DNA of 64,000 nt from Chiloscyllium plagiosum (lineage: Eukaryota): NCBI RefSeq assembly GCF_004010195.1, contig NC_057719.1, positions 29,116,822 through 29,180,821 on the forward strand, written 5' to 3'. Shown here piece by piece: positions 1-64,000 of this stretch. The notes under the pieces are model-generated. The model made no database searches. It was given only the letters and a program-made list of their open reading frames with translations, and was not told where the DNA came from. Every line of letters starts with the position of its first letter. Within the stretch, counting starts at the first letter, position 1. A program made the translations under genes and the position numbers.

Positions 1-1680
1 ACTGTATTGGTGGTGATATTGATCAGTTTACTCCTGTATGTGGGGGAGGGTGAGGGGAGATGTGACAAATGTCGAACTACAGTAAGACTTGGGATTCGAA
101 TCTATTCGGGATCATTTGTGTCCCATTCCTATGTGGACGATAGGTGTTACGATGTGAGTGCACGCCATGAATGTTGGGAGGATGGGAGACCCTATTATCA
201 GATATATAATAAAGGATGCGGTGGCAAAATCCATGGATGCCCTATAAATGACCGCTGGGTGTGTATTAGCAAAACTGGGAGGTGGGACCTATCCTCCGTG
301 TTGCTCAGGGAGCAGGTTGTCAGAGTCAAGGAGACCAAGATACAGATCCCTGATCGGGGGTTGGGGAAAGAGCAAGACCGTCAGGGAACGGTCGTGCTCC
401 CTAAAGTGCCATCTGTATACGAAGAGGTAGAAGGACAGATTGAACTCCCTGATGTTACACAAAACCTGTTTATTGATCTCACCTCTAGAATAGCCACTGT
501 TTTAAATGTTAGCAATTGCTGGGTCTGTGGGGGGCCGCATATGTCGGAACAATGGCCGTGGACTGGTCAAAGCTTAGACATAGGGGAATTGCTGCAAACC
601 ACTTGGACTCATGACAACGACAGAAAAAGCCAGGGGTGGAGACTGACAAACAGCCCTGGGGGCCAGTTCTGTATTGAAGGCAAGGGGACCGTGAAGGTAG
701 GGATTAGCCCCTGTCAGAATATATTGGATGCAACCACGCGAGTATGGTGGCCTGAGAATATTGCTTGGTACATTGCACACCGAGGTCATCAAAATTGCAT
801 TCGGTTACGCTCTGGTTCCTCCTCTTACGAGCTAAGTGCTGAGCCTTCCGATGGCATGAAAAGAGTGTGGAGTGGTGGTTGTCAGGGGAATCAATGCTGG
901 AATAATCCTGTCCAGACTCTGCCACGGGGTCAACAATCCGAATACTGGAATTGCAGTGGTCCTGGTCCTTATGAGGGCGTCCCTGGGGTAAAGGAGTTGT
1001 GGGATGACGTTGTGAGGCAGGGAGGGCCTGCTCCAGATGGCCTATTTTGGATATGCGGTAATCAGGCATATTCCAAACTGCCCATGGGATGGGCTGGGGT
1101 ATGCTTCCTGGGTCTAATACGACCTGAATTCTTCCTATTACCCCGGGAGGAAGGCGATGATTTGGGAGTTAAACTCTTTGACTCCCTGCGTAGGTCGCCA
1201 GGGGATATCCAAGTCGGTGATTGGGGGGATGAGTGGCCACCGGCCCGTATTATTGAATACTACGGGCCTGCTACGTGGGCACAGGATGGATCATGGGGAT
1301 ACCGTACTCCTATCTATATGTTAAATCGAATTATCAGGCTCCAAGCAGTCGTAGAGGTCATTACTAATCAGACCGCCCTGGCCCTGGAGTTGCTGGCTAA
1401 GCAGCAGGATCAGATGAGGGCTGCTATATACCAAAACCGGCTTGCCTTGGATTATCTGTTGGCCTCGGAAGGGGGCGTGTGCGGGAAGTTTAACCTGACT
1501 AACTGCTGTCTGAAAATTGACGATAATGGTAAAGCGGTTTTGAAGATTTCCGATGAAATTCGGAAACTGGCCCATGTGCCGGTTCAATCCTGGTGCCCTC
1601 TTGGTGGCATCGGATGGTGGGATGGTCTCCTAGGTGGTAGTTGGTGGCGCACGGCGTTACTGGTGGCTGGGGGGGCGTAA
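1..1680 (+). CDS. env: Endogenous retrovirus envelope glycoprotein, gamma-type, ERV3/HERV-R-like (5' partial; stops prematurely inside the TM anchor)
   Basis: Frame is open from base 1. Hydrophobic signal-like N-terminus (VLVVILISLLL), SU CWVC motif (517-528), ISD YQNRLALDYLLASEGGVC (1429-1482), CGKFNLTNCC. The blocks NLFIDLTSRIA...CWVCGG...EQWPW and EWPPARIIEYYGPATWAQDGSWGYRTPIYMLNRIIRLQAV closely resemble ERV3-type Env as recalled. Confidence 0.93.
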   Translation, partial: TVLVVILISLLLYVGEGEGRCDKCRTTVRLGIRIYSGSFVSHSYVDDRCYDVSARHECWEDGRPYYQIYNKGCGGKIHGCPINDRWVCISKTGRWDLSSVLLREQVVRVKETKIQIPDRGLGKEQDRQGTVVLPKVPSVYEEVEGQIELPDVTQNLFIDLTSRIATVLNVSNCWVCGGPHMSEQWPWTGQSLDIGELLQTTWTHDNDRKSQGWRLTNSPGGQFCIEGKGTVKVGISPCQNILDATTRVWWPENIAWYIAHRGHQNCIRLRSGSSSYELSAEPSDGMKRVWSGGCQGNQCWNNPVQTLPRGQQSEYWNCSGPGPYEGVPGVKELWDDVVRQGGPAPDGLFWICGNQAYSKLPMGWAGVCFLGLIRPEFFLLPREEGDDLGVKLFDSLRRSPGDIQVGDWGDEWPPARIIEYYGPATWAQDGSWGYRTPIYMLNRIIRLQAVVEVITNQTALALELLAKQQDQMRAAIYQNRLALDYLLASEGGVCGKFNLTNCCLKIDDNGKAVLKISDEIRKLAHVPVQSWCPLGGIGWWDGLLGGSWWRTALLVAGGA

Positions 1681-1835
1681 TGCTTCTACTCATCTTACCC
1701 TGCCTGATCCCCTGTGTTCAATCTTTAATCCAGAAAAATATTTCCCAACTCCAGGCAGTGGCGGTACCCCAACATGGAACGCAGGAACTTAAGGTGCTGT
1801 TGCTTCGAAAGACCAAGGATTTCCCGGGCACCTGA
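1676..1835 (+). CDS. env: Frameshifted remainder of Env: second half of TM helix plus cytoplasmic tail (VMLLLILPCLIPCVQSLIQ...DFPGT*)
   Basis: Lies in a different frame from 7..1680. Adding one G to the G7 run at 1669-1675 gives a continuous TALLVAGGGVMLLLILPCLIPC helix that ends at TGA 1833-1835, just before the PPT. Confidence 0.85.
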
Positions 1836-1868
1836 TGGGAGGATGCTTATCTTTGTCATGCACATCTT

Positions 1869-1887
1869 AAAAACAGAAAGGGTGGAA
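1869..1887 (+). promoter_or_regulatory. Polypurine tract of the provirus
   Basis: AAAAACAGAAAGGGTGGAA lies immediately before the LTR-initiating TG. Confidence 0.85.
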
Positions 1888-1888
1888 T

Positions 1889-2320
1889 TGTGAGAGACGA
1901 TTTCGGTACAAATAGTTAAGATGTGCATGACCTCAGAGTCTAAGGGGAATAGAGCCGTGGGGGTAGGGTAAAACATGCTTCTCTATAATAAAGGACGAGA
2001 CATCTGCTGCTACAGAGTAGAAAAACAAGTCCTTGATTGATAAGACCACTAACTCTGACAGAGAAGAATAAGTCCTTGACTGATAAGACTACAGGGTAGA
2101 AAAACAACTCGGGAAACTGTTGCAGACTTTGTGAGAATGTGAACCTCGTGACTCTTTAGAGCTATAGAGGGGAGGGACTTGTACTGTATTTAATCAGGAA
2201 CATTGTTAGCCTGGCGCGCTTTTTTTTCAAGGGTGCCCAACTCTGCAGACTTGTTAATAAAACTTTGTTTTCCTGAATTTGTCCAGAGCAATTATTGAGA
2301 AGAGATTTTCGTTTCTAACA
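1889..2320 (+). mobile_element. ERV 3' LTR (432 bp)
   Basis: TG...CA ends with a 10/12 inverted repeat (TGTGAGAGACGA / TCGTTTCTAACA). U3 direct repeats at about 2010-2110, TATTTAA at 2187-2193, AATAAA at 2256-2261. Confidence 0.9.
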
Positions 2321-3084
2321 GATGTAATGGAAAACATGGAGGAAATATAAATGTTGACCTCTCTGCATAATAGCCCTGTCAGTTCTTCAGAGCATCTTCT
2401 GTCATTCACTCTTTCATCTCAAGTACCACTAGTGACATGTATCTACCTGAAGGAATTTTTTGACGTATGCATCAGTGGATACACAGCTTACGAAAAGGAA
2501 AAACATTGTTGACTTGAAAAGGTGCCAATGGCTTTAAGCCTTAAACCAGCAAAATCAACATCCAAACTCATACACAAAAGTAATGTGTGAAATTGGTCCT
2601 CAAGTATTCATCAGGATGCAATCAGCATACGAATGGGTGGGAGTTTGCCAATTCTGCCCAAGAGGCAATATGTTGGTTGTGAAGTATTCAAAATATTGTG
2701 ATAGTCATGTTGGCTGTAGCTCTTCTGGAGGAGACTAGATTACAAACCAAATATTTCATGTTGAACCTTATGTGTGTTTTATCCCTCCACAACCTTCCCA
2801 CCATCTGCCAAAATCAGGCACCATATGCCTCAATTTTTGGCCAACATGTAGATTTTGTGATGAATGCACCAAATTAAGGCACATCATTCTTTCTGTTAAT
2901 TAATTTGAGTCATTGTTGTCTAGTATGTGTTTTGACTGCAAGGAGCCAATATTATCATTAATATGCATCTATGTTTTTATTTTTATGTTTCTGTGTTTAA
3001 GAGGCTCCTGGCATCCCCTAAGACTGCATGTGATTAAAGTTTTCATTTTCATTTTGTGCATTGTGAAACTTCTTTTAATTCATT

Positions 3085-3556
3085 TGTGGGGCGAGGACAT
3101 CACTGGCTGGCCAGCCAGCATTTATTGCCTGTCTCTAGTTGCCCTTGATAAGTAGTGGTGAACTGCCTTCTTATAGCACTGCAATCCTTGTGCTGTAGTC
3201 AGATCCACAATGCCCTTAGCGAGGTAAATCCAGAATTTTGACCGAACAACAGTGAAAGCACGTGGATAACTTGCAGGTGTTAGTGTACCTCTGTATCCAC
3301 TGCCCTTGTCTGTCTAAATGTATATGATCGTGCACTTGGAATGAGCTGTCTAAAGTTCTTTGGTGAATTTCTGCAGTGCATATAGTGGGTAGTACACACT
3401 GCTGCTACTGCGTGTCAGTAGTGGAGGGAGTAGCTATTTGTGGATTTGGTGTCGAAGAAGCAGGCTGTTTTGTCCTGGATGGTGTCAAGCTTCTTGAGTG
3501 TTGTTTGAAGCTGCACTTATTTAGGCAGATGGTGAGTATTCCGTCACACTCTGACT
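3085..3556 (-). mobile_element. Old CR1/L2-clade LINE 3' fragment
   Basis: Reverse complement of the ...CAAGGGCAA...CAATAAATGCTGGC...CCAG tail also seen on + at about 23340-23430. Confidence 0.6.
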
Positions 3557-4299
3557 TAATACTACTTTTTGCTTTCTTTCTCCTCTTTCTCTCCATTTTT
3601 ACTGTCTTAACTCTTGCAATATTACATACAAATTTAAATTTGGGAGGGGGAAAACCTTTGCCTCTTCAGGCTATTCAATAAGAGCATAGCTGATCTGATT
3701 GCTCCACATTCCTCCCAAATGATCTTTCATCCCCTTATCAAGAATCTCTCTACCTTTACCTTAAAAATTTTCAAAGCCTTCATCTGTCTGTTGAGAGAGT
3801 TTCGAAAACCTACCACCCTCAGTGAGAGAAAAAGATTCTTCTCATCTCTGCCTTAAAACTGTGACTCCTTTCTTTTAAACAACAGTTGTAATAATTTGGT
3901 CTATTCTCTTTTCTAGTAGTGAAGATGCCCCTGATGCTAATCACAATTACTTTGACAGTGATGCCACACATGCATTTTGTCATCACCTTGTAGACCAATA
4001 TTGATACAGCCTAGAATCAAATTACTATGTTTAGTAATAGCAATACTGCAATTCCTTGATGGTGCATTTTAATGGGAAGTATTAAATCATTCTTTAAAGG
4101 ATGCTATATCTCTAGTAAAACAAATTGAGAATTTTTTTTAATAAATTAGTCATTATTTTGTACTCTAGTACGGCACTGAAAGAGAAATTTGCAGACTGTC
4201 ATTCTTTACATGTTTAAAACGTTGTCATCCTATTGAATACGCTCAGAAATTCCCAGTGTTAACTTCCCTTGAAGAAGTATGTCCTGTTGACAATGGAGA

Positions 4300-4466
4300 G
4301 GACAGGCAAGGCCACATGGTAGGCACGCGGCGGTTTGAATTCAGCTCGCGTGCCTCTGCACGTGCCGCTGTTTAACGGCTTCGAATAGCGCGAGACGACG
4401 TATCCTATCTGTCTGCCCGTGCACAACCCTCGAGAAGCTTCCATCGATTCACAAGGAAGGCTGAAA
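4300..4466 (+). promoter_or_regulatory. CpG-rich promoter and probable non-coding exon 1 of C14orf39/SIX6OS1
   Basis: Only non-repeat CpG-dense patch in the window. CHR TTTGAA 4334-4339, E-box CACGTG 4359-4364, MYB-type TAACGG 4373-4378, E2F-like GCGCGAGA 4388-4395, donor AAA|GTGAGT at 4466/4467. The ATG exon at 16676 has an acceptor, so an upstream UTR exon is needed. Confidence 0.65.
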
Positions 4467-5284
4467 GTGAGTCTGGTTGACAACAATTGCAATCAGTTAA
4501 TTTTTCCCCACTGTACGGAGAGAACGTGTGTATGTGTACTTTCCACCTCCACGATGTTGCAAGTATCTTAAGGGATTTGTAAACAGATTCATGGAAAGCA
4601 ATTGCTCTTCAACGCCAGTTCAAACGAGCTATTCGATTAATCTCCAGTGTTGCAAATGGGTTATTTCGCACCTCGAGAGTGCATTCCAATATGTAGCAGG
4701 GTGCAAGAAAGCTAAATCGTACTGCTTAGTGAAATCATTATCGACGATAACTGTACTTATGAAATATGGCACGGACAACATTGATGACATTCCGGAAAGC
4801 GCACTGAGAACTCTGAGCCTGCGCTTGTTGCTTCTCATTGAAAAAAAATTGTTCTGTCCGTAAATGATGTTGAGATCAATTGTATTGAATAACCTCTCAC
4901 ATATCGGTTAACTGTCAAGTCTGGGAAGGCCAAGTCATTGTCATTTTTTTAAATTTTTAAACGTGTCAAGGGGTATGGAAGAAAATGGGAAAATGTCATT
5001 AAGATATATAAGCTGTGATAGTGGAGTAGGTTCAAAGGATCGAATGGCTTATTCCAGCTTATAAAGTCTGTGTTTCCATCATTGTGACCTGCCCCGCGAT
5101 TAAACAAACCTACAGTTTTAGACAGAAAAAGTATTTCTTGATCCAATTATATTTGATATCGTTATTGAACTTTTAATTCTGCTTAAACTTATAAATCAAT
5201 TACAGTCACCCATTAAACATTCATAGAAATTCCGTGCCTTTCTTGCATGCCTTTTCCCCGATTTTTAAAAAACTTATTTCAAGG

Positions 5285-5570
5285 GAAAGGGCATCAATGG
5301 CTGGGCCAGCATTTATTGTTTATGCCTGAACACTCAAACAGCAATTAAAAGTAAACTACATTGGATATACATGTAGAATATTAGTGAATCAGATCAGTTT
5401 TTAATGACAATCAACAGTGATTACATAGTCACCATTACACCAGCTTTTTAAAAAGTTGAATTCAATATTCATCATCTGCTGTGATGTGAATCAACCCCAT
5501 GTCCCCAAGACATTAGTCTAGGGTTCTGGATCAATAGTTCAGTGACATCACCAATACACCAACAGCTCCC
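5285..5570 (-). mobile_element. Degenerate tRNA-derived SINE (Deu/SacSINE1-like)
   Basis: Same LINE-derived tail and body as the better-preserved copy at about 54570-54910. Confidence 0.5.
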
Positions 5571-7468
5571 ATAGGCTGTGCTGATGTGGATCAGTGGGTA
5601 TTCAGTGGATAATTACATGTAGTTTTGTTGTGGAAAGTTTAGCTTTTACACACAGTCCTCTGCAAACCACCACCTGAAATGTTACATTTCCCAAAATGCT
5701 TTTAGCAGAGATTTTACATTTACGGTAATATGCAGTTTGGAACTCAATAATATTTTTCTCCTTTGACCATAAGACCATAAAAAGTAGGAACAACAGTAGG
5801 CTGTTTGAGCCTCAAGCATGCACCATCACTCAATAGGATTATGGCTGATTCTTTGCTATTCCTCCATTAGAGGCTGATTTTTGTTCAAATTGGATCCCTT
5901 TCTCTTCCACTGTCCAACAAGATGTCTCAGCAATGTCGTTTTGCTAAATATATATTTATAACATTGTGGTGAATCTTATCTCTTTCTGGACTAGCATAGT
6001 CGAATCTGAAGCTAGATTTAACACAGATCTTCAGAGGCTGCTTTTTCTTATTGCTACTATGTGGTAACTGACTTACAGACTAACTAACATGGCCACTGCA
6101 TCACATGATATTAAATCATTTCCTGTGATTACATAATGTAATTAAACAAGCATTTTTCACATATTTTTGTATTTTCTAGTACACTATCAACAATGAGAAT
6201 GCTCTATTGCCATTCAATTTCCATTTATCATTTCTGTTATTATTGAATCCAAAATTGCTCTCTTCCTGAATTGGTGGCAGTTTTTTCACGTGAATAACTG
6301 AAATGTAATGGGGTACTCCAAGATAAATCAGTTGTTGCTTTCCCCTTCTTCACTTATTTCTTCCCTACGTATCTCTCTGATCTCAGTGTCCTCTGTTTCC
6401 ATCTCCACCATTCATCTTCACCTTCGGTCTGCTCTGTAGCTTCTTATCATCTGTGTTCTGCCAATCCTGTTCCTTCAATTCGTTTCTCAACCCTTTCTTC
6501 CACTCCTCACCAGCTCTCATTTTGCCATCTTTCCACAATCTTTTCCCTATTTTTCTCTATTTCCCTTTGTCAAAAGAAAAAGATATTAAGATGAATTAAC
6601 AATTTGGTCAAATAGATGGCTTCAATGAGAATTTTAGTGGAATGGGGAGAGGAGACAATTTGAAATGTTCCCACATTATGTTAAAAGTATAGATCTGAGA
6701 CAGCCCAGCAAATCCTTCGTGGACTCAATCTGTAAGCCTATCTTGGTTCTTCCAGGAGATCACACTCTTTAGTAGCCTGGAATAAAAAAACTCTTAGTTT
6801 AGTTTACTTTTAGTCATCCCCTTTTTTGATAATAGCATCACTGTTACAACATTACACTGATACCTATAAGCCGAGCTAACTAGTTCTGCATGCTCTGAAC
6901 TAGACAGACAACAGTGAAGGACAATAATTTGGGAGAGAAGTTAATTGATGCAGAGTTTCGTTTTGAGGTCAGAATCAAACACTGATATTAATTTCACAAG
7001 GGAACATCCGTGAATGTTATCACTCGGTGTCCTGCTTATACAGATTCACTGATGTTAAGACAAATGTTCTTAATTGCCTTACCCTCCCTGCCTGTCCATT
7101 TTCTAGAGTGCAGCAAATGTGTTCTATAATTCAACATTACATTTTAGTCTAAATGTTTAAAGGCATGTTTTAAGGTTATAGACTTTCTCAATTATACTCC
7201 TTTTGCGACATCTTTGCCCATTTACTTAATCTATCAATATCTTTTTGTAACGTCCTGGAGTCCTGTTCACAACTAATTTTTCCATTTATCTCTGTGTCAC
7301 CAGCAAATTTGGCAACCACACTTCCAATTCCTTTTTCAAAGTCATTTATATAAATTGTAAACAGTTGAGGTATCAGTACTGATTCCTGTGCTCAGCATTT
7401 GTTACATCTCATCAATCAGAAAATGATCTATTTATGTCTGCTCTTTATGGCTAGCTCATCTTTTTGTC

Positions 7469-7691
7469 TGTCAAAGAGTGCGGTGCTGGAAAAGCACAGC
7501 TGGTCAGGTAGCATCCGAGGAGCAGGCGAGTCGACGTTTTGAGCATAAGCTCTTCATCAGGAAGATGCTCGAAGATATTTATGCTTCAGACTTCAACTCT
7601 CCTGTTCTCTGGATGCTGTCTGACCGGCTGTGCTTTTCGAGCACCACGCTCTTTGACTCTGATCTCCAGCATCTGCAGTCCTCATTTTCTC
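7469..7691. mobile_element. Fold-back Penelope (Neptune-type) pLTR mini-insertion
   Basis: Inverted arms GTCAAAGAGTGCGGTGCTGGAAAAGCACAGC / GCTGTGCTTTTCGAGCACCACGCTCTTTGAC. Approximate TSD CTCAT(C)TTTTTGTC at 7455-7468 and 7692-7704. Confidence 0.8.
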
Positions 7692-8152
7692 CTCATTTTT
7701 TGTCGATGCTAATATGTTAGCCCATAAGCTATTATCTTCCACAATAACCTTTGATATGGAATTTGTTAATATGCCTTCTAATATATTTCCAATGACAGAT
7801 GTTAAGCTAACTGGCTCGTCATTTCCTTTTCTTTAAGTCTCCCTACCTTTTTGCTTCTTTCCAATCTTATGAATCCCACCTAAATTTAGAGAATTTTGGA
7901 AAATTTAAACCAACTCAACAACTATCTCACTCATCAATTCTTTTATAAGACTGTAGCATATTGTCCATCAGATTCCAGGCACTTGTCAGCCCACAACTCC
8001 AAAAATATGTTCAGTAGCACTTCACTGATAATTGTGATATTTCTGAGTTCATTTCTTTCTTCCATTTCTCAATTTGTCACTACATCTGGGATGATATTTG
8101 TCATTTCTATTATAAAGACTGATGGCCTGCTTCAACATTTTTATATTTATAA

Positions 8153-8430
8153 GGGTGGCGTGGTGGTTAGCACTCCTGCCTCACAGTGCCAGGGTCCTGG
8201 GTTTGATTCTAGCCAAGGGTGACTGTCTTGTGGAGTTTGCATGTTCTCTGTGTCTGTGTGGCTTTCCTCCAACAGTCCACACATGTGCAAGTTAGGAGGA
8301 TTGGCGATACCAAATTGACCACAGTGTGCAGGCTAGGTGGATTAGTCATGGGAAATAAAGAAGTGGGATGCTCTTCAGGGGATCAGTATGGGCTAAATGG
8401 CCTGCTTCCACACTATAGGGATTCTATGAT
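8153..8430 (+). mobile_element. HE1 V-SINE, older copy
   Basis: tRNA-like head GTGGTTAGCACT...GGGTTTGATTC, V-domain TGTGGAGTTTGCATGTTCTC, GGGATTCTATGA tail. Confidence 0.8.
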
Positions 8431-10425
8431 ATTCTGCCAAATCTTTTGACCTGCCATCTGTCTTTGCTCAATTGTATACTTTTTCCTTAAGTTCGATAAC
8501 ATTGCTAATTAACCATGGATGATTGGTCCATCCCGGGAAATTTTTCTTATTCACTGCAATGTATCTATTTTATATATTCTAAAATATTCCCTTAAATGTC
8601 TATAGCTGAATCTCTATTGACCTATGCTCTAACCAGTTCTGGTGAGAAGACTCAAAGCATTAACTCTGTTTTCCTCCTATAGATGCTGCCAGATCTATTG
8701 AATTTCATGAGCAATTTCTGTTTCTATTATGCTGTAACTTAATTTGTCAGTTTACTTCAGCCAAGTCTGCTTTCATGTCTCATAGCTACCCTTATTTAAA
8801 TTAAAAAATATAGTCTCAGGCCCACTCCACTCTCCCTCAACTGAATGCAAAACTCATCCATATTATAGTTGTTGCCCTCACTAAGAGGTAATTAACGAAT
8901 TTCATGCAATTACGAAATACCAGTTCTGGTCTAGCCTGCTGTCTATCAGGCCCCAGAACATGTTGGCCTGATAAACTATCCTGAAAACATTCTGCGAACT
9001 CCTCATCTATGCAGATCCCCTGAAGGTTCAAATAGATCAGGTCAAGTGTTGACTGAGATCTAGTGATACGCATTGAACTTTGTATTTAAGAGTTGACTTT
9101 TACTTCCCCTCTCCCTATCTCTCCCTCACCTTTGATGGTCTACCCTTAATGGGCTTTGCATGAAAATTGATGAATTAATGAAAACATGGGTGATTTACTG
9201 ATGGTGGTTATTAGATGAGAAAAAAATATCATGAATGATTTGGTGAGGGGCAAAAAGAGAAGTACAGTAATATACAAGACAATTCTGGATGTAAAAAAAT
9301 GGTGAGTTCACCTCCACCTCTCCCTCACCTTTAATGGTCTACATTACACTTCACAAGCTTTGTGTGTAAATTAATCAATTGGTGATCATTAATTAGTTAC
9401 GAGTGAACAAAGAACAATACAGCACAGGAACAGGCCCGCTGACCCTCAAAGCCTGCAACGAACACATTTTGCCCTTCCACACTAAAACTGTCTTCACTTA
9501 CAGGATTCTGTATCCCTCTATTCCCTTCCTATTCTTGTATTCGTTCAGGTGCTTCTTGAATGCTGCTATTGTGAAAGAACAAAGTTAATAGGTGAGAAAA
9601 TACCATGGGTCACTGGATGAGGAATAAACCAAAATTCAACTTGTAACAGCACTTCTGCAAATAAACAAGGGAAAAAAAAGAACTGAGCATATGGTGAAAG
9701 GGTAGTGCTCCACAGGCAGATCATTGCAACTCTGAAAAAGTTGCTTTAAAAGAAAATTGCATGAGCTGAACTTTGTGGCTACTCAGGAATTAAAAAGAAA
9801 GTGCTGAGTTCATATTTATAAGTGATGCTAATAGCATGGGTTCAATTCATGCGCTGACCGAGGTTACCATAAATAACTGTTTCTCAACTTCTCATAAGAC
9901 AACTCACTCATTCCTTGTATAAATTTAGTAAATCTACTCTGAACTGCGGCCAATGGGTTTATGTTTTTCCTTCTGAAGGGGGGAGGGTGAGCAGCCAGAA
10001 GATGTGGTCCACATTAAGGTGTGGTGACCATCAGGCTAAACCACAACCAGCTGTCTCTCTCTCTCTTTCTCTCTCTCATGAGAGAAAGGGAAAGAGAGAG
10101 AGAGAAGCCCTAAAGCTTGGGTAGGGCTATGGTGATTTTAATGCAAAACCAAGCAGCTTTTCCCACTACCAAATCACCCAGAGGATGGAATTCACTACCA
10201 CAGAAAGTTGTTGAGGCCAAAATGTTATATTTTCTAGAAGAAGGTAGACATAGCTGTTGTGGCTAAAGGGATCAAGGGATATGAGGATGCATTGTTATAT
10301 GTGTTAATCCAATCTCTAAGCTCATCTGCCTTAACTATCATGCTTCTCGCATTAAAACAAATACTCTTCAGAATGCCAGTCCAACTGTGTTCAGTAATCT
10401 CCTCTTGTCTGTTCTTCCTGTTATT

Positions 10426-10617
10426 GTTGTGCTGGAAAAGCACAGCAGGTCAGGCAACATCTGAGGAGCAGGACAGTCGATGTTTCGGGCATAAGCCCTT
10501 CATCAGGAACAGGAAACATCGAATCTCCTGCTCCTCGGATGCTGCTTGACCTGCTGTGCTTTTCTAGCACCACACTCTCGACTTTGATCTCTAGCATCTG
10601 CAGTCCTCACTTTCTCC
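10426..10617. mobile_element. Fold-back Penelope pLTR mini-insertion with perfect 17-bp TSD
   Basis: CTGTTCTTCCTGTTATT at 10409-10425 and 10618-10634. Inverted arms. Hammerhead core on the - strand at about 10476-10509. Confidence 0.88.
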
Positions 10618-10884
10618 CTGTTCTTCCTGTTATTCTTACTGGCCTTAATCGGACTCCCCCTTAGTTATTTTACTTGCTGACCTACTGCTTCAGTTTCTGC
10701 CCCACTACACTAGTTTAAACCATCCTGAGTGGCATTAGCAAACCTCACTGCCAGGATTTTGGTGCCCCTCCAGTTTAGTTGAAACCTATCCTTTTTATAC
10801 AGGTCCCACCTGCCCTGGAAGGTATTGCACTGGTCCACTTATCTGAAGCCGTTCCTCCTACATCAGCTCTTTAGCCATGTATTT

Positions 10885-11056
10885 AACTGTACTACTTTCC
10901 AGTTCATAGCAGACTGGGATGTGCCACAGGAAGTAATCCTGAGATTATAACCCAAGAGGTCCTACCTTTCAACTGTACTACTTTCCAGTTCATAGCAGAC
11001 TGGGATGTGCCACAGGAAGTAATCCCGAGATTATAACCCAAGAGGTCCTACCTTTC
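10885..11056 (+). repeat. 86-bp tandem duplication (1 mismatch)
   Basis: 10885-10970 is repeated at 10971-11056. Confidence 0.95.
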
Positions 11057-11057
11057 A

Positions 11058-11386
11058 GTGGGCGGCACGGTGGCACAGTGGTTAGCACTGCTGCCTCACA
11101 GCGCTAGAGACCCGGGTTCAATTCCCGCCTCTGGCGACTGACTGTGTGGAGTTTGCACATTCTCCCCGTGTCTGCGTGGGTTTCCTCCGGGTGCTCCGGT
11201 TTCCTCCCACAGTCCAAAGATGTGCAGGTTAGGTGAATTGGCCATGCTAAATAGCCCGTAGTGTTAGGTAAGGGGTAAATGTAGGGGTATGGGTGGGTTG
11301 CGCTTCGGCGGGGCGGTGTGGACTTGTTGGGCCGAAGGGCCTGTTTCCACACTGTAAGTAATCTAATCTAATCTAATCTAAAAAAA
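11058..11386 (+). mobile_element. HE1 V-SINE, full length and young
   Basis: A box TGGCACAGTGG, B box GGTTCAATTCC, V-domain GGGTTTCCTCCGGGTGCTCCGGTTTCCTCCCACAGTCCAAAG, (AATCT)n tail, CpGs retained. Confidence 0.93.
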
Positions 11387-11849
11387 CTTCCTACCTAAAT
11401 CCCTGAACGCCATTTGCAAGACCTCACCTCTCTTTCTGCATGTTTTGTTGGTACCAATGTGGACTACATCCTTTGGCTGCTCACCACCCCCCCCCCCCAC
11501 CCCCCCCTTTTCCGAAGGAAAGACATAAACACATTGGCCGCAGTTCAGCATAGATTTATTAAATTGATACATGGAATGAGAGAGTTGTCTTATAAGAATG
11601 CGTTGGACAAGCTGTGATTGTTCCATTGCAGCTTGAGCATTTAACTGCTTGTGAAAAGGTATTAAAAGTTGGTGTTAGATTCACAATAACAATAATGTCA
11701 AATGCTTACAATTTCACTGTCATTTCTACCACAATTTGTGGACTTTTGGACGACACATTAAAATTTGGTCAACTAAAAAGTTTTGAAGTACTATTATAAA
11801 CATTAAAAAAGAGGTTATAGAGCTTAAAGCCTTGACACAGATAAACTGT

Positions 11850-13200
11850 AGAGTGATTTTTACATCTGTAATGTGCAAAGTATTGGAGAGGATTCTGAGA
11901 GACAGGGTTTATGATTACTCGAAAAACCATAGTTTGATTAGAGATAGTCAGCATGGTTTTGTGAGGGGTAGGTCATTCCTCACAGAATTTATTGAATTCT
12001 TTGAGGTTGTGACAAAACATGTGGTTGAAGGTAAAGCAGTGGATGTAGTGTACATGGGTTTTAGCAAGGCGTTTGACAAGGTTCTCCATGGTAGGCTCAT
12101 TCAGAAAGTAAGGAGGCATGGGGTACTGGGAAACCTGTCTGTCTGGATACAGAATTGGTTGGCCCATAGAAGACAGAGAGTGGTGTAGATGGAAAGTATT
12201 CAGCCTGGAGCTCGGTGACCAGTGGTGTTTCGTAGGGATTTGTTCTGAGACTTCTGCTCTTTGTGATTTTTATAATGACTTTGGTGAGGAAGTGGAAGGG
12301 TGGGTTAGTAAGTTTGCCGATGACACGAAGATTGATGGAGTTGTGGATAGTGTGGAGGGCTGTTGTAGGTTGCAACGATATATTGACAGGATACAGAACT
12401 GGGCTGATAAGTGACAGATGGAGTTCAACCTGGAAAAGTAGGAAGTCATTTGCTTTGGAAGGTAGAATTTGAATGCAGAATACAGGATTAAAGGCAGAAT
12501 TCTTGGCAGTGTGGCGGATTAGAGGGAACTTGGGTTGCATGTCCATAGATCCCTCAAAGTTGCCACCCAGTTTGATAGGGTTGTTCAGGAGGCATATGGT
12601 GTGTTGGCTTTCATTAGCAGGAGGATTGAGTTTAAGGGCCGTGAGGTCATGCTGCAGTTCTATAGAGTCCTGGTTAGACCATATTTGGAATATGGTGTTC
12701 AGTTCTGTTCACCTCATTATAGGAAAAATGTGGAAGCTTTAGCGAGGGTGCAGAGAAGATTTACCAGGATGCTGCCTGAACTGGAGGGCATATATTATGA
12801 AGAAAAAATTGAGGGAGCTAGGACTTTTCTCATTGGAACGAAGAAGGATGAGAGGTGAGTTGATAGAGGTGTACATGGTGTTGAGTTAATAGCCAGAGAC
12901 TTTTTCCCATGGTGAAAATGTGTTTCACAAGGAGGCATAAGTTTAAGGTAATTGGAGGAAGATTTAGGGGAGTTATTAGAAGTAGGTTCTTTACTCAGAG
13001 AGTGGTGGGCGCATAGAATGCACTGCCAGCAGTGGTAGTAGAGTCAGATACATTAGGGACATTTAAGCGACTCTTGGATAGGCACATGGAAGTTAATACA
13101 ATAAAGGATATATAGATTAGTCTGATCTTAGAGTAGGATAGAAAGCTGGCACAATGTTGAGGGCTAAAAGGTCTGTACTATGCTGTACTTTTCTATGTTC
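11850..13200 (+). mobile_element. CR1 LINE, 5'-truncated, RT to 3' tail
   Basis: SQHGFVRGRS, DVVYMGFSKAFDKV, SKFADDTK, LVRPYLEYGVQFCSP; several frameshifts and stops. Confidence 0.9.
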
Positions 13201-13524
13201 TTTGATTAAGTCAGGGGTGTCCAAAGACTACAATTGAGGTGTGTAGATTTGTAGGGCATGAAGAAGTTACAAATGTTGGGAAAGGCAAGACCTTGGAAGA
13301 GATTGAAAGCAGCAATAAGAATTTTAAAATGGAGGTTTTGTAAAATTGGGAACCACTGGAAGTTAACAGGGGTGATGAGTGAATTTGGCTTGGTGTAGCA
13401 TTATGAATGTGTTCAAACTTTTAGAAAATGTAAAATACGATGCAGTTCAAGAGACCATTGGATTAGTCAATTCAAGAGACAACAGGGATGCATGGATGAG
13501 GGTTTCAGCAACAGTTGAGGTTAG

Positions 13525-15337
13525 GTGAAAGTGGGTACTGCAGATGCTGGAGATTAGAGTCAAGATTAGAGTGGTGCTGGAAAAGCACAGCAGGCCAGGC
13601 AGCATCTGAGAAGCAGGAAAATCGACATTTTCAGGCAAAAGAGGGCATTCCTGATAGAGTCATAGAGATGTACAGCATGGAAACAGACCCTTCGGTCCAA
13701 CACGTCCATGCCGACCAGATATCCCAACCCAATCTAGTCCCACCTGCCAGCACCCGGCCCATATCCCTCCAAACCCTTCCTATTCATATACCCATCCAAA
13801 TGCCTCTTAAATGTTGCAATTGTACTAGTCTCCACCACTTCATTTGGCAACTCATTCTATACACGTACCACCCTCTGTATGAAAAAGTTGCCACGTAGAT
13901 CTCTTTTATATCTTTCCCTAAACCTATGCCCTCTAGTTCTGGACTCCCTGACCCCAGGGAAAAGACTTTGCCTATTTACCCTATCCATGCCCCTCATAAT
14001 TTTGTAAGCCTCTATAAGGTCACCCCTCAGCCTCTGACGCTCCAGGGAAAACAGCCCTAGTCTGTTAAGCCTCTCCCTATAGCCCAAATCCTCCAACCCT
14101 GGCAACATCCTTGTAAATCTTTTCTGAACCCTTTCAAGTTTCACAACATCTTTCCGATAGGAAGGAGACCAGAATTGCACGCAATATTCCAACAGTGGCC
14201 TAACCAATGTCCTGTACAGCCGCAACATGACCTCCCAACTCCTGTACACAATACTCTGAATAATAAAGGAAAGCAGACTGGACACCACCTTCACTATCCT
14301 ATCTAATGCGACTCCACTTTCAAGGAGATATGAACCTGCACTCCAAGGTCTCTTTGTTCAATAATACTCCCTAGGACCTTACCATTAAGTGTATAAGTCC
14401 TGCTAGGATTTGCTTTCTCAAAATGCAGTACCTTGCATTTATCTGAATTAAACTCCATCTGCCACTTCTCAACCCATTGGCCCATCTGGTCCAGATCATG
14501 TTGTAATCTGAGGTAACCCTCTTCGCTGTCCACTACACCTCCAATTTTGGTGTCATCTGCAAACTTATTGACTGTACCTCTTATGCTCGCATCCAAATCA
14601 TTTATGTAAATGACAAAAAGTAGAGGGCCCAGCACTGATCCTTGTGGCACTCCACTGGTCACAGGCCTCCAGTCTGAAAAACAACCCTCCACCACCACCC
14701 TCTGTCTTCTACCTTTGAGCCAGTTCTGTATCCAAATGGCTGGTTCTCTCTGTATTCCGTGAGATCTAACCTTGCTAATAAGTCTCCCATGGGGAACCTT
14801 ATTGAACATCTTACTGAAGTCCATATAGATCACATCTACCACTCTTTGTTACTCATCAATCCTCTTTATTACTTCCTCAAAATACTCAATCAAGTTTGTG
14901 AGACATGATTTCCCATGCACAAAGCCATATTGACTATCCCTAATCAGTCTTTGCCTTTCCAAGTACATGTACATCCTGTCCCTCAGGATTCCCTCCAACA
15001 ACTTGCCCACCACCGAGGTCAGGCTCACTGGTCTACAGTTCCCTGGCTTTTCCTTACCACCCTTCTTAAACAGTGGCACCACGTTAGCCAGTTTCCAGTC
15101 TTCCGGCACCTCACCCGTGACTATCGATGATACAAATAACTCAACAAGAGTCCCAGCAATCACTTCTCTAGCTTCCCACAGAGTTCTAGGGTACACCTGA
15201 TCAGGTCCTGGGGGTTTATCTACCTTTACCATTTCAAGACATCCAGCACTTCCTCCCCTGTTTTGCCTGAACGTCGATTTTCCTGCTCCTCAAATGCTGC
15301 CTGACTTGCTGTGCTTTTCCAGCTCCACTTTAATCTT
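13525..15337. mobile_element. Fold-back Penelope pLTR insertion split by a CR1
   Basis: Arms at 13525-13653 and 15261-15337. TSD AACAGTTGAG(G/T)TTAG at 13510-13524 and 15338-15352. Confidence 0.8.
13654..15260 (-). mobile_element. CR1 (HER1-like) LINE, 5'-truncated, fairly young
   Basis: ORF pieces 14849-15232, 14303-14842 and 13857-14294 with KPPGPD, SGVPQGSVLGP, KFADDTK; CTCTATGACTCT tail. Confidence 0.93.
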
Positions 15338-16680
15338 AACAGTTGAGTTTAGTCAGGGCAGGAGATAGATAAATTTTGTGGAGGCAGTTTTAGAGATGGA
15401 GAAGATACGTCCCAGAAGCTCATCTCAGGTTCTAATAGAATGCTAAATATGTGACACATCTGGTTCATACTAGATGATAGCTAGGGAAAGAGATGAGCCA
15501 GTAGCTACAAGCAGAGTGAAGACTTAAGTCATCACATTATTTAGTTTGAGAAATTTCTGCTAACCTGATACTTTGTACTTGCTATGGGAACGTAAACTTG
15601 ATTGTATGCATCAACTAAGTAATGTGACAGATCAGATACAGCAGAATTCAAGAGTTAACATTAAGGTAGTATAAGTGCACATGTTGAACATGATATTCTT
15701 TTGGATGGTGTTACTGAATAGCAGTATATGAATAAGAACTAAGAGAGGATCAGTGATAAATCCTTGGATGTTCCATAAGTAGTGGTGCAATAATGAAGTA
15801 GAAGACTTTGTAGGTGATTCTCTCGCTATGAGTAGATATAGAATCAATGAAGGGCTAATGATGGAGGAGAGGCTTTGTAGAATATTATGTTGTCAACTGT
15901 GCTGATATGTTGAGAAGATTGAGTAAAGGTGATTTAACGTGATTTTATAAAGGATATTATTTTGACTTTTAAAGGCCAAGTTCAAGAATGAAAACATAAT
16001 TGGAGAGATTCAAACCTGGAGTTGTGGGGAAGATGAGCATGAATTTGGGAAGTGTCAACATTTTTAAACATTTTGGAGAGGAAAGTAACAATGAAGGTGG
16101 AACAATAGTTTGCAAGGATGGTGTGATGCCCAACCTGATATTCTATCTGTGATTTCAGTCCACAGTCACGATGTTGATTCCTAAATTCCCTCTGAAATTC
16201 CTGAGCAATCCATTTTGATTAATTCATGCAGCAGTTTGATACAGGATGTAGGTTGATCATGACCCCCTGGAGCACCTTCCTTGGTCTTCAAGTCTGAAAG
16301 TGGGATTTGAAGCCAGAGCTTCTGGTCAAGAAGCAAGGAGTCTGCCTAATGCACCAGAAATCCTTCTCAAGGCAACCAGTGATGATCAATTTTCAAACAG
16401 CACATATTTGCAAATAATGCAATTGATTAGGGGTGATGCATATTTAGCTCATGATAGACCTGTATGAGATTTATGTTTTACAATATTAGTACTAAATTAC
16501 TCTATAATCCAGTTCTTCCAATTCATTAATATGAAATGTCAACTTAATTCCTCTGTACACAGATACTACTTCCACTCCCGTACATTTACAGCATTTTCTG
16601 TTTATGCACTGATATTATATTTGAGATTTTTACCATCTGCAATATGTTAAATTGATGTTGTTTTGTCTTGCTCAGGAAAG

Positions 16681-16732
16681 ATGGAAAATACAAATAAATT
16701 ATCAAATCTGGATAAAATCTTACTAAAATTAG
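16681..16732 (+). CDS. C14orf39: SIX6OS1 coding exon 1 (MENTNKLSNLDKILLKL; exon begins at 16676)
   Basis: Acceptor TTTTGTCTTGCTCAG, AAGATGG Kozak context, donor AG|GTAAGA. Resembles the recalled human N-terminus MNDSLFVSLDRLLLEF. Confidence 0.85.
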
Positions 16733-16852
16733 GTAAGAAAACTTAACTGACAAAACAGAATACAAGCTATTATGCTGAAGGTTTATATTGTTACTCATAA
16801 TCAGTTTTTTGAAATATAATTTTAAACATTCTTATTTATGTAAATATGCTAG

Positions 16853-16909
16853 TGTTTCAGGTGGACCAGGGTACACAACTGCAAAAAGAAGTTAAGCAGC
16901 AGATTCACA
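16853..16909 (+). CDS. C14orf39: SIX6OS1 coding exon 2 (VFQVDQGTQLQKEVKQQIH)
   Basis: 57 nt, phase 1/1, CTAG|...A|GTATGT. Resembles recalled VFQYEQDISTKEEMIQRIN. Confidence 0.82.
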
Positions 16910-17169
16910 GTATGTATTCTTTCCTGTCTTATACACTCAGTCAATAAAAATAAATGGAATGTAATGGTAATTTTTTTTGTCTTGAAGCTCACGCTATGGA
17001 ATCTTGCTCAATTAGGATCAAAAGGTGGATTTTACATTGCCATACTGGTTGGTATGAATGATGTGGAGATTGGTATGAAGGCTGGGGAACATGTAAAATA
17101 AAATAGGTGGCCATTTCACTCCTTAACCAGATTGAGGGAATGATGAGTAAGTCTAATTCACTGAAGTAA

Positions 17170-18835
17170 GCTTAAACTGAAATAAAATAAACTTAAATGA
17201 AAGCAATTATGAAGACATGAAAGCTGAGCTAGCAAAAATGAACTGGCAAATTAGGTTAAGTAAAATATTAGTAGAGATCCAGCAACAGACGCTTAAGGGG
17301 ATTTTTCAAAATACATTAAATGGATATATTCTGATAAGAAAGAAAATTCCAAAATCTGTGGTTAACTAAAGAAGTTAAAAATAGTTTTAAAAAAATGTAA
17401 TTGTGGAAAGATGGGTGGCAGGTCAGAAGATTGGTCAGAAAATTTTAAAAAACACAGCAGATTGACTAAGTTAAAGTTTGAGTGAGGGCCATCTAGAATA
17501 ATAAAAACAGGTAGTAAGTGTTTCTAAAGATATTTTAAAGAAATAAACAAGTTAACAAAGTGCAACAAAATGTGTAGAAAGTGTATCTTGCGAATTACTA
17601 ATGAGAAATTAGGTGATGGCAGATCAATTGATCAGTTATCATGAAGGACTCTCCTACTCAACTTCTCCCTCACCTGAAGCATGGTGACCTCTGGTCAAGC
17701 CACCATCAATCATTTCTCTCTTGAGAGAGTAGCCCTATGGTCCTCTGGAACTATGATGGCTTTACTGTTTGATTATTACTATAACATCCCAGAAGTAGTC
17801 AAAAATCAGTAAATAGGAGGAAGAGAGAAACAGAAGAAAATTACCATCACCAAGGAAGTGAACTGAGCAAATTGTTGGAACTGCAGGCTGATAAATTCTT
17901 GGGTCCTGACTGAATACATCATAGGGTCTGAAAATTAGTGGTTAGTAAGGTAGTTGAAATATTGCTTTAATTTTCCAACATTCTCTAGATTTGGGGAACA
18001 TTCCATTAGAATGTGAAATAGTGAATAAAACTCCTTTATTTAAAAAGGGGGAAAGACAGAAAGCAGGAAACTACAGGCCAGTTAGGTTAACAGCTATCAT
18101 AGCAAAATGTTAGAAGCTATTATTGAAAACATTACAGCAGGGTACTTAACGTCCAAGTTACTTAGGAAGTCATGTTGTTTCTGTGAAAGAGAAATCATGT
18201 TTAATCAATTTATTGGAGCTACCATAAGATGTAGGAGTAGAAGTAAGCAATTTGACCCATCAGGATTTCTCCATTGTTCAATTAGATCGAGGCTGATCTA
18301 ACAATCCTTAACTCTACTTTCCTGCCTTTTCCACATAACCCTTGATCCTTTCACTGATTAAAAATCTGTTTATTTCTGTTTTGGATACTCTTAATGATCC
18401 AGCCTTAACAGCTTTCTGTGGTTAAGAATTCCGCAGATTCGGTACCCTCTGAGAGAGGTAAAGTCTTCTCACCTCTGTCTTAAATGGGCAACCATTGCTC
18501 TGAGATTCCGTACTAGGTCGCTCGGGTCCTAGGCTCTCACAAAGAGGAAGCAACCTTTCTGCATCTACCCTGTTAAGCCCCCGAAGAATCTTATTTGTTT
18601 CTATAAAGTCTCCTTTCATTCTGCTAAACTCAACCTAGTCAACCTTGCCTCATAAAACAATCCCTCTGTACCCAGAATCAATCCAGTGAACTTTCTCTGG
18701 TTTGCATCTAATGCCAGTATTTCTTACCTTCGATAATGGATGTGGTCCAACTAGTGCCTTGTATAATTTTAGCAACACTTCCCTATTTTTATACTCCATT
18801 CACTTTAAGACAAAGCCTAACAGACATTTGACTTC
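17170..18835. mobile_element. Old CR1 fragments: + strand about 17170-18225, - strand about 18228-18835
   Basis: PLFKKGERQKAGNYRPV-type motif on +; GDFIETNKILRGL on -. Confidence 0.65.
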
Positions 18836-19668
18836 CCTAGTTACCCCAGATCAGAGTGATGCTGGAAAAGCACAATAGGTCAGGCAACATCTGAGGAGCA
18901 GGAAAATCGACATTTGGGGCAAAAGCCCTCCATACTAATATAAGAACAAATTGCCCCCAACAGTGTGGATTTGTGTTATTAAGTATTTTAGTAAGTATCC
19001 TTATATGTGGCATAATATCAAACACCTTTTAAAATCTAGATATATTATACCTACTGGTTCCCCTTTATCTATTCTGCTTGTTATCACCTCAAAGAATTTT
19101 AATAATTTGTCAGGTACTATTTCCCTTTCATGAAGCCATTCTGACTCTGTTTGATTATGTTATTTATAAATGTTCTGCTATTATATACAAGAAGCCATAA
19201 CATTGTTCCCAAGACAGATTTTAAGCTTATAATTTTCTTTTTTTGGCTCTCTCCTTTTTTTGAACAAGGTGTAACATTTGTAGTTTTCTTATCCACTTAG
19301 ACTTTTCCAGCATCTAAAGATCGTTGGAAGATTACTACCAGTGCTTTCACTACCCAAGGAATGACTTCCTTTAATATCCTAGGATGTAAACCCTCATGTC
19401 CAGGGACTTTTTGGCTTTTAGCCCCATAAGGTTCCCTCATACATATTCTCTAGTGATAACCGTTGTATTTATTTCTCCCCACCATTTTTACCTTGATTAT
19501 TTGGTATAGTTGAATACTATGTGTATCATCTACTATGAAGATTAATGTAAAGTATTTATCTTCTCCTCATTATTTACTCAGTCTCATTCTTCAAGGGTCC
19601 TCTGTTTTCTTTAGCCTCTCTCTTCCTTTAACTTTAGTTAAAAAAGCTCTTGCTGTCCATTTGTATAT

Positions 19669-20456
19669 CAAAGAACAAAGAAAATTTACAGCCCAGGAAC
19701 AGGCCCTTTGGCCCGCCAAGCTTGAGCCGATCCAAATCCACTGTCTAAACCTATTGACCAATTCCTAAGCATCTGTATCCCTCTGCTCCCCGCCTATGCA
19801 TGCATCTCTCCAGACGCACCTTAAATGAATCTACCGTGCCTGCCTCTACTACCTCTGCTGGCAACGCGTTCCAGGCACCTACCACCCTCTGTCTAAAGTA
19901 CTTGCCACGTATATCCCCTTTAAACTTTTCACCTCTTAACTTGAATCCGTGGCTTCTCGTTATTTAATCCCTCACCCTGGGAAGTTTATCTCTATCTACC
20001 CTGTCTATACCCTTAATGATTTTAGATTACAAGCAGGTCCCCTCTCAATCTCCTTTTTTTCCAATGAAAACAATCCTAACCTACTCAACCTCTCTTCATA
20101 GTTAGCACCTTCCATACCAAGCAACATACTCATAAATCTTCTCTGCACCCTCTCCAAAGCATCCACATCCTTTGGGTAATGTGGCGACCAGAACTGTACA
20201 CAGTATTCTAAATGCGGCTGAACCAAAGTCTTATCCAATTTTAACATGACCTGCCAGCTGTTATACTCAATACCCCGTCCGATGAAGGCAAGATGCCTTC
20301 TTGACCACTCTATCCACCTGTGCAGCCACCTTCAGGATACAATGGACTTGAACTCTCAGATCTCTCTGTTCATCAACTTTTCCCAAGGCTCTTCCGTTTA
20401 CAGTATAGTTCGCTCTAGAAAATGCATCACCTCATATTTGCCTGGATTGAACTCCA
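19669..20456 (-). mobile_element. CR1 LINE 3' fragment nested in an older CR1
   Basis: LVQPHLEYCVQFWSPHY...LERVQRRF; reversed tail AAAGAACAAAG at the left end. Confidence 0.85.
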
Positions 20457-21787
20457 TATCACTTAGTAGTTTATCCTAATAGTTTATTTCCTCCCTCTTT
20501 TTTATTCATCATCTTTTGTTGGCTTTAAACCTTTTCCTACCCTTTGGTTTGCCACCAATCTTTGTTTTTTTTTCAATCTGATACTATTCTTTGAGGAAGG
20601 AGTATGTTCTATGGATGAAGGAGAGCTAGTGATGCGCTGTCCTTGGATTTCCTGAATGCATTTGCAAAGGTGCCACATAAAGGCAATTGTGGAACATAAA
20701 AGATCATGGTGTAGGTGTTAAAATATTGGCATGGGTAGAAGATTTTCTAACTGAAACAGGGAGTACTCATAAATAGATTATTTTCTGGTAGTCAAGATGT
20801 GATGAGGAGTTTACCACATGGATCAATGCTGAGGCCTCAACATTTTACAATTTATATACATGACTTGGGTTAGTGGACAGAAGATATGGTTTTTAAATTT
20901 TCTATTGGCAAAAAGATAGATAGGAAAGTAAGCTGCAAAGGAGACGTACAAAGGGACATAGATTTAGTGAGTGAGCAAAGATCTGGCAAATGGAGTATAA
21001 TGTGAAAAATGTGAAATTGGGGTAGGAAGAATGAAAAAGGAGGCATTATCTAAATGGTGAGAGATTGTTGAGCTAGGAGATGCAGAAGGACCTGGGTATT
21101 AGTGCTGGGATCACGAAAGATAAAACAAGTAATTAGGAAAGCTAATACAAAACCATTGTGTAATAGAAGGGAGGAATTAAATGCAAAAATAGAGGAAAGG
21201 TACAGTCATTTGTGCCAATAATTTGAGAAAGATAAAGAAAACTATTGGTTATCACAGTTATACTGATATAGAATATAATTTGTGAATTTAATAAGGCCCC
21301 TGCGGTAGTGTTGGAAATTTGATTTGAAGGAGCTGTGAGGAAGTTGGGAATCAATTTGAGCGGTATAACACAATGTTTTCAGTTATATTTGTTCTTAGCC
21401 TGGACTTGTTTTGTTTGAAGAATGCCACTATGAATAACTTTTAATGTGACTTTGTATTGTTGATAGTAATTCAGAAGATTTTTGAAATTTAATGCTCTTC
21501 TCATAACTAATTTGTTAGCAGGGAAGCATTATTTGCGCTGGAGGGTGATGGGTGGTGACATCTCTTCCTTCCTGTCATTGACCAGTTAAACAAATGGTGA
21601 GAAGGCTTGTGGACAGCCTTCCCACTCCATCACCATTGAGGCTGCTGTGTGGACAATTAATGCCTTAAAATTGTGCCTGTACTAGTAATGTGTTTTGGTG
21701 TCCAATTAAAACAGGCTGTGTTCCATTTCTGACTAAATTTAGAATGACCAACTTTTAATACTTTAATATGTCTTGTGTGTTTTCTAG

Positions 21788-21914
21788 TATATTCAGCAAT
21801 TATTGCAAAAAAGAGACAACATATTGATGAACTACATGTAAAACGTAGCCATTTTGATGATGAAATTAATCGAATGCAAAGGATAAGTGCACATACCATG
21901 GACAATTTTAAAGT
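21788..21914 (+). CDS. C14orf39: SIX6OS1 coding exon 3 (IYSAIIAKKRQHIDELHVKRSHFDDEINRMQRISAHTMDNFK)
   Basis: 127 nt, TTTTTCTAG| and |GTAAGG, phase 1/2 compatible with neighbours, coiled-coil character. Confidence 0.85.
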
Positions 21915-22839
21915 GTAAGGATTTTGTTTAATTAAAATTAAACAATTACAGCTGGTTCAATTTTAGTATCCAAACCTCTCCAGTGGTGCACTACAATGAG
22001 CAATGAGTATCTAATTGTTTGTGGAGCATATGTGAGTAGAAGAAATAACATAGATACAATCTGAAAAGGTTCAAATGAAATCCAATTTTACACTAGAGAA
22101 CAGATTATCCAGATTATATTGAAAACTATGTCCCCAATCTGAAAAAATCCTATATACTTTATCTATTTTATATGCCACATTATTAATTTAATAGTGGTTT
22201 TACTCAATTTTAATTCTACCAGTGATTGCGCATTGCTGATGTCAAAGTACTGAGCGAATTCATTTTGCAGAACTGTTAAATAATGTGACTACAGCATATC
22301 ATAAATATTTTAGATTGATTTACTAGTTATCTACTAGTAATACGTAATACAATAAGTGTTGTAAATAATGTTAAATATGAAACTACAGTATCTGTTTCAC
22401 AGATGTAACTTCTCAGCAAAACATTGCACCCAGTGGGAGCAACATCTCCATAATTGTCTGCCCAATTGCATGCTTACAATGATTTTCTGCTCTTAAAATG
22501 TGATCATAACTTCCTGAAAATTTTGATGGTTGACATAACCCATCAGTATGCATAATTTTTAAACTTGATAAATAAACAAAAGACTGTATATTCTTAACAA
22601 AAACTAAACTTAATTTCATAACCAAAGAAATATTTTATAGATACCTTATTGCTAGTTGTAAACATTAAACCACTTGGAATGAACTGTCCTTTCTGTCCAT
22701 GCTTACAAGGCTTTCTGACTTTTTTTGGAGTTTTGGGTATGCCATATTATTTTGTTTTGTTTTTGTGGACAGGGTACCAAAATTCTAACTTTGATAAGTC
22801 CAAATATTAAATATTAATTAATCTTAAAATATTGTGGCT

Positions 22840-23435
22840 ATGGGAACAGGTCAGAGGTTAGGAATGCTGCAGCAAGTAATTCACCTCCTGCCTGCCCAAT
22901 CCCTTCCACCATCTACAAGACACAAATCAAGGATGTGAAGGAATACTGTCCAGTTGTGTGGATGAGTGCAACTCCAACAACACTCAAGAAGTTTGACACA
23001 ATCCTGGACAAAATAGCCCACTTGATTGGTACCACATCTTAAAACGTCAAGTCCTTGCCTCACTAATGCTCAGTTGCATCAGTGTATACCATCTTGAGGT
23101 GCACTTCAGAAATTCACCAAAGCTGCCTAGACAGCACCTTCTTAACCACCAATCATTTTCACTTATAATGACAAGGGCAGCAGACATATGGGAACAGCAT
23201 TATTTAACGTTCCGCTTCAGGTCACTCACCATCATGATTTGGAAATAAATCTTGTAAGCTCCAATGTCACTGGGTCAAATTCCTTGAATGCCCTCTCTAA
23301 TAGCATTGTGGGTCTACCTACAGCACTTGAATCGCAGTGGTTCAAGAAGGCAGTTCACCACCACTTTCTCAAAGGCTAATATGGAGGACAATCACTGACC
23401 CAACCAGTAATGCTCACATCCCATGAGTGAATTAT
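22840..23435 (+). mobile_element. CR1/L2-clade LINE 3' end
   Basis: TIYK.QI....EYCP..WMSA.PTTLKKFDTI..K-like segment plus TTCAAGAAGGCAG..CACCACCAC tail. Confidence 0.65.
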
Positions 23436-23454
23436 TTAAAAACAAATTGTTAGC

Positions 23455-24120
23455 AAAGTAGGTGTTTGTGAATATTCCTGCCAGCTCGTTTGTGCAGGAT
23501 CTGGGTGCATGGCTGGGGACTCCATCCAGGCCAGTTGCTTTCTGTGAGTTCACAGGCCAATCTGATTTCTGCAGTGGTGATTGTGGGTGCAAGTGTACCC
23601 AAAGTTGTTGGGACAGATGACATAATTTCACTGACCTTCTTTCCAAAACCAGCATAAAATGCATTGAGCTCATCAGGGAGAGATGTATTGTTGTCATCAA
23701 TTCTACTCGACTTCACTTTTCAGTCTGTTTATATTGAGTAAACTTTGTCACAGTTGACATGTGATTGTATGGTTAGTTTGGGACTCTAGTCTGGTATTGC
23801 CGGTTGGGGTCCCTGATGACTTTGCGAAAGTCATACTTGGATTTCCTGTATAGGTCAGGTCACCCGACTTGAACACTTCAAATGTCGACTTCAGTAGGGA
23901 GTGGATCTCCCAGTTCATCCATAGTTTCTGGTTGAGGATCTCTTGGATTAACGTCTTTGCCACGCAGTCCTCTATACAGTTAATGATGAAGTCTGCAAAG
24001 GTCATGGCATACTCATTTAGGTTGGCCATTGAGTTTTTGAATATGGACCTGTCCACCAGCTCCAAGCAGTCATGCAGGAGCTCATCCTTTACCTCAGTAC
24101 CCTGGGCTGACCAGACATGT
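23455..24120 (-). mobile_element. Rex1/Babar-like LINE internal fragment
   Basis: SLPDELNAFYAGF, KATGLDGVPSHAPRSCTNELAGIFT, DFIINCIEDCV..NQK.WMN motifs. Confidence 0.75.
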
Positions 24121-24487
24121 TGAGCATCGTTTTGACAGAGACAAAGTTTGAGAAAAATTTCAGAATATGAAGAGGAGAAAATTTCATGACTAAAATAATA
24201 ATGAAACCTTTTTTCTGGAAGTTGGTAGATAAAAATATCTGAGACACTTGAACTTCTTCATTGCGGAGTACAATGTCGAAGGAATAAATTGATGTGTCTA
24301 CTATACCTTAAAGCTAATTTTGTAAGTCATCCCTTATTTATTTCATTAACTGACAATATGTCTTCAGCCACATACTGAACTTTGTTCAGTCGTCTCTGAT
24401 GAAATGCTATAGATAAAATTTGTGCGAAGATTTGTAGCTCGGGTGCTCGTTGTTGTGGTTCTGTTCGCCGAGCTGGAAGTTTTTGTT

Positions 24488-24527
24488 GCAAACGTTTCGT
24501 CCCCTGGCTAGGCGACATCATCAGTGC
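24488..24527 (-). ncRNA. Minimal type I hammerhead ribozyme motif in pLTR
   Basis: GCA-CUGAUGA-U-GUCGCCU-AGCC-AGGGGAC-GAAAC-GUU-UGC. The mirror copy on + at 25203-25242 reads GAAACAUU. Confidence 0.75.
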
Positions 24528-24821
24528 TTGGGAGCCTCCTGCGAAGCGCTTCTTTGATGTTTCCTCCGGTGTTTATAGTGGTCTGTCCCTGCCGCTTCCG
24601 GTTGTCAGTTTCAGCTGTCCGCTGTAGTGGTTGGTATATTGGGTCCAGGTCGATGTGTGTGTTGATGGAGTTTGTGGATGAATGCCATGCCTCTAGGAAT
24701 TCCCTGGCTGTTCTCTGTCTGGCTTGCCCTACGATAGTAGTGTTGTCCCAGTCGAATTCATGTTGCTTGTTGTCTGCGTGTGTGGCTACTAAGGATAGCT
24801 GGTCGTGTCGTTCCGTGGCTA

Positions 24822-25081
24822 NNNNNNNNNNNNNNNNNNNNNNNNNNNNNNNNNNNNNNNNNNNNNNNNNNNNNNNNNNNNNNNNNNNNNNNNNNNNNNN
24901 NNNNNNNNNNNNNNNNNNNNNNNNNNNNNNNNNNNNNNNNNNNNNNNNNNNNNNNNNNNNNNNNNNNNNNNNNNNNNNNNNNNNNNNNNNNNNNNNNNNN
25001 NNNNNNNNNNNNNNNNNNNNNNNNNNNNNNNNNNNNNNNNNNNNNNNNNNNNNNNNNNNNNNNNNNNNNNNNNNNNNNNNN
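24822..25081. other. Assembly gap (N run)
   Basis: 260 N bases. Confidence 1.
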
Positions 25082-25418
25082 CTTGTCCCAATATACCAAC
25101 CACTACAGCGGACAGCTGAAACTGACAACCAGAAGCGGCAGGGACAGACCACTATAAACACCGGAGGAAACATCAAAGAAGCGCTTCGCAGGAGGCTCCC
25201 AAGCACTGATGATGTCGCCTAGCCAGGGGACGAAACATTTGCAACAAAAACTTCCAGCTCGGCGAACAGAACCACAACATGCTATAGATAACTGAACATT
25301 CACGAGGTTACCTGTTAACTTTAGAGATGCAGTATAAATTGTATATTAAAGGAAAATAAAAGTTAATCTGCTGTACTAATTCAAATTGCTTTCCTAAAAT
25401 TTGTTCTTGTGCTTTTAG

Positions 25419-25508
25419 CTGGAAGCCAACTTGTTTGCTTCTAACACAGCATGAAGATCATTTTGAGAAGCAACTTTTAGAAGAACATGCTAATACCATC
25501 AGAGATAA
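25419..25508 (+). CDS. C14orf39: SIX6OS1 coding exon 4 (VWKPTCLLLTQHEDHFEKQLLEEHANTIRDK)
   Basis: 90 nt, CTTTTAG| and |GTAAGG. Contains the WKPTC.....HED motif of SIX6OS1. Confidence 0.92.
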
Positions 25509-26344
25509 GTAAGGAAGAATAAAGCAATGCTCTCCTTTTATATTTTCAAATACCTGTCATCGTGCAGTAGTTGTGCACTCAAATATTTTCTTTGCAAAGG
25601 ATTTCAAATAACATAAAACAATTTATATTAAAGTCCATATCAGCATGTTCTTATGAAGTGCAACTTTTTTGAATTTTCATACACGCACTTTAGTTTTCTT
25701 CATTTTCAATTTTTAATTGTAATACAGTCCTTGTTTGTAGATAGATGATTGTCAGTTGACTTGTATATTTTTCGATATATTTTTCATAAGCCATTGATAA
25801 CAACAGTACCAAGTCATAAAGTTCCTGTAATATTGAAAATTATCCCAAGGTGCTTCCCAAAGTCAATGCATAATAATATAGACCCTTAAGTTGTGGGAGT
25901 AAACTTTGGGAAGATTGATTGAAAGATGTGTTAAAAAGACTGTTTTGAAGAAGTTTTTAAGGGCAAGAAAGAGAAGTGTTAAGACAGAAGATTTCAGGGA
26001 CAAAGTTCCATGGACTACCACCAAGGCAACTGAACACTCTAGGCTGAATCTTGTGTTTTATTGGCTAATGTTAATTTTGTCGAGTTTCAAACAGGATGTT
26101 TTTTCACAATACCCAGTGAGATCTTTTGCCATAACTTACTAAACTTGCCACATTCACTATGCACCTCATCCCTATTGCGCCCTTCTCACCTGTTTCAAGC
26201 CACATTCTACCACTCATCGTACAAAGAATAAGTTGCCACTGCTGGGATATGATGGAATATACTGGTATCCTTAGTGTTGGCACTATCTTTAAATGGCTCT
26301 GTGCATCTGAACAAGCACTGTTAACCCAGAGCTCACCTGCTCAG

Positions 26345-27362
26345 CTCTTGAGGGTGGTGGTTGATGGGAAATGTTCATCCTGGAGTTCAGTTACTAGTGG
26401 TATACCGCAAGGATCTGTTTTGGGTCCACTGCTGTTGTCATTTTTAGAAACAACCTGGATGAGGGCATAAAGGATGGGTAAGCAAATTTGCATATGACAC
26501 TAATGTGGGTACAGTTATGGATAGTGCTGAACGATGTTGTGGTTTACAGAGAGACATAGATAAGCTGCAGAGCTGGGCTGAGAGGTGGCAAATGGAGTTT
26601 AATGCAGAAAAGTGTGAGGAGATTCACTTTGGAAGGAGTAACAGGAATGTGGAATACTGGGCGAATGGTAAGATTCTTGGTAGTGTAGATGAGCAGAGAG
26701 ATCTCAGTGTCCATGAACATAGATCCCTCAAAGTTGCCAGCCAGATTGATAGGGTTTTAAGAAGGCATATGGTGGGTTAGCTTTTATTAGTAGAGGGATT
26801 GAGTTTCGGAATGATGAGGTCATGCTGCAGCTGTGCAAAATTCTGGTGCGGTCGCACTTGGAGTATTGCGTGCAATTCTGGTTACTGCATTATAGGAAGG
26901 ATGTGGAAGCTTCGGAAAGGTTTCAGAGGAGATTTAATAGGATGTTGCCTGGTATGGAGGGAAGGTCTTACGAGGAAAGGTTGGGGTACTTGAGGCTGTA
27001 TTCGTTAGAGAGAAGAAGGTTGAGAGGTGACTTAATTGAGACATACAAGATAATCAGAGGGTTAGGTAGGGTGCACATTGAGACCCTTTTTGCTAGGATT
27101 GCGATGGCTAGCATGAGGGGTGTTAGATATAGGACAGACGTCAGAGGTAGTTTCTTTACTCAGAGAGTAGTAGGGGCGTGGAACGCACTGCGTGCAACAG
27201 TTGTAGACTCGCCAACTTTATGGGCATTTAAATGGACATTGGATAGGCTTATGGATGAGAATGGAATTGTGTAGGTTAGATGGGCTTCAGATTGGTTTTA
27301 CTTGGCAGCGCAACATCAAGGGCCGAAGGGCTTGTACTGTGCTGTAATCTTCCATGTTCTGT
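26345..27362 (+). mobile_element. CR1 LINE 3' fragment
   Basis: SGIPQGSVLGP, WQMEFNAEKC, HLEYCVQFW; 3' tail. Confidence 0.9.
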
Positions 27363-27449
27363 ATCAAGGTGTTACCCTATACATAACAAAATTTAGCTTT
27401 CTTCTGTTACTTTAAAGTTGTTAAAGTAACAACTTTAAAGTTGTTAAAG

Positions 27450-30400
27450 GGGCAGAGATGGTAGTCAGTGGAGTGGTATGCTCCTCCTGTCATATGTGGG
27501 AAATCAGGGAGCAGTTGAGTGTATCTAGTGACTAAGTCTGCAGAAAATGTGCCCAGCTACAGCTCCTCTCAGGGGAAAACAGTAGCAACAGCCAGTTCTT
27601 TCAAAGTCCAAATGAGCAATTATGAAAGGGAATTCTGTAGTCAGGAGCAGAGACAGACACTTCTGCAGCTGCCAGTAAGAGTCCAGGATGGTGTGTTGCC
27701 TCACTGGTGCCAGGATCACGGACATCTTGGAGTGGTTTCTTAAAGGGTATATTTTCAAAGGGGAGCATGAGCAGCCAGTGGTCTTCATACACATTGGTAC
27801 CGGTGACATAGGAAGAAAAAGAAATGAGGTTTTGCAGAGTGAACATAAGGAGTTGAAAGGAGGTTAAAAAGCAGGACCTCAAGAGTAGCAATATCTGGAT
27901 TTTTCCCAGTACTACTAAATAGTAGTGAGACCAAAGAGAAGGTTGAAGCTAGAGCCAAAGCTAAAGAGAGCAAGTTAAATAGACCAGTCAGGCAAGAGCA
28001 TGGCAGGGAATAAGGAAGGATTGATGAGTTAAGAAGTATTAATTTCAGTGCAAAACTCAGGGCATGGATGGAAACATGAGACAGCAAGACTGGCAGCTTA
28101 CTGTTCTCATGTAAGGATGCATAGGAAGGATGGACAGGGAGGCACAAGAGGAAGGGCAGTGGCATTTTGATAATCGCAACTGTACTTAGGATATTTCTGG
28201 GTGGACCTGAGAAATAAGAAGGGGTGAACACTTTGAATGGATTGTACAATAGGGCCTCCTATAGACAGCAGAAAATTTAGGAGCAAATGTGAAGGGAGAT
28301 CGCAAATAGCTGTAACAATTGTAATAGTGGGGGATTTTAACTTTCCCGACATGGACTGGGATTACCAAAGAGTTAACGGCTTAGATGGGAAGGAATTTGT
28401 TAAATATGTTCAGGAAAACCTTCTTAATCAATATGTAAAGTGCCTACAAAAGAAGGGGCAAAACTTGACTTCCTCTTGGGAAATAAGACAGAACAAGTGA
28501 CTGAGATGTTAGACAGGGAGCACTTGGGACCAGTGACCATAACTCCATTAATTTTAAAATAGTTATGGAAAAGGATAAGTCTGGTCCACAAGTTAAAGTT
28601 CAAAATTAGGAAAACTTAAGTACAGTGGGATCTTGATCAGATGGGCCAATGGACCAAGGAGTGGCAGATGGAATTTACTCAAAATAAATGTGAAATGCTG
28701 CATTTTAGAAAGGCAAATCAGGGCAGGTCTTAAACACTTAATGGTAAGGTCCTGGGGAGTGTTGCTGAACAAAGACCTGAGAGTGCAGGTTCATAGTTCT
28801 TTGAAAGTGGATTTGCAGGCAGGTAGGATAGTGAGGAAGGCATTTGGCATGTTTGCCTTCAGTGCCTTGCATTGAATAAAGGAGCTGGGAGGTCATGTTG
28901 CGGCTGTACAGGACATTGATTAGGCCACTTTTGTAATACTTGATGCAATTCTGGTTTCCCTGTTATAGGAGGGATGTTGAGAAACTTGAAAGGGTTCAGA
29001 AAGATTTACAAGGATGCTGCCAGGGTTGAGGGCTTGAGCTACAGTGAGTGGCTAACTAGCCTGGGGCTATTTTCCCTGGAGCATTGGAGGCTGAAGGGTG
29101 ACCTTATAGAGGTTTTTAAAATCATGAAGGGCATGTGTAGGTTAATAGATAAGGTCTTTTCCCTGTGGTACGGGAGTCCAAAACTAGACGGTATAGATTT
29201 AAGGTGAGAGGGGAAAGATTTAAAAGGACCCAAGGGGCAACGTGTTCATGAAGAGAGTGATGGATGTATGAAATGAACTGCCAGCGGAAGTGGTGGAATC
29301 TGGCACAATGACAATGTTTAAAAGGCATCTGGATGGGTATATGAATAGGAAAGGTTTAGAAGGATATGGGCCAAATGCTGGCAAATGGGACTAGATTTAT
29401 TTAGAATATCTGGTCAGCATGGATGAGTTGGACTGAAGGGTCTGTTTCCATGCTGTACATCTCTATGACTGTTATGATTCTAGACAGGAACTTTCAAAGG
29501 CTGATCAGGAGAGGATGTTCACATATAAAGGATGCCTGGCAAGTTGGAAGCTTTCAAAAGCAAAATAACGAGAGTTTAGGGCCAGCATGTTCTTGTTAGT
29601 GTGAAAGGCAAGGCTATTTATTGTTGGGAACATTGGATGACTAGAGATTTTGAGGATCTGGTCAAGAAAAATAAGGAGGCATATATCAGGTATAGGCAGC
29701 TGGGATCAAGTGAATCCCCTGTGGAGTATAAGGGGTGTTGGAGTACACTCGAGGGAAATCAAGATAGCTTTGGCTGATAAAATAATGGAGAATCTAAAGG
29801 GTCTTACAAGTATATTAAGTGCAAAACAGTAAGTAGGGGGAGATTATGGCCTCTTAAAAACCATTGGGGTTGTCTTTGTGTGGAGCCATAGGAGATAGAT
29901 GAAATCCTAAATGAATATTTCTCTTCAGCATTTAGAACTTGGGGAAATAAATAGTAATGTCCTGAATGGACATTACTAAGGAGGAGGTGTTGGAGGTATT
30001 TAAATACATAAAGATAAATAAATTCCCAGAACTTGATCAAGTATGTCCCAGGACCCCTAGTGAGACACTTGTATTGACAGTCACAGGTGAGGTGCTGGAA
30101 GAGAGCAAGGTGACTAATATTGTGCCGATATTTAACAAAGGCTGCAAGGAAAAGCCAAAGAGCCTAATGTTAGTGGGGGGTAATTTGTTGGAGGGGATTC
30201 TGAGAGACAGGATCTACATGTGTTTGGAAAGGCAAGCACTAATTAGGGATAGTCAGCATGACTTTGTGTGCGGGAAATCATGTCACACAAATTTGATTGA
30301 GTTTTTTGAAGAAGTGGCCAAGCAGATAATTGAAGGCAGAGAAGTAGTCATTGCTTATGTGGACTTTAGCAAGATCTTATGACAAGGTTCCGCATGACAG

Positions 30401-31405
30401 ATTGGTTAGTAAGGATAGATTGCATGGGATCTTAGGAGATCTTGGCAAATGAATACAAAATTGGCTTGACAGTAGGAGACAGAGGGTAGTGGTAAAGGGA
30501 TGTTGTTCAGACTGGAGGCCTGTGACCAGTGGTTTGCCGCAAGCTTCGGAGCTGGGTCCACTGTTGTTTATCATTTACATAAATTATTTGGAAAAGAATG
30601 TAGGAGGCATGGTTAGTAAATTTGCAAATAGCATCAAAATTGGTGGTACAGTGGACAGAGAAGAAGGTTATTTAAGAATACAATCGAATCTTGATGAATT
30701 AGGCCAGTGGGCTGAGGAATGCCCAATGGCGTTTAATGTAGATAAATGCAAGGTGTTGCAATTTGGTAAGACAAACCAGGGCTGGGCGTACACAATTAAT
30801 GGTAGGGCCCTTGGGAGTGTTGAACAGAGAGATCTAGAGATACTTGGTTCCTTGAAAGTGTTGTAGCAGGTAGACAGGGTGTTGAAGAAGCATTTGGCAC
30901 ACTTGCCTTGATTGGCCAGAGCATTGGGTACAAGAGTTGGGATGTCATGTTACATTTGTACAAGGCATTGGTAAGGTCACATTTGGAGTACTATGTAAAA
31001 TTCTGATTGCCTTTCTTTAGGAAGGGGAAGGGTTTAAGTTGTAAGGAAATATTGGGTAGGGTGGGATGTTTTTTTCCCTGGAGCAGAGGAAGCTGAGGGA
31101 GTTTATAAAATCAGAGGTATTGATAAAGTGAATAGCCAAGTTCCAAGTAGGGGGCATAGGTTTAAGGTGAGGGGGAAAGACTTAAAAGGGACTTGAAGGG
31201 CAACATTTTTACACACAAAGGGTGGTGTGTATATGGAATGAACTGCCAGAGGAAATTTAAAAGATATTTGGACAGGTACATGGATAGGAAAGGATTAGAG
31301 GGATATGGGCCAAATGCAGGCAAATGGAACTAGTTTAGGAAATCTGGTTTGAATGGATAAGTTGGGGCAAAAGGCCTGTTTCCGTGTTGTATGAGTCTGA
31401 CTCTA
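27450..31405 (+). mobile_element. Long decayed CR1 (ORF1 esterase, APE, RT) with a second CR1 3' fragment nested at about 28620-29482
   Basis: HIGTGD, IVGDFNFPDMDW, SQHDFVCGKSCHTNL, SGLPQASELGP. An internal 3' tail at about 29400-29480 interrupts the endonuclease-RT linker. Confidence 0.8.
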
Positions 31406-32471
31406 AGGCTAGCCTGAAGCATCTTTAGTTTCACATTTGATGGCCTGATGGCTGCCTTCTCTGCTATATTCTGTGAAGATTCACCCAGTCGCTAGCTAGT
31501 GTCATGCCATCCTCATGATTTAGGAACCAAGGAAGTGAAATCCCTTCAGTTGAACATAATGTGCCTTTGACCACCTGTGCAGCCTTTGGGACTGAAGAAA
31601 GCTATGCTATTCACAATTTTTTTTTCCAAAGCAACCATTAAATTTGAATGTGCTTGGAAATAATTAGTTTCAAGCCTGTTAAAGTAGTTAAGTGAATGCA
31701 TTAAGTAACTATCATCCATCTTAACTTTGCAGTAACCAAATATTACAACTGTATAATTCTGTTTTTTTCCTGAAGTTTGGAATCTGATGACAGCTTGATT
31801 TAAACAAAAATCCATCAGCCTGTAATTAAAAAAATGACATAAGATCCACATCAATGTCTGTTATTTCTATAAAGTGATACAACCATATGCACCATCCACT
31901 CCATCATGGTTTTGTGATGTTTTCAAAAATGATATTCTTTTTTGTATGCCTTCACCTAGGTTTTAAGTACATATCAAGAAAAAACAGTAGTTCTAATACC
32001 AAGTCTGGGGAGCCCCCACTATTCCTCATGTCCTAAAAAGAACTATTCACTACTACTCTCTGTTACCTGTCACTCAATCCACTTTATATCCATGTACTTT
32101 CCTTCCTTAAGGCCATAAGACCATACAAATTTGGAACATGAGTAGGCAGTTCAGCCCATTGAGCCTGCACTACCATTCAATAGACTCATGGCTGATCCGA
32201 CATTCCTCACATCCACTTTCCTGCCCTTTCCTCATAACCCTTGGTTCCCCTTTTGATCAAGAATCTATCTCAGCCTTAAATATACACACAGACTATGCCC
32301 CCACATCTCTCTGTGGCACTATGTTCCAAAGACTTACAAGTCATGAAGAGAAGAAATCCCTCCTCATCTTAGTCTTAAATTGGCACCCCTTTATCCAGAG
32401 ACTATCTTCTCTGAATGAGGGAAGCACCGTCTTAGTACTTATCTTGTCAAGCACCTTGGGAATTTTAAAAT

Positions 32472-33312
32472 AAAACAAAAAACTGCGGATGCTGGACTTC
32501 TGAAACGAAAATAGAGAGTGCTGGCAAGACTCAACAGGTCTGGCAGCATCTGTAGGAAGAAAGCAGAGTTAATATTATGAGTCCAGTGAAGGTGGTGGGG
32601 TTGGGTGGGGGAAATGTGGGGGGAGGTGCTAGGAGGTGGTTGGGGAGGTGAGCAGGTAGGTGGAGGTAGAGCCTAAAGAGAGAGAGAGAGAGAGAGATAT
32701 GAATGGGGTAGATGTTCAAGTAGATCATGAATAGCACGACGGGACTGAAGAAAAGCTGAAAAGTGAAAATAAGAGCAATGAGTAGGAGAGAATGGTGAGC
32801 TGTACTGAAAGCCATCCATATAATGTGATAGAGGCCTAGGAGTAAGTAATAATGGATCACTATTAAAAACAACCCATGTTATAACAGGACTGAGTGTGGG
32901 GTAGGTAACATTTACTGAAGCATGGAATCAGGTTCTAAACTTATGAAGCACAGATCCTAGAGCCTGCAAAGTCCCCAAGTAGAAAATGAGATGTTGATCT
33001 TGGAGATTGCATTGAGCTTTGCTGAAACACTGCAGTAGGCCTGTGACAGAAATGTTGTTGTGGGAACATGGTGGTGTGGGAGGTTGTGGGCAACTGGAGG
33101 CTTGGGCTTATTTTTGTGCGCAAAGCTTAGGCATTCTGCACAGGTGATTGCTTCCTCTGTTCACCTCCTCCACACTTCATCTATAGCATAAATACCACCT
33201 TTTCCCAGCTGCTAACAGTTGAGATAAAGAATCATTGCGCTTGAAAGATTACCCCTGCTTTCTTCCTACAGATGCTGCCAGACCTGATGAATTTTGCCAG
33301 CAATTTCTGATT
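32472..33312. mobile_element. Old Neptune-type Penelope element with inverted pLTR ends, inside a - strand CR1 (about 32115-33570)
   Basis: CAGGTCTGGCAGCATCTGTAGGAAGAAAGCAG at about 32535-32566 is inverted at about 33256-33286. Decayed endonuclease remnant at about 32930-33145. Confidence 0.65.
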
Positions 33313-34196
33313 TGTCCCTTAAAAATCCTACAAATTTCGGTGAGATCATCCCTCATTCTTGTAAACTCCAGTGAGTACAGTTCCAACTTGTTTATCCTTT
33401 GTTCACAAGACAATCTCTCCATACCAGGGATCATTCTAGTGAACTATCTTTGAACTGCCCCCAATGAAATTATATCTTTCCTTAAGTAAGGGGATCAAAA
33501 CTGCTCACAGTACTCCAGTTGCAGTAAGACTTCCCTACTCCTATAGTCCAATCCTCCTGAAATAAGAGCTTCCTTGGGTTTCATTTTTACTGACAAGCTA
33601 ATTTATCAAAACCTTTTTGGAAATCCCCATACACCACAAATCCCTAACAAATCAATTACATTAATCACTCCTTTCTGAAACTTCACCAATAAACTCCAAT
33701 GGACTGGTAATTTTGTCCTGGTTTATTGTTTCCAAAAGCTTTCCCATCACTAAGGTTAAGCAGGCCAACATATAGTTCTGGATCTTTTCTGATACTGTCT
33801 GACTACAGGCATGGTACTATATACTGGGAAATAGTTAACACTATAGTATTGATCAAAAGGGAAGAAAGGATAGCATGAGTAATTACACACCAATTGCCCT
33901 AACCTCGATGGTGGGTAGATTTTTTGCGGCAGAGTATAAATTGTAATTTAGAAAAATATGGATTAATCAAGGATAGTCAGCATGAATTTCTTGAGGAAAA
34001 GTTATATCTGACTACTTGCTTCAATGATTTGTGAAGGTAACACAAAAAGAAAGAAAATAGGAGTCGTTTAAACAGGAGTCACAAAAATAGTGGGTTATTT
34101 GGTCCTTCAAGCCTGCTCCACCATTAAGTATGGTCATAGCTGATCATCCTGTTCTTGCTTTCTCCCAAGTCACTTTGATCCCTTTAGCCATAAGAA

Positions 34197-35293
34197 CTAG
34201 CCACTTGGATACAGAACTGGCTCAAAGGTAGAAGACAGAGGGTGGTGGTGGAGGATTGTTTTTCAGACTGGAGGCCTATGACCAGTGGAGTGCCACAAGG
34301 ATCGGTGCTGGGCCCTCTACTTTTTGTCATTTACATAAATGATTTGAATGCGAGCATAAGAGGTACAGTTACTAAGTTTGCAGGTGACACCAAAATTGGA
34401 GGTGTAGTGGACAGCGAAGAGGGTTACCTCAGTTTACAACAGGATCTGGACCAAATGGGCCAATGGGCTGAGAAGTGACAGATGGAGTTTAATTCAGATA
34501 AATGCAAGGTGCTGCATTTTGGGAAAGCAAATCTTAGCAGGACTTATATACTTAATGGGGAGTGTTGCTGAACAAAGAGACCTTGGAGTGCAGGTTCATA
34601 TCTCCTTGAAAGTGGAGTCGCAGGTCGATAGGATAGTGAAGAAGGTGTTTGGTATGCTTTCCTTTATTGGTCAGAGTATTGAGTACAGGAGTTGGGAGGT
34701 CATGTTGCGGCTGTACAGGACATTGGTTAGGCCACTGTTGGAATATTGCATGCAATTCTGGTCTCCTTCCTATCGGAAAGATGTTGTGAAACTTGAAAGG
34801 GTTCAGAACAGATTTACAAGGATGTTGCCTGGGTTGAAGGATCTGAGCTACAGGGAGAAGCTGAACAGGCTAGGGCTGTTTTCCCTGGAGCGTCGGAGGC
34901 TGACGGGTGACCTTATAGAGGTTTACAAAATTAAGTGGGGCATGGATAGGATAAATAGACAAAGTATTTTCCCTGGAATCGGGGAGTCCAGAACTAGAGG
35001 GCGTAGGTTTAGGTTGAGATGGGAAAGATATAAAAGAGACCTAAGGGGCAACGTTTTCACGCAGAGGGTGGTACGTGTATGGAATGAGCTGCCAGAGGAT
35101 GTGGTGGAGGCTGGTACAATTGCAACATTTAAGAGGCATTTGGATGGGTATATGAATAGGAAGGGTTTGGAGGGATATGGGCCGGGAGTTGGCAGGTGGG
35201 ACTAGATTGGGTTGGGATATCTGGTCGGCATGGAAGTGTTGGACCGAAGGGTCTGTTTGCATGCTGTACATCTCTATGACTCTATGACTCTAT
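34197..35293 (+). mobile_element. CR1 (HER1-like) LINE 3' part, fairly young
   Basis: ORFs 34242-34478 and 34519-35205; (CTCTATGA)n tail. Same subfamily as 13654-15260. Confidence 0.93.
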
Positions 35294-36710
35294 AACTATA
35301 TCTGACCCCTTCTTGAAAACAGTCACTGTCTTCCCCCCAACCATTTTTTTTTGGTAGAAAATTCCACAGGCTTACCATTCTCCGCATCTTACTCCTCAAA
35401 TAACTCCTCAATGAGACTAATGCATTTGGTTTAATACAAATGGAGTTTACTAAGACTTCTCACAAAGGATATACTTTGAAGCTAGACTGAAAAATAAGAG
35501 CCTTGGAATCCAAAGGCAAATGACAAGCTCGATCCAAATTGCTTCAGTGGCAATATGTGAAGGATAATGGTAGGTGAATCTCTTGCAGGTGGAAGGCAAT
35601 TTATACAAGGCTCAGTAATAGAAACTTTCATTTCATGGTTTATAGCATCTAATTACATATAAAGGAAGCATGTAAGGAGCATGATTAGCAAGTTTTGCAA
35701 ACAATAACTAATTTGGTATTGTGGTTGAGAATGAGGAAGAAAGCTGGGGACAGGAAGAAACCAATGGGCTGATTTAGTAGACAGAAATATGGCAAAGGCA
35801 TTTAATCTTGAGAACTATGAAGAACTACATTTTTGGAAGAACAATAGGGCCAAGTAAATACACAATGGATGGTAGGATATGGGAAAAACATAATGTAACA
35901 GAAGGATCTTGGAGGACGTGTCCCAAAAGATAGTAGAACAGGGACATGAGTGGAGATAGAGACAGTTGTGATTCTTTCCTATATTTGTTGAGATATAGCA
36001 TGTAAGAGCCAGGAGATTATGCTAGAATTAAATAAATAAATTACCCTTTAAGTTAAGCTGTGGTACTGCATTTAGTTTCGGTCAAATATTATCACAAGGA
36101 TGCTCGGCATCAGCAGGTACTGTTCACTTTTGAACATGTTTTTGAGCCTCATCCAAGTTATAATTTTCTCACAGCTTCCTCACAGCCTTCTAATTTTGAT
36201 TTGATTGAACCTGCTGCTTTTGCTCATTGCAGCAGCTGGCTGGCAGGATGTAAATGTGACCTGGGAATTTAAAGCTCAATTTATGATGGAATGGTAGTTT
36301 GATACTTGATCCCCACGCCACCTAAAACCTGCTCTCAGCTACATATTTCAACAAAGCATGCATTCTTGTTTTGACTTTTCTCTATGGTAAAAATTATTGA
36401 TGTATCTGATGCCTGACAATTTGATGATGTGGAGGTGCTGGTGTTGGACAAAGTCAAAAATCACACGACACCAGGTTATAATCCAACAGGTTTATTTGAA
36501 ACTGCAAGGTTTGGGGCCCCCGGTTCTTTCCTCAGACCTTGGAGGAGAATGTTGGAATTGATGTATTTACCTTCAGAAATATTGCACTGGTTTGTTTATG
36601 GGAATCTTCTGTTTGTATGCGCTGAGTTTTATTACCTAATTGTGATTTTCTTTGTGGCTCAATTAATATTAAATAATGAATTTGGAGGGAAATCTTAATT
36701 TTTTTTCCAG

Positions 36711-36898
36711 GCAAATGTATCAAGACCACTTAAAACAATATAGAAAGATTCTGCAGCAGCACCAGTCACAGTATTCTACATTTTCCCATGCGAAGGAGTA
36801 TTTAAAAAAAAAAGCAGCATATGAAGAAATTCGATGTCAAGTACTGAACTACACTGAGCAAATGCAACAGAAGACACAATTTCTGGCAGATCTTCTAG
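36711..36898 (+). CDS. C14orf39: SIX6OS1 coding exon 5 (QMYQDHLKQYRKILQQHQSQYS...EEIRCQVLNYTEQMQQKTQFLADLL)
   Basis: 188 nt, TTTTTTTTCCAG| and AG|GTATTA. Resembles recalled EMYHDYICQYKEVLKQYQLKYS...EEIQSRVLACTEQL. Confidence 0.92.
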
Positions 36899-36982
36899 GT
36901 ATTAAAAAATTACATTAAAGGATTTTTTACATTAGAATCTATTCATAATTCTAAGAAAGGTATTTTTCTTTCTCTTTAACAG

Positions 36983-37025
36983 ATTCATCATCTTTTGGAT
37001 CATTGAATCAATGGGCTTTAGAAAT
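36983..37025 (+). CDS. C14orf39: SIX6OS1 coding exon 6 (DSSSFGSLNQWALEI)
   Basis: 43 nt after an 84-nt intron with a strong pyrimidine tract. F.SL..W.L.I motif. Confidence 0.88.
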
Positions 37026-38975
37026 GTATCTATTAAAATTCTTTGTTACTGTTACATTTGGTTTGGTTTAGCTTTGTAAAGCGCAATTAATGATGTTACA
37101 TTTTCTGTATTTAGTATATGGTTCACATTTTCAGGCATAAGTAAGTTCATATCAATCATGGCAAAAATCATAGAATAATTTCCCAAAGATCTCTGATTGT
37201 TTTGTCCATTGGTGAGTAGATATTTTCTATCATCCTCAATAATTACATCTGTACAAAGAAAAAGTACATATTTTTTGACAGTGCCTTTGCTGAGTTACAA
37301 TTGATGTTGAAGTAATTGAATCAAAGAGCCAAGCATTGTTTGAAAAGATCAATATATATCATGCCATCGTCAACAATGTCACTCTACCAACATGGCCTGT
37401 CATTGCTTAACTATATATTTTTCTTTCTTTAATGGACTGTGGGTATCAAAGGAAAGACTCACATATAGACTTCTCCCAGACAAGGAAGAAAATTAACTTG
37501 AATGTTGGAAACATTCCAGAATGAGAGAATCTTTATGGCTGCCAGTTTCAAAAAATCCATGTCCTTGAAACTGCTAGTTCCTCCTGTTGATGTATTGGTG
37601 GCTTTTATGGCTGCAAATTCTTTGTCTATACATCCATACCTACATTAACAGTGAAATAGGGGTTGGCTGTGCTCATCAGCATACATCCAGCACAGGTATG
37701 ATTGCTGAATGGCTGCTTTCGTACTGTACTATTCTACAATTCTATTGACTGTGTTTTAGTCTATTTACAGTATACCACATAGCACTGCAAATTCAAAAAA
37801 AATTGATTCTGTTGCACTACAGCTGGCATGGATACACTTGAGTTAGTTTGTTTTATATCTTTCTTAGACTTTGTTTACTACCATAAGTTGCAGCTTTCTG
37901 AAATTTATACGTATTTGCAGAATTGATTTAACATCTCTTTCAGGCTAAATAACATTTTGGTGAACATGCTTTTGCTTTAAAACAGAAAGTTGACTCGTGG
38001 AACTTAAAAAGCTGATCTAGGGTTCAATCCAAACTTGGTGAATTAATTTTGTCTTGGTACAGACTTGGGTAAGGACCTGCACTGTCAGCATTTTTTTGAA
38101 TTGATTCTAGGGTCATAGCCATAACTGCAGGATCAAGAGATGCTAAGCGAGTGGGAGTCTATAAAGTCCCAACCATTTCAAAGGTTAATTTCATTCATTT
38201 AGTAGTTACATAAAACTTCAAAGCTACTTAAAGCCCAGGGTAGGTATTGATTACATTTTTTTCCAGTCCCAGTGGAGGGACATTGGTTTAATTGGCTACA
38301 GAGAATGTCAAGAGAATCATACCTTGCACTTTTTCCTCAAATATAATGAAATCATACCTTTAAATGGAATAATCAAATCCACTCACCATAGATTTGAAGT
38401 AAGTAATTTGCTGCATTTGTGAAAGTTGAAGTGAAGGGTTCTGGTTTACAATCAGTAATTTGCTGAATTTTAGGTGGTTCAAATCACCCCCCAGATCCTC
38501 GTTCTGACGCTGGACTTACTTAAGAATGTGAAATGAAGATGGCAGTAGACAGGTGTTTCAGGACAAAAGAATCTTTGCATTTATTAAATACAAAAGTTAA
38601 GTATAATACAAGAAATAAAGGCAAATGTAATTGACACAATGAGTTAGAGAGGACAGTAATTCAATACACTATTAAATTAGACTCAAGTTAAACACTATTA
38701 GAAGCTAAATGGTAGTTTTAGTCACAAACTTTAAACAGGCTTCCTACCCTTGCACCATCACCACCCACCTTCCCCTCCCTGCTAGCTAGGTTGGAAACAT
38801 TGGGGTCTGGAGTTCAAGCTCACCACTGGGAAAAAACACAATTTTGAAGTACAATTGGTTGTTCCATTTGCCATTACTGGTGCCTCAATAAAGACTTCAG
38901 ATGGTATAGGCCTTCAGTGTGGGTATTATCTGCTCATGCAGTAGGATGTGCAGTGGATTTTTTGGGTGAGTACTT

Positions 38976-39714
38976 TGTTACGAAACAGCGGTGTACCTTT
39001 CTGTTAATTAAACCAAACACCTAGAAAAGCTCACCTTGCCTTGTAATCTGTTAAAATATGAGTGACAGAGAACTTCCAAATTCCACTATTTAAAGAAAAT
39101 AATGTCAATTTATTCTTTAAATCTAAAAGTGAACATTAAACAACAACTATTCACAACTCTAAGCCCCCCTTTCTCTTAACTGCTTGTCATCAGCCTCCAA
39201 CTCTATAGCAATATACTATCCCAAAAAAACCATTAAAATTACATCAACCTAATTTCTAAACTATACAGCAACTGTTGTTGGTGTCTTTCTTCTTCTGGCT
39301 GAAGATCTCCCTGGGTTGTCGTCTTTTTGTTTACTGCGAATATGTTTCATATGAAAAAGGTACCTTTGATAGAGAGTGTTTCAATGGCAGTTGCTCTGTC
39401 TGACTTTCAAATGCCTGCTTTTTTAAACCCCCAACATCAGATCGTCTCATTAGTTTGATGTTGGCAAAACAATAAATTCAAACTCGATTGGGTTTTAGTA
39501 TCCTGAGGCATAATTTAAACAGATTGGTTAAGTTTGAAGTGTTGTCAAAACAGCAACCAACTCAGGTATCCATTTCATAGCCAAATGTTACATATTTTCA
39601 ATTTTCCAATACACTAAGACTGCTACTAGTCGTATGACAGGTGCTTGTAAGCTCTCAGTGCAGTACAGCATTCACTCTCTTAAAGGAACAGTACATGCCT
39701 TCTACTTCATAATA
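38976..39714 (-). repeat. 3' LTR of the Gypsy element (739 bp)
   Basis: TGTTACG...CATAATA termini, abuts the PPT. Its last about 260 bp match 44530-44791. Confidence 0.85.
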
Positions 39715-42700
39715 CCTCCCCCAAAGGAAAAAAAAAACCATTATAATGAAAAGATGGCTTCTTTTTTTTCTATATCTTAAACCCATTACAATGAAATACA
39801 TAGGTCATTAATCTAAGTTCATATTAATTTCTGTACACATATAACATTGGAATCTGTTCCATCTTATCTATACCTTTTCCTTTAAATCCGCAATAAGGCA
39901 TCTACTGTCATATTTTTATAACCCACAACATGTACAATTTGTAAATTAAAAGTCTGTAACATAAGACTCAAATGAAATATTCTTGTATTTTTGTCTTTAA
40001 AACATTCCAAGACTGTAAGAAGATTGTGATACGTGTACACAATCGTCTCCAACACATTGTTCGTCACATAAACATTAAAATATTGTAAGACCAGTACCGA
40101 ACTCAATTCTTTTTTGATGGTAGAGTAGTTTCTCTGGTGGGTATTAAGTTTCTTTGAAAAGTAGCCAGTTAGCCATTCAATTCCATCATAATCTTCCTGG
40201 AGCAGTTCAGCTCCAATTCCTATATTGCTTGCATTGATTGCAACTTTGAAGGGTTTCAAAAACTTTAGTGTAACTAAAACTGGTATGGTGGTTAATATTG
40301 CTTCTAAATGATCAAATGTCTCCTGGCATTGTTCAGTCCACTGAAATTTTGTGTTCTTCTTCAGTAAATCTGTTAGTGGTGCCATCACGCTGCTGAAGTT
40401 TGTAACAAACTTCCAGTAGAATTGCATAGTCCCAAAAATTGAAGCACCTCTTTCTTTGAGATTGGTCATGGAAATTTCTTGATGACATTCATCATGTCGT
40501 TCCTTGGGGTCAACTTTCCATGACCGATATTATATCCCAGGAACGTCACCTCTGCTTTCGTGAATTCTGTTTTCTTTAAGTTTATTACCAGTTTTGCTTC
40601 TCATAATAATTCAAAGAGTTCTGCCAACTGTATCATGTGATCTTTCCATGACTTGCTAAAGATCACTACATCATTAAGATAAACTGCATAGTTTGTTAAA
40701 CCAATCACAATTCTGTTCATGAGTCTGTGGAATGTGGCTGGTGCATACTTCATTCCAAAAGTCATCACTTTGAATGGATATAGCCCATTTGGGGTTACAA
40801 ACGCAGAAACATCTTTTAGCTTTCTCGAATAAAGGTACCTGCCAATAACAACTCAGTAAGTCCAATTTTGTAATGTAACTGGCTTGTCCAAATTTCTCTA
40901 TACAGTTCTCCAATCTTGGTTTGGGTATGAGTCCAATTTTGATATGGCTTTGACGTTCCAATAGTCCACACAAAATCGTTGCATCTCGTCAGGTTTGGGA
41001 ACTAACACGATAGGCGAACTCCACTCATTCTGACTTGGTTCAATGATATCTTCATTGAGCATCGCATTCACTGCCTTCTGGATATGTGTGACTTTGAAAG
41101 GATTAAGTCTGCAGGGGTGTTGTTTTATCAGAACTCATTGTTGTTTTATCCACCTCATGCACAATAGTATCAGTCCCTCCATCTTATTCCTGCATATGTC
41201 CTGATACTGCTGCAACAAACCTTTTAATTGGATTTTTTGCTCTTGAGACAAATAGTTCACTAACCTATCCCACTCCTCAAGGAATTCCTCATTGTTTAAC
41301 ATATTTTGAGGTACATCAAACTCCATGACATCTGGATTTGATTCATCTGTGGGGCAGTAACTAACATGACATACCCGATACAATTTTTCTTCTATCTGAC
41401 GTCTTTACCAGATAGTTTACCTGATTCAACTTTTTCTAAATTTGATAGGGACCACTAAACCTTTGAAGATATCTCCTACCACTGGTAACAATACTAATAT
41501 GTCATCCCCATTGAAAAATGTCTGAATGTCAGAGTTTTTTATCTGCTACCTGTTTCATTCTATGCTGTGCCCTCTTCAGGCGCTGTTTAGCTAACTCACC
41601 TACCCAGTTTAATCTCTCCCTTACCTCAGATGCTTAATCTAAGTGTGAGTTCTTTGACTTTGGTCCTATCAACTTCTCTTTAGTTAATTTCAAAGGCCTT
41701 CTCACTTCATGTTCAAATATCAACTCAAAGGGAGTAAACTGAGTAGATTAGTTTGTGGCATCTCTAATGGCAAACAATATGAATGGAATACCTTTATCCC
41801 AATCATTCGGGTAATCTTGACAGTATGGTCTTAACGTGGTCTTCAGGATCTGATGCCGCCTTTCCAAAGGTCCCTGGGATTCAGGATGATACGCACTTGA
41901 TTTAAAGTGCTGTACATCTAAGGTATCCATGACTTCCTTGAACAGCCTAGCAGTAAAATTACACCCTTGGTCTGACTGAATTCCTCTGGGTAGCCCATAC
42001 CACATAAAGAAAGTTACTAACTCCTCTACCCCACTTTTTGCCTTAATACTCTGTACTGGAATTGCCTTTGGAAATCTGATATACAATCCTTATGGTTCAC
42101 AAGTACTGGCTTCCACTTTCAGTTTTAGAGAGGGGAACTACACAATCAATCATAACATGCATGAAAGGTTCTTTGAATGTGGGAATTGGCAACAAAGGTG
42201 CTGGTTTTATTGATACCTGTAGCTTACCTACCATTTGGCATGTATGATATGTACAGCAAAATTTAACCACATTCTTGTGTATCCCAGGCCAATAGAATTG
42301 CTTTTGGACCTTAGCCTGAGACTCCTCATAACTAGGTGACCTCCTACTGGTAAATTATGCACAACCTGTAACACTTCCTGTCTGAATACTAATGGCAACA
42401 AAATCTGGTGCACTTGTGCCCATTTCTCCTCTGCACTGATCTGCTTTGGTCTCCATTTTCATCTTAGGATTCTATCTTTCAGATAATTATACCCAGGAAG
42501 ACATTCTGATTCCTTTTGATATGCATCAATATATATATATCTTTTATTGTTTCATCTTTCTGTTGTAAGTCCATTAGCCTTTCAGGACTAAGCACTTCTG
42601 CCTGACCCTTTGCCTGTTCTGGTTCTTTCTACACCATTACATCAAACTGGGTGTTTGCTAACTGATCCTCAACTCCTTCATCTTTCCCTTTAATTTTTGC

Positions 42701-44529
42701 TTCTTGCTTATAATAGTGAGATCTTGTTACTATACAGTCTGGAAAAATTCCACAGTACTTTTCTTTTAACTCCTCAGTTCCCTGGTCTTCCTTTGGCTTC
42801 TCCTCCACAAGGGGTGTCACTCCCACCTTGAATCCTACTAAATCATTTCCAAGAACAAACTGTATTTCTGGAACTGACACTCTGTCAATCACTCCCACTG
42901 TTACTTCCCCAGTCTTGAGTTGGCACTTCAACTTGATCTTACATAGGGGAATGCTAAATTTCTGTCTATCTATCCCACAATTTATTGCTCTCTTGGGTAA
43001 CAGGTCACAAAGAGTGCAAATGCATTTACCTCTTTCTGTTAGATCCTGTATTTCGCAAACGTATGACTTCTTTCCCTCCTCCCCCTGCTCTTTCTGAGTA
43101 AACATTACCTACAGAGGTGAAGTCTTCATAGAGATCAGGCACTAACTGAATACCCAGCCTCTGCCAGGCTGTGCACTCTCCTGCAGCTCTTCGACTTTTC
43201 TTGGGGTTTCCTTTACTACCTTTACTAATGCCATTGGCTGAGCATCTTTTCCCACAGTGCCTTTCTTTAATGACCAGCACTGAGACTTTACGTATCCCAC
43301 CTCCTGGCAGTGAAAACACCTTTTCCCATACCTTTCTTACACCACCACTGTATTTTCTGTGTGCCATGCCATTACAGTGAAAACACCTGTGGCCTTTCAC
43401 CTCCTTTCACCCTCTTGGGCTTTTTTTTCCACCTGTGGTGAACTATTACTAGTGTGCTCTAATCTTTGTTTTGTAGTGCAGGATCTCCCCTTCTTCTACT
43501 TTCTATCTATCACAGGATGAAATTCTTGCCAGAAGCCAAATTTTGCCTTATTAACCAATGGATATTCATCTTCCATTTCTTCTCCTCTCATTTCTTGAAT
43601 TTTCTGTTCATCCGCATGAATTTTTATCATCACTGGAAACCTCATAAGTCTTATCTATTTTTAAGACCCACACCCATCTATCAAAATGACTGCTTAATTC
43701 TTTTGAACTCAACATAAGTCTGACCTGGCTCCTTCTTTTTGTTTCTGAACTTCTATCTATATGTTTCTGGTACCAATTCAAAAGTAATCAAAATAACCTG
43801 TTTGACATCTGTCTAATCTCTTGACCCCTCATTTGACAGTGTTGCAAATACCTGACTAGTTTTGCCTACCAGCTTAGTCTGAACTAGCATTAGCCACAAG
43901 TTCTCTGACCATTACATCTGCCTAGCCAGTTTTTCAAATGAAATAAAGAAGGTTTTGACATCTTTCTCATCAAAATGTGGCAATGTTTTAACATATTTGT
44001 ATACCTCACTACTTTCTCTCTTCATCTCCATCCTGTTAACTTGACTTTCCTAATTTGCAACTTCTGAAGTTTAAATTCTCTCTCCCTTTCTCTTTCTTCT
44101 CTCTTGCTTTACTCAGCTAAGAACTTACCCCTTTTCTTCTCACTCTCTTCTCTTATGGCTCTTCTTTCCCTTTTTTTATCTTCTAACTCCATTTGTCTCA
44201 ATTGTAATTTAGGTTTTTCTAACTCTACTGCACTTGTCTGTTTCTCTGACACATCTAAGTTCTTGACTAACTCCCTTACAATTTCAGCTTTCCTTTTGTC
44301 CCTGGTTAGACCCAATTCTAATCTGTTTGCTAATTCTAAAAGTATGGCCTTTCTCTGTGTTTCTAAACTTTCTTGGCAAACTTGGGAGGCATCTTCAAAC
44401 CACAGAACCTCTTTAACGATCTGAAGAGTCATTTCTCTCATTTTTAATTTAATTAACCACAAGTAACCAAAATTAAACAAATTGTCTCACCTACATTTTA
44501 TTTAAAGATCTAGGACACTAATCGGCAAG

Positions 44530-44791
44530 TGGTTCAATATTGGCAAAACAATAAATTCAAACTCGATTGGGTTTTAGTATCCTGAGGCATAATTTAAACT
44601 GATTGGTTAAATTCGAATTGTTGGCAAAACCAACTCAGGTATCCATTTCACAGCCAAATGCTACATATTTTCAATTTTCCAGTACACTCTGAGATAGCTA
44701 CTAGTCATATGACAGGTGCTTGTAAGCTCTCAGTGCAGAACAGCATTCATTCTCTCTTAAATGTACAGTATACACCTTCAACTTCATAACC
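44530..44791 (-). repeat. Truncated 5' LTR of the Gypsy element
   Basis: Matches about 39451-39714 only. The inner LTR part and PBS are missing. Confidence 0.85.
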
Positions 44792-45558
44792 ACTTGGCTT
44801 TCCTTGCTTTCTGGTGGATTTTGTGAGCTGCTTTTCACCTCAGGATCTGTCTGAGGCCTTGTGTAAATCAAGTCAGTGGTTTTCGAAGGTTGTTGGTTCT
44901 TAGGTCTGTTGATCGTAATTGCCATTGGTTCTCCTGGTGCGGAACAGGCCTGTGTCGGTAGGTTTTAGAATTGCCATCAGGATCCCTCTTCTGGAAGTAG
45001 CTCTTTTGGATGAGATCATAGCCGGCAATTATAATAATTGTGGGCCTTTTATTTTTGTGGCAAACTGCGCTTGCCATTGTGTTACTGATGTTCCCTTTTA
45101 GGTCGGTTGGCTTCTTGACAGTTAACGGTATGTGTAAACGTATTTTGATTGAGGTTGAATGTACAATATCTCTCTGAATGAATATTGATTGAAGTTGAAT
45201 GTCTGGTATCTGTATTGACTCCATTATGTCTAGGTGGTGTAGCCTGAGATATAAAAGTTAGTATCGGTCTTGAGAGTTAGGTCTGGTTGATTGTTCTTTT
45301 AGAGTGATGGTGTAAATTGGATTTTGGGTTCTACAATGATCCCAGACCGAAATCATTCTGGCTCTGTGTATATTTATTGCAGACTGAGCTCAGGTTTTTG
45401 TGCATTATTTTAGATATTAGAAAAGTCCAGGGTTCTGAGACAAGTATTGTAGAATATGGGGATTTTTTGCTCAGTCCTACAAAGATAAATTCTGATAGGC
45501 CGGGAAGAAAGGTACATTCTTCCCTGAATTTGTAAAACTTTAGCTCAGATCACATTTA

Positions 45559-45881
45559 GTGGCACCATGGCTCAGTGGTTAGCACTGCTGCATCACAGCA
45601 CCAGGAACCTGGGTTCAATTCTAGCCTTGGGTGAATGCCTATATGGAGTTTATTCCACAGTCCAAAGATGTTCAAGTTAAGTGAATTAGCCATGTTAAAT
45701 TGCCCCATAGTGACTACAGACATGCAGGCTATGTGGATTAGCCTTGGGAAGTCTGGATCTGGTGAGATGCTCTTTAGAATAGAATAGAATCCCTACAGTG
45801 TGGATACAGGCCCTTTGGAGCGTCACTGCAGACCTGATGGGCCAAATGGCCTCTTTTTGCACTGTAGGGATTCTATGGTTC
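45559..45881 (+). mobile_element. HE1 V-SINE, older, with an inverted tail fragment inside
   Basis: GGCTCAGTGGTTAGCACTGCTG, GGGTTCAATTC, CAGTCCAAAGATG. Reversed tail at 45775-45816. Confidence 0.8.
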
Positions 45882-46789
45882 ATACTTTTGCATCCAGTAT
45901 TCTTACAAAAGGTTTTAATTGGAATCAAACTTCATCGTAACAGATATATGCCATTAGATATCCTTGGATATCTTTGCATTATCGGTGTCTAGTTTGTACT
46001 TAACAAATATGGGGGAATGTAATGTGCAATAACATGTTAAGTTGTTTGTGACTTTTATTCCATAATTTGTTATTAATGTTAAAGATTTGTCAACCTAACT
46101 GCCTTTTATTCAGCATTCATTGAATCATTTGTAAGAAAGAATAAATGGGAGTGTCAGATTAAACAAGATTTTTACTAAAGGAGGAGAGAACACATGTGGT
46201 CTCTTTGAAATGTGGTCTCCTGTTTAATGTAGGCTATGACCCACCTGCTAAATATAGAAAGTTGAGTAACTTTAGAAAAGCAGCCAAGCAAAGCTTTTAG
46301 GGACAAAAAAGATAGAGTTCATTGCCTTTAACTGCTGGAAAACCTGGTTTTGGAGGGGAATGCAAACACAAAGGTACTTGTTATGTCCATTTTGTGTAGG
46401 TATATGTGAACACAGAAATACGAAAAGTTAAGATTACCTGCAAGACAATGAGATTTTCACTAGGTTTCTTTAATCAACTTAAAAATAATTCATTTATTAT
46501 GAAACAAAATTCATTTCTAAAACTGGTAGAAAAAGTTGGTTAGCACCGAAATGAGAATCTGCAATTAGAGCTATATTTTCTTTTAATCCCAATACCAGCA
46601 AATTTACACAACACACAAGGCAACAAAGACCCTGCAGAGATGCTAGTTTGAAAAGGCAAAAGTAAAACACCATTGTTGGGCAATGGTCTGAGAAACAAAA
46701 GGTAAAATTAATGGATTTTCATAGTCCATTGGCTTTCTTGTTGACAAAATCAAGTTTCTGACAGCCACAGACAGAAGAAAGATTTTCAA

Positions 46790-47614
46790 AGTTTGGGTGA
46801 AGATTTGTAGCTCGGGTGCTCGTTGTTGTGGTTCTGTTCGCCGAGCTGGAAATTTTTGTTGCAAACATTTCGTCCCCTGTCTAGGTGACATCCTCAGTGC
46901 TTGGGAGCCTCCTGTGAAGCGCTTCTGTGGTGTTTCCTCCGGCATTTATAGTGGCCTGTCCCTGCCGCTTCCGGTTGTCAGTTTCAGCTGTCCACTGTAG
47001 TGGCCGGTATATTGGGTCCAGGTCGATGTGTTTGTTGATGGAGTTTGTGGATGAGTGCCATGCTTCTAGGAATTCCCTGGCCGTTCTTTGTTTGGCTTGC
47101 CCTATAATGGTAGTATTGTCCCAGTCGAATTCATGTTGCTTGTTGTCTGCGTGTGTGGCTACTAAGGATAGCTGGTCGTGGAGTTTCGTGGCTAGTTGAT
47201 GTTCATGGATGTGGATCGTTAGCTGTCTTCCTGTTTGTCCTATATAGTGTTTTGTGCAGTCCTTGCATGGGATTTTGTACACTACATTAGTTTTGCTCAT
47301 GCTGGGTATCGGGCCCTTCGTTCTAGTGAGTTGTTGTCTGAGGGTGGCTGTTGGTTTGTGTGCTGTTATAAGTCCTAGGGGTCGCAGTAGTCTGGCTGTC
47401 AGTTCTGAAATGCTCCTGATGTATGGTAGTGTGGCTAGTCCTTTGGGTTGCGGCATGTCCTCGTTCCGTTGTCTTTCTCTTAGGCATCTGTTGATGAGAT
47501 TGCGCGGGTATCGTTTTTGGCAAATTCCTTGTACAGGTGTTCCTCTTCCTCTTTTTGCAGTTCTGGTGTGCTGTAGTGTGTTGTGGCCCTTTTGAATAGT
47601 GTCTTGATGCAACT
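46790..47614 (-). mobile_element. Penelope-like (Poseidon-type) element, 5'-truncated: RT thumb, GIY-YIG endonuclease, pLTR
   Basis: TLPYIRSISE, NVVYKIPCKDC..HYIGQTGR, REFLEAW. Hammerhead-like CUGAGGA...GAAAU at about 46860-46900 on -. Confidence 0.92.
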
Positions 47615-48049
47615 TCGTTTCCAGGCAGTTCAGTCTGTTCAGTTGAAAATCAGACTGGTTCCAAGTCTTGGGAGAGTGATCACAATTCAGCTTCTCAGGG
47701 TTTACAGGGTAGTCCAAATACTGAGATGTGGAAATGTTATCAGATTCCTAATATTGTTAATAAAGAGAGGAAAGAGTGACTTGCAGCTTTTACTTCAAGC
47801 CTTGGATATGTTCTTCTAACTCCCAAGACTATTTGAAACAAAAAAAATCTGAAAGGGTTGTTCAGCAACCATCAGCACAGGACCCAATTATATTTTCCAA
47901 AGCCAGGCTTTCTCACAGTTAAGGGCAATGAACTCCATCTCTTATGTCCTTAAAAGCTTTGCATGGCTGGTTTTCTAAAGTGACTTCCTATATTTAGCAG
48001 ATAACTTGCAGCCTACATTATAGAGCAGACCACATTTCAAAGATAAACA

Positions 48050-48205
48050 TTACACAACACCAGGTTAGAGTCCAACAGGTTTATTTGAAAGTACAAGCTT
48101 TCAGAGTACTACTCCTTCGTCAGGTAACTAGGGGGGAAGGATCTTATTGAATTTATAGTAAAAGATCAAAGTGTCAAACAACTCATGGTATTGAACAAAC
48201 CTAGA
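48050..48205 (-). mobile_element. Penelope pLTR fragment with hammerhead motif (related copy at about 36430-36535)
   Basis: - strand CUGACGA-A-GGAGU-AGU-ACUCU-GAAA-GC-UU (48095-48124), followed by AATAAACCTGTTGGACT. Confidence 0.65.
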
Positions 48206-48579
48206 TTTCAAAGGGACCACATGAGTTCTCTTCTTGTTTAATCTAGGAAGAGTGCAACAGTTCAATATCTGCCAGTTTTTCACATAGTCCATAAGTATAG
48301 AGTTGTAGTCCAGGCGGAATAACATTTTACCTAAGTATGTTTTTTGTACTAGTAAAGACCTGATACATTAGCTTGGGGAAGGCAACTTTTATACTGCACA
48401 GGATGGATAGTTCCAACAGCCATTGTCTTGATCAGCATAATATCTTAAATATCTTAAAGGTAGTGCTTCTGCCATGATTTTTTCTCTATTACTGTATCAA
48501 TATAGATTTATTCCTGCAATATTTAAAAACTATTTCTATTTCATGAAAAAGAGAGGGCTTAGAAGGTAAATGATTGCAA

Positions 48580-51540
48580 AATAGGTAATGCAAAGCTGTA
48601 TTCACTCTATAGTATGGATCAGTCATACGAGAGAGTGGTCATTCCACATCAAGAGTAGAGATGGCAGATGAGTGGGTGAGCATTTGTCAAAAGAAATGGA
48701 GACATCAGGACTCCTTGAAGCAAAGGTATGAAACTTTAGATGCCTATTTAGTGAGCAACATAACTGAGCTGGTGCTGGATGACTTGAAAGAAAACTACAG
48801 TACCATGGTGCCTGAGGCTACACTAGGAAAAGAGAGAGAGGTTGGTAGGCAGATTAATAAGGTAGTAGTAATAATGGGTGACTTAATAGGTTGAGGAATA
48901 GGATAGACAGTCTAGTTTGCAGGTGACATCATGAATCCCATATTGTCTATTGCCTCCTAGTACAAGGGTTTAGAACATCATGGAACAACTGGATAAACAT
49001 CTGGAAAGGGACGGTAGTGGTAGTGGTAAACCAACAACTTCAAATGGGACAACTTGGAAGGATCAGTTTAAGGAATTAGGGAGTTGGTTGAAATACAGAT
49101 TCCCCAGGACAGTAATCTCTGAAATACTACCTGTGCCAAGAGCTTTACCATCTGGGCAAAGGCAGATCAGGGAGGCAAATGCGTGACTTAAGCGGTGATG
49201 TAGAATGGAGGGGCTTAGATTGTTAAAACATTGAGATCACTTTTGGGAAAGGAGAAAGCTGTTCAGAAGAGATGAGCTTCACCTGAGTAGAAAAAGAACT
49301 AATCTCTCATTGAAAGAGTAAATAGTGTAGTGGGGATGAATTTAAACTTGTAAGTCAGAGGGTGAGTTGACAAATGGGTCTAGATTTGGAAGTACTATAA
49401 AGGGCAATAAAGAGAAATGGTGTGTGGAGGAAAGGAAGTGAAGGACGGCTTCAGTGTTGACAGTGAATAAAGAAATGGCTGCCTTCCAATGGGCAAGAAA
49501 GAGATAAGGACAGGGTTAAATTGTATATATGTATGTAAATGCACTGAGTATAATGATCAGAATTTGGGAACTGAAAGCAGAAAGCTGGAATAAGGAAGGT
49601 TAAGAGGAAGCATGAGGAAAAGATGGCAGATTGTGCTAAAACAAATAGTAAAATGTTCTTCAAACATATTAATAGTAAAAGGTTCATGAAGGATAGAATG
49701 GGCCCATAAGAACCACGCTGTTTAAGCTGCTGACTGAAGCAAAGGATACACAAAGGCACTCATAGAATATACACTTACAGAAAAATAAGTAAATACTAAG
49801 CAGTCATCATAGCTTTCTTAAAGGTAGGTCATGTTTGACAAATTTGATTGAATTCTTTGATGAGGTGACAATGCTTCTATCTTTACCAAATTAGAAGATG
49901 ATGACAATGGTCTAGTGGAAAACCTAGGTGTTAAGCAATTGTACAGTATGGTGATAAATAAAGAAGGTAAAGGCTGGTGGCACTCCAGGTGGAGAAGCTG
50001 CCAGACCCGAATGGAATATATTCTAGATTGCTGAGAGAGTTAAGGGAGCAAATTGCAGAGCCATTGTCCGAAATTTTCCAGACCTGTCTGAACATGGGAT
50101 TAGTCCCAGGGGACTGCAGGATTACAAATGTGACACAGTTGTTTAAAAAAGGGACAAAAGCTGACGCAGGGAACTATAGATTGTCGCTTGATGGAGGCAT
50201 AATATGGCAGAAGGTATATATACACATTCAGAAAAATAAGTAAATACTGAACAGTCATCATGGCTTTGTCAAAGGCAGGTCATGTCTGACAAATTTAATT
50301 GAGTTCTTTGATGAGGTGATATATGCAGTAGATGAAGGTAATGTTTTAGATGTTGTATATTTGGACTTCCATAAAGCATTTGATATGGTGCCACATGGCA
50401 GTGTTAGTTAGCAAATTAGAAATGTTTGGGCTGGATGGTCCTTGGAAGCATGGATTAGAACTTGGATAAAAGAAGGAAACTGAGAGGGTAGATATAGTTG
50501 AAAGTGGTGTTCCCCAGGGATTGGTGTTGGGACCCTTGGTTTTTCTGATTTATATAAATGATTTGGAGATGAGTGTTAAGGGCAAAATCTCTAAACTTGT
50601 AGATAATGCTAAGCCAGGGAAAATAGTGAGTTTGAGGATATTGTTGAGTAACTTAAGAGGAACATTGGCAAGTTGGCCAAATGGGCAGATACTTGGCAAA
50701 TGAATTTCAATGCAGAGAAATGTGAAGCAAGGCATTTTGGTAGAAGAAACAGAGACAGACAATGTACAGTCAATGGTCCAATTTTGAGGGGAGTACAAGA
50801 GTGCAGGGACCTTCATCTGCATGATTTTCTGAAGTTGACCAGGCAAATTAAAACAATTGCTAAGAAGGCTTATGGGATCTTTGAGTTTATAAATAGAGGC
50901 ATAAAGTATAAAAACAAAGAAGTGATGCTGCACCTCTACAAATCATTGGTCAGATTGCATTTTGGCATATTGAGTTCAGTCCTGGGCACTTTAAGGATTA
51001 AATTGAAGAATTGAGTTCAGTTCTGGACACTTCATTTAAGGAAGAATGTTAAAGCCCAGAGATCAAAGGAGAGTCACTGGAATGGTACCAGGAATGAAGG
51101 ATTATAAATACAAAGAAAGATTGAGAGATTGGGCTTATTCCCTTTGAAGCAAAGAAGATTACGAGGTGACCTTATTGAAGTGTTCAGATTACGAACAATT
51201 TTGACAGGGTAAAGAAAGATATTCTGTTTCTACTAGTTCATATGTCAATAACTAGGGGATCACAATTTCAAAACTGTCAGCAAGAAAGCTAAGAGTGAAA
51301 TGAGGAAATTTTTTATTACTTAGTGTTGTTAGGATTTGGAATGCACTGCCTGGGAGATTTGTTGAGGCAGATTCCAGAGGAGGTTGCAAAAGAAAGCTGT
51401 ATATACATTTGAAAGTAATAAAATTAGAGGGTTATTGAGATAGGGCTGGAAATTAGGATTAGCTGGACAGCTGTTTCGGGAGCTGGTACAGACACGATGA
51501 GTCTAATAGTCTCCTTATTGTAAAATTCTAAAATACTATG
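48580..51540 (+). mobile_element. Decayed CR1-type LINE (ORF1 esterase, deleted ORF2, RT, tail)
   Basis: VVIMGD, VISEILPVPRA, LFKKGTKADAGNYR, WQMNFNAEKC. Confidence 0.8.
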
Positions 51541-51660
51541 ATAGTAGCATTTGTACAAAGTGTTTTTGTTTTACTCTGATGCTTTACTTGTAATATAAAT
51601 GCAGATTGGGTTTGTAGTCATACATAACCTGAAAATGAAACCATGGGGCTAAACCTTATT

Positions 51661-51872
51661 AAATAAAAACCAAAAGAACTGAGGATGCTGTAAATCAGAA
51701 GCAAAAACAGAAGTTGCTGGGAAAACTCAACAGGTCTGGTAGCATCTGTGGAGAAAAATCAAAGTTAAGTTTTTGGATCTGAGGAAGGATCATCAGACCC
51801 GAAATGTTAACTTTGGTTTCTCTTCATAGATGCTACCAGACCTACTGAGCTCTTCCAGCAACTTCTGTTTTT
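51661..51872. mobile_element. Fold-back Penelope pLTR mini-insertion (second family)
   Basis: Arms AAAACAGAAGTTGCTGG / CCAGCAACTTCTGTTTT. Central CTGAGGA-AGGATCATCAGACCC-GAAAT. Approximate TSD AT(G/T)GGGCTAAA(C/T)CTTA on both sides. Confidence 0.75.
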
Positions 51873-52202
51873 ATTGGGCTAAATCTTACATTGTCTTTTC
51901 TAAGTGCCAGGTCTGTTGAAGTTTTTAGAGGGACATTTGCTGTGAGTCCAAGTGCATTTTCTTGCTGTATTTTATCAAATTTATCTCGATAACTACCTAC
52001 TCCACTTCCATTGGTGACCTACTTATCTGATTCATTCTCCATCTAACTACGTACCATTCCTGGAACAACTTGTAACTGCTGCAATATACCAGAATTGACC
52101 AGTATCTCTGGTGCACGTGCTATCTTTAAAAGGCTATTGTACACCCAGACACATAGTGACAACCTGGAACTGCCCTGCATGGTTTGTGACATTTGCTCCA
52201 GA

Positions 52203-52400
52203 CATGGCAGAGAAGCAAAATTTTCATCTCACTTCGCAGCCAGTGACCTGGAGGTCCTGCTGGAAGGGTGGTAATAGAAGGGATGACTTCTTCTCTCAGG
52301 ATCAGCAGATGAGGCAACAACAGCAAACCATGCCTGCATGCTGCAAGTTGCCACCCAGAATTCACAGCAATGTAAGAAAAAGGTTAATGTCATTCTCCAT
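52203..52400 (+). mobile_element. Harbinger/PIF Myb-SANT (trihelix) ORF remnant
   Basis: Across frameshifts it reads MAEK..HFAASDLEVLLEG...RRDDFF...TMPA.LQVATQ..NSQQCKKKVN. Confidence 0.55.
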
Positions 52401-52905
52401 TTCTCACACAAGTGTCACCATCTCTTTCTATCTTTGTTACAATGCTCACCTCCTACCAAGGCTCTACCACTCACACACCTGCAATATATTTTCTCATTCA
52501 CAGTTACCCCCTACACTGTTAAATCTGCATTCCCTCTCTTCTACCTATTCACTGGTTCAGGACACTTTTCCCCCACATCAAAATTAACAGCTATGCCACC
52601 AACTTTCATCCCCTATAGTACCTGCCTCTCCTTTATACCAGGAGGAAAACAGAAAAAAGACATAAATCATTCAGGCTTCTGTAAGATTCTGCCTAAAAAG
52701 CACTAAAACTCTGTAAATTGCTAGAGTCACTGAATATTATTTCAGAATTTCTTCAAATTAACACAGAATATACACTCCACATGCTAAGTGTAAGTGCAAC
52801 TGGTAATGTGAATGAAGTGTTCTTGTACATGACTGTGGAGTCAAGTTCCTATTGTACTTACCATGAAGTTTTCGACTGTTTTATGTTATTCCCTTAACAT
52901 TATAG

Positions 52906-53011
52906 TGCCACTTTAAAAATAGACACAGAAAACTATTTGAAGCAAATTACTACATTGGCACAAGAGAAAACATCACTGAGGCAATATGAAAAACAAGAGA
53001 ATGCAGCACAG
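52906..53011 (+). CDS. C14orf39: SIX6OS1 coding exon 7 (ATLKIDTENYLKQITTLAQEKTSLRQYEKQENAAQ)
   Basis: 106 nt, TTATAG| and CAG|GTAACT, phase 2/0 in frame with exon 6. Resembles recalled VNLRCETQDILKH. Confidence 0.8.
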
Positions 53012-53388
53012 GTAACTTTTGTGTGTCTAGATTTATATTTCAATTCTGTAAATGCCTTTTGTACAAATACACCATTCAAATTTCAGTTGCTAATGTCTGT
53101 TATGAATTCTAATTAGAAAACATGAACTATTATTGAAGTTTAAAATTAAAATATGATGACAAAACAGTGATACACTGTATAACATGATTTCATAGAATCT
53201 GAAATTTATTTTAGAATGCCATCAAGAACATTGCAACATTCATTACATTTATTTATATCAGCTAACTTAAAATATATTCATTGGGAAGAATACTGCAGTA
53301 ATATTTTAATAAAGAAATATAAAATACTTGTTTAATTTTTGCATTTTGCAATTTGAAACCTTTAATTTATTTCAATTTTATCATGCAG

Positions 53389-53492
53389 TTTGGTGATTCT
53401 GAGAGTTTCAAAGAAATAAATGAACTTCAATCAGATCTGTTGCATTTCAATAATTTGCCAAATATTGTCACTTCAAAGGAACAAGAACAATG
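53389..53492 (+). CDS. C14orf39: Probable SIX6OS1 coding exon 8 (FGDSESFKEINELQSDLLHFNNLPNIVTSKEQEQ)
   Basis: 104 nt, ATGCAG| and TG|GTAGGA, open in phase 0. Homology is weak (low-conservation region). Confidence 0.62.
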
Positions 53493-54157
53493 GTAGGATT
53501 TTAAAATTTAGTAAATAATTTTAGCAAATATAAATAATTTGATGTTGAACTGTTATAATATTGCTTGGTAAGCTTTTCAATGAACTAATCTACCTGTAGT
53601 TAAATGTATTGTACCTATCAAGCATCTTATATTGCCTTCCTGCTGTTACACTTTCGCCATTTCATCTTGGAATGGCTAAAAGTCGAATAACAAACGAGCA
53701 CTGAAAAGATGGGGAAGCTTCAAATCAAAAACATCAATGGAGTGGGAAAACTGCCAATGAGAACCCACAAGACATTTTGTGAACAAAAGGACTTAATGAG
53801 AAGAAGCCACCAATTAATACCTTTTTGTCACTCATATTTAATTTTTCCCTATTATTTGTACCACTTTCATCTTTATTTATATCTCTTTTTAACTTGCAAT
53901 TGCTTTCTTGTCTCTTTCCTCATTGTTTTCCCTCTTTTTCTCTCATCATTTAGATTATACATCATAGACTTACAAGCATTTGACTATATTTTCCGGAAAA
54001 CCCAAGCTGTATTTGCTGCTTGGAACATCATTAAGAGTCTTATGGTTTTAAAACTGATCTGAGCACAAACTTGATAATAATTTGAGTGAAGTAGCTAATT
54101 AATCTGAGGGTAACCATTCCTTAGGCCAGGTTAAGAAAGTGGTACCTTTATGGTAAC

Positions 54158-54386
54158 TAGGCAAAAGTGAGGACCGCAGATGCTGGAAACCAGAGTTTAG
54201 ATCAGAGTGGTGCTGGAAAAGCACTGCAGGTCAGGCAGCATCCAAGGAGCAGGAAAATCGACGTTTCGGGCAAAAGCCCTTCATCAGGAATAGCTGATGA
54301 AGGGCTTTTGCCTGAAACGTCGATTTTCCTGCTTCTCGGATGCTGCCTGACCTGCTGTGCTTTTCCAGCACCACTCTGATCTAAAC
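54158..54386. mobile_element. Near-perfect fold-back Penelope pLTR mini-insertion with hammerhead cores on both strands
   Basis: 93-bp arms 54195-54287 and 54294-54386 (4 mismatches), 6-nt spacer. Approximate TSD ACCTTT(C)ATGGTAAC at 54144-54157 and 54385-54399. Confidence 0.9.
54256..54291 (-). ncRNA. Minimal type I hammerhead ribozyme motif, core intact
   Basis: AUUC-CUGAUGA-A-GGGC-UUUU-GCCC-GAAAC-GUC-GAUU. Confidence 0.8.
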
Positions 54387-54569
54387 CTTTCATGGTAACC
54401 TCAGGCAGAGTGAGAATTGAGTTCATGCTGTTAGCATCACAAATCTGCTTTGCAGCCAACTGAACTAATCAACCCCTATTGATTTGAGTAGCATTTCAAC
54501 CAATCTTAAAGAAAAGCTACCTTTGAAAATTTTTAGGACATGTCAAGGCACTGAGATTTTTTTTATATT

Positions 54570-54910
54570 CAGTGGATATGGACATCACCAGCTGCACTTT
54601 AATTTCTTGCCCATTCCTAATCACACAGAGGGCAGTTAAGAGTCAACTACATTGTTGCAGGTCTGGAGTCACATGTCAGCCAGACCAGGTATAGATTCCA
54701 ATATTCTTCCCTCAAGTACATTCATGAACCAGATGGGTTTTTCCTGACTATTGGCAATGGACTTATGCTCAGCGTTAGACTCCTAATTCCAGATTCTTAT
54801 TGAATTCAAATTCTACCACCTGCTGTGGTAGGATTCAAACATGGGTCCCCAGAACATTAACTGGGTCTCTGGGTTAACAATCCAGTGATAATACCACTAG
54901 ACCATTGCAA
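54570..54910 (-). mobile_element. tRNA-derived SINE (Deu/SacSINE1-like)
   Basis: Reversed tRNA-like head (GGATTCAAAC...CCAGTGATAATACCACT) and LINE-type tail. Confidence 0.6.
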
Positions 54911-55579
54911 CTGTTTATATTACACTTCATATACACAATCCGAAATTGCTGGAAAAACTCAACAGGTCTGATTTTTCATCTTCAGATCCAAAACGTTCTG
55001 AAGAAGCATCACTGGACTTGTAATGTTAACTTTGTATTTTTCTCCACAGGTGCTGCCAGACCTGCTGAGTTTTGCCAGCAATTTCTGATTGTGTGATATG
55101 AAGGGCAATTCAGACAGTTTCAGATGAAAATCAAGTATCAAGAAAAAAAGCAGTGAACATTTCAGGTCCAGTGACACTTCTTCAGAATGTTTTGGATCTG
55201 AAGATGAAAATTCAGACTTGCTGAGTTTTTCCAGCAATTTCTAATTTTATTTCAGATTTCCAGCATTCACAGATTTTTTTTGTACTTCACGTACCCTGTC
55301 TGGAATTGATCACATTTTTGTGGATTGGTTGCATGTTATTGTTAGGGTTGGGCTTGCAGCACCAATTTACCCTCTACTGGGAACTTACTTCAAAAAGGCA
55401 GTGTTCTGTGTATGAAATATGGATTGATTTGTCTGCGTACACTACAGTCTGCTGCTGTGGCACACTTAAGAATGCAGATAAAAGGAGACAATTGAGTATG
55501 GACAGATATTTCTAGTTAACTTGTGGGAAGTGGGAATTGCTGGCTGGCCAGCATTTATTGCCTGATCCTAGTTGCCCTT

Positions 55580-57630
55580 GATCCCTTTAGCCACAAGAGC
55601 ATTATCTACCTTTCCTTCAAGACACACAATGTTTTGGCCTCAACCACTTTCTGTGGTAATGAATTCCACTGGCTTACCACTCTTTGGGTGAAGAAAGATA
55701 TCTTTATTTCAGCCCTAACCTATGATCCCCCAACAATTTGGAACATTATTCCTGCATCTAATTCATCTACTCCTTTTAGAATTATACAGGTTTCTATGAG
55801 ATTCCACTCGCCCCACTTCATTGTTCTAAACTCTAGTAAATGACAGATTCCATTTCTCCTTACAGGTCAATTCTACATTCCCAGGAATCACTTTGGTAAA
55901 TGATTTGTTCCACTCCTTCTATAGCAAGAACATGCTTCCTCAGATAAGGAGAGCAACACTGCACACAATATTGCAAGTGTGGCCTCACCAATGCCCTGTG
56001 TAACTGCAGCATAATATCCTTGTTCCAGCACTCAAATCTCTCACTATGAAGGCCAGCAAACAGTTTGCCTTCTTTACTGTCTGTTGCATCTGTGTGTTTA
56101 GTTTCAGCAACTAGTGCATGAGGACACCCATATCTTATTAAGTATTCCTTGCTCTCAATTTACAGCCATTCAAATAGATTTAGATTAGATTACTTACAGT
56201 GTGGAAACAGGCCCTTCGGCCAACAAGTCCACACCGACCTGCCGAAGCGCAACCCACCTAGATCCATTCCCCTACATTTACCCCTGCACCTAACACAATT
56301 TAGCATGGCCAATTCACCTAACCTGCACATTTTTGGACTGTGGGAGGAAACCGGAGCACCCGGAGGAAACCCACGCAAACACAGGGAGAATGTGCAAACT
56401 CCACACAGTCAGTCGCCTGAGGCGGGAATTGAACCCGGGTCTCTGGCGCTGTGTGGCACTGTGCCACTGTGCCACCGTGCCGCCCATAATAGTCTGCCTT
56501 TTTATTTTTGCTACCAAAGTTAATAACCTCGAATTTATCTACATTACACTGTATCTGCAAATGCCTGCCATTCAGAGAAAAATAAATTCAAATTCAAAAC
56601 TGATGTGTGAAGAGAGATGGAGTTGATCATTCACTGGAGTTTAGAAGAATTTAGTTTGCGGGGGGGGGGGGGGGTGGTGTGCGATCTTATAGAAGCCTGT
56701 AAAATTCTAACAGAAATTAACTAATACTTATTCCTATTGTATTTCCTGTCTGCTAGCCAACTTTCTGTCCATTTCAATTCTCTATCAATCAATTTTATTC
56801 AATCTTTAAGTGGAACTTTGTTGAAAGCCTTCTGAAACTCCACAGAAACCACATCCACTGGTTCCGCCAATCAATTCTACTAGTTACATCCTGGAACAAC
56901 TGCAGTAGATTTATCAAGCATGATTTCCTTCTGTAAATCCATGCTGACCGTGTCTGATTCTATCACTATTTCGTAAGTTCTCCAGTATATAAATCTTTGA
57001 TAATGGAGTCTAGCATCTTTCCCATGAACAATGTCAGACTCATTGATCTATAGTTTCTGTTTTTTCTCTATCTCCCTTTTTAAATAGTAGGGTTACATTA
57101 GCTACCTTCCAATCTGTAGGAACTATTCCAGAGTTTAAAGAATCTTGGAAGATTTAATCTCTTCTCATACATCAGTCTTGAATTTCCAGGAATCAATTTG
57201 GTAAACCTTTGCTGTATTGAATGTGTTACAAGAGCATCTTTCTTCAGATAAGTTTGAACACCAATGCATCCACTATTTCTAGGGCCATTTCCTTAAGTAC
57301 TTTGAAATGTAGATTATCAGAGCCTGGAGATTTATCAGCCATCAATCCCATTAATTTCTCCAACGTTATTTCTGTACTAATTTAATTTGTGTCAGTTCCT
57401 ACCTCTTACTAAACTCTGTGTTCCCCATTATTGCTGGTATGTTATTTGTGACCTGTTTTGTAAAGACAGAAGTATGAATTTAGTTTGTCAGCCATTTCTT
57501 TGATCCCTCTTATAAATTCTCCTTTTTTTGACTGTAAGGGACCTACATTAATTTGCACGAATCATTTTCTCTTTACACATCTATAGAAATGTTTACAGTC
57601 AGTTTTGATGTTCCCTATAGCTCACTCTCA
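55580..57630 (-). mobile_element. Old CR1 LINE with nested insertions
   Basis: Antisense IQCNVDKFEVINFG and QHGF..GKSCL-like remnants. Confidence 0.7.
56176..56487 (-). mobile_element. HE1 V-SINE, young, with rearranged tRNA head
   Basis: Reverse complement closely matches 11058-11386, including the (AATCT)n tail. Confidence 0.92.
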
Positions 57631-57719
57631 TACAGATAGTGGATTCCTTATTTATGATTTTCCAAAATTTCCCTGGATTCTGGAAAGGTACTAGTGAATG
57701 GGAAACATGCTAATGCAAG

Positions 57720-57857
57720 GTTTGTGAAGGTTTGTAGCTCAGGTTGAGGTTTAGGGTGTAGGTTTGCTTGCTGGGCTGTAGGTTTGATATCCAGATGTTT
57801 CATTACCTGGCTAGGTAACATCATCAGTGGCGACTTCCAAGTGAAGCGACTTCCAAG
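57720..57857 (-). mobile_element. Poseidon-type pLTR fragment with hammerhead motif
   Basis: Starts like 24420 and 46790 (TTTGTGAAG.TTTGTAGCTC). - strand CUGAUGA-U-GUUACCU-AGCC-AGGUAAU-GAAAC-AUC. Confidence 0.7.
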
Positions 57858-57859
57858 TT

Positions 57860-58885
57860 CTTGGTGCTCAGCTATTTACAAACTATAAAAATAATCTGCA
57901 AGCAGGGACAGAGTGTAGCATAGCAAAGTTCACAAATGATACTAAAGTAATTGGGAAAGCAGGTAGTGATGAGGAGGTAGTGATCCTTCCAGTGATGAGG
58001 AGATAAAGAGTTTACAGATGGATTATAATAGGCCAGGAGAATTGGCCAGAATCTGACAGATGGAGTTTAATGTGGATAAGTGTGAGGTTGCCCATTTTGA
58101 CCAGAAAAACAAAAAGGCAAGTTATTATTTAAATTGTAAGCAGCTTCAAAGTGCATCAGTCTAGAGATATCTGGGTATCTTTGTGCCTGAATTGCACAAA
58201 GTGGGTATGCGGATATAGCATATAATAAGAAAGGCAAATGGAATCCTGGCACTTATTGCAAAACTACAGTATTACAGAAGTAAAAAAAGTACTGTTATAA
58301 TTACATAAGGCACTGGCGAGATCGCATCTGGAATATTGTGTCCAGTTCTGGTCTCCTTTCTTGAGGAAGAATATGGTGGCATGGAAGGCTGTACAGAGGA
58401 GGTTCACAAGATTAATTCCAGAGATAAAAGCATTGTTGTATCAGGAGTGGTTGAATACCTTGGGCTTGTAATTGCTGGAGTTCAGAAAAATGAGGGTGAT
58501 CTGATTGTGATATATAAAATGCTCAAGGCGATTGATAAGATGGATGTGAAACAGATGCTCCCCTTGTAAGACAGTCTTGAAGAGGAGAAAGTAGATATAC
58601 TGTGAGAGGAGTTAGGTTCAAAACTGAGATGAGGAGAAGCTACTCACAGAGCATTGTGAATCGGTGGTGCTTATTGCCACAGAGTGCCATGGAAGCTGAA
58701 TCAATCAACAGATTCAAGAAGGAAATAAATATGTTTCTTATGAAAAATGGGGTAAAGGGCTATGGGGAGCAGGTAGGAAAGTGGAGTTGAGACAGGATAA
58801 GATTGGCCATGATCATGTTAAATGATGGAGCAGGCTCAAATGGCTGAATAGCCTACTCTCGCTCTGAATTCTGATGATTCTATGA
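57860..58885 (+). mobile_element. CR1 LINE 3' fragment
   Basis: KF.NDTK, HLEYCVQFWSP, GDLI.IYKMLK; 3' tail. Confidence 0.8.
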
Positions 58886-60143
58886 TCCAATTAAGTTTCT
58901 AGCCAATGGTGACCCTCAAGATGTGGATAATGAGCGATGCAGTGATTGTAACATCACTGAATATCAAGCTTTATTGGTTAGATTGTCTCTTATTAGAGAT
59001 GGTCATTGCCTGGCATTTGTGTGTGCAAATGTCACTTGTCAGCCGAAGTCTGGATATTGTCCAGGTCTTGCTGCTTCTGGACATGGTTTGCCTCGGTGTT
59101 CGAGGAGTCTTCAATGTTGTTAAGCACTGTGCAATTATGAGTGAATATCCTCACTTCTGACCTTATGATGAAGGGAAGGTCATTGATGAAGCAGCTGAAG
59201 ATGATTGGGCCTAGGACACTACCTGAGGAATGTCCTGGAGCTGAAATGGTTGACCTCCAACAAGCACAACCATACTGCTATTTATCAAATATGATTGCAG
59301 CCAGTGGAGAGTTTTCTCTTTGATTCCTATTGATTCCAGTTTTGCTAGGGCTCAAGGTGCCACATATAGGCTTTTACAATCAGAAGTGGAGGAAATTTTA
59401 ATGGGAAAAAGAAGAATTGACTACATACTTTGGTTCTATCTTCACAGAAAAGGACAGAGGAGGAAGCAAAAGTGTTGCATTACTGGTTAGGGAGTATATC
59501 ATGGCTGTGCTGAGGGAGGACACTCTAAAGGGATCTTGCAATGAGGAATTATGGGTCGTGCACAGGAATAAGAAGGATGCAATCACAATACTGGCTGCCA
59601 GATGGAGATAGAGGAAGAGATATGTAGTCAGATTTTGGAAAAATGTGAAAATAACAGGGTTGTTGTGCTGGGTGATTTACCTTTCTCCATATTGACTGGG
59701 ACTCTCTTAGTGCTGGAGTTTGGATCGGGAGCAATTTGTTAGGTGTGTCCAGGAGGGTTTTTTGAAACAGTATATAGGTAATCCAACCAAGGGAGGGGAC
59801 TGTACTGGATCTGGTGTTGGGAAATGAGCCCAGCCAAGTGATCAAAGTTTCAATGGGGGAGCATTTTGGGATTAGTGACCATAATTCCATTAGCTTTTGG
59901 ATACTTATGGACAAGGACAAGAGTGGACCTCAGATGAAGGCGTTAAACTGGGGAAAAGCCAACTATAATTGAATTAGGCAAGACTTGGAGAATGTGGATT
60001 GGGACTAGTTGATTAGAGTGCAGGACAGGCATGTTCTCGTGCAAATGAACAACCAGAATGGCAGGATTCTGGAAACTACACAGTATTCTAAAAGTAGCCT
60101 CACTAATGCCTTGTACAGCCGAAACATGATGTCCCCACTTCTA

Positions 60144-60316
60144 CAGAGGAACCTTGATTATCCGGTATTCGATTATCCGAATATCATATTATCCAGCAAG
60201 ATCACAAGGTCCCGATGCTTGGCTAACTATGTTATCTGGCATTTGATTAACCAGAATTCAATTAACCGAACAAAATACTCACCACCTGTGTCCTTTGGAT
60301 ACTCGAGGTTCATCTG
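60144..60316. mobile_element. pogo/Tigger-like (Tc1-mariner) MITE, 173 bp, inside a - strand CR1 (about 60065-60840)
   Basis: TA TSD at 60142-60143 and 60317-60318. TIRs CAGAGGAACCTTGATTATCC / GGATACTCGAGGTTCATCTG. Internal GATTATCCG-like repeats. Confidence 0.85.
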
Positions 60317-60859
60317 TATACTCAGCTCTGACCAATGAGGGAAAATGTGCCAAACACCTTCTTCGCCACTCTGTCTGTCTATGACTCCACTTTCAAGGAA
60401 CAATGAAACTGTACCCCAGCTCCTTCTGTTCAACAGCACTATCCTGGGCCCTACCATTACTCTGCCTTGTTTTACCAAAATGCAATACCTCACATTCATC
60501 TAACTTAAACTCCATCTGCCACTTCTTGGTCCATTGTCCTGTCTGATCAAGATCTCGTCATGCTCTGAGATTACCTTCTTTACAGTCCATGATATTACCA
60601 ATTTTGTTGTCATTCACAAACTTTCAAAACATACCTTCTCTAGTTCGTAACTAAATTGTTGATATAAATGACAAACAACAGTGGACCCAGAAGCAATCCT
60701 TGTGGTAGACCTCTGGTCAAAAGCCTCTCGTCTGAAGAACAATACTCTACCATCAACATCTGTCTTCTACCATCAAGCCAATTTTGTATCCAATTGTTTA
60801 TCTGTCCCTGGATCCCAGTAATCTAATCTTACTGACCAGTCATGTCAAACACAAACGTT

Positions 60860-63093
60860 CCTTAACAGAAGGCAGAGGGGGTAATAGAGAGGACTGCCAT
60901 TAGGGTGGTAATCTCACGGCAGGTAGAAGAAAAAGGTAGATGGGTTACAATCAGGGATGGAAAGGGAACAGGCAAACAGTATAGGGATCACCTGTGGCCT
61001 TTCCCCTCAATAATAAGTACACCATTTTTGATACTGTTGGGGAGGTCAATCTATCAGGGGAAAGCCATAGTGGCCAGGTCTCTGGCACTGAGCCTGGCTC
61101 TGTGGCTCAGAAGGGAAGGGGAGAAGAATTGAAAAGCGCTAATAGTAGGAGACTCAACAGTTAGAGGAAGGGACAGGAGATTCTGTGGTCGCAAACGGGA
61201 CTCCTGGAAGGTATGTTGCCGCCCAGGTGCCAGGGTCCAGGATGTCTCTGATCGAGTCTACAAGATTCTGAAGGAGGGGGGGGAGGGGGGGGGGCATGGG
61301 AGGTTGTGGTGAAGTTGTAGCGCACATTGGCACCAATGACATAGCTAGGAAAAGGGATGAGGATCTATAAAGTGATTTCAGGTTGGAAGCTAAAAAAGCA
61401 GGACAAGCAGAGTAGTAATCTCAGGATTACTATTGGTGCCACATGCTAGTGAGGTGAGGAACAAGGAGCGAGTGCCACTAAACACATGGCTATAGTGCTG
61501 TTGCAGGATGGAGGGCTTCAGATATGTGAATCATTGGGGTACCTTCTGGGGAAGCTGGGACCTGTACATAAAGGAAGGGTCACACTAAAATGGAGAGGCA
61601 CCAATGTCCTGGGCGAGAATTTTGATGGAACACTTCGTAAAGGGTTAAACTAGCTTGGCAGGGGGATGGGATCCAGACCTACAAATCAGAGAAGAGGGTA
61701 GTTGTTGAACAGGCAGAAATAGAATTCAGAGAGTCTGTCAGGAAGGATCCACAGTTGATAGGCAAAGGGATAGGTTAAAGTGTGTCTGTTTCAATGCAAG
61801 AAGTGTCAGGAATAAGAGTAATGAACTTAGAGCATGGATCAATACTTGGAACTACAATGTTGTAGCCATTATGGAAATATGGATTTTACAGGGGCAGGAA
61901 TGGTTGCTGGATGTTCCAGGGTTTAAATCTTTTAAAAAGAATGGGGGGGGGAGGTGGGGAGGTAAAAGAGGAGGGAGCATAGCATTGTTAATTAGACAGT
62001 GCATTACAGCTGCAGAAAAGGAGGTTGTTGAGGAGGGTTTTCTCAACTAAATCAGTATGGGTGGAAGTCAGTAACAGGAAAGGTTCAGTCACTTTATTGG
62101 GTGTTTTCTATTGACCCTCCAATAGTAGGACAGAGATGGAAGAACAGATTAGACAATAGATCTCTGAATGGTGCAGATGTAACAGAGTTGTTGTTATGGG
62201 TGACTTCAACTTCCCTAATATTGATTGGGAGCTCCTTAATGCAGATGGCCTGGATGGAGCCGATTTTGTTAGGTGTGGCCAGGAAGGATACCTAACTCAA
62301 TATGTAGATGGGCTGACTAGAGTGGAGGTGATATTGGATTTGGTGCTATGCAATGAGCCAGGCCAGGTGTCAGATCTCTCATGGGAGATCATTTTGGTGA
62401 AAGTGACCACAACTGCCTCACCTTTACCATAGCTATAGAGAGGGATAGGAACAGTCAGTATGGGAAGGTACTTAACTGAGGGAGGGGATAGTATATTACT
62501 ATTAGACAGGAGCTGTGGAGTATAAATTGGGAACAGTTATTCTACGAAAAATACACAACAGAGATGTGGAGGCTCTTTATGGAGCACTTGTTGCGAGTGT
62601 TGGATAACTGTCCCACTGAGACAGGCAAGGAGTGGTAAGGTGAAGCAGCCTTGTATGACAAGAGAAGAGGAGCTTCTCATCAAGAGGAAGAAGGAAACTT
62701 ACTTAAGGTTGTGGAAGCAAAGATCTGGCACAGCTTTAGAAGATTACAAGGTGGCTAGGAAAGATCTAAAAATGGACTGAGTAGAGCCAGGAGTGGTCAC
62801 AAGAAAGCCTTGGCAGAAAGGATTAGGGAAAACCCAAAGATGTTCTACACTCAGGTGAGGAACAAGAGAATGATCAGAGCGAGGGTAGGACCAATCAGAG
62901 ATAATGGAGGGAACTTGTGCCAGGAGTCTGAATAGGAGGTCCTAAATGTGTTTTTTGCTTCAGTATTCAATAGATAGTGCGAATACCATGAACCAGGTTC
63001 ATAGGCTTACACTTTATTAATATCAATCTGTTTATGTGCTGGAAATTCTGGGAAGCATCAAGATAGATAAGTCCCCACAACCAGACCAGATAT
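60860..63093 (+). mobile_element. CR1 LINE 5' part (ORF1 esterase, APE endonuclease, linker)
   Basis: IVGDSTVRG, HIGTND, FNARS, MGDFNFPNIDW, ILDLVLCNEP. Interrupted at DKSP..PD by a Penelope element. Confidence 0.85.
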
Positions 63094-64000
63094 AGAGCTG
63101 AAAATGTGTTGCTGGAAAAGCGCAGCAGGTCAGGCAGCATCCAGGGAACAGGAGAATTGACATTTCGGGCATAAGCCCTTCTTCAGGAATGAGGAAAGTT
63201 TGTCCAGCAGGCTAAGATAAAAGGTAGGGAGGAGGGACTTGGGGGAGGGGCGTCAGAAATGTGATAGGTGGAAAGAGGTCAAGGTGAGGGTGATAGGTCA
63301 GACTGGGGTGGGGGCGGAGAGGTCGGGAAGAAGATTGCAGGTTAGGAAGGCGGTGCTGAATTTGATGGATTTGACTGAGACAGGCTGGGGGGAGGGGAAA
63401 TGAGGAAGCTGGTGAAATCCGAGTTCATCCCTTGTGGTTGGAGGGTTCCTAGCTGGAAGATGAGGCGTTCTTCCTCCAACCGTCGTTTCGCTGTGGTCTG
63501 ACGATGGAGGAGTCCAAAGACCTGCATATCCTTGGTGGAGTGGGAGGGGGAATTGTAATGTTGAGCTACAGGGTGGTTGGGTTGGTTGGTCCGGGTGTCC
63601 CATAGGTGTTCTCTGAAACGCTCCGCAAGTAGGCGGTCTGTCTCCCCAATATAGAGGAGGCCACATCGGGTGCAGAGGATGCAATAGATGATGTGTGTGG
63701 AGGTGCAGGTGAATCTGTGGCGGATATGGAAGTTTCCTTTGGGGCCTTGGGGGGAGGTGAGGGGGGAGGTGTGGGCGCAAGTCTTGCACCTCCTGCGGTT
63801 GCAGGGGAAGGTGCCGGGAGTGGAGGTTGGGTTGGTGGGGGGTGTGGATCTGACGAGGGAGTCACGGAGGGAGTGGTCTTTACGGAAAGCTGATAGGGGA
63901 GGGGTGGGAAATATATCCTTGGTGGTGGGGTCCGTTTGGAGGTGCAAGACTTGTGCCCACACCTCCCCCCTCACCTCCCTCCAAGGCCCCAAAGGAAACT
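63094..64000 (-). mobile_element. Neptune-type Penelope element (Cys-rich linker, GIY-YIG endonuclease, pLTR) with a 5' inversion; runs off the window
   Basis: LRDSLVRS, GTFPCNRRRCKTC, IIYCILCTRCGLLYIGET..RFREH, LGTLQPQGMN. Hammerhead-like core at about 63155-63190. 63938-64000 is the inverse of 63731-63793. Confidence 0.92.

Follow-up and report, generated by a model that had tools for sequence, protein, structure and literature searches.

The 64,000-nucleotide stretch of Chiloscyllium plagiosum DNA analyzed here, which we call the window, opens with a truncated retroviral env gene that is probably a damaged copy from a young endogenous retrovirus (ERV) family, damage that we infer to have been neutral. 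Its reading frame breaks at a run of G residues where the membrane anchor begins, and our best reading of the sequences is that there is no sign of host selection for the truncated Env. An ordinary damaged copy is the likeliest explanation because the gene belongs to a multicopy family, relatives break at the same run, the stop-ended forms do not group as one clade, and a second lesion is present. The young ERV family to which this defective env belongs is already annotated in a related genome (C. punctatum). The features are compiled in Table 1.

Table 1. Coordinates of the env gene, the proviral 3' end, and fragments of other elements in the window
Feature	Position (nt)	Strand	Remarks
env open frame	1-1680	+	559 codons; 5' end truncated at window edge; stop in first third of membrane anchor
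Rest of signal peptide	1-57	+	About aa 1-19, boundary inferred; hydrophobic helix 2-14 in model; relatives start 22 residues earlier
N-terminal suppressyn-like domain, presumed receptor-binding domain	7-321	+	aa 3-107; phmmer and Foldseek
CXXC motif of SU	517-528	+	aa 173-176; intact
SU/TM cleavage motif	1189-1203	+	aa 397-401; damaged, last basic residue lost
Immunosuppressive-domain (ISD)-type stretch	1429-1464	+	aa 477-488; identical to commonest family form
TM ectodomain cysteine loop, CX6CC-type	1480-1509	+	aa 494-503; intact
G run where frame breaks	1669-1675	+	Family-wide slippage hotspot
Orphaned rest of anchor and cytoplasmic tail	1680-1835	+	Other frame, open, undecayed
Perfect 16-nt inverted repeat (1855-1870/1916-1931)	1855-1931	+	Encloses polypurine tract and U3 start
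Polypurine tract	1869-1888	+	17/21 purines in 1869-1889; directly before TG of LTR
3' LTR	About 1889-2320	+	Ends inferred from TG...CA termini
LTR U3 direct repeats; TATA-like site; AATAAA	2019-2049/2062-2092; 2187; 2256	+
Other-element fragments: RT-RNase H piece, two LINE-like RT pieces, weak GIY-YIG match	39885-40529, 14306-15289, 63345-63998	-

The env frame is free of stops from base 1 onward and is closed by TAA at 1678-1680, in agreement with the 559 stop-free codons and the C-terminus ...RTALLVAGGA reported in a first-pass annotation of this DNA. Env residue 1 aligns with residue 23 of full-length relatives, which places the start codon upstream of the window; the 5' end of env, gag, pol, the 5' LTR and the target-site duplication are all outside it too. 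Among 186 hits, the three best were ERV3-like Envs of C. punctatum (90, 85 and 76% identity), followed by Envs of rays (61-43%) and then of birds, reptiles and mammals. Pfam TLV_coat matched the product (E 5e-07) over aa 462-554, on the TM side, and the TM region also matched the TM of syncytin-1/2. Downstream, env still lies in a proviral setting, with the polypurine tract and then a TG...CA LTR carrying a poly(A) signal 3' of it. From these sequence matches we judge the gene to be the env of an ERV3-like, gamma-type provirus whose 3' end forms the start of the window, and the previous identification as a shark ERV3-like Env of a young provirus is upheld. No second LTR copy was found within the 64-kb window. 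The inverted repeat around the polypurine tract folds into an RNA stem (1855-1931) with a z score of -5.25, none of 200 shuffles being as stable, and this stem can form only at the RNA 3' end. A search of positions 1500-2400 against Rfam returned a single chance match (RMST_1, 14.9 bits versus a cut-off of 40).

The window copy has several features of a gamma-type Env, namely, the CXXC motif in SU, described as such a feature in PMC9967133, and a CXnCC motif and an ISD in the TM ectodomain, whereas a complete furin-type cleavage motif and an in-frame anchor and tail are absent from it as assembled. Of 27 readable Chiloscyllium relatives, 23 share the ISD-type stretch unchanged. The N-terminal domain matched suppressyn (8oui_D) in phmmer with an E value of 4.1e-10, and suppressyn was also its sole Foldseek match with E <=0.001 (TM score of 0.62 by target length). 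Foldseek matches to filovirus GP were weak (E 0.03 or more) and are put down to general gamma-type kinship. The AlphaFold model of the Env had a mean pLDDT of 65.8, being confident for aa 1-90 and poor in the TM ectodomain and linkers, and only its N-terminal and SU-core parts were used. Within SU, the segment 799-945 (about aa 267-315) is length-variable, with 33 or 40 residues missing in relatives, and aa 273-309 are disordered in the model. The family has SU of at least three different lengths, and these types appear to have been recombined with TM ends that they have in common.

The first-pass annotation had described a single frame defect at a G7 run, with a stop before the membrane anchor, and this is what the assembly contains. 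The run consists of seven G and is the longest G run in 1-2320. A tblastn search with the relative P0002 (XP_072438934.1) produced two pieces, 37-1599 and 1716-1829, in different frames, and showed no further frame break. The loss of the anchor also held for the gene as assembled, as the truncated C-terminus has no segment of anchor strength; its best 19-residue Kyte-Doolittle mean is 0.61, whereas four intact relatives reach 2.44-2.96. Of 50 residues compared, 48 (96%) are identical between the orphaned anchor and tail and the tail of the intact relative P0122 (XP_072436054.1), which is like the identity of the in-frame ectodomain (94-99%) and indicates that the break is recent. A second G run, at 1471-1475, is in frame in the window copy, and the relatives P0125, P0127 and P0135 end a few residues after it; we take this run, near aa 490, as a second slippage site.

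A long open env frame next to broken mobile elements had previously been pointed out. The openness is real, but the contrast with its broken neighbors is probably one of age. The ratio of observed to expected CpG is 0.56 in env and 0.51 in the LTR versus 0.23 in the rest of the window, and because of this CpG richness the element is probably younger than the surrounding broken LINE-type pieces. About 5.1% of the single-base changes in the env frame create a stop (computed), and the probability of finding no stop is 0.42, 0.28 and 0.18 at 1%, 1.5% and 2% divergence, respectively; with at most one frameshift allowed at an assumed indel rate, the values are 0.29, 0.14 and 0.06. The frame is fully open from the first Met to the G-run site in 11 of 39 Chiloscyllium relatives. 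Considering this proportion and the 0.42-0.18 chance of no stop at 1-2% divergence, the long open frame is unsurprising. Fractions of 0.57-0.67 of the words sampled from the element were present in 17 of 24 listed sequencing runs (three organism codes), leaving out three run rows with shares below 0.2; by our own arithmetic, these shares would correspond to 1.3-1.8% divergence if differences are evenly spread. There was no RNA run among those listed for the element, which says nothing about its expression. Elsewhere in the window, MITE-like head-to-head inverted repeats with arms of 83-104 nt, of two dispersed families, are located at 54195-54386, 54937-55246 and 51703-51872. In addition, a 198-nt inverted repeat (98%) at 24451-25279 flanks the only N gap of the window (24822-25081), with a further copy at 46788-47087; the arrangement around the gap may be an assembly artefact.

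To place the break in its family, we inspected the same site in relatives. The three clusters nearest to the query contain 48 members, 36 of them listed, on many different chromosome-sized contigs; together with two single-member clusters and one short record, the listed members gave the 39 Chiloscyllium proteins examined. They are annotated protein models, mostly from one other assembly, and annotation favors long frames; misassembly of the respective genomes may lie behind some of their breaks. The G-run site is reached by 23 of the 39, and 16 end before it. Fifteen of these 23 are in frame through the anchor, four (P0139, P0147, P0149 and P0154) are like the window copy in having their stop right behind the Gly run, and four continue in the third frame. 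Eight of 23 are thus out of frame at the site, where the Gly count is 2-4. The first-pass annotation had suggested comparing the run length among copies, and the run is indeed variable (two to four Gly, all three frames), as far as this can be read from proteins. Relatives broken at the site come from two different C. punctatum assemblies, represented by XP_ records on contigs of tens of Mb and more and by GCC records on short contigs. In rays, 36 of 39 relatives read through the anchor, three end earlier, and none breaks at the site. Copies with an interrupted run (two Gly, then Val) were in frame in 4/4 cases versus 11/19 for the other copies, numbers too small to count. Among the best 120 of 1045 homologues from a search for shorter matches to aa 445-559, of which four new ones were read, we found one more Chiloscyllium record, which was in frame, and no further stop-ended form.

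A tree of aa 181-554, from which the G run was excluded, was based on 25 rows (22 Chiloscyllium-type and 3 ray) and omits P0147 and P0195, which are too short, and the 16 relatives that end before the site. It rejected a single clade of stop-ended copies (AU p 1e-58) as well as one of third-frame copies (AU p 1e-4), and eight state changes were counted. As the stop-ended copies are not one clade, the G run is a recurrent slippage hotspot. Nevertheless, recombination among copies can scatter one shared lesion over a tree that is driven by SU. Over aa 403-554, each of the two sequences most similar to the window copy (98.7% and 98.0%) is a stop-ended one, the other Chiloscyllium rows being at 94.1-96.7%, and Val-Ala precedes the run in three Chiloscyllium sequences (window copy, P0147 and P0154), all of them stop-ended and with differing Gly counts. 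These sequence similarities hint at an anchor-less 3' haplotype that stop-ended copies have in common by descent.

The ray sequences also bear on the history of the virus. The Hemitrygon akajei Envs P0005, P0155 and P0162 are 88-90% identical to the window copy over aa 403-554, a figure that drops to about 60% over aa 181-402, and Hemitrygon and Narcine have clusters of 41 and 37 members (those of P0007 and P0009) with many full-length, near-identical Envs. At the sequence level, this suggests recent activity of the retrovirus lineage and its transmission between sharks and rays.

The description of the Env as near-intact was correct for the reading frame and incorrect for the SU/TM cleavage motif, the last basic residue of which is gone through a change at aa 401 that is private to the window copy. 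The family has the complete motif: of 38 Chiloscyllium relatives examined, 30 were readable and 29 have it, and of 39 ray relatives examined, 29 were readable and 28 have it. In total, 11 columns that are otherwise conserved carry a change private to the window copy, 7 of them in aa 1-180 and 4 in aa 181-554. For the former region, the C. punctatum rows have 0-5 such changes and the single C. plagiosum row has 10; for the latter, the other rows have 0-4. The excess may partly reflect the different host species. Extra Cys residues are present at aa 73 and aa 532, and the window copy has the longest end branch of the tree (0.065 versus a median of 0.013). If made, the product would be an uncleaved, anchor-less ectodomain.

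A real but neutral slippage mutation, a reading absent from the three offered in the first-pass annotation, could have come about as follows. A gamma-type, ERV3-like retrovirus would have multiplied to dozens of copies in bamboo-shark genomes, as seen in the annotated proteins of C. punctatum and as we infer for the host of the window. Its env encodes the Gly stretch at the anchor start by a G run, which presumably slips either in reverse transcription or in later host DNA replication. Slippage during host replication is an equal candidate for homopolymer frameshifts. For reverse transcription, frameshifts were reported to cluster at homopolymer runs in vitro with the HIV-1 enzyme (PMC3185545). 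Slipped copies are observed in all three frames, and the window copy, as assembled, has the frame with the immediate stop and has lost the cleavage motif. If it were transcribed from the 5' LTR and spliced, an uncleaved ectodomain without anchor would enter the ER and be either secreted or retained.

The main rival explanation holds that assembly or consensus calling went wrong at a homopolymer in a repeat family, the real locus then encoding an anchored Env, with or without the cleavage lesion. We regard this as doubtful but possible enough to be taken seriously. No G run in the element is longer than the one that carries the break, there is a gap in the assembly (260 N at 24822-25081), the orphaned tail shows no decay, and env genes can look truncated through misassembly, as stated in PMC13461226. 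On the other hand, the frame is unbroken at each of the two G6 and four G5 runs of the same gene, breaks at the same site are found in relatives from two separate assemblies, and the in-frame length variants (2-4 Gly) are those of a mutable run.

That the truncated Env is under selection, either co-opted as a soluble receptor blocker or immunosuppressor or belonging to an anchor-less 3' haplotype that spread as tolerated or useful, is in our view unlikely. The signal peptide as far as it lies in the window, the suppressyn-like N-terminal domain, CXXC, the ISD and the Cys loop are intact, the closest TM-ectodomain matches are stop-ended, the stop lies at the membrane anchor as in EnvR (PMC3610889), and mammals co-opted truncated Envs on repeated occasions (PMC9245640). 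However, co-opted env genes are typically low-copy, form clusters common to many species and are under purifying selection, according to PMC13461226, whereas here the family is young and multicopy. Instead of a low copy number with one shared truncation, the relatives on which this was judged revealed a 48-member family with mixed break types. Furthermore, the stop forms, which vary in their number of Gly, fail to group as one clade, and the window copy combines an undecayed tail with a damaged cleavage motif and the extra Cys residues. In murine leukemia virus (MLV), superinfection resistance is some 100-fold lower with Env cleavage mutants, whereas a cleavage-site mutation in HERV-T Env does not prevent it from blocking its receptor (both in PMC9967133); set against each other, these two cases mean that the cleavage lesion lowers the chance of a defence function without abolishing it. 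The convergent secreted Env proposed in the first-pass annotation is therefore disfavored by the dozens of copies, the breaks into both other frames, the lack of a single clade and the second lesion.

A related idea is that the hypermutable G run acts as a contingency site that makes anchor-less Envs (9 of 24 at the site, window copy included), at least one of which, equipped with a suppressyn-like receptor-binding domain and an intact ISD, would be secreted and recruited as a receptor-blocking defence. We consider this quite unlikely. By analogy, the N-terminal resemblance to suppressyn makes receptor blocking a possible by-product.

Also put forward before was a slippage-switchable anchor. 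In such a case, transcriptional or ribosomal slippage would give secreted and anchored Env from one gene, analogous to filovirus GP editing. The orphaned anchor and tail are open and conserved and the run is variable among copies, but such a programmed switch is extremely improbable, as three stretches downstream of the run fold no better than shuffles (z 0.97, -1.29 and 0.40; pseudoknots are outside the model), the run lacks the A or U triplets required of a canonical slippery heptamer, and it is host Pol II, rather than an editing viral polymerase, that transcribes a provirus. As 15/23 copies are simply in frame and no listed ray relative (0/39) is broken at the site, the normal state of the family needs no switch.

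Neutral damage thus remains the preferred reading, and a damaged copy as such matters little, since truncated env genes are common. Of some wider value is that one homopolymer gives rise again and again to the same Env without anchor, a type of starting material from which restriction factors were recruited in mammals, and that the similarity of the stingray Envs points to recent virus spread between sharks and rays. Were the copy fixed, expressed and secreted, soluble-Env defence would extend to cartilaginous fish, and if the contingency-site idea were true, a soluble-Env restriction factor would have been caught at birth in this group. At the level of literature listings, we found no paper on this ERV family or on soluble Env in sharks; the main text of PMC10435555 does not name Chiloscyllium, and its supplementary lists of invading ERVs may hold the family.

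The nearest known counterparts are the C. punctatum ERV3-like Envs P0002, P0122 and P0139 (XP_072422952.1), which have the same motifs. Identity is 76-90% overall for the three best matches and 94-99% in aa 403-554; no listed member of that family is identical to the window copy, and the cleavage lesion is private to the latter. Of the Envs with known function, EnvR/ERV3-1 of primates belongs to the same Env class by the database naming of hits but is not an ortholog. Its stop just upstream of the anchor, which leaves an ectodomain with the ISD, is conserved in all simians, immunosuppression is retained, and placental expression is high (PMC3610889). The shark stop, in contrast, is copy-specific, results from a frameshift and occurs in a young multicopy family; by analogy, the shark copy would resemble EnvR in architecture if expressed. 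Bamboo sharks lay eggs, which makes a placental role unlikely. Suppressyn (PDB 8oui) is like aa 3-107 of the shark Env in both sequence and predicted fold, and suppressyn and Refrex-1 are truncated Envs that act by receptor interference (PMC13461226; PMC9245640). Human envV1 shares with the window copy a long env frame, a lineage-specific frameshift, a C-terminal truncation and close relatives of full length (PMC3610889), but it is one of two tandem loci kept alike by gene conversion, whereas the shark copy belongs to a set of dozens of young copies at scattered locations.
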